In this document: piece after piece, positions 1-42,501 of the stretch
How the letters are laid out: each line of letters begins with the position of its first letter
How positions within the stretch are numbered: the first letter of the stretch is position 1
NCBI GenBank assembly: GCA_018302765.1
Contig: JAGVZG010000008.1
Location: 1-42,501 of the forward strand
Source of the DNA: Candidatus Woesearchaeota archaeon
GTDB taxonomy: Archaea; Nanobdellota; Nanobdellia; SCGC-AAA011-G17; GW2011-AR18
Length of the DNA stretch: 42,501 nt
Direction: 5' to 3'
Position numbers and translations under genes: made by a program
Notes under the pieces: model-generated
The model's input: only the letters and a program-made list of their open reading frames with translations
Told to the model about the DNA's origin: nothing
The model's database searches: none

Positions 1-20
1 GTTGAAATTAGTCAATTTTA

Positions 21-86
21 CCGAGCCGTAATGCCCCACAGCTTGCTGTGAAGTGAGCGTATTCGCGAACGATGGGATAGGCTCGG
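21..86. other. GC-rich palindromic element (REP/MITE-like or structured RNA, unassigned)
   Basis: Terminal inverted repeat CCGAGCC (21-27) / GGCTCGG (80-86), internal hairpin CACAGC-TT-GCTGTG (37-50) and palindrome TTCGCGAA (62-69); about 60% GC in AT-rich surroundings. Confidence 0.45.
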
Positions 87-132
87 AATTAGTTTACTCC
101 TCAAAAATTTTTTTCTGTTAAATACATATTTT

Positions 133-1710
133 TCAGAACCCATACAAAGTACACTGTTCAGCCCCTAAAAATTCTCCGTCAGGAACAAATGCACTCATCT
201 TTAAAGCTATTACTGTACCAGGTGCGTGTTCTGATATTGGAAGATCAAAGCCTTTTTCTATCCATGTGCCTTCACAGAAACGTACAAAGTCTATAGCTTT
301 TCTAAAACATCTAAAATCACCACTAGGATCCCACCTTCCATAATGAACTCTTAAATAATAACTTGTCATGTCTTCAGGTATTTCAAAATAGAGATAGGAT
401 TTATCTGCTATAAAACCAATTATAGTTTCTGGGTCTGTTAATGTTGCAGGATCCACTTCACGCTTACTGCTGTCCGGTGTTATAATATTAGCAATTAAAG
501 CTCCATCCAGGCCGCATAACCAAGATAAATCTGATCCAGGTTCTGTTCTTGCTTCTAAAACTTCAGAAGAAAGAGCATTTAATTGTGCTTGAGTTGATGC
601 TATACGTACTCTTACAATCCAATTACTTAAACCAAGATCAGGAATAGGATCTAGGTCATTGACTATTAATAATTTAGATTTACCTGTGGGCGAGGGGAAT
701 AAAACAACAGGATCTGTATTTGGATCTACTATTTCTTCTAGAGGAGGTTCTTCCGGTGGTTCTGTCTCTTCTTCAGTTGGTTCTTCTGGTTCATCTTCTG
801 TTCCACCTAAAATTTCCCGAATTAAATCATTAATATCCCTAGCTTCTATATCTTCACAAGTACCTAAGAGTATAATACGGCCGCCATGAAGATTACAAAA
901 TTGTCCTTCACCACAACTACTGTTTTGTAAGCATATTTTATTAGTTTCTTCTTCACTACTAGATTCATCTTCTCTAATTACATATTCTTCAAGACTTTTA
1001 CAAACTTTTTCAGTACTACCACTAAGAGGCGCACAAACATAACCTTCAGGGCAATCTTCAGTATTTTCACAAATAGTACTTTCATCTTCAGCAGCTTCTT
1101 CTATTGATTCTTCTGCTTCCTCAAAAAATTCTCTCCATCTTTCCATTGTAGAATCCTCATCTTCATCTTCTCTATTTGATGATTGAGAAGCCCTAACATA
1201 TTTTTTCACACAGTCCAAGGCACTTCCAGTACATGAATCCTCTGAGGAGATCATAGCATGAGTATAAGTTGGCTCAACTTTTTTTGGCGTAAAAGATTTT
1301 AGTAAAAATGGAACCATAGAAAACTTCATATTTTTTAAAATACCGACGCCATTTAATTTTATTTTTTTCTTTTCAATTGCTTGAATAAAAGAATTTATTG
1401 GATCTTCTGATGAAATTAAATTTAACAATGCTTGTTTTTCTGCATATATATTTAGTGTGGGATTATTTATCTCACTATATTCAATGTTTATTATTTTATT
1501 ATTTTTAGTTACAAGACTTACTTTTAATTTTTCTTTTCCTTCTACATGAAGCACAATTCTTTCATTACCAACAAAAAAATTAAAATATTCTGGGAGGTCT
1601 TTTCCTATTAATTCATTTTGAGGTAAATTTGAATACTCTTCTATGCTAAATACAAATGGTAAAGAAAACATTAAGATAATTAAAAATAGAAGCAAACTCT
1701 TTTTTTTCAT
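133..1710 (-). CDS. Secreted multidomain protein: signal peptide, possible SCP2-like domain, Cys-rich repeats, Pro/Glu linker, unknown C-terminal domain
   Basis: N-terminal KKK plus hydrophobic stretch; PTLNIYAEKQALLNL...FIQAIEKKKIKLNG resembles the SCP2 fold pattern; CENTEDCPEGYVC and CLQNSSCGEGQFC repeats; EEPEEPTEEETEPPEEPP linker. Confidence 0.6.
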   Translation of the reverse strand: MKKKSLLLFLIILMFSLPFVFSIEEYSNLPQNELIGKDLPEYFNFFVGNERIVLHVEGKEKLKVSLVTKNNKIINIEYSEINNPTLNIYAEKQALLNLISSEDPINSFIQAIEKKKIKLNGVGILKNMKFSMVPFLLKSFTPKKVEPTYTHAMISSEDSCTGSALDCVKKYVRASQSSNREDEDEDSTMERWREFFEEAEESIEEAAEDESTICENTEDCPEGYVCAPLSGSTEKVCKSLEEYVIREDESSSEEETNKICLQNSSCGEGQFCNLHGGRIILLGTCEDIEARDINDLIREILGGTEDEPEEPTEEETEPPEEPPLEEIVDPNTDPVVLFPSPTGKSKLLIVNDLDPIPDLGLSNWIVRVRIASTQAQLNALSSEVLEARTEPGSDLSWLCGLDGALIANIITPDSSKREVDPATLTDPETIIGFIADKSYLYFEIPEDMTSYYLRVHYGRWDPSGDFRCFRKAIDFVRFCEGTWIEKGFDLPISEHAPGTVIALKMSAFVPDGEFLGAEQCTLYGF

Positions 1711-1753
1711 AAATAAAATGAGTGAGAGTTATTTAAAAAAGTTTTGTTTGTAT

Positions 1754-3112
1754 TTACATACCCAAACCCTTCGGCAATTTTCCCTTAAATTTCTTCATTA
1801 GTTTATTTATATCCTGCTCACTGCCCATTCCCTTCATCATCTTCATAACCTTCTTGCTCTGCCTATATTGCTTCAATAAACCCCTTATTTCTTCTATAGA
1901 AACACCAGAGCCTTTAGAAATTCTCTGTGCTCTAGATGCATCAATTAAATCAGGATCTTCCAATTCTTTCTTAGTCATGCTCTGTAAAGCAAATTTCCAT
2001 CGTTTTAATTTATCTTCTTGAACATCAAGCATTTCCTTAGGAACAGCGCTTCCTAATCCAGGAATTAACTCAACTAACTTTGATAAAGAACCAATTGAAG
2101 ACATCTTTTCCATTTGATCATATAAATCTAAAAAGTTAAATTTACCTTTCAATAATTTTTTACCCATATCCTTAGCTTCTTCTTCTGTAATAGCTTCTTT
2201 AGTTTTCTCCAACAAAGCTTCTAAGTCACCCATTCCAAGAATTCTAGATACAAAACCCTTTGGATTAAAAGTTTCTAAATCATCTACTTTTTCACCAACA
2301 CCAATAAATTTTATAGGAGCTCCAGAGACAGCACAAGCGCTTAAAGCACCACCACCTTTAGCAGTTCCATCTAATTTAGTTACTATAACACCAGTAATCC
2401 TGCAAGCGTCATGAAAAGAAATTGCTTGTGACTGCGCTGCCTGTCCAATATCAGCAGAAATAACTAATAAATTTTCATCAGGCTTGATTGTTTTATTAAG
2501 ATCTTCTATTTCTTTTATTAAGTCTTTAGATAAAGCATCTCTTCCAGAAGTGTCAATTATAATTAAATCAAAGTTGTTAATTTCTTTCTCAAAATTTTTA
2601 TAGATTTTTAAAGGATTTTTTTCTTTCTTATCTATAAAAACAGGAACATTAATTTGTTTGCAACCTTGTTCTAACTGATCCATTGCCGCAGGTCTATAAA
2701 CATCCAAACCCAAGGCGCAAACTTTGTATCCTCTTTTAGTATAATATTTTGCAATTTTAAAAATTGTTGTCGTTTTTCCAGAACCAAACAAACCAACCAT
2801 CATAATCTTGAATGGTTTTTTATTTAATTCTAGTTTAGCTCCTTCTCCTCCCATAAATTTAACAAGTTCTTCATAAACAATTTTTATCAAATATTCCTTT
2901 TGAGTAACTCCAGAAGGAGATTTTTCTTTCAAAGCCCTATCTTTAATATTTTTACTTAAATCAAAAACAAGCTTTACATTTACATCAGAAGACAATAAAG
3001 CTCTTTGAATGTCTTTAACTAGTTCATCAATTAATTTTTCATCAACAAACATAGCCTTGGCTATCTTAGAAAGTGTATTCTTTAATGAACTGCTTAGTTT
3101 GTCCAGTACCAT
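1754..3112 (-). CDS. srp54: Signal recognition particle protein SRP54
   Basis: MVLDKLSSSL start, GLFGSGKTTT P-loop, DVYRPAA, DTSGR, TKLDGTAKGGGALS, Met-rich M domain. Confidence 0.97.
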   Translation of the reverse strand: MVLDKLSSSLKNTLSKIAKAMFVDEKLIDELVKDIQRALLSSDVNVKLVFDLSKNIKDRALKEKSPSGVTQKEYLIKIVYEELVKFMGGEGAKLELNKKPFKIMMVGLFGSGKTTTIFKIAKYYTKRGYKVCALGLDVYRPAAMDQLEQGCKQINVPVFIDKKEKNPLKIYKNFEKEINNFDLIIIDTSGRDALSKDLIKEIEDLNKTIKPDENLLVISADIGQAAQSQAISFHDACRITGVIVTKLDGTAKGGGALSACAVSGAPIKFIGVGEKVDDLETFNPKGFVSRILGMGDLEALLEKTKEAITEEEAKDMGKKLLKGKFNFLDLYDQMEKMSSIGSLSKLVELIPGLGSAVPKEMLDVQEDKLKRWKFALQSMTKKELEDPDLIDASRAQRISKGSGVSIEEIRGLLKQYRQSKKVMKMMKGMGSEQDINKLMKKFKGKLPKGLGM

Positions 3113-3201
3113 AGAAATTACCAGCTAAAAAAGCCTTATAAATGTTGTTTTTCAAAATAACAATTGTTAAATATTAAAAAACAAATTAAACATAAGAAAT
3201 A

Positions 3202-5403
3202 ATGGAAGAAACATTAAGAGAAAGATGTTATTATGTATTAAAAGGATTATTTAGAGAACTTTTTGAAAAAGATACTCTACCGCAAAATGAACCACAATAC
3301 AAAGATGTTATAAGATTAATAATTGATTTATTAGACAGTAGAGAATTAGATCCAGAAAATGATAAAATTCTTATATTAAAAATAAGATCTTTATTAATGT
3401 ATGGTGATAATTGGGAACAAGTTTATCGTAAAATAATCGATAGATCAAATAAATATGAAAATTTATTAAATGAAATAATTAGATTATTGGAATTATTAGA
3501 AGATAAGAATTTAGATATAAATTACTTCTCATTAGATATTAAACTTGAGGAAGATTTAGAATTTTTTAAAGTTTTAATTCCAGGTTTTCAAAATGGGGTA
3601 GATGAAAAATTAAAGGAAATTAGAATAACTAAATTTGAAAAAGTTCCAAAACTTAACAAATTAAGATCAGGTGATCCACGCGTTTATTTACATAATCCAC
3701 TAAGGGAAGAAGTGGTGTTTGTTAAAAAACGTCTTCTGAAAGAAAGATTTCCAAATTATATAATGCCTTTCATGAAGAAATACAAGATTAAATTTTATTT
3801 ATGTTCTATAGAAAAAATGATATCTTATATTCTAAATAAATATAACAGTTCAGGATCACTAAACTTAATTGCAGTTTCTAAAACAGCATATATAAAAACA
3901 CTAGACGATAGAACTATGTTTATAGTACTAAAAAAAATATCAGGCAGATACATTCCTTTAGAAATAGCATATGGTGGAATAGATTCAAAAATTTCTCTTG
4001 TATTTATGCAGACATTTGCCTTCACTGCAGGTATAACACCTGACGAAATACAAGTTCTGGATTTTGGCGAAGCAAAAATAGCTACAGAATCATTAGTATA
4101 CAAAGCTCTTGATCCAAATGCGATAGCTCTTATTGGCTGGTGGGATGATTTATTTAAAAAAGTCATAGAATTATATTTTGAACAAAACTTTAGAATTGTT
4201 ATAAAAGATTTTATATTTTATGCTGTTGATTTTATGATGAAGAAAAAATTAAGAACACTAAACGATAGAATAACATTACTTGGGATAAAAACAAATATGG
4301 GTGGAAAATCAGATATAATAAAAGATGCATCTAAACTCGGACTTTCAATTGAAAATTTAGAAACTGAAGGTAATTTTGATATATCTTTCAGAACAAGATT
4401 TTACGATTTCCTTCAAAATTCTTTTAGTGAAGGATACGTAGAATATTCGCCTAAAGAAATAATATCTGAATTATTCAAAATTCTGGAGTTTACAGTGTTT
4501 TATGAAGACAATGAAAAAAATAGGAAAATGAAAGAAGAAGAAATAGGTGATTTATTTTTAAAAATTCATTTAAGCAAAATAGAGAAGGACATATTTTTAA
4601 GGCAAATAATTGATTCTAATAGACCTCCTCTTTTTAATTTAGATGAATACAGGGGAATAAAAAAATATTTATTAAATATAGAAGCAATATTAGGTAAAAA
4701 TAAGCAACTGATTAAATCAATTTTAAGTCATAATTTTAAAGTGCCATTGATGATAACTATAGGAAAACTTAGAATGCAATTATTTCCACATATAATAGGA
4801 AGAATTGAAGATCAAACTAAAGACCTAATAAATCAAGGAATTAAAACATTTTTATATTATGGCACAACAGGTGGTGTAAAAAACATTCCAGTGGAGTCTT
4901 TAGTCATACCTGAAGTAATTTATGTATATCCAAGAGATTATGTAAGAATAGATCCATCAATGTATTTGCCAATAGCAATAGAAAACATATTATTAGACAA
5001 GTCAAATAGCAGTTATTTTAATACAGATAATTTCTATAAAACGCATCATGTTTTTATGGCAGCTACATACCAAGAGCATGCTGGTTTCTTTCGTAAACTA
5101 CAATCATTGTTTTCTAATCCCAATGTAACAGTTTCTATTGATATGGATCTAGCACCAATAGCAGAACTTTGTCTACAAAAAGATATTAAATTAGGTTCTA
5201 TTCTTTACACTACAGATGTTCTTGCTGGAGAAGAACAAAGATCAGAGAGAAAAGGTTTCTATGCAAGACAAATTATACTTAGTTTATTTCGCGCTTGGGA
5301 AGGTAAAAAATTACTAATAAACAATCAAGATGTTGAAGTGCTGTTTAATATAGAATTTAGAAAAATAATGAACCAAGTAATAAAAGGGCTACTAAGTCAA
5401 TAA
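3202..5403 (+). CDS. Large protein with C-terminal nucleoside phosphorylase (PNP/UDP)-like domain; N-terminal ~500 aa unassigned
   Basis: LINQGIKTFLYYGTTGGV...LVIP and SIDMDLAPIAELCLQKDIKLGSILYTTDVL match the GTAGG and (V/I)(E/D)ME...SD motifs of the PNP_UDP_1 fold. Confidence 0.55.
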   Translation: MEETLRERCYYVLKGLFRELFEKDTLPQNEPQYKDVIRLIIDLLDSRELDPENDKILILKIRSLLMYGDNWEQVYRKIIDRSNKYENLLNEIIRLLELLEDKNLDINYFSLDIKLEEDLEFFKVLIPGFQNGVDEKLKEIRITKFEKVPKLNKLRSGDPRVYLHNPLREEVVFVKKRLLKERFPNYIMPFMKKYKIKFYLCSIEKMISYILNKYNSSGSLNLIAVSKTAYIKTLDDRTMFIVLKKISGRYIPLEIAYGGIDSKISLVFMQTFAFTAGITPDEIQVLDFGEAKIATESLVYKALDPNAIALIGWWDDLFKKVIELYFEQNFRIVIKDFIFYAVDFMMKKKLRTLNDRITLLGIKTNMGGKSDIIKDASKLGLSIENLETEGNFDISFRTRFYDFLQNSFSEGYVEYSPKEIISELFKILEFTVFYEDNEKNRKMKEEEIGDLFLKIHLSKIEKDIFLRQIIDSNRPPLFNLDEYRGIKKYLLNIEAILGKNKQLIKSILSHNFKVPLMITIGKLRMQLFPHIIGRIEDQTKDLINQGIKTFLYYGTTGGVKNIPVESLVIPEVIYVYPRDYVRIDPSMYLPIAIENILLDKSNSSYFNTDNFYKTHHVFMAATYQEHAGFFRKLQSLFSNPNVTVSIDMDLAPIAELCLQKDIKLGSILYTTDVLAGEEQRSERKGFYARQIILSLFRAWEGKKLLINNQDVEVLFNIEFRKIMNQVIKGLLSQ

Positions 5404-5405
5404 AA

Positions 5406-6866
5406 TTAATATGACATCAATTGTGAAATTCTTCTTTTAAATTCTGTATAGTTTCCTTCTGGACTTGCTAACTGTGCAGAATTATCTGCTTCCATTAATT
5501 TAAATAATCTCTCCAATATCATGCCATTTTTCCTTACAAATCGTGTAACTGCTTTATCAGACCAACCTGCTGTATAATTAACAACATGTTTTTCTATTAA
5601 AATACATACTGAGGTCTTTTCTTCTTCAGAAAATCCTAAACGAGTCAATACGTCATAAGACATCCTAGCGCTGCACTTTGCATGATTATAATAAGTTGTA
5701 TTATTATTTCTTTTACCACGGACGAAAGGCTTTGAAATATCATGCAACAAGCCGGCTAGTCTAAGAATATAATCATCTTTTGGCAATGATTCTACTGTTC
5801 TTAATGTATGTTCCAATAAAGTATAGTTATGTCTTGGTTGATTAGAATTATAACCTCTTTGTAAACATAATTCTGGAATAATATCAAATAATTGAGAATT
5901 TTTTTTAACATCAAATATATTATTATCACATACCAATGATTTAAGAGTTGCTTTACAATCAATACCGCTCGTTGGTTCAATGGTTAAATCAGTTTTATTC
6001 ACATATTCATCTATTTTACCAACATCAAATTTTTGTTCTACAACATCAATTAATTCTCTAGGCAGATTTTCATATCCCACACCAGCACCTATAAGAGCAC
6101 CAGTACAAAAGAATAAAGTGTCATAATCAGCACTATCGAACTGGGAAAATGTGTAGTTCAGCATCTTAATAAAATTCATTTCAGATGCGATATAAAGTGC
6201 CAATGCGCTTGGTAATATATTTCTTGCAGAGCCATCTATTATATTTATTGCTTCTATATTTCCAGATAAAGCAATGCGCAGGTTATCGTCATAAACAATA
6301 TCTTCTAATGTAGGTTCACATATAGACCAAATTAAAGGTTTATTTCTGAGAATACAATGCAATGCAGAAAAATAACGAAAAGCCCAAACTTTATCAGCAG
6401 ACCTATGTGTCTTATCCATCAAAACATACAGCTCTCTTTCTAAATCCTCTTCAAATTCAAATTTCTGGACTAATGGAAGAGCAAGAGGTACAAATCCACT
6501 GCCACTATTATTTGTGTAAGGATTTGGTTCTTCAGGATTATTTTTATAATAAAATAATAGATTTCTCATCTTTGCAGAAAAACCTTGCCTTCTTAAATTT
6601 TCTAATCTTTTTTCAGCTATTTTTCCTAAATGTTCTTCATATTTTCCAGTTGGTTCATAGAAATAATCAATACTATGAAATAGAAGAGAAGTTTCATCGC
6701 TGATTGTAACATCACGTGCAGATCTAAATTGTTTTAAATATATTTCAGTATTGGGAAATTTTTTTCTTATCTGTGATCTAGACATAAATTCAATGCGTCT
6801 GCCTAAAGCGTCACCCAATATAGCCCCAATATACATTCCTTTTATTTTATCTTGTAAGGAGCTCAT
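5406..6866 (-). CDS. ADP-ribosylglycohydrolase (DraG/ARH-like) fused to HD domain
   Basis: GAILGDALG, SDET, THRS and DYDTLFFCTGALIGA (ARH motifs); HNYTLLEHTLRT...LAGLLHDISKP...HAKCSA...H...AD (HD domain resembling the tail of CCA-adding enzymes). Confidence 0.8.
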   Translation of the reverse strand: MSSLQDKIKGMYIGAILGDALGRRIEFMSRSQIRKKFPNTEIYLKQFRSARDVTISDETSLLFHSIDYFYEPTGKYEEHLGKIAEKRLENLRRQGFSAKMRNLLFYYKNNPEEPNPYTNNSGSGFVPLALPLVQKFEFEEDLERELYVLMDKTHRSADKVWAFRYFSALHCILRNKPLIWSICEPTLEDIVYDDNLRIALSGNIEAINIIDGSARNILPSALALYIASEMNFIKMLNYTFSQFDSADYDTLFFCTGALIGAGVGYENLPRELIDVVEQKFDVGKIDEYVNKTDLTIEPTSGIDCKATLKSLVCDNNIFDVKKNSQLFDIIPELCLQRGYNSNQPRHNYTLLEHTLRTVESLPKDDYILRLAGLLHDISKPFVRGKRNNNTTYYNHAKCSARMSYDVLTRLGFSEEEKTSVCILIEKHVVNYTAGWSDKAVTRFVRKNGMILERLFKLMEADNSAQLASPEGNYTEFKRRISQLMSY

Positions 6867-6921
6867 GCAAATTTAAATTCTTATGTTTATATAAATTTTA
6901 CTATTGATAAGAAGTGACATT

Positions 6922-7983
6922 TTAAATAACAACATATGGAAATGGGTCAACTATTCTGCCAGCAACAATAACTTGAATATGGACATGAGGATTGTCTTTA
7001 GATGCATTACCAGTAATGCCAACCTTGCCCAAAAAGGCATTTAATTCTATTGCTTGCCCAGATTTAATTTTTTTATTAACCCAAGATAAATGAATGTATT
7101 TTACTAATATTCCAGAATTAGTTCTATATTCTGCAACTATGCCATTTCTCCAAAGTTTTCTGTTTCTTTCTTTTCCTAAATAAAGCAATGTCCCGCTTTC
7201 TACAGGATATAAAGGAGTTCCTATTGAAGCTACTAGATCAAGACCTTTATGTTTTGTAACACTATAACGCCCCCTGCCTGATGATCTTATTCTTCTGGCT
7301 CCAAACTTGTCTCTTGGTCTTATATTTTCTAAAACATCCTGCCTTGAAGATCTAAATGGATTTTGCCTTGTCTTTGATGTGGGAGTTGTTACTTGAATTG
7401 GTGCTTTAATTCCCTTTGGACTTTTTGGTTCTTCTTCAATTAAATCCTTTTCAACTAAAGAAGCTGGTACTAATATTTTTTGTTCATCATAAACAATTCC
7501 TTTTATTGGATTAATGTCTTGGTTTATAGTCAAGATTATTGCTCTTTTTTCATAAAAATTATAAGGTTTGTCAGCCATAAATTCTTTTATTAGTTCCCAT
7601 AAATTATTTATTCCAGGTTCACCTTGTGATGAAATTTCATAAATCACAAATTTATTTTCATCTAAAACTCTTCTTATAGAATTTCTTACAAGGCCTGTCG
7701 GAATATACAAATAGTCATCAGGCTTCAATCTTCTTCTATCGTTAAATCTTATTAAATTATCAGTATTTCTTTCACTTCCAGTATAAAGGTCTGCTATAGA
7801 ACTATAGTTCTCGCCTGTTTTTACTTTAATCTTTAAACATAATTGTTTTTTGTAAACAACATATAAAGCCTTTAATGCTTTCTTTGCAAAAGCCTCTAAT
7901 GGAGATAGAGCAGACAATCCTAATAAACCAAAAAAACCACCAAGTAAATCTCTTCTTTTAATGCCTTGGCCCTCTTCTTCCAT
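6922..7983 (-). CDS. Exported LysM-domain M23 family metallo-endopeptidase
   Basis: KRRDLLGG twin-arginine-like leader ending AFA; LysM VKTGENYSSIADLY...LIRFN...LKPDDYLYIP plus a degenerate second LysM; M23 motifs HKGLD, YIHL and HVH. Confidence 0.88.
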   Translation of the reverse strand: MEEEGQGIKRRDLLGGFFGLLGLSALSPLEAFAKKALKALYVVYKKQLCLKIKVKTGENYSSIADLYTGSERNTDNLIRFNDRRRLKPDDYLYIPTGLVRNSIRRVLDENKFVIYEISSQGEPGINNLWELIKEFMADKPYNFYEKRAIILTINQDINPIKGIVYDEQKILVPASLVEKDLIEEEPKSPKGIKAPIQVTTPTSKTRQNPFRSSRQDVLENIRPRDKFGARRIRSSGRGRYSVTKHKGLDLVASIGTPLYPVESGTLLYLGKERNRKLWRNGIVAEYRTNSGILVKYIHLSWVNKKIKSGQAIELNAFLGKVGITGNASKDNPHVHIQVIVAGRIVDPFPYVVI

Positions 7984-8024
7984 AAAATTACAGTTATAAT
8001 TCTAATTATAAAACTTTCTCATGA

Positions 8025-9026
8025 TTAATTATAAATTTTATAAGGTGGATTGCCGCCAGTAGATTTAGCAAGATCTTCTAAAATTGATTCATCTCTGCTT
8101 GTGCCTATTTGAATTATATTGATTTTTACATTATTTTTTAAAGCAGCACTTTTTGCTTTATAAAAATCTCCCTGACAAGTATCTTCTCCGTCGGTTAATA
8201 CTGTCAGAGTTTCTCCTTTTTTCATATCAGAAACTGTTTCATAAATGGAACTCAAAAGTGAGGTAAATCCTACAGGGCGATATATTGCCAATTCTTTCTT
8301 CGTTAATTTTTTTGGAGAAATATCACAATCACTAAAAACCCAAATTTCAGCACTACCAGGATAATTATAATTTTTTACAATATCCCACTTGCTTTTACTA
8401 CCATAAGTGCCAAGAGAATCTGTCATCGAAGATGAAGCATCAAGCAAATATTTATCTGCAGGAAGTAAATCAAGTGCTCTTTCTATCGGATCTCTTTTTA
8501 GTAAGACTGTAACTCTTCTGTCTTGGGGAAATCGTCCTCTTTCATTGTTAGACTTAGACTCACCATAAGCAGTTATATTAATAGTTCCTTGAGCATTTGG
8601 AAACTCAGTTTTAACAAAATTACCAACATTGCTTGCCCTAACGTAAGATAAAGCCTCATTGTAATGATCATTGCCTCTTCTATCTGCAAATCCTTCAAGG
8701 GTTATTGTCAAAATATCGTTTTTAACATTTCCAACTGCAGCTCTTAAAGTCTTTTTATCTAAGTCATCAAGAACGCAGCCCCTAGTAGGAAAGTAAACCA
8801 CAGCGCTGTCACTGCTTGCAGCACTTGTAGCTTGATCTCCCAATTCTTTATAATTAATACATATTTTTGTCATACTAGGATATTTGTCTTCTATTTTTAC
8901 ATCGCCTAATCTAAAAGTCTGGGATGTAGGAGCAGTACTATTACTTGTTTTATCACTGCAGCTACCTAAACCAAGCAATCCAAGTAGTCCAATACCGGCC
9001 CATCTTAAAATACTACTCAATGTCAT
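8025..9026 (-). CDS. Lipoprotein with OmpA-like (peptidoglycan-binding) domain and vWA domain
   Basis: Lipobox-like LLGLGSC; LEGFADRRGNDHYNEALSYVRASNV...AYGES...DRRV (OmpA C-like); LLDASSSM MIDAS, VLTDGEDTC and LAKSTGG (vWA). Confidence 0.85.
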   Translation of the reverse strand: MTLSSILRWAGIGLLGLLGLGSCSDKTSNSTAPTSQTFRLGDVKIEDKYPSMTKICINYKELGDQATSAASSDSAVVYFPTRGCVLDDLDKKTLRAAVGNVKNDILTITLEGFADRRGNDHYNEALSYVRASNVGNFVKTEFPNAQGTINITAYGESKSNNERGRFPQDRRVTVLLKRDPIERALDLLPADKYLLDASSSMTDSLGTYGSKSKWDIVKNYNYPGSAEIWVFSDCDISPKKLTKKELAIYRPVGFTSLLSSIYETVSDMKKGETLTVLTDGEDTCQGDFYKAKSAALKNNVKINIIQIGTSRDESILEDLAKSTGGNPPYKIYN

Positions 9027-9123
9027 AAATTTAATTTGCTCAAATATTATTTAAATCTTACTATTTTTACTACTATTAAGATATAACAATAAACTTTATA
9101 TTAATAATAAATTAAAAACTTTA

Positions 9124-9816
9124 ATGGAAAATTATGATCATAACAAAGTAAATTTTAGGGAATTTATTCTTGGCGGTCAGGATGGTTTGGTAAATGTTCT
9201 TGGATTAGTTCTTGGAGTAGCAAGCGCAACATCTAGCACAAATATTGTAATTATTTCAGGAATTGTAGCTACTGTTGCAGAGAGTGTAAGTATGGCTGCT
9301 GTAGCTTATACTTCTTCTAAAGCTGCAAAAGATTATTATTATAGTATAATTAAAGAAGAGCAAACTCATGTCAGTTACAAACCAAAATTAGAAGAAAATG
9401 AAATAAAACAAATTTACTATAAAAAAGGTTTTAGAAGTAAAGAATTAAATAATATTGTTAAACATATAACATCAAATAAGAAGCTTTGGGTGGAAACTTT
9501 ATTACTAGAAAAACATAAAATATCTAAAGTCGAATTTGAAAATCCATTAAAGAGCGGGTGGATAGTTGGAATTTCTACAATAATAGGCAGTTTAATTCCT
9601 TTAACACCATTCTTCTTCTTAAATGTAAAAACAGGAATCATTACTTCTATTGTTTTTTCAGCTGCAGCATTATTTATTGTTGGAGCTATAAAAGCAAAAT
9701 TAAGCATTGGAAATTGGAAAAAAAGTGGCATGGAAATTATGACCATAGGAATAATTGCAGCCTTGCTTGGTTATGGTGTTGGATTACTATTGAAAGGTTA
9801 TGGTGTTCTTGTTTAA
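9124..9816 (+). CDS. VIT1/CCC1 family transporter
   Basis: REFILGGQDGLVNVLGLVLGV, AESVSMAA, P..S...G...IIGSLIPLTPF and a five-TM layout. Confidence 0.92.
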   Translation: MENYDHNKVNFREFILGGQDGLVNVLGLVLGVASATSSTNIVIISGIVATVAESVSMAAVAYTSSKAAKDYYYSIIKEEQTHVSYKPKLEENEIKQIYYKKGFRSKELNNIVKHITSNKKLWVETLLLEKHKISKVEFENPLKSGWIVGISTIIGSLIPLTPFFFLNVKTGIITSIVFSAAALFIVGAIKAKLSIGNWKKSGMEIMTIGIIAALLGYGVGLLLKGYGVLV

Positions 9817-9859
9817 ATTTATAGTATGCTTTTTAATATTTTCTATTATTTTCAATTTA

Positions 9860-10432
9860 ATGGTTAAAACTACTAGAGACAGAGTTGAAGATTTTCTACT
9901 TTGTTTAGGTGCTGAAATTATGCATGGCGATAAGATGCAAAGAATAGCAGGTATGTTGTTTTTTGGTAGTTATACTTATTCTGAACAATTTGCAGATATA
10001 GATATTGTTGCAGTTTTAAGTGGAGAGTTTAGAGATTTAGGAGAATTAAAAGAGAGATCCAAATATGACAGAAGGTGGCTTAAATATTTTTTAGAGGAAG
10101 CATCTAGTGGATGGAAAATTCCATATTTCCAAAATCAAGGTTATTTTGGAATATTTGAAACAAGGCCTAGAAGAATTGAAGAGGAATTAAGGCAGCTTGA
10201 AAGACAAATAAGAGTAGTTTATAAAAACTTTGCAGATGTTAACAGTATTACAATTTCTGCTAGGGAAGAAATTGGATTATTTAAGCCGCCAAGAGATTTT
10301 AGGTTTTCTTCAGAGAAACTTTTTTGGAGAGATGAATATTTAAAAAAAGAAGTAAGTGGAATGCTATTTAGAATAAATTTAGATTATGAAGAAGTAATAA
10401 GAAGTTACAATAGAGCCACAGTTATATTATAA
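9860..10432 (+). CDS. Pol-beta superfamily (MNT-like) nucleotidyltransferase domain protein
   Basis: LFFGSYTYSEQFADIDIVAV gives the GS...DxD motif; ATG at 9860 preferred to the ORF-track start at 9800, which overlaps the upstream gene. Confidence 0.65.
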   Translation: MVKTTRDRVEDFLLCLGAEIMHGDKMQRIAGMLFFGSYTYSEQFADIDIVAVLSGEFRDLGELKERSKYDRRWLKYFLEEASSGWKIPYFQNQGYFGIFETRPRRIEEELRQLERQIRVVYKNFADVNSITISAREEIGLFKPPRDFRFSSEKLFWRDEYLKKEVSGMLFRINLDYEEVIRSYNRATVIL

Positions 10433-12226
10433 ATCCAGTCCTTTTATTATTTCATCTTTATTAAATTCTTTAAGATCGCTTTCTGATTGCCCCACACCTA
10501 AAAACAATATTGGCTTGTGAGTCACAAAAGATGTAGAGATCATTGCCCCACCTTTTTCATCAACATCTGCCTTAGCTAGAATAATAGCATCAATATTTAT
10601 AGCATTATTAAATTCTTTGGCTTGCTCAACACAATCATTTCCAGTTATTGCTTCGCCCACAAATATTTTTAAGTTAGGCTTAGCTACACGTATAATTTTT
10701 TGCATTTCTCTAACAAGGTCAATATTTGAATGAAGTCTTCCTGCAGTATCAATAAGAACAACATCCATTCCATGCGCTTCAGCATATTTTATTGAGTCAA
10801 AAGCAACAGCTGCAGGATCACTACCGTAGTCATGAGCTATAACTTTAACACTTAATTTATTTCCCCATTCTTTTAATTGTTGTATTGCAGCAGCTCTGAA
10901 AGTGTCAGCAGCAGCTAATACTACTGATTTTTTATTCTTCTGCAATAAATAAGCTACTTTGGCTATTGATGTTGTTTTGCCGCTGCCATTGACTCCAACA
11001 AAACAAATAACAAAAGGTTTTTTCTCTTTGATTCTTTCTAGTAAATCAATTTTCTCAACATTAAACAAATCTTCAATGCTTTCTTTCAAGGAATTTTTTA
11101 TTTCATCTTCAACTTTGCCTCTTTTAATTGACTTTTCAACTATGGTTTTTTTCATGTCTTCTTTTATTTTTTCTACAACTTCAAAAGCAACATTGTTCTC
11201 CAGCATTGCTAATTCTAAATCATAAAATAACTCTTCAAATTTCTCTTCAGAAATTTTTGTAGTTGTTATTTTTTCTTTAATAATTCCAAAAAATCCTTTC
11301 TTCTCTTCTTTAATTTCAGGTTTTTCTTCAATAGTTTCTGTTTTTTCTTCTATTGGCTTAATCTCTTCTTCTTTTCTTGCAAATTTTTCTTTTAGTTTAG
11401 AAAAAAATCCTTTCTTCTCTTCTTTAATTTCTAAATTATTTGATATTTTATAATTCCAACCAGGTTGCCAGATTTTTTTATGTCTCCAATCTTCCTTAAT
11501 TGCCTGCTCCCAAGTTTTATTATTCAATAATACTTCAATAGCAAGTTGAGTATATTTATGGGCAACAATTGCAATATGTTTACCATAATATTTTTTATAA
11601 ATATCATTAATAAAATCTTTAATTCTTAATTCTAAATCTTTCAGAGATTCGCCATTTGGTAATGTCTTATGTATCCCATTATCATTAATAAAATCTTCAA
11701 TAATATTTTCTGGTTTGTTTGTAAAGTCTCCAACATCTAATTCACGTAGCCTTTTATCCTCTATTATTTCTTTATCTGGCCAGGTTAATTTAGCACTTTC
11801 AATAGCTCTAGGTAAGTCTGAAGTAAATATAACATCAAAACAAACATTAATTTTATTTGTAAGATCTTTTGATTGTTGTTTTCCCAATTTTGAAAGACTG
11901 ATTTTACTTTGCCCAGAAAAAATACCTTTTTCATTATCAGGTGTTGTTCCATGAGCAAAATAAATAATTTTTACACCAACTATCTTTTCAGGCTCTTTAG
12001 CAATTTCTTCTTCAGGAGTAAGATCTTCAGGTTTGTGCTTATGTTCTTCTTCAATAAATTCAAATTTCTTTTTACTCTTTACTTTTTCAGATTTTTTCTT
12101 ATATTTTGGCTTTTCTTCTTTAACTTTAGTTTCTACTTCTATTTCTTCTTTAGGCGCCTCTTCCTCTACTTTCCTTGAAATCTTGGAGATTGCACTTTTT
12201 AGTTTTTCTTTTAAAAATCCAAACAT
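10427..12226 (-). CDS. ftsY: SRP receptor FtsY with inserted histidine phosphatase domain
   Basis: MFGFLKEKLK start, GVNGSGKTTSIAK, DTFRAAA, DTAGR, KADVDEKGG; residues ~85-265 carry YFAHGTT...TSDLPRAIESA...LRELDVG...PNGES...IVAH. Confidence 0.95.
   Translation of the reverse strand: MFGFLKEKLKSAISKISRKVEEEAPKEEIEVETKVKEEKPKYKKKSEKVKSKKKFEFIEEEHKHKPEDLTPEEEIAKEPEKIVGVKIIYFAHGTTPDNEKGIFSGQSKISLSKLGKQQSKDLTNKINVCFDVIFTSDLPRAIESAKLTWPDKEIIEDKRLRELDVGDFTNKPENIIEDFINDNGIHKTLPNGESLKDLELRIKDFINDIYKKYYGKHIAIVAHKYTQLAIEVLLNNKTWEQAIKEDWRHKKIWQPGWNYKISNNLEIKEEKKGFFSKLKEKFARKEEEIKPIEEKTETIEEKPEIKEEKKGFFGIIKEKITTTKISEEKFEELFYDLELAMLENNVAFEVVEKIKEDMKKTIVEKSIKRGKVEDEIKNSLKESIEDLFNVEKIDLLERIKEKKPFVICFVGVNGSGKTTSIAKVAYLLQKNKKSVVLAAADTFRAAAIQQLKEWGNKLSVKVIAHDYGSDPAAVAFDSIKYAEAHGMDVVLIDTAGRLHSNIDLVREMQKIIRVAKPNLKIFVGEAITGNDCVEQAKEFNNAINIDAIILAKADVDEKGGAMISTSFVTHKPILFLGVGQSESDLKEFNKDEIIKGLDL
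11288..11431. repeat. Perfect 30-bp direct repeat within ftsY (11288-11317 and 11402-11431)
   Basis: AAAAAATCCTTTCTTCTCTTCTTTAATTTC occurs twice with a 114-nt period; both copies encode EIKEEKKGFF. Confidence 0.9.
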
Positions 12227-12262
12227 AAGCTTACAAAACTATAAATCTTTAAAAGTCTTTTG

Positions 12263-13261
12263 TTACGCATTTAGGACAAAATTATTGTACTCTACACTTA
12301 ATTTCTTGATTAACATTGTAGCATAACTTCCTTTAGGTAAAAAGAATTTCAATTCAACTTTAAATCTTCCTTCATTCAATTCGTCATCGTCCCAGTAACA
12401 TTTAATGTTTTTTACATCTATAAAAGCATCCCTATATTTGCTTTCAGTAACTAATTCAGGAATTTCTTTTATTATGAAATCTTCTCTTTTTATTTCTTCT
12501 TCATTCATTATGTTATCAATAACTTTATTTTTCTCAATGTCAAAGTTTATAATTGGGATTCTAAAATTCCTAATTTTAGAAGTTGTAAATACTAACTCGT
12601 CAATAGATATATCAAATTTATGTATTTTTTTCTCTTTTTTTAAAATTTTGCTTAAAGTTTTATTCCATAGGTAAGATTGATAGCTGGAAATATAAAATCT
12701 TAACAACCTTATCTGCTGCTGTTTTATTGCACCAATGCAATCATTGTTTTTAACTTCTAAATTTAGTAAACCACAAGCCAATTTAAAATCCCTTTTCAAT
12801 ATTGCTTTTCCAACTAAGTGTGTATTGAATTTATTTCCAAATCTTTGTTCATCAAAATAGTTTTCCAATTTTAAACTATTAGGAATTTTAATTTTTTTAT
12901 CTAAATCCCTTACAACAACTTTGAAATTATTACCTTTAAGATCACCTAAATTTATCCTGTTAACAGAATATCCTAAAAATTCTAGTTTTGCCCCGTTTAT
13001 TTTTATTTTTTCAATCTTTTCCTTTGGAATTTTATATATGGAAATACATTGTGTTGTTACTGCATTTCTATCTTTATTTCCTGCAAAGCCAATAAACCTA
13101 GTTTTAGTTTTAAGAGCTTTGGCCAATGCATTAATTATTTTAAAAGATTCCCATTCTCTTTTAGTTAATTTCCAAATTGAATAATCAGAACTTTTTTTAT
13201 TTAGATTTAAGTCTATAACCTCTTCTACTATAAAATCTTCTGGAATTTGTTTTAATTTCAT
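12263..13261 (-). CDS. truD: tRNA pseudouridine(13) synthase TruD
   Basis: KQIPEDFIVEE, FAGNKDRNAVTTQ, LKGNNF, NYFDEQRFG, FFLPKGSYAT. Confidence 0.95.
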   Translation of the reverse strand: MKLKQIPEDFIVEEVIDLNLNKKSSDYSIWKLTKREWESFKIINALAKALKTKTRFIGFAGNKDRNAVTTQCISIYKIPKEKIEKIKINGAKLEFLGYSVNRINLGDLKGNNFKVVVRDLDKKIKIPNSLKLENYFDEQRFGNKFNTHLVGKAILKRDFKLACGLLNLEVKNNDCIGAIKQQQIRLLRFYISSYQSYLWNKTLSKILKKEKKIHKFDISIDELVFTTSKIRNFRIPIINFDIEKNKVIDNIMNEEEIKREDFIIKEIPELVTESKYRDAFIDVKNIKCYWDDDELNEGRFKVELKFFLPKGSYATMLIKKLSVEYNNFVLNA

Positions 13262-13311
13262 AACAATTAGAGTTCAATAATACATATAAAACTATTTCAG
13301 TTTTGACATTT

Positions 13312-13818
13312 ATGGAAAATGTAGTTGAAATGAGCTGGAGAGAACTTAATTATATATTTATATTTATTAAATATCAAAAAGCAGGATGTAAAATTTGGTC
13401 TTATTTAAGAAAATACCCAATAAGTAGAAATGATATCAATGCTTTAAAGAGAGAAGGGTGGAGATTCAGTATTGAAGATATATCTGATTATGGTTTAATA
13501 AATGAAAAACAACGACAAATATTATTAAGAAGAGGTTTGAGTGGTTATCAAAGAGATGTCACAGTCTTTCATGAATTTTCCCACATATTTTATGATTATA
13601 TAGCAGGTTCTGCATTTAATAAAAGCGAGAAAGAAATAATTGCAGAATGGACTGCCAGAAGGACAAGAAGAAACCATAAGTTATTAAGACACGCAATAAG
13701 ATCTTTTGGCCTGGAACCGAGTATATATGATGCATCAAGTTATAAAGCATTTAGTAGAAATAGCTTCGCAGATTTGGAATATAAATTTAAGGTAAATATG
13801 ATGGGAAATATGAGTTGA
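13312..13818 (+). CDS. HExxH zinc metallopeptidase-like protein (ImmA/IrrE-like), paralogue 1
   Basis: RDVTVFHEFSHIFY...EIIAEWTAR; ATG at 13312. Confidence 0.6.
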   Translation: MENVVEMSWRELNYIFIFIKYQKAGCKIWSYLRKYPISRNDINALKREGWRFSIEDISDYGLINEKQRQILLRRGLSGYQRDVTVFHEFSHIFYDYIAGSAFNKSEKEIIAEWTARRTRRNHKLLRHAIRSFGLEPSIYDASSYKAFSRNSFADLEYKFKVNMMGNMS

Positions 13819-13821
13819 CAG

Positions 13822-14358
13822 ATGACAAAAGCATGTCGTGCTAACTGGAAATATATAAATGGTTATGTTTGGAGAAGAATGAGGATTTATTCTGACGTAG
13901 GAATTTGGACTTTAATAGAAGACAATAAATTAGCGGAAAATTTGATAAGTAATATTATAGATCAGGGCTGGGCTGTAGTGGAAAAACCTTTGAAATCAGA
14001 TGGATTTCATCTAAGAAGTATTAAAAGAATTATAATTAATGATAAATTAGGCTATTATGATAGGGACATAACTTTATTTCATGAATTAGTGCATATATTT
14101 TATGGCGATAAAGTAAAAGATGAAATAGTAGTAGAATGGATTGCTAGAAAAATTCGTGCACATCCCCAAATATTAAGGCAGGCAATAAGAAAATTTGGAT
14201 TAGAAGAAAAAATATATGACAAACCAAGTTATCAAGCTTTCAGCGTATATGAATGTAATTTAGACAGACAACTTGAATTTGATTTTGCAAAAGGTTATTT
14301 TGAAAGATTTAAAGTAACAATTATGGATGGTATGTATTCGAAAGTTAAAAAACTTTAA
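13822..14358 (+). CDS. HExxH zinc metallopeptidase-like protein (ImmA/IrrE-like), paralogue 2
   Basis: RDITLFHELVHIFY...EIVVEWIAR; shares LR.AIR.FGLE..IYD..SY.AFS with the upstream gene. Confidence 0.6.
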   Translation: MTKACRANWKYINGYVWRRMRIYSDVGIWTLIEDNKLAENLISNIIDQGWAVVEKPLKSDGFHLRSIKRIIINDKLGYYDRDITLFHELVHIFYGDKVKDEIVVEWIARKIRAHPQILRQAIRKFGLEEKIYDKPSYQAFSVYECNLDRQLEFDFAKGYFERFKVTIMDGMYSKVKKL

Positions 14359-14382
14359 ATACTAAACTGATTTAAATTTTAT

Positions 14383-15639
14383 ATGGTGAAAATATTTGTT
14401 ATTCTAGATGGTATTGGTGATAAATCTTGTAAAGTATTAGATGGTGCAACTCCTCTAGAAGCTGCAAAAACTAAGAATTTAGATTATTTCGCTTCTAAAA
14501 GCAATGGAGGTTATGTTTATACAGTTAACGAACAAATTGCTCCTGAAAGTGATGAGGCAATTCTAGCATTATTAGGCTATGATCCTCATAAATATTATTA
14601 CGGAAGAGGTCCTTTGGAAGCCTATGGTGCAGGAATGAAATTCAAAGATGGTTATTTAGCACTAAGAACAAATTTTTCAACAGTTAAAGATGGAAAACTG
14701 ATTGATAGGAGGGTTGGCAGAAGTTTAACAACAAGAGAATCTAGAGAATTAGCAAAAGAGATCAATGAAAAAGTAAAATTAGATGTTCCATTTGAATTCA
14801 AAGCTACAGTAGGACACAGAGGAGTTTTAATCTTTAAAGGAGATTTCTCAGATAATATTAGTAACGTAGATCCTGCTTATAAGAAAGTGGGTAGATTTGG
14901 GGTTGCTATGGCTGGGAATTTAGATAGATTACAAGAATGTAAGCCTTTAGATCCAGATAAAAAAACAAAATTATCTGCAAATTTAGTTAATGAGTTTGTT
15001 AAAAAAAGTTATGAAGTACTAAATAAAGATTTAATAAATGAAAAAAGAAATAAAAAATATTTACTTGCAGCAAATATAATAGTTCCAAGAGATGCAGGAA
15101 TTATATTACCAGAATTACCAAAGATGAAAGGTTGGGGTGCAGTAGTTTCAATGCCTTTAGAATTAGGAATAACTAAACTAGCTGGGATGGGTGTTTTAAA
15201 GTTTGATTATCCAGAAATGAAATCAACAAATGTTTATGATCATTTATTCAAAGGTTTAAAGAAAACAATAGACGAAAGTATTAAAGCAATAAAAGAAAGA
15301 AAATATGATAAATATTTTATCCATTTTAAAGAAATAGATATTCCAGGCCATGATAACAAACCTTTGGAAAAAAAGAAAATGATTGAAATTATAGATAAGA
15401 GATTTTTTAAATTTTTAAGAAAAAAAGTAGATGATTTAGAATTAGTTGTAACAGGAGATCATTCTAGCCCGTGTGAATTAAATGCACATTCTGCAGATCC
15501 AGTTCCTTTAATTCATTATAATCCTAAAATACAAAAAAATGATGATGTTCAGAGATTTACAGAGCATGAATGCATAGAAAATGGTTCTTATGGTAAGTTA
15601 ATGGGAAAAAACATTTTGAAAACTTTTGGGTTTATTTAA
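14383..15639 (+). CDS. apgM: 2,3-bisphosphoglycerate-independent phosphoglycerate mutase (archaeal type)
   Basis: ILDGIGD, TPLEAAKT, PESDEAILALLGYDP, GRGPLEA, HFKEIDIPGHD, TGDHSSP, HSADPVP. Confidence 0.93.
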   Translation: MVKIFVILDGIGDKSCKVLDGATPLEAAKTKNLDYFASKSNGGYVYTVNEQIAPESDEAILALLGYDPHKYYYGRGPLEAYGAGMKFKDGYLALRTNFSTVKDGKLIDRRVGRSLTTRESRELAKEINEKVKLDVPFEFKATVGHRGVLIFKGDFSDNISNVDPAYKKVGRFGVAMAGNLDRLQECKPLDPDKKTKLSANLVNEFVKKSYEVLNKDLINEKRNKKYLLAANIIVPRDAGIILPELPKMKGWGAVVSMPLELGITKLAGMGVLKFDYPEMKSTNVYDHLFKGLKKTIDESIKAIKERKYDKYFIHFKEIDIPGHDNKPLEKKKMIEIIDKRFFKFLRKKVDDLELVVTGDHSSPCELNAHSADPVPLIHYNPKIQKNDDVQRFTEHECIENGSYGKLMGKNILKTFGFI

Positions 15640-15696
15640 TTACTATTAAGTAACAACAATAGAAACATTTATAAATTCCAACTAATATCTAAATGC

Positions 15697-16449
15697 ATGA
15701 AAGCTGAATTTGAAGGTAGACTACTAATTGAAGTACCTAAAGATACTCCTAAAATAGGTTTTCTAGAAGGAGATTTTGGAAGAGAATTTCTAGCAGAATA
15801 TAATGGAAGAGCAAGTAAATATGGAAATAATTCTAGTTTAGGAGTATTAAGTATTCAAGATGGTTTAGTAAAAGGTTCTAATCCTTTTACAGTTGTTCTA
15901 GCTAATGAAGTATTAGCTAAAGAAAAATTAAGAACTGCAACACAAGCAGATCTTGAAAAAGCATTGAAATTAAGAGTTTTAGAATTAAGAGGAACTTATG
16001 AAGATACAGGTTTAGTTTTAAGAAGTGAAGGAAATCCAAATAGTTATCTTGCAAGAGACCTAACAAAACAATTAAGAGCAAGAAATATAAAGTTTGAATA
16101 TCCAGTTTTACTCAATTTAACAGACTTATCATTAAAAGTGGACCAAGATTCAGATTATGGTTTAGCATTTAATTTAAAAGATGAAGCAGTTCCAGTTTAC
16201 GTTCCAGTTTTAAATAGTCTTAATGGTTCTAGATTTAATTTTTCTGATGTAAATGAAGCTACAGGATTGCCTCAGCAATTGAAAAAAGAAGGCGAAAGAT
16301 ACTTATTTACAAGAAATTCTGGCCTGTCTAGGTTATACTTGGACGGGGACCTGAATTTGGACTCGTACAATGATCTATTTGATAGCTCGAATTCTGGCGG
16401 TCGGATCGTCGTCGTAAGTGGCTTAGCCACGCAAAAATTTTCTGAGTAA
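15697..16449 (+). CDS. Probable DGR variable-protein family member (C-type lectin-fold candidate)
   Basis: C-terminus GLSRLYLDGDLNLDSYNDLFDSSNSGGRIVVVSGLATQKF with alternating fixed and NNC/NNT codons, GC jump and 3' hairpin; paralogue at 31191-31927. Confidence 0.6.
   Translation: MKAEFEGRLLIEVPKDTPKIGFLEGDFGREFLAEYNGRASKYGNNSSLGVLSIQDGLVKGSNPFTVVLANEVLAKEKLRTATQADLEKALKLRVLELRGTYEDTGLVLRSEGNPNSYLARDLTKQLRARNIKFEYPVLLNLTDLSLKVDQDSDYGLAFNLKDEAVPVYVPVLNSLNGSRFNFSDVNEATGLPQQLKKEGERYLFTRNSGLSRLYLDGDLNLDSYNDLFDSSNSGGRIVVVSGLATQKFSE
16321..16430 (+). other. DGR variable-region-like segment with 3' hairpin GTGGC-TTA-GCCAC (16418-16430)
   Basis: Hand count 55/110 GC (50%) versus ~30% in a mid-gene sample; AAC/AAT-derivable codons TAC, GAC, GAC, GAC, TAC, AGC, TCT, GGC; perfect 5-bp stem with 3-nt loop. 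Confidence 0.55.
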
Positions 16450-16512
16450 GTTTTAACTTATATTTACTTTAGAACATAAACATTTAAATTTAAGATTTTT
16501 ATCATAATTTCT

Positions 16513-17124
16513 ATGTCAGATGATGCTATAATAACTTATGAGAAATTGTATGAAGTTCTAAGATTGGAAAAATACAAAAAAGAGCTGCAGAAAATAGATT
16601 CAGATTTCTTCCCCAAAGTAATAAAATATTTAGAAGAGAAAAAAGCAATATTGCAGGCTCAAGAAAGTAAAGACAGCGTATTTGCTTCTCAAAGTGTTGC
16701 TAAAACAAAAAGACAATTAGAAAATACAAAAATGATACTCAAGGAATTGTATGAAAGAAGGGAAGGAAAAATTATCCAGATGGCTTTATTTAATTCAAGA
16801 ACAAATGTAGACTTGCAAGAAACTGATTCATTGCTTGGAGAGGAAGTTAATTTTTACAATTCCTTGGTCGATTTATTTAACATTTATAGGGAAGGGATAT
16901 TAAATAGTTTATTGAGTGCTAAAATTCCACAATTAAAGGAATTTAAATCCCAAATAAACAATCAAGAAAAAATAGGTAAAGTACTAAAATTCTTGCACCC
17001 TGTTCCGCAATTTATAGGCGATGATATGCAGATTTATGGGCCATTTGAACCAGAAGATATAGCAAACCTTCCAGTAAAGGTTTCAGAGCTATTAATAAAA
17101 AATAATAGGGCTGAAGAAATTTAA
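16513..17124 (+). CDS. DNA replication complex GINS family protein (Gins15-like)
   Basis: ITYEKLYEVLRLEK...LQKIDSDFF, LYERREGKII, C-terminal VPQFIGDDMQIYGPF; typical position upstream of rpl44e. Confidence 0.85.
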   Translation: MSDDAIITYEKLYEVLRLEKYKKELQKIDSDFFPKVIKYLEEKKAILQAQESKDSVFASQSVAKTKRQLENTKMILKELYERREGKIIQMALFNSRTNVDLQETDSLLGEEVNFYNSLVDLFNIYREGILNSLLSAKIPQLKEFKSQINNQEKIGKVLKFLHPVPQFIGDDMQIYGPFEPEDIANLPVKVSELLIKNNRAEEI

Positions 17125-17137
17125 AAAGCTTTATAAA
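17123..17137 (+). promoter_or_regulatory. Archaeal BRE/TATA-like promoter of the rpl44e operon
   Basis: AAAAAGC-TTTATAAA ends 22 nt before the ATG at 17160; similar AAANNTTTATAAA boxes precede many genes in the window. Confidence 0.55.
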
Positions 17138-17159
17138 TCTCATCTAATTTTGCAATCGC

Positions 17160-17474
17160 ATGAAGTTACCAAAAATAACAAAACGTTACTGTCCTAAATG
17201 CAAGAAAGCTACAGAGCAAAAAATAGAGTTCTATAAAAGTGGTGGTAAAAGAAGTTCTCTAACTCATGGTTCTATTGAAAGAGCAATGAAAAGAGGACAA
17301 GGTAGAGGGGTTGGAAACAAAGGCAAATGGGGAAGTAAACCTCCAATAACTAAATGGAAAAGAACAGGAGCTAAGTCAAGTAAAAAGTCAACAATAAAAT
17401 ATACTTGCAAGGTTTGTAATAAGTCAACACAACAGAATAAAGGTTTCAGAGCCAAAAAATTGGAGTTCAAGTAA
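17160..17474 (+). CDS. rpl44e: 50S ribosomal protein L44e (eL42)
   Basis: MKLPKITKRYCPKCKK...CKVCNKS...GFRAKKLEF; synteny. Confidence 0.95.
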   Translation: MKLPKITKRYCPKCKKATEQKIEFYKSGGKRSSLTHGSIERAMKRGQGRGVGNKGKWGSKPPITKWKRTGAKSSKKSTIKYTCKVCNKSTQQNKGFRAKKLEFK

Positions 17475-17476
17475 AA

Positions 17477-17662
17477 ATGAAAGCAAGAAAAGAAGTTAAA
17501 ACATCGTTTATTAGAGTTAGATGCAATAAGTGCAAGAATGAACAGAATATATTCAGTACAGTATCAACAAAAGTACATTGTTTGGTATGTAGTGAAGTTC
17601 TTGCAGAACCAACAGGCGGCAAAAGTAAAATCCATGCAAAAGCCCTAGAGAATTTATCATAA
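17477..17662 (+). CDS. rps27e: 30S ribosomal protein S27e
   Basis: FIRVRCNKCKNEQNIFS...CLVCSEVLAEPTGGK. Confidence 0.96.
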   Translation: MKARKEVKTSFIRVRCNKCKNEQNIFSTVSTKVHCLVCSEVLAEPTGGKSKIHAKALENLS

Positions 17663-17731
17663 ATTAAAAAATAAAATTCTTCAATTAGCAAACTTAGTAA
17701 CACTTATAAATATTAACTTAATTTTAATTCT

Positions 17732-18505
17732 ATGTTATACAAAAAACCAGGAAGGCCAGAAGAAGGAGAACTAGTTATTTGTACTGTAAAAAGAATTTTA
17801 TATCATTCTGTCTTTGTATCAATAGATGAATATATTAATATAGAAGGAATGGTTCATATTTCTGAAATTGCTCCAGGTAGAATTAGAAATCTAAGGGATT
17901 ATGTAACTGAAGGAAAGAAAATTGTATGTAAAGTATTAAACATAAATCATCAGGGCAACATAGATCTTTCTCTTAGAAGAGTTCCTCTGACAATAAGTAT
18001 AAGCAAGATGAATGATTATAAGCAGGAAGAAAAAGCTGAGAAATTATTGGAACAGATCGGTAAGGAATTAAAAATGGATCTAAAAAAAGTTTATGATGAG
18101 ATAGGATATAAAGCCATAGAAAAATATGGCGGCCTGTATCCATTTTTGCAGTCAATAGTTGATAAGGGCAAAAATATAATAGAAGAATTAAAGCCAAATC
18201 AAAAGCTTGCTGAGTTGATTTTTAACACAGTAAAAGAAAAAATAAAACCCATACAAGTTAGTGTGAGCGGAATATTAAATTTGAGAACTTACAGCAGTAA
18301 AGGTGTCGAAGATATAACAAATATATTATCAAACGCAAAAGACCACCATGTTAAAGTAAGTTATCTTGGTGCTCCAAAATATAAATTAGAGGTTATTTCT
18401 AGGGATTATAAAACAGCAGAAAATATGCTTAAAGGCTTTCTAGATATTATAAATGGCCTTGCTAAAAAACTTGATTGTGAAATTGATTTTGCAAAAAATG
18501 ACTGA
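17732..18505 (+). CDS. eif2a: Translation initiation factor 2 subunit alpha
   Basis: PEEGELVICTV S1 domain, EGMVHISEIAPGRIRN, IDLSLRRV, YLGAPKY. Confidence 0.96.
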   Translation: MLYKKPGRPEEGELVICTVKRILYHSVFVSIDEYINIEGMVHISEIAPGRIRNLRDYVTEGKKIVCKVLNINHQGNIDLSLRRVPLTISISKMNDYKQEEKAEKLLEQIGKELKMDLKKVYDEIGYKAIEKYGGLYPFLQSIVDKGKNIIEELKPNQKLAELIFNTVKEKIKPIQVSVSGILNLRTYSSKGVEDITNILSNAKDHHVKVSYLGAPKYKLEVISRDYKTAENMLKGFLDIINGLAKKLDCEIDFAKND

Positions 18506-18659
18506 AATTCTAAAATGCATTAAATGTGGAAAGTACACATTAGAAAAATTTTGTGATTGTGGTAGTAACTGCTTATCTCCAAAACCTGCTAAATTTAGTC
18601 CAGAAGACAAATATGCTTTCTATAGGTTATCATACAAGAAAAAAAGCCAAAGTTTATAA
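18498..18659 (+). CDS. nop10: H/ACA RNP component Nop10
   Basis: ILKCIKCGKYTL...CDCG...PKPAKFSPEDKYAFYR; ATG at 18498 overlaps the eif2a stop. Confidence 0.93.
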   Translation: MTEILKCIKCGKYTLEKFCDCGSNCLSPKPAKFSPEDKYAFYRLSYKKKSQSL

Positions 18660-18683
18660 ATTTACCACAAAATAATAATTGTT

Positions 18684-19457
18684 ATGGACAAGAAATGGAT
18701 GATTAAGAGATTGAAGAATGTAAAATTCAAAAATCCTGTAATGATAGAAGGTCTTCCAGGCATGGGTAATGTTGGAAAGATAACTATTGATTTCATAATT
18801 GAAAGCCTAAAAGCTTCTAAAGTTTTTGAAATATCTTCATTTTCATTTCCTAATTGTATTTTTGTTAATAATAAAGGCATAGCAGAGCTCCCTAAAGTAG
18901 AGATTTTTCATAAAGCTATTAAAGGCAAGGACTTATTCCTGGTTTCTGGTGATATGCAGCCAGTAAGTGAAGAAGGATGTTATGAATTTTGCGATCGGCT
19001 GTTAGATTTATTTGAAGAGTATAAAGGTAAAGAAATAATAACTCTGGGTGGTATTGGCCTGGAAGAAATGCCAAAATCTCCAAAAGTTTATTGTGCAGGC
19101 ACAAACAAAAAAATAATAGCAGAGTATATTAATCAAGGAATTAAAGATGCTGAGGGTGTAGTTGGTCCTGTTATTGGAGTTAGTGGCCTGCTTGTAGGAT
19201 TAGCTAAAATTAGAAAAATGAAAGCTGTAGTTCTATTGGTTGAAACATTAGGTATGCCAACTTACCTAGGAATAAAAGAAGCGCGCGAATTAATCAAAGT
19301 TCTTAACAAGCAATTAAAACTTGGATTGAATATGAAAGAATTAAATAAAGAAGTAAAAATAATTGAGAATGAAGTAAATGAAAAACTAAGAGGTTTTATT
19401 GCTCATGAAGAGTCAAAGATTAAAACTAAAAAAGAATTCACAAATTACATAGGTTGA
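18684..19457 (+). CDS. PAC2 family proteasome assembly chaperone
   Basis: IEGLPGMGNVGKI, GDMQP, ITLGG, GVSGLLVG, LLVETLG; conserved position after nop10. Confidence 0.9.
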   Translation: MDKKWMIKRLKNVKFKNPVMIEGLPGMGNVGKITIDFIIESLKASKVFEISSFSFPNCIFVNNKGIAELPKVEIFHKAIKGKDLFLVSGDMQPVSEEGCYEFCDRLLDLFEEYKGKEIITLGGIGLEEMPKSPKVYCAGTNKKIIAEYINQGIKDAEGVVGPVIGVSGLLVGLAKIRKMKAVVLLVETLGMPTYLGIKEARELIKVLNKQLKLGLNMKELNKEVKIIENEVNEKLRGFIAHEESKIKTKKEFTNYIG

Positions 19458-19466
19458 GTCAGTGAA

Positions 19467-19592
19467 ATGACAAAAGCAGGATGGAAGTGGTTTTGTTCTA
19501 AATGTGGAAATATAAGTTATGGTGAGGGTCATTCAGAATCATGTTAAATTTGTGAAGCATCAAGTATAGAAATTTATCAAGTACCAGATTAA
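19467..19592 (+). pseudogene. Small CxxC...CxxC zinc-ribbon ORF interrupted by in-frame TAA
   Basis: MTKAGWKWFCSKCGNISYGEGHSESC*ICEASSIEIYQVPD*; the TAA at 19545-19547 falls inside the second CxxC. Not in the ORF track. Confidence 0.6.
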
Positions 19593-20839
19593 AATTCACT
19601 CAAGCTTTTTTGTTTTTTAATGTAGTTATTTGGCTTAATTTCCTCTTTGCCACTTAAAATTATTTCACCATATACTCCATCATAGCCTGGTTTAATTTTT
19701 AATTTATTTTCTCTGTTTAAAATTATAACCTGCGCTAGCTTTTCATCAATAACTTTTTTCAGATCATCAAAAGAAGCATTCAATAAAATACTGTATTCAT
19801 TTTGGAAATTATTTATTGATAAATTGTAAGTATCCCAAACTTTCTTTGAATTTAATTGTTTGATTTCATAAACAGCAGCTATCAATTCTGTTAAAGGAAT
19901 AACTTCATAAAATTTTGGAACGTTGATTGGTTCTTTTCTGTCTGCCAATTGTTCTATTCTATGAGCAACACCTATTGTTAAAGGAGTTTTGCACACAGGA
20001 CATATATTATTATGTTTTTTAGTTTCATTGGGTTCAAAAGTAATACCGCAAGCCCTATGCCCATCAATATGGTACTTTCCATAAGCAGGGTTTGTTTCTA
20101 TTGTACCAGCAAGACCTTCACCAGTTCTAATAGCATTTATTATTAATTTATAATCTAATTTTTTTATGTCAAAAATCGTTGCTTCCCTTCCAAGTCTCCA
20201 TGGATGAGAACTATGAGGATCTGAGAAAGAAACCAAATTATATTTATCTAATTTAGATATTCTTCTGTTCATTAATGGATCACTACTTATACCAGTTTCC
20301 AATGCATGAATATATTTAGATTTTTCTTCAAAACATTCTTCTACAGAATCATAGCCAGATTTACTTCCAAATATAGACATCCAAGAAGTCCATACATGAG
20401 CCGGGATAACTTCTATGCCGGGACTTATTGATTTTAACATTTCTAAAAATTCAATACTGCTCATACCAAAAATAGGCCTTCCATCGTAATCTATTCTGCC
20501 TCTTTTTAGTAATTCTGAAGTAAATTGTTCAACAATCTCTTTATTTGGAAACAAGACAACATGATGAATTCTTCTGCCTTTTCCGTTATGGGTATAAGCT
20601 AAAGATATTTCTGTTTGCCATATAAAAGGGAATTTATTTTTTGTCCATAAAACCCCATTTTCATCTTCAGTTAATTTAGAAGTTATCTCTTTAAACCATA
20701 AAGGATGCTGTGCATCACCAGTACCTAAAATATTTAATCCTTTAATCCTTGCATTTCTCTCTAGATCTTCAATAGTTGTAGTTTTGCTGCATGCCTGTGC
20801 ATACCTTCCATGTATATGAAAATCACCTATAAAAGACAT
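19589..20839 (-). CDS. PHP-domain nuclease, endonuclease Q / TIGR00375 family
   Basis: DFHIHGRYAQACS, GTGD, PAHVWT, ETGISSD, SFSDPHS, GKYHIDGHRAC, CPVCK, IKPGYDGVYG. Confidence 0.9.
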   Translation of the reverse strand: MSFIGDFHIHGRYAQACSKTTTIEDLERNARIKGLNILGTGDAQHPLWFKEITSKLTEDENGVLWTKNKFPFIWQTEISLAYTHNGKGRRIHHVVLFPNKEIVEQFTSELLKRGRIDYDGRPIFGMSSIEFLEMLKSISPGIEVIPAHVWTSWMSIFGSKSGYDSVEECFEEKSKYIHALETGISSDPLMNRRISKLDKYNLVSFSDPHSSHPWRLGREATIFDIKKLDYKLIINAIRTGEGLAGTIETNPAYGKYHIDGHRACGITFEPNETKKHNNICPVCKTPLTIGVAHRIEQLADRKEPINVPKFYEVIPLTELIAAVYEIKQLNSKKVWDTYNLSINNFQNEYSILLNASFDDLKKVIDEKLAQVIILNRENKLKIKPGYDGVYGEIILSGKEEIKPNNYIKKQKSLSEF

Positions 20840-20895
20840 TATAAAAATATAATTTATATGTTTTTAATGTTTACTAAATAAAAATATATAAAAAT

Positions 20896-21852
20896 CTAAA
20901 CAGAATTTTTTATAGTTATTGTTGTTGATGCGCTGTCTTTGTATACATAATCAAAAGTTATCCTTAATGGTGTTTCAAAACTGGTTTCTTGTAAACTTGA
21001 AGTATCTAAGCTGCAGGATAGCTGTATAGAATTCTGTATTACATTGACAAATCCAGAATTACCATTTAAGCCACTGCAACTTATCAGGTTTGCACTATTG
21101 CTGAATTCAGTTAGTTCTACTTTAGCATAAACCTTATTTTTTTCTAAATCATTTTCCAAGCATTTTCCTTGCGCTAAATAATCTTTACTATAAATAGCAC
21201 CTTTTCCAAAGTTCTTGGCTTCTATATAGAAATTAATTTTGTTTTCTCCTCCAGGCCTCTCACTAAATGTTGTAACTTGGAATGGAGCCCCAGAATTTTC
21301 TGCTGCCTTTGTCTCGTCAATCTTGCAAGCAGTAGCACTAACAGGGCTGGTAATCTTTTTTCTCAAGCATAAATTTTTAACTCTTGATATTGTTTCATAT
21401 TTATAGCAAACATTAGAAGCTATAGTTGCTGTTCTATCAGCATCCTCATCAGGTTGGTAGTTTGCTTCATAAGGAATAATTGTCTGTGCTGGGTTTGTTT
21501 TTTTACCCGCCTCAATTCTTATTCCAGATAATGGCGCAACATTACGTTGTGTAGGATCTCTTATATTAAAAGCATTAAAGTTTATGCCGTCTAAAGTAAC
21601 AACTACATCATTTTCAGGTATAGTATGTTCTCCTTTATTCTGCAAATTAACTAATATTCTAAAGTTTTCTGCCCCAGCATCTAACACTTTGGTTGCTCCG
21701 GAAGCAGAGTCAATAGTCATTGATGCAGTTATGCCTTCTTTTCCTCCGACAAACCCACCTGCAGTAACTTTTTTATCGCCTCCGCCTTTGCAAGCAGCAA
21801 GAAGTAAAACTAAAGATAATATGAGAACAAACACAAACTTATGTTTTTTCAT
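20896..21852 (-). CDS. Lipoprotein-like surface protein (Cys-containing beta-sandwich family)
   Basis: Lipobox LLLAAC; YKYET...LCL...C...SGAPFQV motif shared with neighbours. Confidence 0.6.
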   Translation of the reverse strand: MKKHKFVFVLILSLVLLLAACKGGGDKKVTAGGFVGGKEGITASMTIDSASGATKVLDAGAENFRILVNLQNKGEHTIPENDVVVTLDGINFNAFNIRDPTQRNVAPLSGIRIEAGKKTNPAQTIIPYEANYQPDEDADRTATIASNVCYKYETISRVKNLCLRKKITSPVSATACKIDETKAAENSGAPFQVTTFSERPGGENKINFYIEAKNFGKGAIYSKDYLAQGKCLENDLEKNKVYAKVELTEFSNSANLISCSGLNGNSGFVNVIQNSIQLSCSLDTSSLQETSFETPLRITFDYVYKDSASTTITIKNSV

Positions 21853-22808
21853 GATAAAGCCTCCTCTTTTGATAATATAAAAACTTTTGGCCCTTCCACA
21901 GATTGAATAAATCCATAACCCATTTTTATTTCTATCGGTACCTCTTTAATATAATCTTGATTTAATATTAATCTAGCTGAGCATTTAATAATCTTTTGGT
22001 TTAATGTTTGGGTTATTTCTAATATATTATTTTCTATCAATTCAACACATTTTGCAGGAACATTGTTTATGCTTACCTCAAAGTTGGCTGTAGGATAGAT
22101 TTGTGTAGGACTTAAAAGAAAACTAGGCGTTGTGATTTGTCCGTCTTTAGTTTGTGATACTTCTATTTCCAAAAGAATATTAGTACCTGTTTCACCTAAG
22201 CTAAAAGTTCTTGCATTTATGCTTGAAATCTTAAGTGGTAAATCTGACTGCTCAACTTTCAAACTCTGCTCTTCATCACAAATAGATTGTGTGCTTGATT
22301 TCTGTATACACATAGTTGCATATGCTTTTGTCTCAGTTTCATACTTAATGTCTGCAATTATTCTTGTTTGTGAAGCAGAAGCAAATTCTTTTACTGCTCC
22401 TTTGTAAATATAAGGGCCAAAATCATAAATACTGCTTATTGTAGGGGTCATAATACCTCTTTCATTTCTCTTTGCAGATTCTAAGTCTATTGGTTTGCAT
22501 TGTCCTTCAGTTACACCTCCAAAATTGTCGCTTAACGTGTCTGTTAAGCACAATTCCCCATGCATTCCAAAATCATTTACAACATAATTTTCAAGTTGCA
22601 ATCTAACTCTAAAGGCTCCAAATTCTCCCTCAGGTATTCTGATTTCGCTGGATTTTGGCTCTATAAACTTTAATATTAAACCGCTACCGCCAACTTGTTC
22701 TCCCCCTCTGCCAAATAAATTACTAAAACCCTCAAAACCAGATCCTAAATTTGAACAAGCAGGCAATAATATTAAAAGAACAAAGATCAAAAGATATCTC
22801 TTTTTCAT
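21849..22808 (-). CDS. Lipoprotein-like surface protein, paralogue of 20896-21852
   Basis: Lipobox LLLPAC; KYETETKAYATMCI...C...SDLPLKI; 4-nt ATGA overlap with the downstream gene. Confidence 0.6.
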   Translation of the reverse strand: MKKRYLLIFVLLILLPACSNLGSGFEGFSNLFGRGGEQVGGSGLILKFIEPKSSEIRIPEGEFGAFRVRLQLENYVVNDFGMHGELCLTDTLSDNFGGVTEGQCKPIDLESAKRNERGIMTPTISSIYDFGPYIYKGAVKEFASASQTRIIADIKYETETKAYATMCIQKSSTQSICDEEQSLKVEQSDLPLKISSINARTFSLGETGTNILLEIEVSQTKDGQITTPSFLLSPTQIYPTANFEVSINNVPAKCVELIENNILEITQTLNQKIIKCSARLILNQDYIKEVPIEIKMGYGFIQSVEGPKVFILSKEEALS

Positions 22809-22853
22809 ATTTTATTCATAATTAACGTACTTAAAAAAGATTTCTATATATGT

Positions 22854-24212
22854 TTAAGCTACTAATGGTTGCTGAGGAAGTATTCTTACTGTAGCTACAG
22901 TCTTTTTTTGTACTTTCATTGTATATTGCGCTTCTGAAGTAATAATATCTGATTGCAGTCTTGTTTCTGGAACACGAGTCACAGCAAAATCACAGTTGAA
23001 TACAGGTTCTTTAAATATAGATATACAATCTGTTTCAGTTAATGCCAGTTCTTTTAAAGTCTGTTTCCCACAATCTCTATTTGTTTCAGTTAATTTATTG
23101 TTTACAAGTTTATATTCTTTATAGCCGCCTTCTTCTCCAATAAATTCAAAATCACACCTTCCAGCTTGAGAAGTGTAACCTTCCTCTCCTTTTAATACAA
23201 TGATCAAATTAGTAACTGAAGGCACTTTTATAGAAAGATATTCAAGGGTTTGTAGATTTCCTTCGCCCAAGGTTCTGGATAATTTAACAAACAGTTTATA
23301 TTCTGCTGTAGTAAATGGCTGTGGAAAAGGAATGTTTAGTCCAAGATTTATAGGGCCAGGAGTCTGTTTAGGTACAGCATTTTTATCACTATCTAGCAAA
23401 GGATCATTAATGCCATATTGTTTAAAAGGATCAATTGACCTTGTTTGAAAATCAAATAAAGCAGCTTTATTTAAGAACCACATACGTGCATAAGCCTTTG
23501 TTTTAAAATTATATGTTACTATCAATTTAGCTTCTTTAGCAACTTCTCTTAATTCAGGAGTTGGATTTTTTATTGTTATTCCTCCTGGAAAATTACAATT
23601 AACAATAAATTGCGTTGATAAACCTTTGGCTATAGTTCCTTTGTTTCCATTTGCATTTGGGCCAAATAACCTTGCAGGAACTTGTGGTATTTTTGCATCA
23701 TCCAAAAGGCAAAAAACTTCTAAATCATAACTGCTGTCTGGAAAAGCTCCTGCATCTATTTTAGCTTCAAGTTCTATGTCTTCATCAAGGTTAAAGAATC
23801 TTCTGTTTCCGCTAAGATGAAATTCTTTAATTTTAACTCCTAAGTCTTTTGTAGCTTCTGTATATTCAACAGTTGAGTCTATTGCATAAGGATTATAGTT
23901 TTCAGGATAAATTATATAATATAATCCCGGAGCATTTGCTTTTAATGCTCTCTGAACTGGATTTAATGCCTCTTCTCCAGCAACTGTTGCATGTGTAACT
24001 GTAGAAGCTAGTTCACCTGTTTGCTGCTTGAAAAGAAAATATCTAGTGCCAACAAAAAAAACAACAAATACTATGGCGATAATAATTATTATTCCTAAAA
24101 ATCTTAACAATTTGCCTAGAACTCCAACAATAGGACCAAAAAGTTCACCAGAAATACCGCCAGCAGGGCTTGCTCTTGGTAATGGACCACTATACTGACC
24201 TCTTTTTTCCAT
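22854..24212 (-). CDS. Membrane-anchored surface protein with class III-like (KRG|Q) N-terminus
   Basis: MEKRGQ start, hydrophobic helix, YNFKTKAY...TPGPINL motif akin to neighbours. Confidence 0.55.
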   Translation of the reverse strand: MEKRGQYSGPLPRASPAGGISGELFGPIVGVLGKLLRFLGIIIIIAIVFVVFFVGTRYFLFKQQTGELASTVTHATVAGEEALNPVQRALKANAPGLYYIIYPENYNPYAIDSTVEYTEATKDLGVKIKEFHLSGNRRFFNLDEDIELEAKIDAGAFPDSSYDLEVFCLLDDAKIPQVPARLFGPNANGNKGTIAKGLSTQFIVNCNFPGGITIKNPTPELREVAKEAKLIVTYNFKTKAYARMWFLNKAALFDFQTRSIDPFKQYGINDPLLDSDKNAVPKQTPGPINLGLNIPFPQPFTTAEYKLFVKLSRTLGEGNLQTLEYLSIKVPSVTNLIIVLKGEEGYTSQAGRCDFEFIGEEGGYKEYKLVNNKLTETNRDCGKQTLKELALTETDCISIFKEPVFNCDFAVTRVPETRLQSDIITSEAQYTMKVQKKTVATVRILPQQPLVA

Positions 24213-24242
24213 AGATTTAAGTTAATTATTTACTATATAAAA

Positions 24243-25433
24243 TTATTCCAAAGTTACTTTCAGTCCAACAATGTTAAAAGAATTAACAGGTATTATTTTA
24301 ATAAAATTTGTACCTTCTAAAACGTAGTCTTTTAAGTTATTATCAAAGCTATTTCTGTCAGTTTGCATCAAGACTTCATTGCTGTTAATAAGTATTCTTG
24401 CATTTTTTGCCTTTGTGTTCTTATCTAATAACAAATGTAAATTTATACTCCTTTTTCCTGATTTTATATCACTATATTGGTCTTCATTTAATGAAAAGTA
24501 GAACGTAGGTCTTTCACTTGCTCTTGATTGCGTCTCTAGTTTTATCAAATTAAATGAAAAGTCTCCTTTCTCTAGCCTAAATGTTAAAGTATTTGTTCCT
24601 GAAACTAATAACTCAGGATCAACATCTAATTCTTCATCTGTTGTTACGCACTTTATCTCAGCTTCATGAGCCCTTTGTTCATTAAGCAAAATATCTAAGC
24701 GTGTTGTTTCTTTTGACAGTGGAAAATTACATTGCTGTGTGTATTTTAGTTTTACACTTTTCAAATTATTTTTCTCTTCAGAAGACATAACAAAAGTCCT
24801 GCTTTCCTCATTGTTTTTTCTTTCAAATTCTTGTTTAACTCCTAATTCTTTCAAGCTGTATTTATTGACGCTCCAGAAAGCAAAGCCAGGAGAGGAAACA
24901 CTTAGCTCTAGACTATTATCTTGTTTAAGGAAAGATTTTGCTATTTCTATAATTTTAATGCCTGGTGTAGTTATTTCTTCAGTATAAAAAGTATTTCCAT
25001 TTACTTTTAATCTTAGTTCACCAGAGGACTGTTCAACAGAAAAAAATAGTGTTACTTTTGTTGTTTCATCTAAGTCTTTTGTCTGGAATTTTAATTGAGG
25101 AGTAGATCTTGAAAAAAGGCCTTTGGAAACAACTAGGCTTTGTGCCAAGCTTATTATTTTTGGCTCATCTTTTAAAAATACATTAACTGAAGGTATTCTA
25201 TGAATAGTAGCAGATTCTGTTGTTGGTGTAACTAAGCCAGGAGATTCTGCAAGTAGCTCAATTTTAGCAGGAGTTGAAGTTCCAGTTTCAGTGCTTGTTG
25301 TATCTTGCTGTAAAAGTTTGCTTCTTTCTTCTGGCGGAATAAATAATATATAAAAAGTCATGAACAATGCAATAACAATAATAAGGATTGCAACAGCTGC
25401 TCCTTCTCTCTGAGCCCTTTTTGATTTAAGCAT
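24243..25433 (-). CDS. Pilin-like surface protein with class III-like signal (KRA|Q)
   Basis: MLKSKRAQREGAAVAILIIVIALFMTFYILF followed by repeated beta-rich modules. Confidence 0.6.
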   Translation of the reverse strand: MLKSKRAQREGAAVAILIIVIALFMTFYILFIPPEERSKLLQQDTTSTETGTSTPAKIELLAESPGLVTPTTESATIHRIPSVNVFLKDEPKIISLAQSLVVSKGLFSRSTPQLKFQTKDLDETTKVTLFFSVEQSSGELRLKVNGNTFYTEEITTPGIKIIEIAKSFLKQDNSLELSVSSPGFAFWSVNKYSLKELGVKQEFERKNNEESRTFVMSSEEKNNLKSVKLKYTQQCNFPLSKETTRLDILLNEQRAHEAEIKCVTTDEELDVDPELLVSGTNTLTFRLEKGDFSFNLIKLETQSRASERPTFYFSLNEDQYSDIKSGKRSINLHLLLDKNTKAKNARILINSNEVLMQTDRNSFDNNLKDYVLEGTNFIKIIPVNSFNIVGLKVTLE

Positions 25434-25541
25434 ATATCTAAATAGTTGTTTTGCTATTTAAATCTTTTGCGACTAAAGTAGTATAATTAAAATAAGACAA
25501 TTGTTTAATTGATATTACTTTATAAATATTGTATAAAATTA

Positions 25542-25838
25542 TTATGCTTGTAATCTTTTATACATAATTTTATACAGTTTTTTGTCTAGTTCTTCTATAT
25601 AATGCTCAAAATGTTCAAAATTACCAAGTTCATTTCTGAAAGACATATATCTCATCGCTCTTTTTTTATGATCCCCTTCTGCTCTAACAACATTAAGAGA
25701 AGCTTTTAATTTAGCTGCTTCAATATTCTCGCCGTCAATTAATTTCTCTAGATGATCTAATAATCTAACTTCTTCTCTTATTCCACTATTAAATTTCCAA
25801 GTTTTATATCTTAATTTTAAGTTACTCCAAAATCCCAT
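25542..25838 (-). CDS. Hypothetical protein
   Basis: 98-aa ORF filling an intergenic gap, with a TATA-like AT box upstream; no recognisable motif. Confidence 0.6.
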   Translation of the reverse strand: MGFWSNLKLRYKTWKFNSGIREEVRLLDHLEKLIDGENIEAAKLKASLNVVRAEGDHKKRAMRYMSFRNELGNFEHFEHYIEELDKKLYKIMYKRLQA

Positions 25839-25882
25839 AAATCTAAAGTAATTACTTGAATTAATAAATATTACTAATTATT

Positions 25883-26956
25883 TTATAATGCCTTCAAAGA
25901 ATACCTTAGAAGTCTGGGCTCACTTAGTAATAATTTTAAAATAAATTTGCTAGGAAAATCCCTAACATTTTCTGATAGTATATTTTTTACTTTTTCTTGA
26001 GCAAAATATTCCACTAATTTATTGTAGTCATTTTCTTTGAATTTTAATAAAGTGTTTCTTATCTTAAGGTGCAGCCATAATTCTCTTCCTATTTTCTTTC
26101 TCCATAGATTTTCATAGCTTTTATTTTCAGTAATTGCTTTACTTAAACACTGTCCTACCAATAAACTATACAATATACTTCCATGTGTAGAAGCTTTAAC
26201 ATGGGTTGCAGCATCACCGATTAAATAAATACCATTTTTTTCTGTTTTGATCTTTGGATTATACAAAGGTATCATACCGCTTTGATGGCATATAAATTTG
26301 GCATTGCATCTTTTCATTAAAGAATTAAACCCCTCAGTAGGATTTTTCTCAGATACAACTCCAATTCTTGCAGTGTATTCATCTTCAGGAATCAGCCACC
26401 CAAATTCTCCATAGCCTAAGAAAATATCTGTAGTATTTTTGTCATGGTATTTTATTTTTGCTCTAGCTTGCATACCAATTATATATTTTCTCTTTCCAAA
26501 TAATCCTGCAGACTTTGCAACTTGAGAATAAGGGCCATCAGCTCCAATTAACTTGTCTGTCTCAGTAAATCCATTATTAAACTTTAATTTTATTTTATCA
26601 TTTTCTCTTTCAAAGCCTAAAAATTTTTTCTCTGCTAAAAATCTAGCACCTGCATCTTGAGCCAAAGAAGCAATATACTTATCAAGTTCACCCCTATCAA
26701 AAACATAATCAGGTTTAATATTTACCTCAAAGAATTTTCCATTTGGTGCATAAAACCTGAATTTCTTAATTTTATTAACTATTATTTCTTTTTTAACTTT
26801 TAATACTTCATTTAAGGCAGGCGTTATTACACCGCTGCATTGTATTGGATTTCCTATTTCTTTGTGCTCTTCATAAACATTAACTTCAAGACCCTTTTTA
26901 GCTAGTAAATAAGCAACATAGCTTCCTGCAGGTCCTGCGCCTATAACAGATATCAT
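25883..26956 (-). CDS. Geranylgeranyl reductase family FAD oxidoreductase
   Basis: VIGAGPAGS, IQCSG, FDRGELD, IGADGPYS, GWLIP, LIGDAA. Confidence 0.88.
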   Translation of the reverse strand: MISVIGAGPAGSYVAYLLAKKGLEVNVYEEHKEIGNPIQCSGVITPALNEVLKVKKEIIVNKIKKFRFYAPNGKFFEVNIKPDYVFDRGELDKYIASLAQDAGARFLAEKKFLGFERENDKIKLKFNNGFTETDKLIGADGPYSQVAKSAGLFGKRKYIIGMQARAKIKYHDKNTTDIFLGYGEFGWLIPEDEYTARIGVVSEKNPTEGFNSLMKRCNAKFICHQSGMIPLYNPKIKTEKNGIYLIGDAATHVKASTHGSILYSLLVGQCLSKAITENKSYENLWRKKIGRELWLHLKIRNTLLKFKENDYNKLVEYFAQEKVKNILSENVRDFPSKFILKLLLSEPRLLRYSLKAL

Positions 26957-27007
26957 AATTAAATATTCACTAAGAAAATTTATAAACCTAATTATTAAAT
27001 ACTCTTT

Positions 27008-27865
27008 ATGTTGTTTTGGTACTTTTTAATAATAGTTGCAATAATTTGGATTTTATTTGCAACAATAACAGATATTAAAAAAAGAGAAGTTCCAGACTGG
27101 CTAAATTATTCTTTAATTGTTATTGGACTAGGAATTAGAGCAATATATTCTTTAATTACAAAAGATTTTAGCTATATTTTGTTTGGTTTAATAGGCTTTA
27201 TTGCTTGCTTTGTATTTGCAAACCTTATGTATTATACAAAACAGTGGGGTGGCGGTGATAGTAAATTATTAATGGGTTTAGGAGCGATGTTTGGAAATTA
27301 TAATTTAGACATTTTTGATGCAGTGCATAAACTGCCTTTTATTGCAACATTGATAATAAATATATTTATAGCAGGTACAGTTTATGGAATAATATATTCC
27401 TTATTTTTAGGTGCTAAGAATCACATAAATGTTCTGGCTGAAATAAAAAAAAGAAAATTCAATGAACTAAAAATAATTTCATTAATAATATTGGCTTTAA
27501 TTATTATAATTTTTTTTATATTTGAAAGAGATATTTTCTATTTGATAGCATTACTTTTAATTGCTTCTTTATTTGCAGTTTTTCTCTTGTATCTAATAAA
27601 AATAATTGAAGATGTTTCATTATACAAATTTATTCAAACCAATAAATTAACTGAAGGAGACTGGCTAGTTAATGACATAATTAAAAACAATAAAATCATA
27701 TGCAAGGCCAGAAACATAGGATTGACAAGACAGGATATTTTAAATCTAAAGAAAAACAAAATTAAGAAAGTATTAATAAAAGAAGGAATACCTTTTGTTC
27801 CAGGATTTCTTTTTGGTTTTATATTAACAATAGTTTTTGGTGATTTATTATTCTTATTTATATGA
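27008..27865 (+). CDS. Prepilin/preflagellin peptidase (A24 family, PibD/FlaK-like)
   Basis: TDIKKREVPD and WGGGDSKLL catalytic Asp motifs, multiple TMs, C-terminal IPFVPG. Confidence 0.92.
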   Translation: MLFWYFLIIVAIIWILFATITDIKKREVPDWLNYSLIVIGLGIRAIYSLITKDFSYILFGLIGFIACFVFANLMYYTKQWGGGDSKLLMGLGAMFGNYNLDIFDAVHKLPFIATLIINIFIAGTVYGIIYSLFLGAKNHINVLAEIKKRKFNELKIISLIILALIIIIFFIFERDIFYLIALLLIASLFAVFLLYLIKIIEDVSLYKFIQTNKLTEGDWLVNDIIKNNKIICKARNIGLTRQDILNLKKNKIKKVLIKEGIPFVPGFLFGFILTIVFGDLLFLFI

Positions 27866-27938
27866 AAATGCAATAAAGTACATTGTAACGTAAACGGGAG
27901 TTATTGGACTCAAAAAATTATTGAATAAACCAATTTAT

Positions 27939-28541
27939 TTAGGGTTTTCTTTTGTTTTTCAATTTATAGAATTCTTTTTTAAGAATGTCTTCATTTATTG
28001 GTATTGATTTTGGTTTATCTTTAGGCATGACTTCAAATATAATTTCTTTCATTTTAGCAAGTTCACTTTCATTTGAAGGTTTGCCTTGCCAGGAAATTTT
28101 CATAGAGTCATCTTTAGTTCTAGGAATTAAGTTAATTACAAAATGATCAAATTTTTGTCCTGCAGTTTTGCCTTCAGAATCCAAAATATTAATACCTTCC
28201 GAAATAGTACCCAAAGCAAATGCTAATTTTTTTATTATTTTGCCTATGTTTTCAGATTCTTGTTCATTAAGTTCTGCAAATAATCTAATATGCCTTTTTG
28301 TGAATAATAATGTATGGCCTTTATTTACAGGATTTATCTCTAGCACGGCTAAAAATTCCCCATCTTCATAAACTTTAGTAGTAGGGATTTTGCCTTCGCT
28401 CATTAAACAAAAAGGACATTGTGGTGTTTCCTGTTCAAACTGTGACATTATTTCTTTCAGTTTTGGCTCTCTTTCTTCTTCAGGCAAGGATTGAATATAT
28501 TCTTGTATTTGCTCTAATTGTTCTTTTGTTAACTTTGGCAT
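27939..28541 (-). CDS. HIT-family protein with degenerate histidine triad and N-terminal helical extension
   Basis: CPFC...KVYED...LEINP..KGHTL...H; the triad position reads GQKFDHFVINLIPR. Confidence 0.85.
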   Translation of the reverse strand: MPKLTKEQLEQIQEYIQSLPEEEREPKLKEIMSQFEQETPQCPFCLMSEGKIPTTKVYEDGEFLAVLEINPVNKGHTLLFTKRHIRLFAELNEQESENIGKIIKKLAFALGTISEGINILDSEGKTAGQKFDHFVINLIPRTKDDSMKISWQGKPSNESELAKMKEIIFEVMPKDKPKSIPINEDILKKEFYKLKNKRKP

Positions 28542-28646
28542 GAATTAATAATTTGTAATAAATTAATAAACTTTAGCATTTAAAATTTCCTTTAATTTTA
28601 GAAATATAACAAAACTTATTAAGTAACATAACTTAAATAATTTATA

Positions 28647-30611
28647 ATGCAGAATAGAAAATTACTCATTCTTTTCTTATTATTTATATTAATAGTAATT
28701 GGTGGTTGCACTTCTAAACAAGAATCTTCACCTGAAAAACCAGTACAGCAGCGAGAAACCGTGCAACAACCTGAAGCAGAAGATATTATGCAAAGAAAAC
28801 AACCTATGCAGTCTCAACAGTCTTGGCAACCTAAAGGTATTGCAATAGAAGGAACATATGCAGATGCTGAAATTGTAGAACTTGAGGATGGCGCTTACAG
28901 AATATATTACTCCATTGAGCCAGAAGTTCCAGGAAATAAATTAGAAATTTTTTCTTCAATTTCTGCAGATGGGATAAATTGGAAAAATGAGGAAGGAATA
29001 ATAAAAGAGTTTGCAACTTTTCCTGATATAGTAAAGCTTCCAGATGGGAGGTTTAGAATGTATTTCCAAAATGCTGGTGTGATAAAAAGTGCAACGTCCC
29101 ATGACGGCTTAAACTGGGTGGATGATCCAGGTGTTAGGATTGATAAACATGAATCAGGATTTAAATTAGAAGATGTAGGTGCTCAAAGCACAGTTCAATT
29201 AGATGACGGCACTTACATTATGGTTTATCGTGGGACTATCAGTGAACCTTATCAAATTGCTGAGAAAATTTCAAATAAAGACACGCATGTTTATTTTTGG
29301 GCGACTTCCAAAGACGGTTTGATCTTTGAAAAGAAAGGATTGGCCATTGACTCAAGAAATGATGTCTTACTTGGAGCAGCTGATGGTGCGGAGTGGGTGA
29401 AATGGGATCAGATTGCAGGGCAAGCTGAATTAAGAGTTTACTTTTGGAGTTATGCCGGTGTTTATCATGTGGTTTATCAGGATGGCATTTTTTCCGAGCC
29501 GGTTTTTGACTTTACAAACAATCAAGACAAAATGGCCAAATTCTCGCCTAATCCGCCTGGCGATCCAACGTTAACAAAAATCAATGGCAAGTGGTTTATG
29601 TATTACGGACAGCATACGAAAGGAATTTATTATGCGACTTTAGAGCAGCAGCAAGAGCTTTCCCAAACTATGCAATCGGGTGAAAAGCTAAGCATACCGC
29701 CTTCTATAGAAAACAGCTGTATTGGGTTTAAGATTGGTGGACCAAATAAAACAGCTACAATAAATATGATCGGAGCTGGTTGGGTAACATTCATGTGGCC
29801 TCATTTCACGTGGGGACGCATAGAAAAGGAGCCAGGCATTTTTGATTTCAGCGAGATGGACAATATCGTCAAGACTGCGCAGGAAAACAACGTTGCGACT
29901 CTTGCAGAGCTACAGCCCTTCGCAGACTGGGACCAAGCATGGGATAAGAATTGTAAGGCAAAAGAAAATAGTTATTTGTGCAAGCCAAAAGACATGCAAG
30001 CATACAAGGTATTTGTTTCTAAAACTGTAGAAAGATATGACGGTGACGGCGAGAGCGACATGCCTGGTTTAAAAATTCCTATAAAATATTGGCAAATAAT
30101 AAATGAGCCAGACATAAAGGAAGATCCTTATGTAATATTCTTCGTTGGAAATGAAAAAGATTACTTTGAAGTTCTGAAAGAGAGCTACCAAACAATAAAA
30201 CAAGTGTGTGCAGACTGCAAAGTATTGCATGGTGCAGCAGCAGGCGTTAAATTAAACTTGCTTTCATTTTGGGACAATTTTTTTAAATTAGGCGGTGCGG
30301 ATTATTTTGACATAGCAAATATACACTATGTCGGTATAGATATTTCAACTGGAAAAACTGTAAATGTAGGAGATTTGTCAACCCTAAATACTAAACCATT
30401 TAAGGACCTGCTTGATAAACATAAAATCAAAAAGCCTATTTGGGTAACTGAAGCAGTACTCAAAAGTTCAAGTGCAAAGTCATCATTGCAAGGTGCCTTG
30501 TCAGCAGGAGCATCTAAAGTTTTCTTTGTTGGGTTTGGTATTGATGAGTCAGAATCTGCTAGTAGATACTCAGCAGACTATAAGGAAATAACACAGTTGT
30601 GCCTAAAATAA
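28647..30611 (+). CDS. Lipoprotein with beta-propeller glycoside-hydrolase-like domain fused to clan GH-A TIM barrel
   Basis: Lipobox IGGC; repeated blades DAEIVELEDGAYRIYY / PDIVKLPDGRFRMYF / STVQLDDGTYIMVY; WGRIEKEPGIFDF, WQIINEPD (acid/base) and PIWVTE (nucleophile). Confidence 0.75.
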   Translation: MQNRKLLILFLLFILIVIGGCTSKQESSPEKPVQQRETVQQPEAEDIMQRKQPMQSQQSWQPKGIAIEGTYADAEIVELEDGAYRIYYSIEPEVPGNKLEIFSSISADGINWKNEEGIIKEFATFPDIVKLPDGRFRMYFQNAGVIKSATSHDGLNWVDDPGVRIDKHESGFKLEDVGAQSTVQLDDGTYIMVYRGTISEPYQIAEKISNKDTHVYFWATSKDGLIFEKKGLAIDSRNDVLLGAADGAEWVKWDQIAGQAELRVYFWSYAGVYHVVYQDGIFSEPVFDFTNNQDKMAKFSPNPPGDPTLTKINGKWFMYYGQHTKGIYYATLEQQQELSQTMQSGEKLSIPPSIENSCIGFKIGGPNKTATINMIGAGWVTFMWPHFTWGRIEKEPGIFDFSEMDNIVKTAQENNVATLAELQPFADWDQAWDKNCKAKENSYLCKPKDMQAYKVFVSKTVERYDGDGESDMPGLKIPIKYWQIINEPDIKEDPYVIFFVGNEKDYFEVLKESYQTIKQVCADCKVLHGAAAGVKLNLLSFWDNFFKLGGADYFDIANIHYVGIDISTGKTVNVGDLSTLNTKPFKDLLDKHKIKKPIWVTEAVLKSSSAKSSLQGALSAGASKVFFVGFGIDESESASRYSADYKEITQLCLK

Positions 30612-30639
30612 CTTAAAAAAACTCTAACGCAGTTATGGT

Positions 30640-31083
30640 CTAAGCAACAAACACAAACCAAGTTATAATACTGAGAATTATTCCAATAATATATAAAGCA
30701 GGAATTCTGAATTTTCCAATAACAATCCATGGATAATAAGAAGCAAACCTTGGATTCCAAGAATCTTTAAATCTAATTTCTGTATTAACTACAAACCAAA
30801 AAAAATCCTCAACCACCATTCCAGACCAGTATGCAGACAATAATATTCCAAATAGTTTCCAGCTAAAGCCTGCAATTACTAGTGGTAATATAATAAGTAT
30901 CAAAGGTAAGTATACTACAAATAACCAAAAATGATATCTTGTCAATGATAGATTTTTAGCAAATCTTATTTTCCAGCCATATTTATTTTTGTCCCAAGCA
31001 TTTCTGCCTTCTACAGAAGACTCCCAAAAAGAATGAGCTATCATTGCAGCCCATACAACAGCAAAAATCCAAAAAACTTGCAT
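30640..31083 (-). CDS. Hypothetical membrane protein
   Basis: About four hydrophobic, Trp-rich segments; ATG at 31083. Confidence 0.7.
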   Translation of the reverse strand: MQVFWIFAVVWAAMIAHSFWESSVEGRNAWDKNKYGWKIRFAKNLSLTRYHFWLFVVYLPLILIILPLVIAGFSWKLFGILLSAYWSGMVVEDFFWFVVNTEIRFKDSWNPRFASYYPWIVIGKFRIPALYIIGIILSIITWFVFVA

Positions 31084-31190
31084 AGTTATAGCTGAATAAT
31101 TCAATTTAATAATCTTTTCAAAATTAGTAATTACTATTAAGTAATAATAATATAGAAATATTTATAAATTAGAACCATTACTCTGAATGC

Positions 31191-31927
31191 ATGAAATCTA
31201 AATTCAAAGGTAAACTGTTAGTAAACCTGCCCAAACATAATCCAAATATAGATATATTAAGGGGGAATTTTGGAAGAGAATTTCTAGCAGAATATAATGG
31301 AAGGGTGAGAGATAAATATAGAAACAATTCTATTTTAAGAGTTTTAAGTGAATCCAATGGTTTAGTAAAAGGTTCTAATTCTTTTGCAGTTGTTTTAGCT
31401 AATGAAATATTGGCTCAAGAAGGATTAAGAACTGCAACACAAGCAGATCTTGAATTAATATTAAGATATAGACCAGATTTAAAATTAAGAGAAAATTATG
31501 AAGATATAGGATTAGTTTTAAGAAGTGAGGGGATCCAAATAGTTATCTTGCAAGAGATTTAACAAAACAACTAAGAGGAAGAAATCAAAGGCTTGAATAC
31601 CCTGTTTTAATTAATTTGGTAGATCTTGAATTAAAAATAGATAAAGATTCAAATTATGGGTTAGCATTTAATTTAAAAGACAAAGCAGTTCCAATTTATG
31701 CTCCAGTTTTAAATGGTATTTTTGGTAGTTGTAGGTTTGATTCTTATAATATAGACGAATCTACAGGGTTGCCAAGAACATTAGAGAAAGGAAGTAGATA
31801 TTTATACACAAGAAATTTTGGTTTATCTAGGGTGTGCTTGCTCAAACTGAATCTGAAGTCAGACAATGACGAATTGGACAGCTCAAGGGTTGAGGGAAGA
31901 ATTATAGTAGTAAGTAAGGAGTACTAA
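31191..31927 (+). pseudogene. Frameshifted paralogue of the DGR variable-protein-like gene at 15697-16449
   Basis: Two ORFs align end to end with the intact copy; one base is missing in the G4 run at 31529-31532. Restoring it gives DPNSYLARDLTKQLRG, matching NPNSYLARDLTKQLRA. Confidence 0.85.
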
Positions 31928-31936
31928 ATCTGAAAA

Positions 31937-32512
31937 ATGAAAATTCCAAAATTATTATCTGAAGACCTTATAGAACCGCGAAGAAGAAATAATAGAATTT
32001 TATCTCCTTATGAAATTCCAATTCATCCAAGAGTATATAATTCAGATTTTGCTTATACTAAAGAGTTCATGGAAGAAGTTAGAGCTAGAATGCCTCAAGC
32101 ATTGCGTGATGATATCTCAAGAATAGAAATAGTTTTAGGCATAGATCTAGGAATCACAATTACAGATGAATCAATTTTAGAAGGTTCTTATGAAATAAAA
32201 TTTAAGGATATAGATTATGAAGCTAAATCACAAGAAAGACAAATCGGAGTTGAAGTTCATGCGGCTAATACATTTATTTTACCCCATTTATCGAGAACTT
32301 TAGAAATAGACACAAGACTTGGAATAAACCCTATCCTTTCTCATCCATTGCCGCCTAATAAAATATTAGAATATTCTTTTGATTCAGATGGAGATTATTT
32401 TAAATTTTATTCATGGTACACTCACAATTTACATGATGTAGGTGAAGGATTTTTTCACTATCTTAGGGCATTTGCTATTGAATTTAATAATCACGGTTTG
32501 TCAAAATTATAA
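31937..32512 (+). CDS. Hypothetical protein
   Basis: 191-aa ORF starting 9 nt after the previous stop, with genome-typical codon use. Confidence 0.7.
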   Translation: MKIPKLLSEDLIEPRRRNNRILSPYEIPIHPRVYNSDFAYTKEFMEEVRARMPQALRDDISRIEIVLGIDLGITITDESILEGSYEIKFKDIDYEAKSQERQIGVEVHAANTFILPHLSRTLEIDTRLGINPILSHPLPPNKILEYSFDSDGDYFKFYSWYTHNLHDVGEGFFHYLRAFAIEFNNHGLSKL

Positions 32513-32513
32513 T

Positions 32514-32789
32514 TTAACCAATAGCTCTTCTCATGTCAACAACTTCAGCAGAGCTTACACCTTCTATGCTAGAAATCTTGTCTGCAAGATCTTCAGAACC
32601 TTTAGACTCATCTAGATAAAAAATTAATTTCAAAGCATTTAAGCCAAAAGCCACAGGTTCTATAAAATCTTTATCCAAAAGTTCAGCGCCAAAATCATCA
32701 CTTACTTCCTTAGCTTTATCTCTTAGAATTTTTAAGTCTATTTCAGGAGATTCGGGCATTATTTTTATAGTAATAAACATCTTTGCCAT
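32514..32789 (-). CDS. ef1b: Translation elongation factor 1-beta
   Basis: IKIMPESPEIDL, EPVAFGLNAL, IEGVSSAEVVDMRR. Confidence 0.96.
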   Translation of the reverse strand: MAKMFITIKIMPESPEIDLKILRDKAKEVSDDFGAELLDKDFIEPVAFGLNALKLIFYLDESKGSEDLADKISSIEGVSSAEVVDMRRAIG

Positions 32790-32792
32790 TTT

Positions 32793-32966
32793 TTAATTCG
32801 GTCCGCTAAATGAGCAGTTAGGGCATATATATTTAGCAACTATCTTTCTGCAATGAGAACACCTAACAATTTCTGTTTCTCCGCATTTAGGACACTTGAA
32901 TCTTACAGAACCAGGCATATTTGTAATTCTAACATTACATGATGTGCATGTTATTTCTTGTGCCAT
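32793..32966 (-). CDS. Zinc-ribbon protein (DUF1610 / HVO_2753-like)
   Basis: Own translation MAQEITCTSCNVRITNMPGSVRFKCPKCGETEIVRCSHCRKIVAKYICPNCSFSGPN; conserved position upstream of EF-1beta; missed by the ORF track. Confidence 0.9.
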   Translation of the reverse strand: MAQEITCTSCNVRITNMPGSVRFKCPKCGETEIVRCSHCRKIVAKYICPNCSFSGPN

Positions 32967-33042
32967 TAGCTCAGCACGTTTACAAATCTTTATAAATTTA
33001 ACTATATAGAAATTTGTGAGGTGAACAAGAAATTCTCAAATT

Positions 33043-34092
33043 ATGGCTAGAATACTTTATGGAGTAATAAGTGTTGGTTTTGGCCACGCAATGAGAAGCA
33101 AAGCAGTTCTAGATCATCTAAAAAAATCAGGTCATAAATTATTTATACTTACAAGCCACAGGATTTATAATTATTACAAAAGCCATTACGATAGTGTGCA
33201 CAATATTGAGGGTTTGGAATTGGTATTTAGAAAAAATGCTGTCCTAAATATAAAATCTTTATTAAAAAACATTCAAAAAATTTCTAAGGAGAATTATAAC
33301 AAGCTAATTAAAGTAAAAAAGGAAATAGATGAATTTGACCCTCAAGTTGTGATATCAGATATGGAAACATTTAGCAGTTTTATAGCAAATGAAAGAAATA
33401 TTCCTTCTATATCTATAGATAATCAGCATTATCTAATACATGGAGAATATAGTTTCCCTGAAAAGTACAGGTTGAGTTATCTCAAAGCAATAATGATAAT
33501 AAAAGGGATAATGTTTAAGACAAAATATTACTTGGTTATGGCTTTTCCAGGTTGCAAATTAAAAAATAAAACAAACCTATTTCAGATTCAGCCAGTATTA
33601 AGAAATGAGATATTAAATGCAAAGTCTAAAAACTTAGATTATATATTTGTATATCAGTCAACTAAAAGTCATGAAAAATTAATTGAAATATTAAAAAGAA
33701 TTAATTATAAGTTTATTGTTTATGGTTTTGATAAAAACCATAAAGTTGGAAATTTAATATTCAAGAAATTCAGTGATGATAAAGAATACATCAATGACTT
33801 GTCAAATTGCAAGGCAGTTATTACAAACGGTGGGTTTACATTAATTAGTGAAGCTATTTACCTAAAGAAGCCAATTTTGGTTGTTCCAATAAAAAAGCAT
33901 TTTGAGCAGATAATGAATGCCATGTATGTTAAAGAAAATAAAATAGGGGAGTTTTATGATGATCTGGATGAAACCCACGTGGTTGAGTTCATAATGAATC
34001 TAAAAAGATATAAATTTGACAAGTTTGAGAAGTGGGATAATGAGAAAGCATTTAGGTTATTAGATATGCTGATACGTAAAGAGACAAAATGA
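33043..34092 (+). CDS. GT-B glycosyltransferase, MJ1255/VC2487 family
   Basis: ILYGV...GFGHAMRS, PQVVISDME, SIDNQH, VITNGGFTLISEAIYLKKP...HFEQIMNA. Confidence 0.88.
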   Translation: MARILYGVISVGFGHAMRSKAVLDHLKKSGHKLFILTSHRIYNYYKSHYDSVHNIEGLELVFRKNAVLNIKSLLKNIQKISKENYNKLIKVKKEIDEFDPQVVISDMETFSSFIANERNIPSISIDNQHYLIHGEYSFPEKYRLSYLKAIMIIKGIMFKTKYYLVMAFPGCKLKNKTNLFQIQPVLRNEILNAKSKNLDYIFVYQSTKSHEKLIEILKRINYKFIVYGFDKNHKVGNLIFKKFSDDKEYINDLSNCKAVITNGGFTLISEAIYLKKPILVVPIKKHFEQIMNAMYVKENKIGEFYDDLDETHVVEFIMNLKRYKFDKFEKWDNEKAFRLLDMLIRKETK

Positions 34093-34634
34093 ACTCATTT
34101 ATTATAAACATAATTTACTTACTTCTTCCAGCAGCATTAGCAAATATGACTCCTGTTCTAGTAAAAAAATATTTTAAATTTCTGGCTTATCCAGTAGATT
34201 TTAATAAGAAATTATTTGGAAATAGAATATTTGGAAGCCACAAAACATTTAGAGGATTTTTATTTGGAATTTTATCAAGTATTTTAATTGTAATTTTTCA
34301 AGCATATTTATACAGGTTTGATTTTTTTCAAAATATAAGTTTATTAGAATATAACAAAATTAATCCAATTATTTTTGGGTTTTTATTTGGATTTGGTGTT
34401 TTATTTGGGGATTTGATTGGTAGTTTCATTAAAAGAAGATTAAAAATTTCTCCAGGAAAAAGCCTTTTGATATTAGACCAGATTAATGCAGTAATTGGAA
34501 TTGCGGTTTTTGTATTCCCATTTTACTTAAAATCTTTGGAAATTTTAATATGGATAACTTTTGTTTGGTTAATAGGGCACTTCATAATAAGATACACTGG
34601 GTTTTTATTTGGATTAAATAAAGAAAAATTATAA
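34089..34634 (+). CDS. carS: CDP-archaeol synthase
   Basis: LPAALANMTPV, PVDF...RIFGSHKTFRG, GDLIGSFIKRRL...PG...LDQ. Confidence 0.88.
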   Translation: MNSFIINIIYLLLPAALANMTPVLVKKYFKFLAYPVDFNKKLFGNRIFGSHKTFRGFLFGILSSILIVIFQAYLYRFDFFQNISLLEYNKINPIIFGFLFGFGVLFGDLIGSFIKRRLKISPGKSLLILDQINAVIGIAVFVFPFYLKSLEILIWITFVWLIGHFIIRYTGFLFGLNKEKL

Positions 34635-35045
34635 ATTAACAAGATAATATCTTATAGCACGAACTAATGGATTTCTCATAACTCTTCTATCACTAACTTT
34701 TTTAGGATATAGTTTTATTACCAGTCTTGACTTTACATCATATGTTTCTTTCCATAACAGATCTCTTGAGCCAAAGTGTATAAGCAAGTCTGCGCCATTA
34801 ACTTTTAAACTTCTTTTGTCCCATGAATAAAATGGAGCCCAACCAAGTTTTGTATAGTCCATTCTTAATGTTATCACTTTAAGTTTTCCAGCGCCAGGTA
34901 TTTTTCCTTGGCCTTCAATATAATTAGTGTGTATATGGTTGCTAACAATAACTCTAGCTTTATATGCTTCTCCTGTAATATTAAAACCATAATTAGCGCT
35001 TATATAGCAAGGTTCTTCTATAAGTCTTCTGGTTCTTATTGGCAT
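34629..35045 (-). CDS. Hypothetical protein
   Basis: ORF in the gap between carS and the antiporter; ATG at 35045; no motif recognised. Confidence 0.55.
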   Translation of the reverse strand: MPIRTRRLIEEPCYISANYGFNITGEAYKARVIVSNHIHTNYIEGQGKIPGAGKLKVITLRMDYTKLGWAPFYSWDKRSLKVNGADLLIHFGSRDLLWKETYDVKSRLVIKLYPKKVSDRRVMRNPLVRAIRYYLVNL

Positions 35046-35123
35046 ACCATAAGTAATAAGCAAAAATATTTAAAACTTTTTTAAAAAACAAACATTTTTA
35101 TTAAAAATACAATCTAGAAATAT

Positions 35124-36089
35124 ATGGCTTTGCTGACAAATTTATTGTTTTTTATAATTGCAAGCACAGTTCTGGCTGTAAGTGCTTTTGCATTGACTAA
35201 ATCATTAATCAGAATTGCAGCTTTTTTAAAACTAAGTGAATTTACAGCAGCTTTTATAATTATGGCCTTATCTACATCGCTTCCAGAATTATTTGTAGGT
35301 ATAACTTCAGCAATAAATAAAAATCCAGCATTATCTTTAGGTAATGTAATCGGGGCAAATATATCAGACCTTACACTTGTTCTTGGATTTGCAGTTATTG
35401 TTGCAAAAGGAATTAAGGTAAATAGAAAATCAATAAGAAAAGACAGTTTCTTCATGTTCTTAATTGCGATTCTGCCAATAATATTAATGATCTTAGGAAA
35501 AGGTATATCAAGATTGGACGGTGTAATTTTGATATCAGTATTCTTATTATATAGCTGGAATTTAATAAAAGAAAGAAAATATTTTCATGCAAAACTTGAG
35601 AACAAAGTTGGCAGGTTAGAAATAATAATATATAGTATGATTTTTATTATTAGTTTGGTAGCTTTATTTTTTAGTGCAAATCAAATTGTTAAATCTGGCT
35701 TAGTTCTAGCAACAGATTTAAAACTTCCACTAATTTTAGTAGGAATATTTTTAATTGCATTGGCTACAACATTACCAGAACTTGTATTTGGAATTATTTC
35801 TGCAAGAAAAGGCCATCCGGATTTTGCATTGGGTAATTCTATAGGTAGTGTTGTTGTTAATTCAACATTTGTAATTGGGATTGTTGCATTAATACAACCC
35901 ATAACTGCAAATTTTCTGTTCTTCATGACAAGTTCTTTGTTTATGATAATAGCGTGCCTGTTATTTATTACATTTATTGAATCTGGAAATGAAATTGATT
36001 TTAAAGAAGGATTAACTATGATTTCATTGTATGTATTTTTTATAATTATAGAGCTTACAATAAAAGGTTATTTTGGAAATTTTGTTTAA
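35124..36089 (+). CDS. Sodium/calcium exchanger family protein (YrbG-like)
   Basis: Two alpha repeats: ALSTSLPELFV...GNVIGANI and ALATTLPELVF...GNSIGSVV. Confidence 0.92.
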   Translation: MALLTNLLFFIIASTVLAVSAFALTKSLIRIAAFLKLSEFTAAFIIMALSTSLPELFVGITSAINKNPALSLGNVIGANISDLTLVLGFAVIVAKGIKVNRKSIRKDSFFMFLIAILPIILMILGKGISRLDGVILISVFLLYSWNLIKERKYFHAKLENKVGRLEIIIYSMIFIISLVALFFSANQIVKSGLVLATDLKLPLILVGIFLIALATTLPELVFGIISARKGHPDFALGNSIGSVVVNSTFVIGIVALIQPITANFLFFMTSSLFMIIACLLFITFIESGNEIDFKEGLTMISLYVFFIIIELTIKGYFGNFV

Positions 36090-36090
36090 T

Positions 36091-36106
36091 AAAAAAATAA
36101 AAAAAA
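36091..36106 (-). terminator. Oligo-T terminator candidate for the radA operon
   Basis: T8-A-T7 on the minus strand, 5 nt after the radA stop. Confidence 0.55.
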
Positions 36107-36111
36107 GGATT

Positions 36112-37131
36112 TTATACATCCTTCAATCCAGATTCTTCCACATTAAATATTGCCTCACCGTCTGGTAAGTGCGGACTGTCAATTAGCTTGGCAACTCTAG
36201 TTCCTTTTTTTCCTTTTCTTAAATAAATTCTTGTGGAGCTGTTGTGCCCTACTATGTGCCCACCAATTGCTGCTGTTGGATCTCCAAAAAAAGTATCTGG
36301 TTTAGCCATAACTTGGTTCGTTACATACACAACAAGGTTATAAGCAGTAGCTAATTTTTGTAGTGCATGCATATGCTTATTTAATTTTTGTTGTCTGTCT
36401 GCTAATTGACCACGGCCAGAGAAATCAGCACGAAAATGTGACATTAAAGAATCAACAACCAATAATTTTACATTTAAGCCTTCATTTTTTATTAAGTCTT
36501 CAACTTTTTCTGCAAGAAGCATCTGATGGTCACTATTAAATGCTCTAGCAACTTTAATGTTCTTTAAAATTGGTATTGGATCAAGACCTAATGCTTCTGC
36601 CATTTGTTTTATTCTCTCTGGTCTGAATGCGCCTTCAGTATCAATGTAAATACAAACTCCTTCTGCTCCTCCTTTTTCTTTTGGTAACTGCGTATTTACT
36701 GCTAATTGATGTCCTATTTGTGTCTTGCTTGAACCAAATTCTCCAAAGCATTCTGTAATGCTGCCAGCTTCGAAACCTCCACCCAGTAAACCATCAAATG
36801 TTTTTGACCCAGTAGTTATTTTCAAAATGTTTTTTCTTCTCTCAAGTAGTTCGTCTCCAGATTCAAAACCCATATTCATAGCGTCTCTTGCAGCTTTAAT
36901 CACCTTTCTTGCTGTGGACTCTGTTAAGCCTCCAGCTTCAACTAGTTCTCCAGGTGATGCTACTGCTAAAGAAAGTAAACTGTCATAGCCAGATTCTTTT
37001 AGTTTTTCAGCTGTCGCAGGACCAACGCCAGGCAGGTCTTCGACGTTTTCAATTTTAGTTTTTTTCACAATCTTTTCTTCTGGCATAACTTCCTGTACCT
37101 GCTCTAATATTTCAGTTTTTCTATTGCTCAT
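36112..37131 (-). CDS. radA: DNA repair and recombination protein RadA
   Basis: VEDLPGVGPATAEKL HhH, GEFGSSKTQ Walker A, IDTEGAFRPER, VVDSL, RGQLADRQQKL; ATG 37131 has GGAGG upstream. Exact start uncertain. Confidence 0.96.
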   Translation of the reverse strand: MSNRKTEILEQVQEVMPEEKIVKKTKIENVEDLPGVGPATAEKLKESGYDSLLSLAVASPGELVEAGGLTESTARKVIKAARDAMNMGFESGDELLERRKNILKITTGSKTFDGLLGGGFEAGSITECFGEFGSSKTQIGHQLAVNTQLPKEKGGAEGVCIYIDTEGAFRPERIKQMAEALGLDPIPILKNIKVARAFNSDHQMLLAEKVEDLIKNEGLNVKLLVVDSLMSHFRADFSGRGQLADRQQKLNKHMHALQKLATAYNLVVYVTNQVMAKPDTFFGDPTAAIGGHIVGHNSSTRIYLRKGKKGTRVAKLIDSPHLPDGEAIFNVEESGLKDV

Positions 37132-37399
37132 CTTCATCCTCCTCCTCTTTCTCCTTTTCTTCCTGTGACAAAAGTAATTCTTCCATTGTCTTTTGCATTA
37201 ATACTAAAACCTTAGGAATGTCATGCTTTCTCAATTGTATGACAGCTTCACGCCAAATTCCTTCATCATCTTTCCAGCTTTTCTGCAAGCTTACTGTCTT
37301 AAAGCCTACAATACTATCATCCTTTAATTTTCTTTCATTAAACCATATTGCAGCTTCTAGCTGTCCTGCTCTAAATTTTTTTATAGGTCTGTTTCCCAT
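37121..37399 (-). CDS. Small protein, possible PC4/Whirly-like ssDNA-binding fold with acidic tail
   Basis: PIKKFRAGQLEAAIWFN...KTVSLQKSWKDDEGIW...LRKHDIPK and EEKEKEEEDEDEQ tail; stop overlaps the radA start. Confidence 0.55.
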   Translation of the reverse strand: MGNRPIKKFRAGQLEAAIWFNERKLKDDSIVGFKTVSLQKSWKDDEGIWREAVIQLRKHDIPKVLVLMQKTMEELLLSQEEKEKEEEDEDEQ

Positions 37400-37867
37400 T
37401 TGTTTCACGCTCCTTGCTTTCGCTTCTTATTTCAATCCTCAAAGAAATCAAATTATAGGAACTTACAATAAAACCTCGTTCCTTTATAGGTTTTTATTTC
37501 AATGAGGTCTAAAATAATATAAGTAGAATTAATATATAAATCCTGTGCGCGTCTCCTGCCATGCCGTCCACACCTATAAAGAAAAATATATTTTACAATA
37601 TATAAATTATCTTTTGTTTATTTATGATCCTAAAAAGTTAACAAAAGCTAAAAAGGTTCATGCAAAATCGTTAGGTGTTAGAAAAGGACTAAATAAGTAT
37701 TTATATAAATTTAAAAGTCCAAGAAATAAGAATGATGCTTTACTTTATATTATTGAAATAATCTAAAATTATATTTGTGGTTCTTTCGTTATACAAAGTT
37801 TATATTCAAATTTATTAAAGTATTATCTTATAGAAAATTTAATAATTAAGGATAATTAAGCTTGAAT

Positions 37868-38332
37868 ATGCCGCACATACACGATAAAATTGACTTTACA
37901 GTTGAAGTGTTCATTGTTTATAACAACAAGGTTCTTTTAAGGAAGCATGATAAATACAAAATGTGGCTTTCTGTAGGTGGGCATATAGAACTTGATGAAG
38001 ATCCAAATCAGGCAGCAATAAGAGAAGTAAAAGAAGAAGTTGGTTTGAACGTTAAATTATCAGGAGTATCAAAATCATTTAAAGACAAAAATGAATACTA
38101 TGAATTAATTCCTCCAAAATTTCTTAACAGGCATAGAATAAACAAAGACCACGAACATATTACTCTGGTTTACTTTGCAGCTTCTGATACTGATAAATTA
38201 AGTTTATCTGATAAAGAATTATCAGAAGAGTGTAAATGGTTTACAAAAGAAGAATTAGAATTGTATGATATTAAAGAAAGTATAAAATTTTATGCATTAC
38301 AAGCACTTGAGGAATTAAAAAATAAACTTTGA
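37868..38332 (+). CDS. NUDIX hydrolase
   Basis: GGHIELDEDPNQAAIREVKEEVG Nudix box. Confidence 0.92.
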   Translation: MPHIHDKIDFTVEVFIVYNNKVLLRKHDKYKMWLSVGGHIELDEDPNQAAIREVKEEVGLNVKLSGVSKSFKDKNEYYELIPPKFLNRHRINKDHEHITLVYFAASDTDKLSLSDKELSEECKWFTKEELELYDIKESIKFYALQALEELKNKL

Positions 38333-38366
38333 ATAGCTTTAAATATATATTATTTAACATATAATT

Positions 38367-38918
38367 ATGCAAAGGTATTTACACTATGCAGCTAATTTTG
38401 GTATAATTAGTTTGTTAATTGGAATTCCTCTTGGAATAATAGATATACTTGAAACATTAAAAGAAGTACAATTAATGTCTTTAAACCTATACATAGCAAT
38501 ATATTTAATATCAATTATTTTTTATGTATTATTTATATATGGGTTTGTTTTGTTGGGAAAAAAAATAAAAAATAAAAAATTAACAACAGCTTCTTATCTT
38601 TTAATTATGGGTTCTGTAACATTAAACTTATTTCAAATATTAACACCATTCTTTCCAAAACTTCAAGGAATTATGTATCAGGCATTAGTATTAGTTGCAT
38701 TGGGAATTGTAAGCATAGTTTTTGGCCGTGCTTTAATAAAACTCCAGTTTCAGTTGGGAAAAATAGCCAAAGCTGCAGGAGTATTAAATATTATAACAGG
38801 AATATCTATGATAACAGTAGTGTTATCTTTTGTTGGTGTTATTTTACTAATTCCTATTTATATGATGGAAATAATAATATTATTTAGAGCGTCTAAAAAC
38901 TTTGACTCTTTATACTAA
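38367..38918 (+). CDS. Membrane protein (DUF996-like)
   Basis: Five hydrophobic helices; AGVLNIITGISMITVVLSFVGVILL pattern. Confidence 0.6.
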   Translation: MQRYLHYAANFGIISLLIGIPLGIIDILETLKEVQLMSLNLYIAIYLISIIFYVLFIYGFVLLGKKIKNKKLTTASYLLIMGSVTLNLFQILTPFFPKLQGIMYQALVLVALGIVSIVFGRALIKLQFQLGKIAKAAGVLNIITGISMITVVLSFVGVILLIPIYMMEIIILFRASKNFDSLY

Positions 38919-38978
38919 TACATGAAAGATTTATTACATGTTAGGACAAAAATTATATTTAGAGAAAAAAAATAAATG

Positions 38979-39857
38979 TTACATGGATTCTAACCTACTT
39001 ATGCGTCCATCAATATCAGGATGAGTAGAGAATAAATTTCCATTCTTAAAAGGATTACTAAAATACAAATGGGCAATTGCCTTGTTGGCTGTAGAACTTG
39101 GATTAGTTCCATCTTCTTTAATTTTCTTCAGAGCATTTGCTAATCCCTGTGGGTGTCTTGTCAATAAAGCGCCGTTTGCGTCAGCCAAAAATTCTCTTTT
39201 TCTAGAAACTGCTAATTTGATTAAAGTCCCGCCTATTGGAGCTAGAATAGCCAAAACCAAAGCAAATACCAAAAAAACAGCAGGAACTTTTCTATCATTG
39301 TCACCGCCTGAATAAAAGAAAGCCCTAATAAAAAAATCACTTAAAAGAATAACAATCCCAACTAAAATTGTAGTTAGCATCATAAACCTTACATCGTAAT
39401 TTTTTATATGGCTCATTTCATGCCCAATAACTCCTTCTAGTTCACTTCTGTTTAATTTTTCCAAAGCGCCAGTTGTGACTGCAATAGATGCTTTTTTTGG
39501 ATTTCTTCCTATTGCCATTGCATTTATTGTTGGGTCTTTTATTACGTATACTTTTGGCATAGGAATGCCTGCAGCAATGCTTAAACCTTCAACAGTATTA
39601 ACCAGGTTAGCATATTGTTTTTTGTCTGCAGGTTCTGCATGACTTGCGCTTAGTACAATGTCATCTCCGCTAAACACACCTATCAATGTTAAAAATATAG
39701 AAACACTAACAGCAATCATAACTCCAGCTAAAACGCTTCCTAAAATTAAACCAATTAAATAGCCTAAAAAAACCATAAAAATTATTACAATTAATACTAA
39801 AAAAACAGAGTTTCTTTTGTTTGCTGCTATATGATCATAAAAACTGACCCTTTCCAT
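38979..39857 (-). CDS. htpX: Membrane zinc metalloprotease HtpX (M48)
   Basis: INAMAIG, ELEGVIGHEMSHIKNYD, SRKREFLAD, FSTHPDIDGRI. Confidence 0.95.
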   Translation of the reverse strand: MERVSFYDHIAANKRNSVFLVLIVIIFMVFLGYLIGLILGSVLAGVMIAVSVSIFLTLIGVFSGDDIVLSASHAEPADKKQYANLVNTVEGLSIAAGIPMPKVYVIKDPTINAMAIGRNPKKASIAVTTGALEKLNRSELEGVIGHEMSHIKNYDVRFMMLTTILVGIVILLSDFFIRAFFYSGGDNDRKVPAVFLVFALVLAILAPIGGTLIKLAVSRKREFLADANGALLTRHPQGLANALKKIKEDGTNPSSTANKAIAHLYFSNPFKNGNLFSTHPDIDGRISRLESM

Positions 39858-39918
39858 ATTATAAGTAATTAGAAACTTCTATAAATAACTTTTTATATTG
39901 TAAATAAAACAATAAAAA

Positions 39919-40251
39919 ATGATTCTTCCTCAAGAAATTGTAGAAAAAGACTTAGAAGAAATACTTGTAGTTGATGACGATAAAAAAGACTACGAGAAAA
40001 TAAAAAATTTAGTATGTATGACCTTGTTCTCAAGATATTATCAAAGGCGCATTTATGCTGCAAGGCAACTTAACATGTGCTTTAAGACAAAAGTTAAAGT
40101 AGAAAAAATTGAGAATAATGCTATAGTTTGTACATATATTAAATTTGGAGACGTTCAAAAATATATACTAGTTGGAAGATACAATAAAGCACTGCTGGAA
40201 GAAGTTCCAGATGATGAAGAAAGATTGCTTTGGGAATTCTATATTTACTAA
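39919..40251 (+). CDS. Hypothetical protein
   Basis: 110-aa ORF with upstream TATA-like box; no motif recognised. Confidence 0.6.
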   Translation: MILPQEIVEKDLEEILVVDDDKKDYEKIKNLVCMTLFSRYYQRRIYAARQLNMCFKTKVKVEKIENNAIVCTYIKFGDVQKYILVGRYNKALLEEVPDDEERLLWEFYIY

Positions 40252-40377
40252 ATACATTTAGAAGAAGAATTACATGGAAAATAAAAATTCCATGTTTTAT
40301 AGAAAATTTAATAAATTTTTATTATTTGTATATTTAAAAACGAAAGATATTTTAATCTTTTTCATGTAATTATTAAA

Positions 40378-40677
40378 ATGAAAAGAAAAGCAACATTATG
40401 TGACTTGTATAATACTTTAAGTTACAGAGAATGGAAAACTGAACCAGAATTAATTGAAGAATTAGAAAAACAAGGAATGAAGGCAGGTCACTTTAGAGGT
40501 ACAATGTACATTAATTTTTATCAATGGGAACAGCAAGGTTATATAACTTCTAGAGAAAGGGAATTATCTATGGTTGCTGCAGCATTAAAGCTAAGAGAAT
40601 ACCTACGTGTTTCTACAGGAATACCAGAAAAAATAATTGAAAAATATACTTGTCTAGAGAACTTAGTTGCTGCATAA
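40378..40677 (+). CDS. Winged-helix protein, PadR-like
   Basis: ELIEELEK...GTMYINFYQWEQQGYITSR resembles the PadR GTLY..L..LE..G.I.S pattern. Confidence 0.5.
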   Translation: MKRKATLCDLYNTLSYREWKTEPELIEELEKQGMKAGHFRGTMYINFYQWEQQGYITSRERELSMVAAALKLREYLRVSTGIPEKIIEKYTCLENLVAA

Positions 40678-40852
40678 AATTTAAACTTAATATATTTTAA
40701 ATATACAAATTATATAATAAAAAGTACAGATAAAATAAGAAACCAAATTTCCAGAAAAAATACAATAAATATAAAATTTATACCAAAACAAATGTTACAA
40801 AAGCCAATATAAACCAATAATAGAAATGTCACATTGAACGCATTAAAATAAT

Positions 40853-41794
40853 TTAACCTCTATAAATAAATTCTTCTTTATCATCGTCTAACGAAAATGC
40901 TCTTTGCCAGTGGGTATCAAATCCAAAAGCAACAGTATAAGGCAGAAATTCATTAAATAATCTTCCTTCCTTAAGAGGATGTTTTTTCACATAGTCAAAT
41001 AGCTCATGGTATTTTTTTCTTAGTATTTTTGTAATTTCGTCTTGATATTTTATTTTCTGTTCAAAGATCTTTGTAGTTTTTTTATTAAAGTATAAAAAAG
41101 CAATAATTCCAAGCAGAGAAATTTGAAAATAAAAAAGAAATACGATTATTCCAAGAAGTCCAACAAATCCAGACATAAAAAATAAACTTTTCTTAGCAAT
41201 AATTCCAGATATTATAAGCCCACATAGAGACAAAAACAATTTAGGTGCAGTCCTAATTAAAAACTTATTAAAAACACTTTTATATATAAACCACTCTTCT
41301 AAGGTTTTAACCAGCCTTTCATACTTATACTTTTTACTCTTGAATATTGCAAATCCCGGATTACCATACTTGTCTACGTAATAAGGGAATTTAAGTTTTC
41401 TTAATTTATTTTCATTATTGTAATAATAACCTGTTAATTCTTCATCAATTATTTCAATGCCGACATCGCTGTATTTAACTTCTTCCTCAAGAACTTTATG
41501 AAGTTTTTTGTCTTTTAATGTAATTTTGAAGTCTTCAATAGTAATTTTTTTCTTACCTGAAAATAAAACATTGAGAAATTCATTTTCAAATTTTAAGCTT
41601 GGTCTTGCTTTAGATAATGATATTAACTCTTTAACTCTTAGTTTTTCCCAGTTAGTTTTTTTGGGTGAAAAATCTATATAACCTTTAATTATAAAATCTA
41701 CAATAGTAGCTATGACTTCCTTGTCAGCTATTCTGCCATCAACAATGTAACCAGCAATACCTGGCCTTAAATTAACTAAAAATTTTTTATTCAT
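40853..41794 (-). CDS. DUF2207-like membrane protein (C-terminal part of family)
   Basis: LRPGIAGYIVDG...IATIVDFIIKGYI, two TMs, FNEFLPYTVAFG...W; located beside lemA. Confidence 0.65.
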   Translation of the reverse strand: MNKKFLVNLRPGIAGYIVDGRIADKEVIATIVDFIIKGYIDFSPKKTNWEKLRVKELISLSKARPSLKFENEFLNVLFSGKKKITIEDFKITLKDKKLHKVLEEEVKYSDVGIEIIDEELTGYYYNNENKLRKLKFPYYVDKYGNPGFAIFKSKKYKYERLVKTLEEWFIYKSVFNKFLIRTAPKLFLSLCGLIISGIIAKKSLFFMSGFVGLLGIIVFLFYFQISLLGIIAFLYFNKKTTKIFEQKIKYQDEITKILRKKYHELFDYVKKHPLKEGRLFNEFLPYTVAFGFDTHWQRAFSLDDDKEEFIYRG

Positions 41795-41797
41795 TGA

Positions 41798-42358
41798 CTA
41801 GAATTTAACTTTTACAGCTTTTCTTTCTTCTTCACTCTCAGTTTTGAAGAACTCTCTTTGTGTAAAATTAAATAACTTAGCTATCAAATTACTAGGAAAA
41901 CTCTGCAGTTTTATATTCCATTCTTGCACGCTGTCATTGTAAAATTGTCTTGCATATGCAATCTTGCTTTCAGTGCCGCTAAGCTCTTCTTGCAATTGCA
42001 TGAAATTTTCACTTGCTCTTAATTTAGGATAGCTCTCAGCAACAGCAAATATAGTCTTTAAAGCGCCTTCCAGCATTCCCTCAGCTTTAGCCATATCTTT
42101 AGGTCCTTTTGCATTCATAAAAGAAGTTCTTGCTTCTGTGATTTCTTTTAAAGTCCCTTTCTCATGTTTCATATAACCTTTAACAGTTTCTATTAAATTA
42201 GGAATTAAGTCAAATCTTCTTTTAAGCTGAACATCAATTTGGCTCCAAGCATTGTCTGCTCTATTCCTTAGTCTAACAAATGAATTGTAAGCTAAAATAA
42301 GCCAAAATATAATTAATACAAAAACAATTATAATAATCCAGCCTAAAGTTAGAGTCAT
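41798..42358 (-). CDS. lemA: LemA family protein
   Basis: [52 protein letters not shown]; ATG at 42358 gives 186 aa. Confidence 0.96.
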
Positions 42359-42403
42359 ATCTAAAGAACTAATTAAGAACTTTATAAACTTTATGGAAAA
42401 CAC

Positions 42404-42501
42404 GGCTCTGTCCTGAGTCTCTAGAACAATACCTAACAAGTTATGGCAGATTAGTCTGCCATATATTTCAGCCTTTATTGTTTTAGCACTTTTAGAGCTT
42501 A
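42404..42501 (-). mobile_element. Probable end of an IS4/IS5-type insertion sequence (transposase C-terminus and terminal repeat), truncated by the window edge
   Basis: Minus frame reads [21 protein letters not shown], like the S+...E.....(Y/H)N(L/I) tail of DDE_Tnp_1 transposases; GGCTCTGT at 42404 resembles the IS903 end GGCTTTGT. Confidence 0.5.

What the first reader, a model, noticed from the sequence alone, without database searches (positions are those of the whole stretch)
6922..9026. Archaeal two-gene module aimed at bacterial peptidoglycan: LysM-M23 endopeptidase plus OmpA-like/vWA lipoprotein
Seen: two co-oriented genes 41 nt apart. One has a twin-arginine-like leader, LysM domains and intact M23 zinc ligands (HKGLD, HVH). 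The other has a lipobox, an OmpA C-like domain (GFAD..G....N..LS..RA...YGE...RRV) and an intact MIDAS vWA domain. Established: LysM and OmpA-like domains bind peptidoglycan, M23 enzymes cut its peptide cross-bridges, vWA domains mediate metal-dependent adhesion, and archaea lack peptidoglycan. The flanking core genes are clearly archaeal. Inference: an attach-and-digest kit letting a DPANN cell dock onto or lyse bacteria, which would point to a bacterial host or prey, or to wall scavenging.
Basis: partly seen in the sequence, partly recalled or inferred. Interest (0 to 1): 0.88.

Follow-up and report, generated by a model that had tools for sequence, protein, structure and literature searches.

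The report
Archaeal bacterial-wall cutter plus wall anchor
A tiny Woesearchaeota (DPANN) archaeon that cannot make peptidoglycan carries an apparently active, exported peptidoglycan-cutting enzyme next to a membrane-anchored peptidoglycan-binding protein; this fits the already published idea that such archaea attack or attach to bacteria, and the anchor protein is the new part.

Summary
Two real, co-oriented genes lie 41 nt apart in archaeal DNA. The same gene order was found in six contigs from independent assemblies, so this is not a chimera.

- **Gene 1 (6922-7983, minus strand):** a signal peptide, one LysM-fold module and an M23 endopeptidase. All five catalytic and zinc residues are invariant in 18 relatives. 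A second LysM is not shown.
- **Gene 2 (8025-9026, minus strand):** a lipobox leader, an OmpA/Pal-like domain that keeps the Asp/Arg pair known to bind diaminopimelate, and a vWA domain with a full MIDAS motif.

The genome is 100% complete. I found no Mur ligase, FtsW/RodA, TatA or TatC in it. It also encodes an SLT protein, a 2257-aa SLT+M23 protein and a class-A PBP.

The M23 gene sits at a fixed VIT1-M23-SRP54 position in related Woesearchaeota. Its nearest homologues outside the family score far lower, so I see no sign of recent transfer.

Relatives of the OmpA/vWA gene neighbour a peptidoglycan-active enzyme (M23, SLT or a beta-lactamase/PBP-like protein) in 6 of 13 contexts. The pair is not obligate.

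The OmpA/vWA partner and the twin-arginine-type leader in a lineage that lacks Tat are the new points. This scan had already reported the class-A PBP in this genome on other DNA.

The parts
6922..7983 (-). Gene for the exported LysM-M23 metallopeptidase (353 aa)
   Evidence: ORF. Pfam M23 above its cut-off. About 25 full-length homologues at 40-51% identity, named Woesearchaeota or Nanoarchaeia where a name is given.
7885..7983 (-). Signal peptide, residues 1-33: twin-arginine-type n-region (KRRDLL), a Gly/Leu-rich h-region and an AFA cleavage motif
   Evidence: Read from the sequence. RRxFL is near-invariant in the family. Weak Pfam TAT_signal hits in 4 of 18 members. No TatA or TatC in the genome. 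Low pLDDT over residues 1-35.
7693..7845 (-). LysM-fold module, residues 47-97
   Evidence: VIA-align matches to solved LysM domains 4uz2, 4xcm, 5k2l and 2mkx (Z 4.4-5.3, rmsd 1.6-2.0). All ten structural neighbours in the ESM Atlas carry LysM. The Pfam LysM score is below its cut-off.
7459..7650 (-). Second beta-alpha-alpha-beta module, residues 112-175, ending in a GQxILVP-like motif; identity unproven
   Evidence: AF2 secondary structure. hhalign against module 1 aligns only 13 columns at 2.6% probability.
6925..7377 (-). M23 (LytM-type) catalytic domain, residues 203-353, with H245, D249, H298, H333 and H335
7984..8024 (.). 41-nt spacer between the two genes; it holds a TATA-like TTTTATAA at 8006-8013, about 27 nt before the M23 start codon
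   Evidence: Sequence. The promoter reading is inference only, because such AT-rich words are common in this genome.
8025..9026 (-). Gene for the OmpA-like/vWA lipoprotein candidate (333 aa)
   Evidence: ORF. Pfam OmpA above its cut-off. 87 representative clusters at E <= 1e-10; those listed mostly cover both domains.
8958..9026 (-). Leader with a lipobox (LGLGSC, Cys23), followed by a Ser/Thr-rich low-confidence linker up to about residue 70
   Evidence: Read from the sequence. About 11 of 27 relatives have a lipobox-type Cys at the matching place. pLDDT is below 50 for residues 21-49.
8496..8813 (-). OmpA/Pal-like peptidoglycan-binding domain, residues 72-177, with D115 and R130
   Evidence: The alignment to E. 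coli and A. baumannii Pal places D115 and R130 on the Asp/Arg pair, 15 residues apart.
8034..8474 (-). vWA domain, residues 185-331, with MIDAS residues D196-x-S198-x-S200, T255 and D279
   Evidence: Invariant columns. Fold matches to vWF A3, the integrin I domain, TFIIH p44 and BatB.
9048..9055 (-). TATA-like TTTAAATA about 26 nt upstream of the OmpA/vWA start codon
   Evidence: Sequence. Inference only.

Best explanation
Both genes encode exported proteins that act on bacterial peptidoglycan, not on anything the archaeon makes.

The M23 protein is secreted, most likely by Sec. Its LysM-fold module would hold the glycan strand, and its intact zinc site would cut peptide cross-links. Its best named matches are DD-endopeptidases of Gram-negative bacteria (Pgp3, ShyA/ShyC, MepM).

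The second protein would be tethered to the archaeal membrane through its lipobox cysteine and a flexible Ser/Thr stalk of about 45 residues. Its Pal-like domain would grip diaminopimelate-type stem peptides through D115 and R130. Its vWA/MIDAS domain would bind a protein ligand through a metal ion.

Together they would let the cell hold on to a bacterial wall and open it locally, as in episymbiosis or predation.

Shown here: domain identity, conservation of catalytic and binding residues, no wall-synthesis genes found, long residence in the lineage, and repeated adjacency of the anchor gene to wall enzymes. Inferred: export route, lipidation, substrate type, the ligand of the vWA domain, and use on living bacteria.
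For: - M23 and OmpA score above their Pfam cut-offs.
- H245, D249, H298, H333 and H335 are invariant in 18 M23 relatives.
- R130 and the MIDAS residues D196, S200, T255 and D279 are invariant, and D115 is kept in at least 90%, of 27 OmpA/vWA relatives.
- D115 and R130 align with the Asp/Arg pair of Pal.
- The folds are confirmed.
- The best NCBIfam names for the M23 domain are peptidoglycan DD-endopeptidases.
- The own genome is 100% complete, and I found no Mur ligase and no FtsW/RodA.
- The own genome also has a 380-aa SLT protein and a 2257-aa SLT+M23 protein.
- Relatives of the OmpA/vWA gene lie beside or within three genes of M23 (window; L015; L003), SLT (L011; L034) or a Beta-lactamase2/PBP-like protein (L021). 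That is 6 of 13 contexts and three unrelated enzyme classes.
- All contexts of the closer relatives are archaeal.
- Published parallels: PMC8204110, PMC9723730, and PMC12352652, which shows that a haloarchaeal M23 hydrolase kills bacteria.
Against: - There is no biochemical or expression evidence.
- The pairing is facultative: G087, G109 and G143 have the M23 family without the OmpA/vWA, and G149 has the reverse.
- LysM modules can bind chitin or other GlcNAc polymers, and M23 enzymes can cut non-wall proteins.
- The genome also has a class-A PBP, which a pure attack model does not explain.
- No bacterial partner is known.
- How a Gram-negative outer membrane would be crossed is unexplained.
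- Archaeal lipoprotein maturation was not tested in this lineage.
Confidence: 0.6

Rival explanations
1. The biochemistry is the same (peptidoglycan binding and cleavage) but no attachment to living cells is involved. The enzyme would be released to degrade free wall debris for nutrients, or to kill competitors as a bacteriocin-like weapon. The OmpA/vWA protein would merely retain wall fragments at the surface.
For: - The patchy distribution resembles that of weaponised hydrolases. The full-length M23 family is in 5 of 151 genomes of the order, and the OmpA/vWA is in 6 of 401 genomes of the phylum.
- PMC12352652 interprets such patchiness in this way.
- The M23 protein has a cleavable signal peptide and no anchor.
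Against: - No AnmK and no GH3/NagZ were found, so the classical uptake and catabolism of muropeptides is not evident.
- The M23 gene keeps a fixed VIT1-M23-SRP54 position across genera. That is less typical of mobile weapon genes.
- The partner protein is predicted to be membrane-tethered.
Confidence: 0.22
2. [quoted passage not shown] The bacterial-type domains would have been re-purposed.
For: - LysM is known to bind chitin and pseudomurein (cited in PMC12352652).
- The LysM score is below the Pfam cut-off, so the module is divergent.
- Known DPANN hosts are archaea (established knowledge).
Against: - The Asp/Arg pair that binds diaminopimelate is conserved.
- The neighbours of OmpA/vWA relatives are SLT and PBP-like enzymes, which are specific for murein.
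- I found no Mur-type ligase for pseudomurein in the genome.
Confidence: 0.1
3. The archaeon builds or maintains a murein-like layer of its own. In that case the M23 protein would be an autolysin (like MepM or NlpD), the OmpA-like lipoprotein would be a Pal-like tether, and the class-A PBP would be the synthase.
For: - A class-A PBP glycosyltransferase domain is present (earlier scan note e1-1385948).
- Pal, M23 factors and PBP1 cooperate in bacterial division (established knowledge).
Against: - I found no Mur ligase and no FtsW/RodA in a genome scored 100% complete.
- The one MraY-family hit is of the type also found in archaea without murein.
- The M23 and OmpA/vWA genes are missing from most relatives, which would be odd for a wall system.
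Confidence: 0.04
4. Assembly chimera or bacterial contamination: the two genes do not belong to the archaeal chromosome.
For: - The domains are of bacterial type.
- The leaders are Gly/Leu-rich and use RR, unlike the Lys-rich leaders typical of this genome.
Against: - The identical order FtsY-VIT1-OmpA/vWA-M23-ARH/HD-PNP-like-SRP54 is found in six contigs from independent ENA, Logan and JGI assemblies.
- G+C is 31-34%, like the flanks.
- The same VIT1-M23-SRP54 arrangement occurs in other Woesearchaeota genomes.
Confidence: 0.01

Closest known systems
LysM+Peptidase_M23 modular peptidoglycan hydrolases catalogued in Nanoarchaeia (Woesearchaeales, Pacearchaeales), and the tested haloarchaeal M23 hydrolase Woldo (Strock et al. 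2025, PMC12352652)
   Same: An archaeal, signal-peptide-bearing protein that joins a wall-binding module to an M23 catalytic domain. The proposed target is bacterial peptidoglycan.
   Different: - The LysM module here is below the Pfam cut-off, so a Pfam-based catalogue may miss it.
- The leader is twin-arginine-type in a lineage that lacks Tat. The haloarchaeal proteins are genuine Tat substrates.
- No activity data exist for any DPANN member.
- That work did not list OmpA among its domains.
Bacterial LytM-type DD-endopeptidases with N-terminal LysM-like domains: ShyA (6ue4), NMB0315 (3slu), Csd3 (4rny), Pgp3 (6jmx), MepM
   Same: - The fold matches at Z 14-16.
- The full HxxxD, catalytic His and HxH set is present.
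- There is an N-terminal accessory domain or domains.
- The best NCBIfam names come from this group.
   Different: - Identity is only 20-28%, and every NCBIfam score is far below the equivalog cut-off.
- In bacteria these enzymes remodel the cell's own wall. This organism has no wall-synthesis genes that I could find.
Pal, the OmpA C-terminal domain and YfiB: OmpA-like peptidoglycan-anchoring lipoproteins of Gram-negative bacteria (1oap, 4g4w, 3td4, 5eaz)
   Same: An N-terminal lipobox, the OmpA-like fold, and the conserved Asp/Arg pair 15 residues apart.
   Different: - It is fused to a C-terminal vWA/MIDAS domain.
- It is encoded by an archaeon, so the membrane it sits in and the wall it binds would belong to different cells.
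- I found no TolB-type partner.
[quoted passage not shown] 2021, PMC8204110; Vigneron et al. 2022, PMC9723730)
   Same: - Same lineage and same proposed purpose.
- The own genome has such a protein: 2257 aa with SLT and M23 domains. It also matches the N-terminal module of the M23 family.
   Different: The pair studied here consists of two small single-purpose proteins rather than one giant multi-domain protein. The catalytic class is a peptidase, not a glycosidase.

Membership tests
Peptidase family M23 (LytM-type) | Profile match above the curated cut-off | tested here: met
   PF01551 scores 50.2 bits against a cut-off of 28.7. All 18 family members match.
Peptidase family M23 (LytM-type) | Zinc ligands HxxxD and HxH, plus the catalytic His | tested here: met
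   H245, D249, H298, H333 and H335 are invariant.
Peptidase family M23 (LytM-type) | LytM fold | tested here: met
   Z 14-16 and rmsd 2.0-2.8 A over 117-130 residues against 2b0p, 4lxc, 7qrl and 3slu. Foldseek E is about 1e-10.
Peptidase family M23 (LytM-type) | Cleavage of peptidoglycan cross-links | not testable with these tools
   This needs zymography or muropeptide analysis.
LysM domain | Profile match above the curated cut-off | tested here: not met
   PF01476 scores 13.6 bits against a cut-off of 20.9. Only 5 of 18 relatives give even a weak hit; the best E-value is 0.017.
LysM domain | Beta-alpha-alpha-beta fold that superposes on solved LysM domains | tested here: met
   Residues 47-97 match at Z 4.4-5.3 and rmsd 1.6-2.0 A over 44-51 residues. 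For the second module (112-175) the test is inconclusive.
OmpA-like (OmpA_C/Pal) peptidoglycan-binding domain | Profile match above the curated cut-off, and the fold | tested here: met
   PF00691 scores 32.7 bits against a cut-off of 27.2. Foldseek matches Pal and OmpA-C at TM 0.72-0.83 by target.
OmpA-like (OmpA_C/Pal) peptidoglycan-binding domain | Conserved Asp and Arg that bind diaminopimelate | tested here: met
   D115 is kept in at least 90% and R130 is invariant in 27 relatives. Both align to the Pal ADERG...ERRA positions. That these positions bind DAP is from my own knowledge of the A. baumannii OmpA-DAP structure (3td4 appears).
vWA domain with MIDAS | Profile match above the curated cut-off | tested here: inconclusive
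   The score is 15.3 bits against a cut-off of 23.8 in this protein. Relatives score 30.8 and 24.0 bits.
vWA domain with MIDAS | The vWA fold and the DxSxS...T...D motif | tested here: met
   Fold matches to vWF A3, the integrin I domain and TFIIH p44. D196, S200, T255 and D279 are invariant.
Tat (twin-arginine) export substrate | RR motif followed by a hydrophobic stretch | tested here: met
   KRRDLLGGFFGLL is present, and RRxFL is near-invariant.
Tat (twin-arginine) export substrate | A TatA/TatC translocase encoded by the organism | tested here: not met
   There is no TatC or TatA in the own genome. TatC is found in 1 of 151 genomes of the order.
Lipobox lipoprotein | [LVI][ASTG][GAS]C near the end of a signal peptide | tested here: met
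   L-G-S-C with Cys23. About 11 of 27 relatives have an equivalent Cys.
Lipobox lipoprotein | Lipid-modification machinery in the organism | not tested
   I did not search for archaeal lipoprotein maturation genes.
Bacterial-type self-wall remodelling set (Pal + M23 factor + class-A PBP) | The organism synthesises peptidoglycan (Mur ligases, SEDS polymerase) | tested here: not met
   No Mur_ligase_M and no FtsW/RodA in a 100%-complete genome. A class-A PBP is present.

The most novel reading that the evidence does not exclude
The OmpA-like/vWA lipoprotein is a dedicated inter-domain junction protein. It would be anchored in the archaeal membrane and clamp the peptidoglycan of a bacterial host, while its MIDAS site recruits whichever wall enzyme is encoded beside it (M23, SLT or PBP-like). 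This would be a modular docking platform that defines which DPANN archaea live on bacteria rather than on archaea. A bolder extension is that the conserved twin-arginine leader, useless in a lineage that lacks Tat, is read by the bacterial host's Tat system after transfer of the protein.
Probability: 0.2. Interest if true: 0.75.

Novelty: new variant of a known kind. Interest (0 to 1): 0.45.

Why it matters
No DPANN archaeon has yet been shown to live on a bacterium, although several papers infer it from wall-degrading genes.

This locus gives two small, soluble-domain proteins with intact active and binding sites. They are far easier to express and test than the giant SLT proteins discussed so far.

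The OmpA/vWA protein travels with three different classes of wall enzyme, which makes it a candidate marker for bacteria-associated DPANN lineages. It could also serve as a probe, for example a labelled ectodomain, to find the partner cells in groundwater samples.

The twin-arginine leader in a lineage that lacks Tat is a small, separate puzzle about archaeal protein export.

Tried and rejected
- **Complex prediction:** Complex prediction with OmpA/vWA (68-333) and M23 (40-353) scored 0.00 and gave no verdict. It says nothing either way.
- **Read mapping:** I judged contig integrity from independent assemblies instead.
- **Word-index search:** The search for homologous proteins found nothing for the OmpA/vWA protein. 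The exhaustive representative search did find relatives.
- **Related loci:** The search for related loci with A2 failed because the alignment has no stretch conserved enough to search with. I used the genome search and the fetch from genomes instead.
- **Cluster names:** the clusters of OmpA/vWA relatives carried no useful names.
- **Second LysM:** a profile-profile test for an internal LysM duplication was negative.
- **Phage or plasmid origin:** phage matches to the M23 domain reach only 25-34% identity, and the OmpA/vWA protein has no plasmid match.
- **General Tat use:** only 3 ORFs in the genome have RR-type leaders, against 42 with Lys-rich leaders.
- **Self-wall model:** considered and judged unlikely.
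- **Muropeptide recycling:** no AnmK or NagZ was found.
- **tRNA or Rfam elements in the window:** none.
Full report
**1. What is there**

Two ORFs lie on the minus strand: 8025-9026 (333 aa) and 6922-7983 (353 aa), separated by 41 nt. The window's G+C is about 24-41%, and the two genes (31-34%) do not stand out.

The surrounding genes are archaeal. They include SRP54, an FtsY that carries a histidine-phosphatase insert, TruD, GINS51, aIF2-alpha, PAC2 and an archaeal A24 prepilin peptidase.

The window is contig C28 of a 1.02-Mb genome in 28 contigs, scored 100% complete with 1.15% contamination. Sources name the closest homologues Candidatus Woesearchaeota or Nanoarchaeia.

**2. The M23 protein**

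- Pfam Peptidase_M23 is well above its cut-off (50.2 against 28.7 bits).
- In an alignment of 18 family members at 35-53% identity, H245 and D249 (HxxxD), H298 (the catalytic His in YxHL) and H333/H335 (HxH) are invariant.
- An AlphaFold model built on that alignment has mean pLDDT 84. Its C-terminal 150 residues superpose on LytM, lysostaphin, DipM, EnvC and NMB0315 at Z 14-16 and Foldseek E of about 1e-10.
- The best NCBIfam names are peptidoglycan DD-endopeptidases (Pgp3, ShyC, ShyA, MepM), all far under their equivalog cut-offs.
- Residues 47-97 superpose on solved LysM domains (Z about 5, rmsd 1.6-1.7 A). All ten structural neighbours in the ESM Atlas for residues 40-182 carry LysM. The Pfam LysM score is sub-threshold (13.6 against 20.9).
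- A second beta-alpha-alpha-beta unit (112-175) could not be shown to be LysM.

**3. The leader puzzle**

The N-terminus reads KRRDLLGGFFGLLGLSALSPLEAFA, and RRxFL is near-invariant across the family. This is a textbook twin-arginine pattern.

However, TatC and TatA are absent from this complete genome. TatC appears in only 1 of 151 genomes of the order, and that genome is 72% complete. In the own genome only 3 ORFs have RR-type leaders, against 42 with Lys-rich leaders.

Export is therefore probably through Sec. Why RR is kept is unexplained.

**4. The OmpA/vWA protein**

- Pfam OmpA passes its cut-off (32.7 against 27.2). VWA is sub-threshold here but passes in relatives.
- The exhaustive search found 251 representative clusters at E <= 0.001 and 87 at E <= 1e-10. 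Those listed are mostly 300-350 aa and cover both domains.
- In 27 aligned relatives E111, G118, N123 and R130 are invariant, and D115 and R117 are at least 90% conserved. The MIDAS residues D196, S200, T255 and D279 are invariant.
- The alignment to Pal puts D115 and R130 on the Asp/Arg pair, 15 residues apart. From my knowledge of the OmpA-DAP complex, that pair holds diaminopimelate.
- The model (pLDDT 82.6) matches Pal, OmpA-C, YfiB and TagL in one half. The other half matches vWF A3, the integrin I domain, TFIIH p44 and BatB.
- The leader ends in LGLGSC. About 11 of 27 relatives have a lipobox-type Cys, and others have RR-type leaders.

**5. Is it really archaeal, and how old is it?**

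The exact gene order FtsY-(190 aa)-VIT1-OmpA/vWA-M23-ARH/HD-PNP-like-SRP54 recurs in six contigs from independent ENA, Logan and JGI assemblies. This excludes a chimera.

In other Woesearchaeota genomes the M23 gene sits in the same place, between VIT1 and SRP54 and next to TruD, FtsY and GINS (L001, L002, L006). One of them has two tandem M23 paralogues.

Outside the family the next hits drop from E 1e-21 to 1e-8 and at most 38% identity in the catalytic domain. Phage hits reach 25-34%. I see no recent donor.

The distribution is patchy. The full-length M23 family is in 5 of 151 genomes of the order. The OmpA/vWA is in 3 of 151 and in 6 of 401 genomes of the phylum.

**6. Are the two genes linked?**

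They are adjacent in the window. In G075 they are adjacent but convergent (L015). In a 41%-identical relative they are separated by two small ORFs (L003/L004).

Other OmpA/vWA relatives lie next to other wall enzymes:
- an SLT lytic transglycosylase (L011; L034, one small gene between);
- a Beta-lactamase2/PBP-like protein (L021).

That makes 6 of 13 contexts examined, with three unrelated wall-enzyme classes. The genome has only about five such genes among roughly a thousand, so this is far more than chance, even though the M23 cases are not independent of each other. The remaining contexts show nothing recognisable.

The pairing is not obligate. One more distant member lies on a TGA-recoded, apparently bacterial contig beside YceG (L035), so the architecture is not exclusive to archaea.

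**7. Whose wall?**

I found no Mur ligase and no FtsW/RodA in the own genome. Its only MraY-family hit is of a kind also seen in archaea without murein.

The genome does encode a 380-aa SLT protein, a 2257-aa protein with SLT and M23 domains, and a class-A PBP glycosyltransferase domain. The 2257-aa protein also carries a copy of the M23 family's N-terminal module.

No AnmK or GH3 NagZ was found, so classical muropeptide catabolism is not evident.

The simplest reading is an extracellular toolkit aimed at bacterial peptidoglycan. The class-A PBP remains unexplained by that reading.

**8. What is known**

- Castelle et al. 2021 (PMC8204110) and Vigneron et al. 2022 (PMC9723730) proposed that Woesearchaeota and Pacearchaeota bind and degrade bacterial walls with large SLT proteins.
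- Strock et al. 2025 (PMC12352652) found peptidoglycan hydrolases in 5% of archaeal genomes, most prominently in Nanoarchaeota. They showed that a haloarchaeal M23 enzyme kills bacteria. Their S2 table lists LysM+Peptidase_M23 in Woesearchaeales and Pacearchaeales.
- No paper holding DPANN, OmpA and peptidoglycan together was about such a gene (from titles and abstracts), and OmpA is not among the domains in Strock's tables.

**9. Verdict**

The new content is:
- the OmpA-like/vWA lipoprotein family as a recurrent neighbour of wall enzymes in DPANN;
- the fixed chromosomal seat of the M23 gene;
- a conserved twin-arginine-type leader in a lineage that lacks Tat.

I rate it a new variant of a known kind, with interest 0.45.

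Noticed in passing
window 10427-12226 (-): FtsY carries a complete histidine-phosphatase (His_Phos_1) domain N-terminal of its NG domain. The same 599-aa fusion is in the Woesearchaeota genome of L001, but the L006 relative has a plain 402-aa FtsY.
   Followed up: partly
window 3202-10432: The stretch between SRP54 and FtsY is a variable accessory island. Relatives hold only VIT1-M23 there (L006), or add MazE/PIN, a second M23 and an MFS transporter (L001). This window adds the OmpA/vWA gene, an ADP-ribosylglycohydrolase-HD fusion and a 733-aa PNP-like protein.
   Followed up: partly
G000:C26, L017:7252-14025 (-): A 2257-aa protein has SLT (around residue 1900) and M23 (around residue 2150) domains. 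It also has a stretch (1057-1160) that matches the N-terminal LysM-like module of the small M23 family. This is the type of giant protein described by Castelle 2021.
   Followed up: partly
G000:C16, L018:2376-4656 (+): A VTT/DedA-domain gene, a PAP2 phosphatase gene and a 380-aa SLT gene overlap end to end like an operon. A VTT-domain gene also lies two genes downstream of the SLT gene of the OmpA/vWA-SLT cluster in L034.
   Followed up: no
G000:C27:88007-88504 (+), L019: A class-A PBP glycosyltransferase (Transgly) domain lies in an 842-aa ORF, in a genome where I found no Mur ligase or FtsW. It was already reported by this scan (e1-1385948). Its role beside the hydrolases is unexplained.
   Followed up: partly
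G000:C27:22273 (+): A 280-aa ORF has an RRR leader and a lipobox-like LLLFPAC. It is one of only three RR-type leaders in the genome, and like the M23 leader it differs in composition from the native Lys-rich leaders.
   Followed up: no
L021:3733-4698 (G322:C50): The OmpA/vWA homologue of this genome is interrupted by one in-frame TGA. It is either a pseudogene or a sequencing or recoding issue. It lies between a TFIIB gene and a convergent 579-aa Beta-lactamase2-domain gene.
   Followed up: no
L035:4951-6051: A more distant OmpA/vWA relative translates only with TGA read as a sense codon and sits near a YceG (MltG) gene. This suggests a member in TGA-recoded bacteria.
   Followed up: no
L003:5032-5915: Two small ORFs (150 and 143 aa, no Pfam hit) lie between the OmpA/vWA and M23 genes in a groundwater relative. 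They may be further parts of the set.
   Followed up: no

Follow-up and report, generated by a model that had tools for sequence, protein, structure and literature searches.

Diversity-generating retroelements (DGRs) work by a mechanism that is established for these elements generally, in which misincorporation is specific to the adenines of a template (TR) and the resulting cDNA replaces a variable region (VR). Among the systems closest to the one considered here are the DGRs of Nanoarchaeota and their variable protein AvpA (Paul et al. 2015, PMC4372165; Handa et al. 2016, PMC5006420; PDB 5IOO). Nanoarchaeal DGRs carry hairpins with "highly constrained GRA trinucleotide loops" inside the target genes (PMC4372165), and orphan VRs lacking an RT have already been reported in Nanoarchaeota as "fossils or remotely diversified" (PMC4372165, PMC5006420). 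Roux et al. 2021 state that their own method is unable to detect remote targets (PMC8144416). Here we describe an archaeal gene whose last codons form such an orphan VR.

The gene, its setting and its variable tract

The window, that is the whole stretch of 42,501 nucleotides analysed, is contig C28 of host assembly G000, an archaeal MAG of 1.02 Mb in 28 contigs with ~30% GC. The target gene (Table 1) is flanked by an apgM-type phosphoglycerate mutase gene and GINS51. In G011, apgM lies directly next to GINS51, and in G017 the two are separated by ~400 nt that hold no variable protein gene; the target gene is a lineage-specific insertion in G000. Pfam searches gave no match for the target protein (E ≤ 1), for either half of a broken paralogue in the same window or for the neighbouring 191-aa ORF. 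A total of 191 homologues of the target protein were found, all unnamed or annotated as "hypothetical", in MAGs labelled Nanoarchaeota or Pacearchaeota; the metagenome homologues came from the Hainich aquifer and other groundwater sources. No N-terminal hydrophobic segment was visible in the target protein, which we infer to be a cytoplasmic ligand binder. The putative promoter travels with the gene, as the same motif is present upstream of a paralogue on contig C20 and next to a gene-less VR tail in G001 (Table 1). Elsewhere in the window, the 654-aa ORF at 28647-30611 has a hydrophobic leader at its N-terminus and an unusually GC-rich part (50-56 G+C per 110 nt between 29300 and 29890, the genome having 30% GC); it may encode a horizontally acquired secreted protein.

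Table 1. Features of the target locus and of related loci. Coordinates without a contig name refer to the window.
Feature	Location	Strand	Remarks
Putative promoter-proximal motif AAGTAACAACAATAGAAAC with TATA-like TTTATAAA	15648..15675	+	22-29 nt upstream of ATG
Target gene ORF	15697..16449	+	250 aa; predicted single C-type-lectin-fold domain with inserts
Variable region (VR) proper	16321..16407	+	stretch matching the TRs of homologous cassettes (G043, G032 VR/TR pairs)
VR scaffold pattern			CTGTCTAGGTTNTACTTGNNCNGGNNCCTGAAT; N = variable columns
IMH-like element ATCGTCGTCGTAAG	16405..16418	+	encodes invariant last beta-strand (I-V-V-V-S)
Target-site hairpin	16418..16430	+	GTGGC 16418-22, TTA 16423-25, GCCAC 16426-30
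Conserved 3' tail GCAAAAATTTTCTGAGTAA (QKFSE*)	16431..16449	+	identical in C28, C20 and G001
Third, decayed paralogue	31191..31927	+	ORFs of 123 and 103 aa; VR remnant ~31817-31915
Gene-less tail of G001	L006:1501-1647 = G001:C27:1757-1903		abuts promoter motif (17/18 identical)
Gene-less tail of G011	L007:1501-1640 = G011:C22:7109-7248		retains out-of-frame ATGAAA start
Cassette of G043	G043:C3		gene, VR, TR 462 nt downstream, RT
Cassette of G032	G032:C1		gene, VR, TR 428 nt downstream, inside 5' end of RT

A preliminary description of this DNA had reported a jump in GC at the 3' end of the gene, and our counts agree: positions 16321-16430 hold exactly 55 G+C in 110 nt, against a window mean of 33.1 (SD 6.6) per 110 nt, and a value of 55 is attained by only 0.17% of all such stretches in the genome. 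The VR proper comprises residues 209-237, in which scaffold codons alternate with AAY-derived codons. This alternation had also been described, and it was recovered in the comparison with the C20 copy, from which 11 codons differ at positions 1-2 while the third base is fixed. The accompanying list of variable codons has to be shortened, as two of its entries are probably scaffold: the codon of Tyr214 (the first TAC) is TAC in both foreign TRs, and that of Ser233 (TCT) does not change between the two G000 copies and G001. The tract ends as described in GTCGTCGTAAG at 16408-16418, followed by the hairpin GTGGC-TTA-GCCAC.

The IMH is nearly identical in the VRs of the same family (family A) in relatives, where it reads GTAGTCGTCGTAAG in G043, and the TRs of relatives have GCTCAGATAAT (IMH*) in its place. 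The VRs share a common end, GT(A/C)GTCGT(A/C)GTAAGT followed by the hairpin, whereas the TRs have GCTCAGATAATATGGCTAGGA there, which constitutes the IMH/IMH* distinction. The hairpin stem covaries across homologues (GTGGC/GCCAC, GTGCC/GGCAC, GATGCC/GGCATC), and since the compensatory changes swap Gly and Ala codons, selection acts on nucleic-acid structure and not on the protein. In all eight hairpin-bearing homologues outside the host's family (8/8) the loop is GAA, in line with the published GRA rule that the preliminary description had mentioned (PMC4372165). Within the host's family the loop is GTA in C20, G001 and G011, and TTA only in the C28 copy. Both G000 copies have a hairpin change of their own, at loop base 16423 in C28 and at the stem base matching 16421 in C20 (an A.C mismatch). 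Homology between the C28 and C20 copies stops at the stop codon, and the downstream sequence is unrelated.

Homologous cassettes, paralogues and the predicted fold

Seven independent, homologous loci carry a TR adjoining the gene, two in genomes of the same order (G043 and G032) and five on metagenome contigs (L024, L025, L027, L030 and L040). In five of the seven (G043, G032, L025, L030 and L040), every VR/TR mismatch falls at a TR adenine. The counts of mismatches at TR adenines on the metagenome contigs were 12/12 for L025, 14/14 for L030, 11/11 for L040, 11/12 for L027 and 14/21 for L024. Six of the seven loci, among them four of the five metagenome contigs, also have an adjacent DGR RT; in L040 the contig stops within the TR. 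The motif TTAATRGGCTAYA is conserved immediately 5' of the TR in G043, G032 and G004 (sites at L021:2557-2576, on the minus strand of L022 and at L043:~1575-1590, minus strand), and it may be part of a 5' structured element of the DGR RNA. The G004 TR has an extra A-rich segment after AACTCGAAAT, as does a TR on contig C26 of G000.

A whole-genome search of G000 returned, on the minus strand of contig C20 (20088-20840), a paralogue of 250 aa that is intact; its VR lies at 20130-20216, and its tail is 82% identical to that of the window gene. The two copies differ at 16 of the 26 columns that have A in both foreign TRs (those of G043 and G032), against 5 of the 66 other columns (Fisher p = 1.7e-7), so that the variable positions of G000 can be predicted from TRs in other genomes. 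By codon position, the 24 differences in the VR are distributed 10/11/3, compared to 42/29/41 in the rest of the gene. Nei-Gojobori estimates for the same pair were dN 0.36 and dS 0.10 (dN/dS ~3.6) in VR codons 209-236, against dN 0.29 and dS 0.58 in the adjacent codons 131-208.

The C20 copy derives from a segmental duplication of the window locus, from ~15577 up to the stop codon, as it still includes the promoter motif and the final ~60 nt of apgM (C20:20841-20960 versus window 15577-15696). The two copies resemble each other in a mosaic pattern, and a block at 15850-16090 with 96-100% identity (dS 0.08) points to gene conversion. Chimeras of C28 and C20 occur in public assemblies (P0123, P0125, P0127, P0128 and L023). 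The third paralogue, inside the window, changes frame near 31517-31538 and contains a single in-frame TGA; it has drifted towards AT, one codon is deleted, the scaffold columns have diverged, and the IMH motif and hairpin are absent from it. The preliminary description had relied on this copy as differing mainly at the alternating positions. The counts did not sustain that (scaffold columns 21/65 versus TR-adenine columns 13/24, p = 0.085), and because the copy is broken, AT-drifted and changed at scaffold columns too, its use as a comparator was only partly right. The informative comparator is the C20 copy, outside the window.

Gene-less family-A VR tails of ~150 nt were observed in intergenic positions in two other genera (G001 and G011; Table 1). 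Both begin at the equivalent of codon 196-197. They were considered as ectopic cDNA insertions or former TRs, and this was set aside, as the promoter motif beside the G001 tail and the ATGAAA retained in G011 are more simply accounted for by internal deletion; the tails look like internal-deletion remnants. The end of C23 and the start of C12 (C12:1-100) in G000 are the orthologous flanks of the G011 tail, which indicates that the same intergenic slot (FlaI-like ATPase / membrane protein) holds different VR families in two genera. Both C12 and C26 (C26:1-90) start inside VRs of the C26 type.

The target protein was modelled with AlphaFold2 from a 66-sequence alignment (pLDDT 92, pTM 0.88), and the IMH-encoded last strand corresponds to E238-241 in the model. 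Foldseek had been proposed as a check against the AvpA structure; run against the PDB it was weak by itself, with no match at E ≤ 0.001, and C-type lectins and DGR variable proteins topped its list. [quoted passage not shown] TaqVP (PDB 5VF4) was aligned at Z 7.1 over 176-177 residues (rmsd 6.5-6.8 Å, 11-12% identity) and AvpA (PDB 5IOO) at Z 5.3-5.7 over 148/209 residues (rmsd 4.3 Å, 7-9% identity), the latter tied with ordinary CTLDs (Z 5-6, rmsd ~3.2). FGE-like domains scored Z ~5 and TvpA Z 4.7. The structural matches cover residues ~13-246. From VIA-align and the consistency of CLec folds among the matches, on which the fold call rests, the model shows the whole target protein as one predicted CLec domain with inserts. 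The CLec fold anticipated in the preliminary description is thus upheld at the level of the model, with TaqVP, AvpA and TvpA all in the top-50 list. At the sequence level, an hmmsearch with the 66-member profile against all PDB chain sequences (E ≤ 10) did not match 5IOO, and its only PDB matches were spurious ones to cystatins. The target copy is without the ~45-aa post-VR helical extension found in G043, G032 and many homologues of 280-295 aa.

Template, reverse transcriptases and the present state of the locus

The preliminary description had seen no RT or TR in the window, and RVT_1 matches in G000 were indeed confined to contigs C26, C10 and C5. It had further suggested a genome-wide BLASTN for a TR differing only at adenines and lying near an RT; DGR RTs do exist elsewhere in the genome, but no adenine-only matching TR was present in G000. 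BLAST with the VR, with the foreign TRs and with a pseudo-TR (the VR with A at every variable column) found no family-A TR in G000, scans of G000 for the IMH* motif and the TR-upstream motif found none either, and no partial TR was detected at contig ends or elsewhere in the assembly. The pseudo-TR gave only chance-level short matches in five close relatives of the same family (G001, G002, G011, G017 and G005). Among 27 genomes of the host's family, the G043 TR matched only a related, non-cognate TR in G004:C14. The exact scaffold pattern had 0 matches in GTDB representatives and IMG/VR, collections in which records of the host genome itself may be missing, and a scan of G000 for AAY-dense windows of 30 codons returned noise in this 30% GC genome. 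As G000 is fragmented, absence of a TR from the assembly does not prove its absence from the organism.

The C26 RT (C26:527-1594; L003:527-1597) is the only full-length DGR RT in G000. It has GNLTSQ and YVDD motifs and an in-frame TGA at codon 49 (ELKQL*NELK), which could be a sequencing or population variant. The TR of this contig (~361-470) aligns to C26:3-55, C24:7811-7879 and C11:929-996 at 79-87%, and gave no alignment to 16321-16407. The C10 RT (L004:979-1939) is of DGR type, lacks the first ~150 residues and immediately follows a MoxR-like ATPase gene that bears an intein; the RT on C5 belongs to another type. Neither the C26 nor the C10 RT is linked to a family-A TR. The C10 RT was considered as a remnant of the cognate DGR and rejected, given that its intact relative, in G001:C14, comes with a cis target and with a different TR of its own (RMLYLGNNDNNGLNG...). 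That locus (L018:11-2757) is a third DGR type, with a 219-aa cis target, a TR encoding RMLYLGNNDNNGLNGNNNLNNNSRLLG and an RT in two overlapping ORFs (an apparent frameshift) with a long C-terminal extension.

Public protein sequences were used as a proxy for population diversity, in which consensus assemblies hide minority alleles. Two clusters at 90% identity contained 10 distinct sequences with only C28-type or C20-type VRs. The two exact G000 sequences were present on at least 24 and at least 19 contigs, and the remaining variation in the 10 sequences consisted of paralogue chimerism and, outside the VR, two point changes. Among shorter partial proteins covering residues 131-250 there was one distant match and no VR variant. 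Contig L023 was discarded as evidence of VR variation, since it is chimeric, assembled from C10, C20 and C28. Both the C28 and the C20 VR were assembled inside long contigs.

Before the state of the locus can be discussed, two readings that would detach it from a family-A DGR have to be considered. One is that the tract is an ordinary fast-evolving surface loop, rich in Asp, Asn, Ser and Gly, in which positive selection on point mutations drove the paralogues apart. In its favour, the two genes are divergent in a mosaic pattern along their whole length, down to ~50% identity just upstream of the VR in an ungapped comparison, and A-G transitions are the commonest substitution anyway. Such a loop would not account for third codon positions that stay fixed while positions 1-2 vary, nor for variable columns that coincide with TR adenines from other genomes, homologues that sit in canonical VR-TR-RT cassettes, and an IMH and covarying hairpin conserved at the DNA level; we regard this reading as exceedingly improbable. 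Taken together, the sequence comparisons qualify 16321-16407 as a genuine DGR-written VR, and the claim of a DGR variable region with an IMH-like element and hairpin at the C-terminal end stands on the homologous cassettes and the A-column match. The other reading is that the DGR on C26 also diversifies this VR. The two VR families do have a 5' edge (CTGTC..TAGGTT) and a 3' tail (CGCAAAAATTTT) in common, yet the C26 TR has no alignment to 16321-16407, the scaffold codons differ throughout and the RT contains the in-frame TGA, which leaves it effectively refuted and only very slightly more credible than the surface loop.

What then matters is whether this VR is still being rewritten. With its template absent from the assembly, the C28 VR is most likely a frozen allele, and we consider it probable, at moderate confidence, that it is a relic whose cognate template has been lost. 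The last ~30 codons of the target gene were written by a DGR whose cognate template is absent in G000: an RT would have copied the TR RNA, misincorporating opposite adenines, and the cDNA would have replaced the VR, guided by the IMH and the hairpin. In the absence of that template, the C28 gene and its C20 duplicate would hold two different, now fixed, VR alleles; the third copy has decayed, and diversification would have stopped. Of the two options that the preliminary description had offered, the probable remote target is not supported as it stands, as there was no cognate TR in the assembly or in the close relatives searched, and "recently frozen" fits better with the invariant VR alleles and the off-consensus loop. 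The competing reading is that C28 and C20 are live remote targets, rewritten in trans by a cognate TR-RT cassette, either of the organism itself or of a mobile element sharing its cell, that escaped assembly or binning. Several observations speak for it and against a frozen locus. Contigs C26 and C12 begin inside VRs of the C26-type family, so DGR loci do break the G000 assembly, and a TR-RT cassette on a short contig could have dropped out of the assembly or of the bin. In addition, the dS between the C28 and C20 copies is only ~0.1 over scaffold and tail (0.10 for the VR scaffold versus 0.58 in the flanks), and the gene-less tails of G001 and G011 are GC-rich with scaffold, IMH and hairpin intact, from which it follows that writing continued until recently in the host's family; refreshing by cDNA would make such scaffold-perfect non-coding tails easier to explain. 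The IMH and stem are intact in C28, the GTA loop common to three family members suggests that loops other than GRA may have worked in the host's lineage, and remote targets are documented for other DGRs (PMC5758913). Set against these are the lack of even a partial TR at contig ends or elsewhere in G000, the lack of a TR in the five relatives of the same family, VR alleles that are invariant in 10/10 public variants, a TTA loop that is off consensus and unique to the C28 copy, and damage to both DGR-type RTs of the assembly. On balance we hold a live target to be possible and the less probable of the two. A broader version, in which family-A VRs are still rewritten in trans by a cassette that escapes assembly or binning or is extrachromosomal, uses GTA/TTA loops and keeps the gene-less tails scaffold-perfect, seems to us quite doubtful; if it were true, DGR homing would maintain "dead" target sites independently of the protein that they formerly encoded.

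Comparison with known systems

DPANN DGRs, CLec targets, in-gene GRA hairpins, multiple or remote targets and RT-less "fossil" VRs have all been published (PMC4372165, PMC5006420, PMC5758913). The C28 gene adds one more target family and a well-documented orphan to these, but no new mechanism, and knowledge of how DGRs work is unchanged by it. The archaeal DGR repertoire gains an unannotated target family with a predicted CLec fold, no Pfam entry and ~190 homologues. If the template has indeed been lost, the locus also offers a natural example of what follows, with two paralogues holding different fixed alleles, a third decayed, and relatives with internally deleted tails. The covarying set of hairpins, with GAA, GTA and TTA loops, could be used to test which archaeal target-site features are needed for retrohoming.

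AvpA resembles the target family in its DPANN host, in being a whole protein made of one CLec-fold domain with inserts (PMC5006420), as the target protein is predicted to be, in a short VR (~27-30 codons) with ~11-12 AAY-derived positions, and, going by the model, in an IMH that encodes the invariant last beta-strand. The hairpin lies within the coding sequence in both, with a GRA loop in the target's homologues outside the host's family, and there is no evident signal peptide. The differences are that the 66-member profile found no sequence homology between the two, the structural resemblance being one of predicted fold only, and that AvpA has a ~45-aa post-VR helical extension, which the C28 copy is without. 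The TTA loop of C28 likewise departs from the GRA loop of nanoarchaeal DGRs, and its IMH, GTCGTCGTAAG, from the TGGGGT motif described for DUSEL4.

The DGRs of groundwater CPR and DPANN organisms, as described in the survey cited as ref. 23 in Wu et al. 2018 (PMC5758913) and in Roux et al. 2021 (PMC8144416), share with this locus the groundwater habitat, small genomes, highly diverse cassettes and unannotated target genes. The remote targets of the Treponema denticola DGR and other Lineage-4 DGRs (Wu et al. 2018, PMC5758913) are similar in that the VR genes lie far from the RT among unrelated chromosomal genes, with several paralogous targets per genome; in those genomes every remote VR has a TR with which it agrees everywhere except at adenines, whereas G000 has none. 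TaqVP of Thermus aquaticus (PDB 5VF4, PMC6328139) is bacterial, 381 aa long and distant from the target protein at the identity and rmsd given above, but it is a CLec-fold DGR variable protein and the best structural match to the model.
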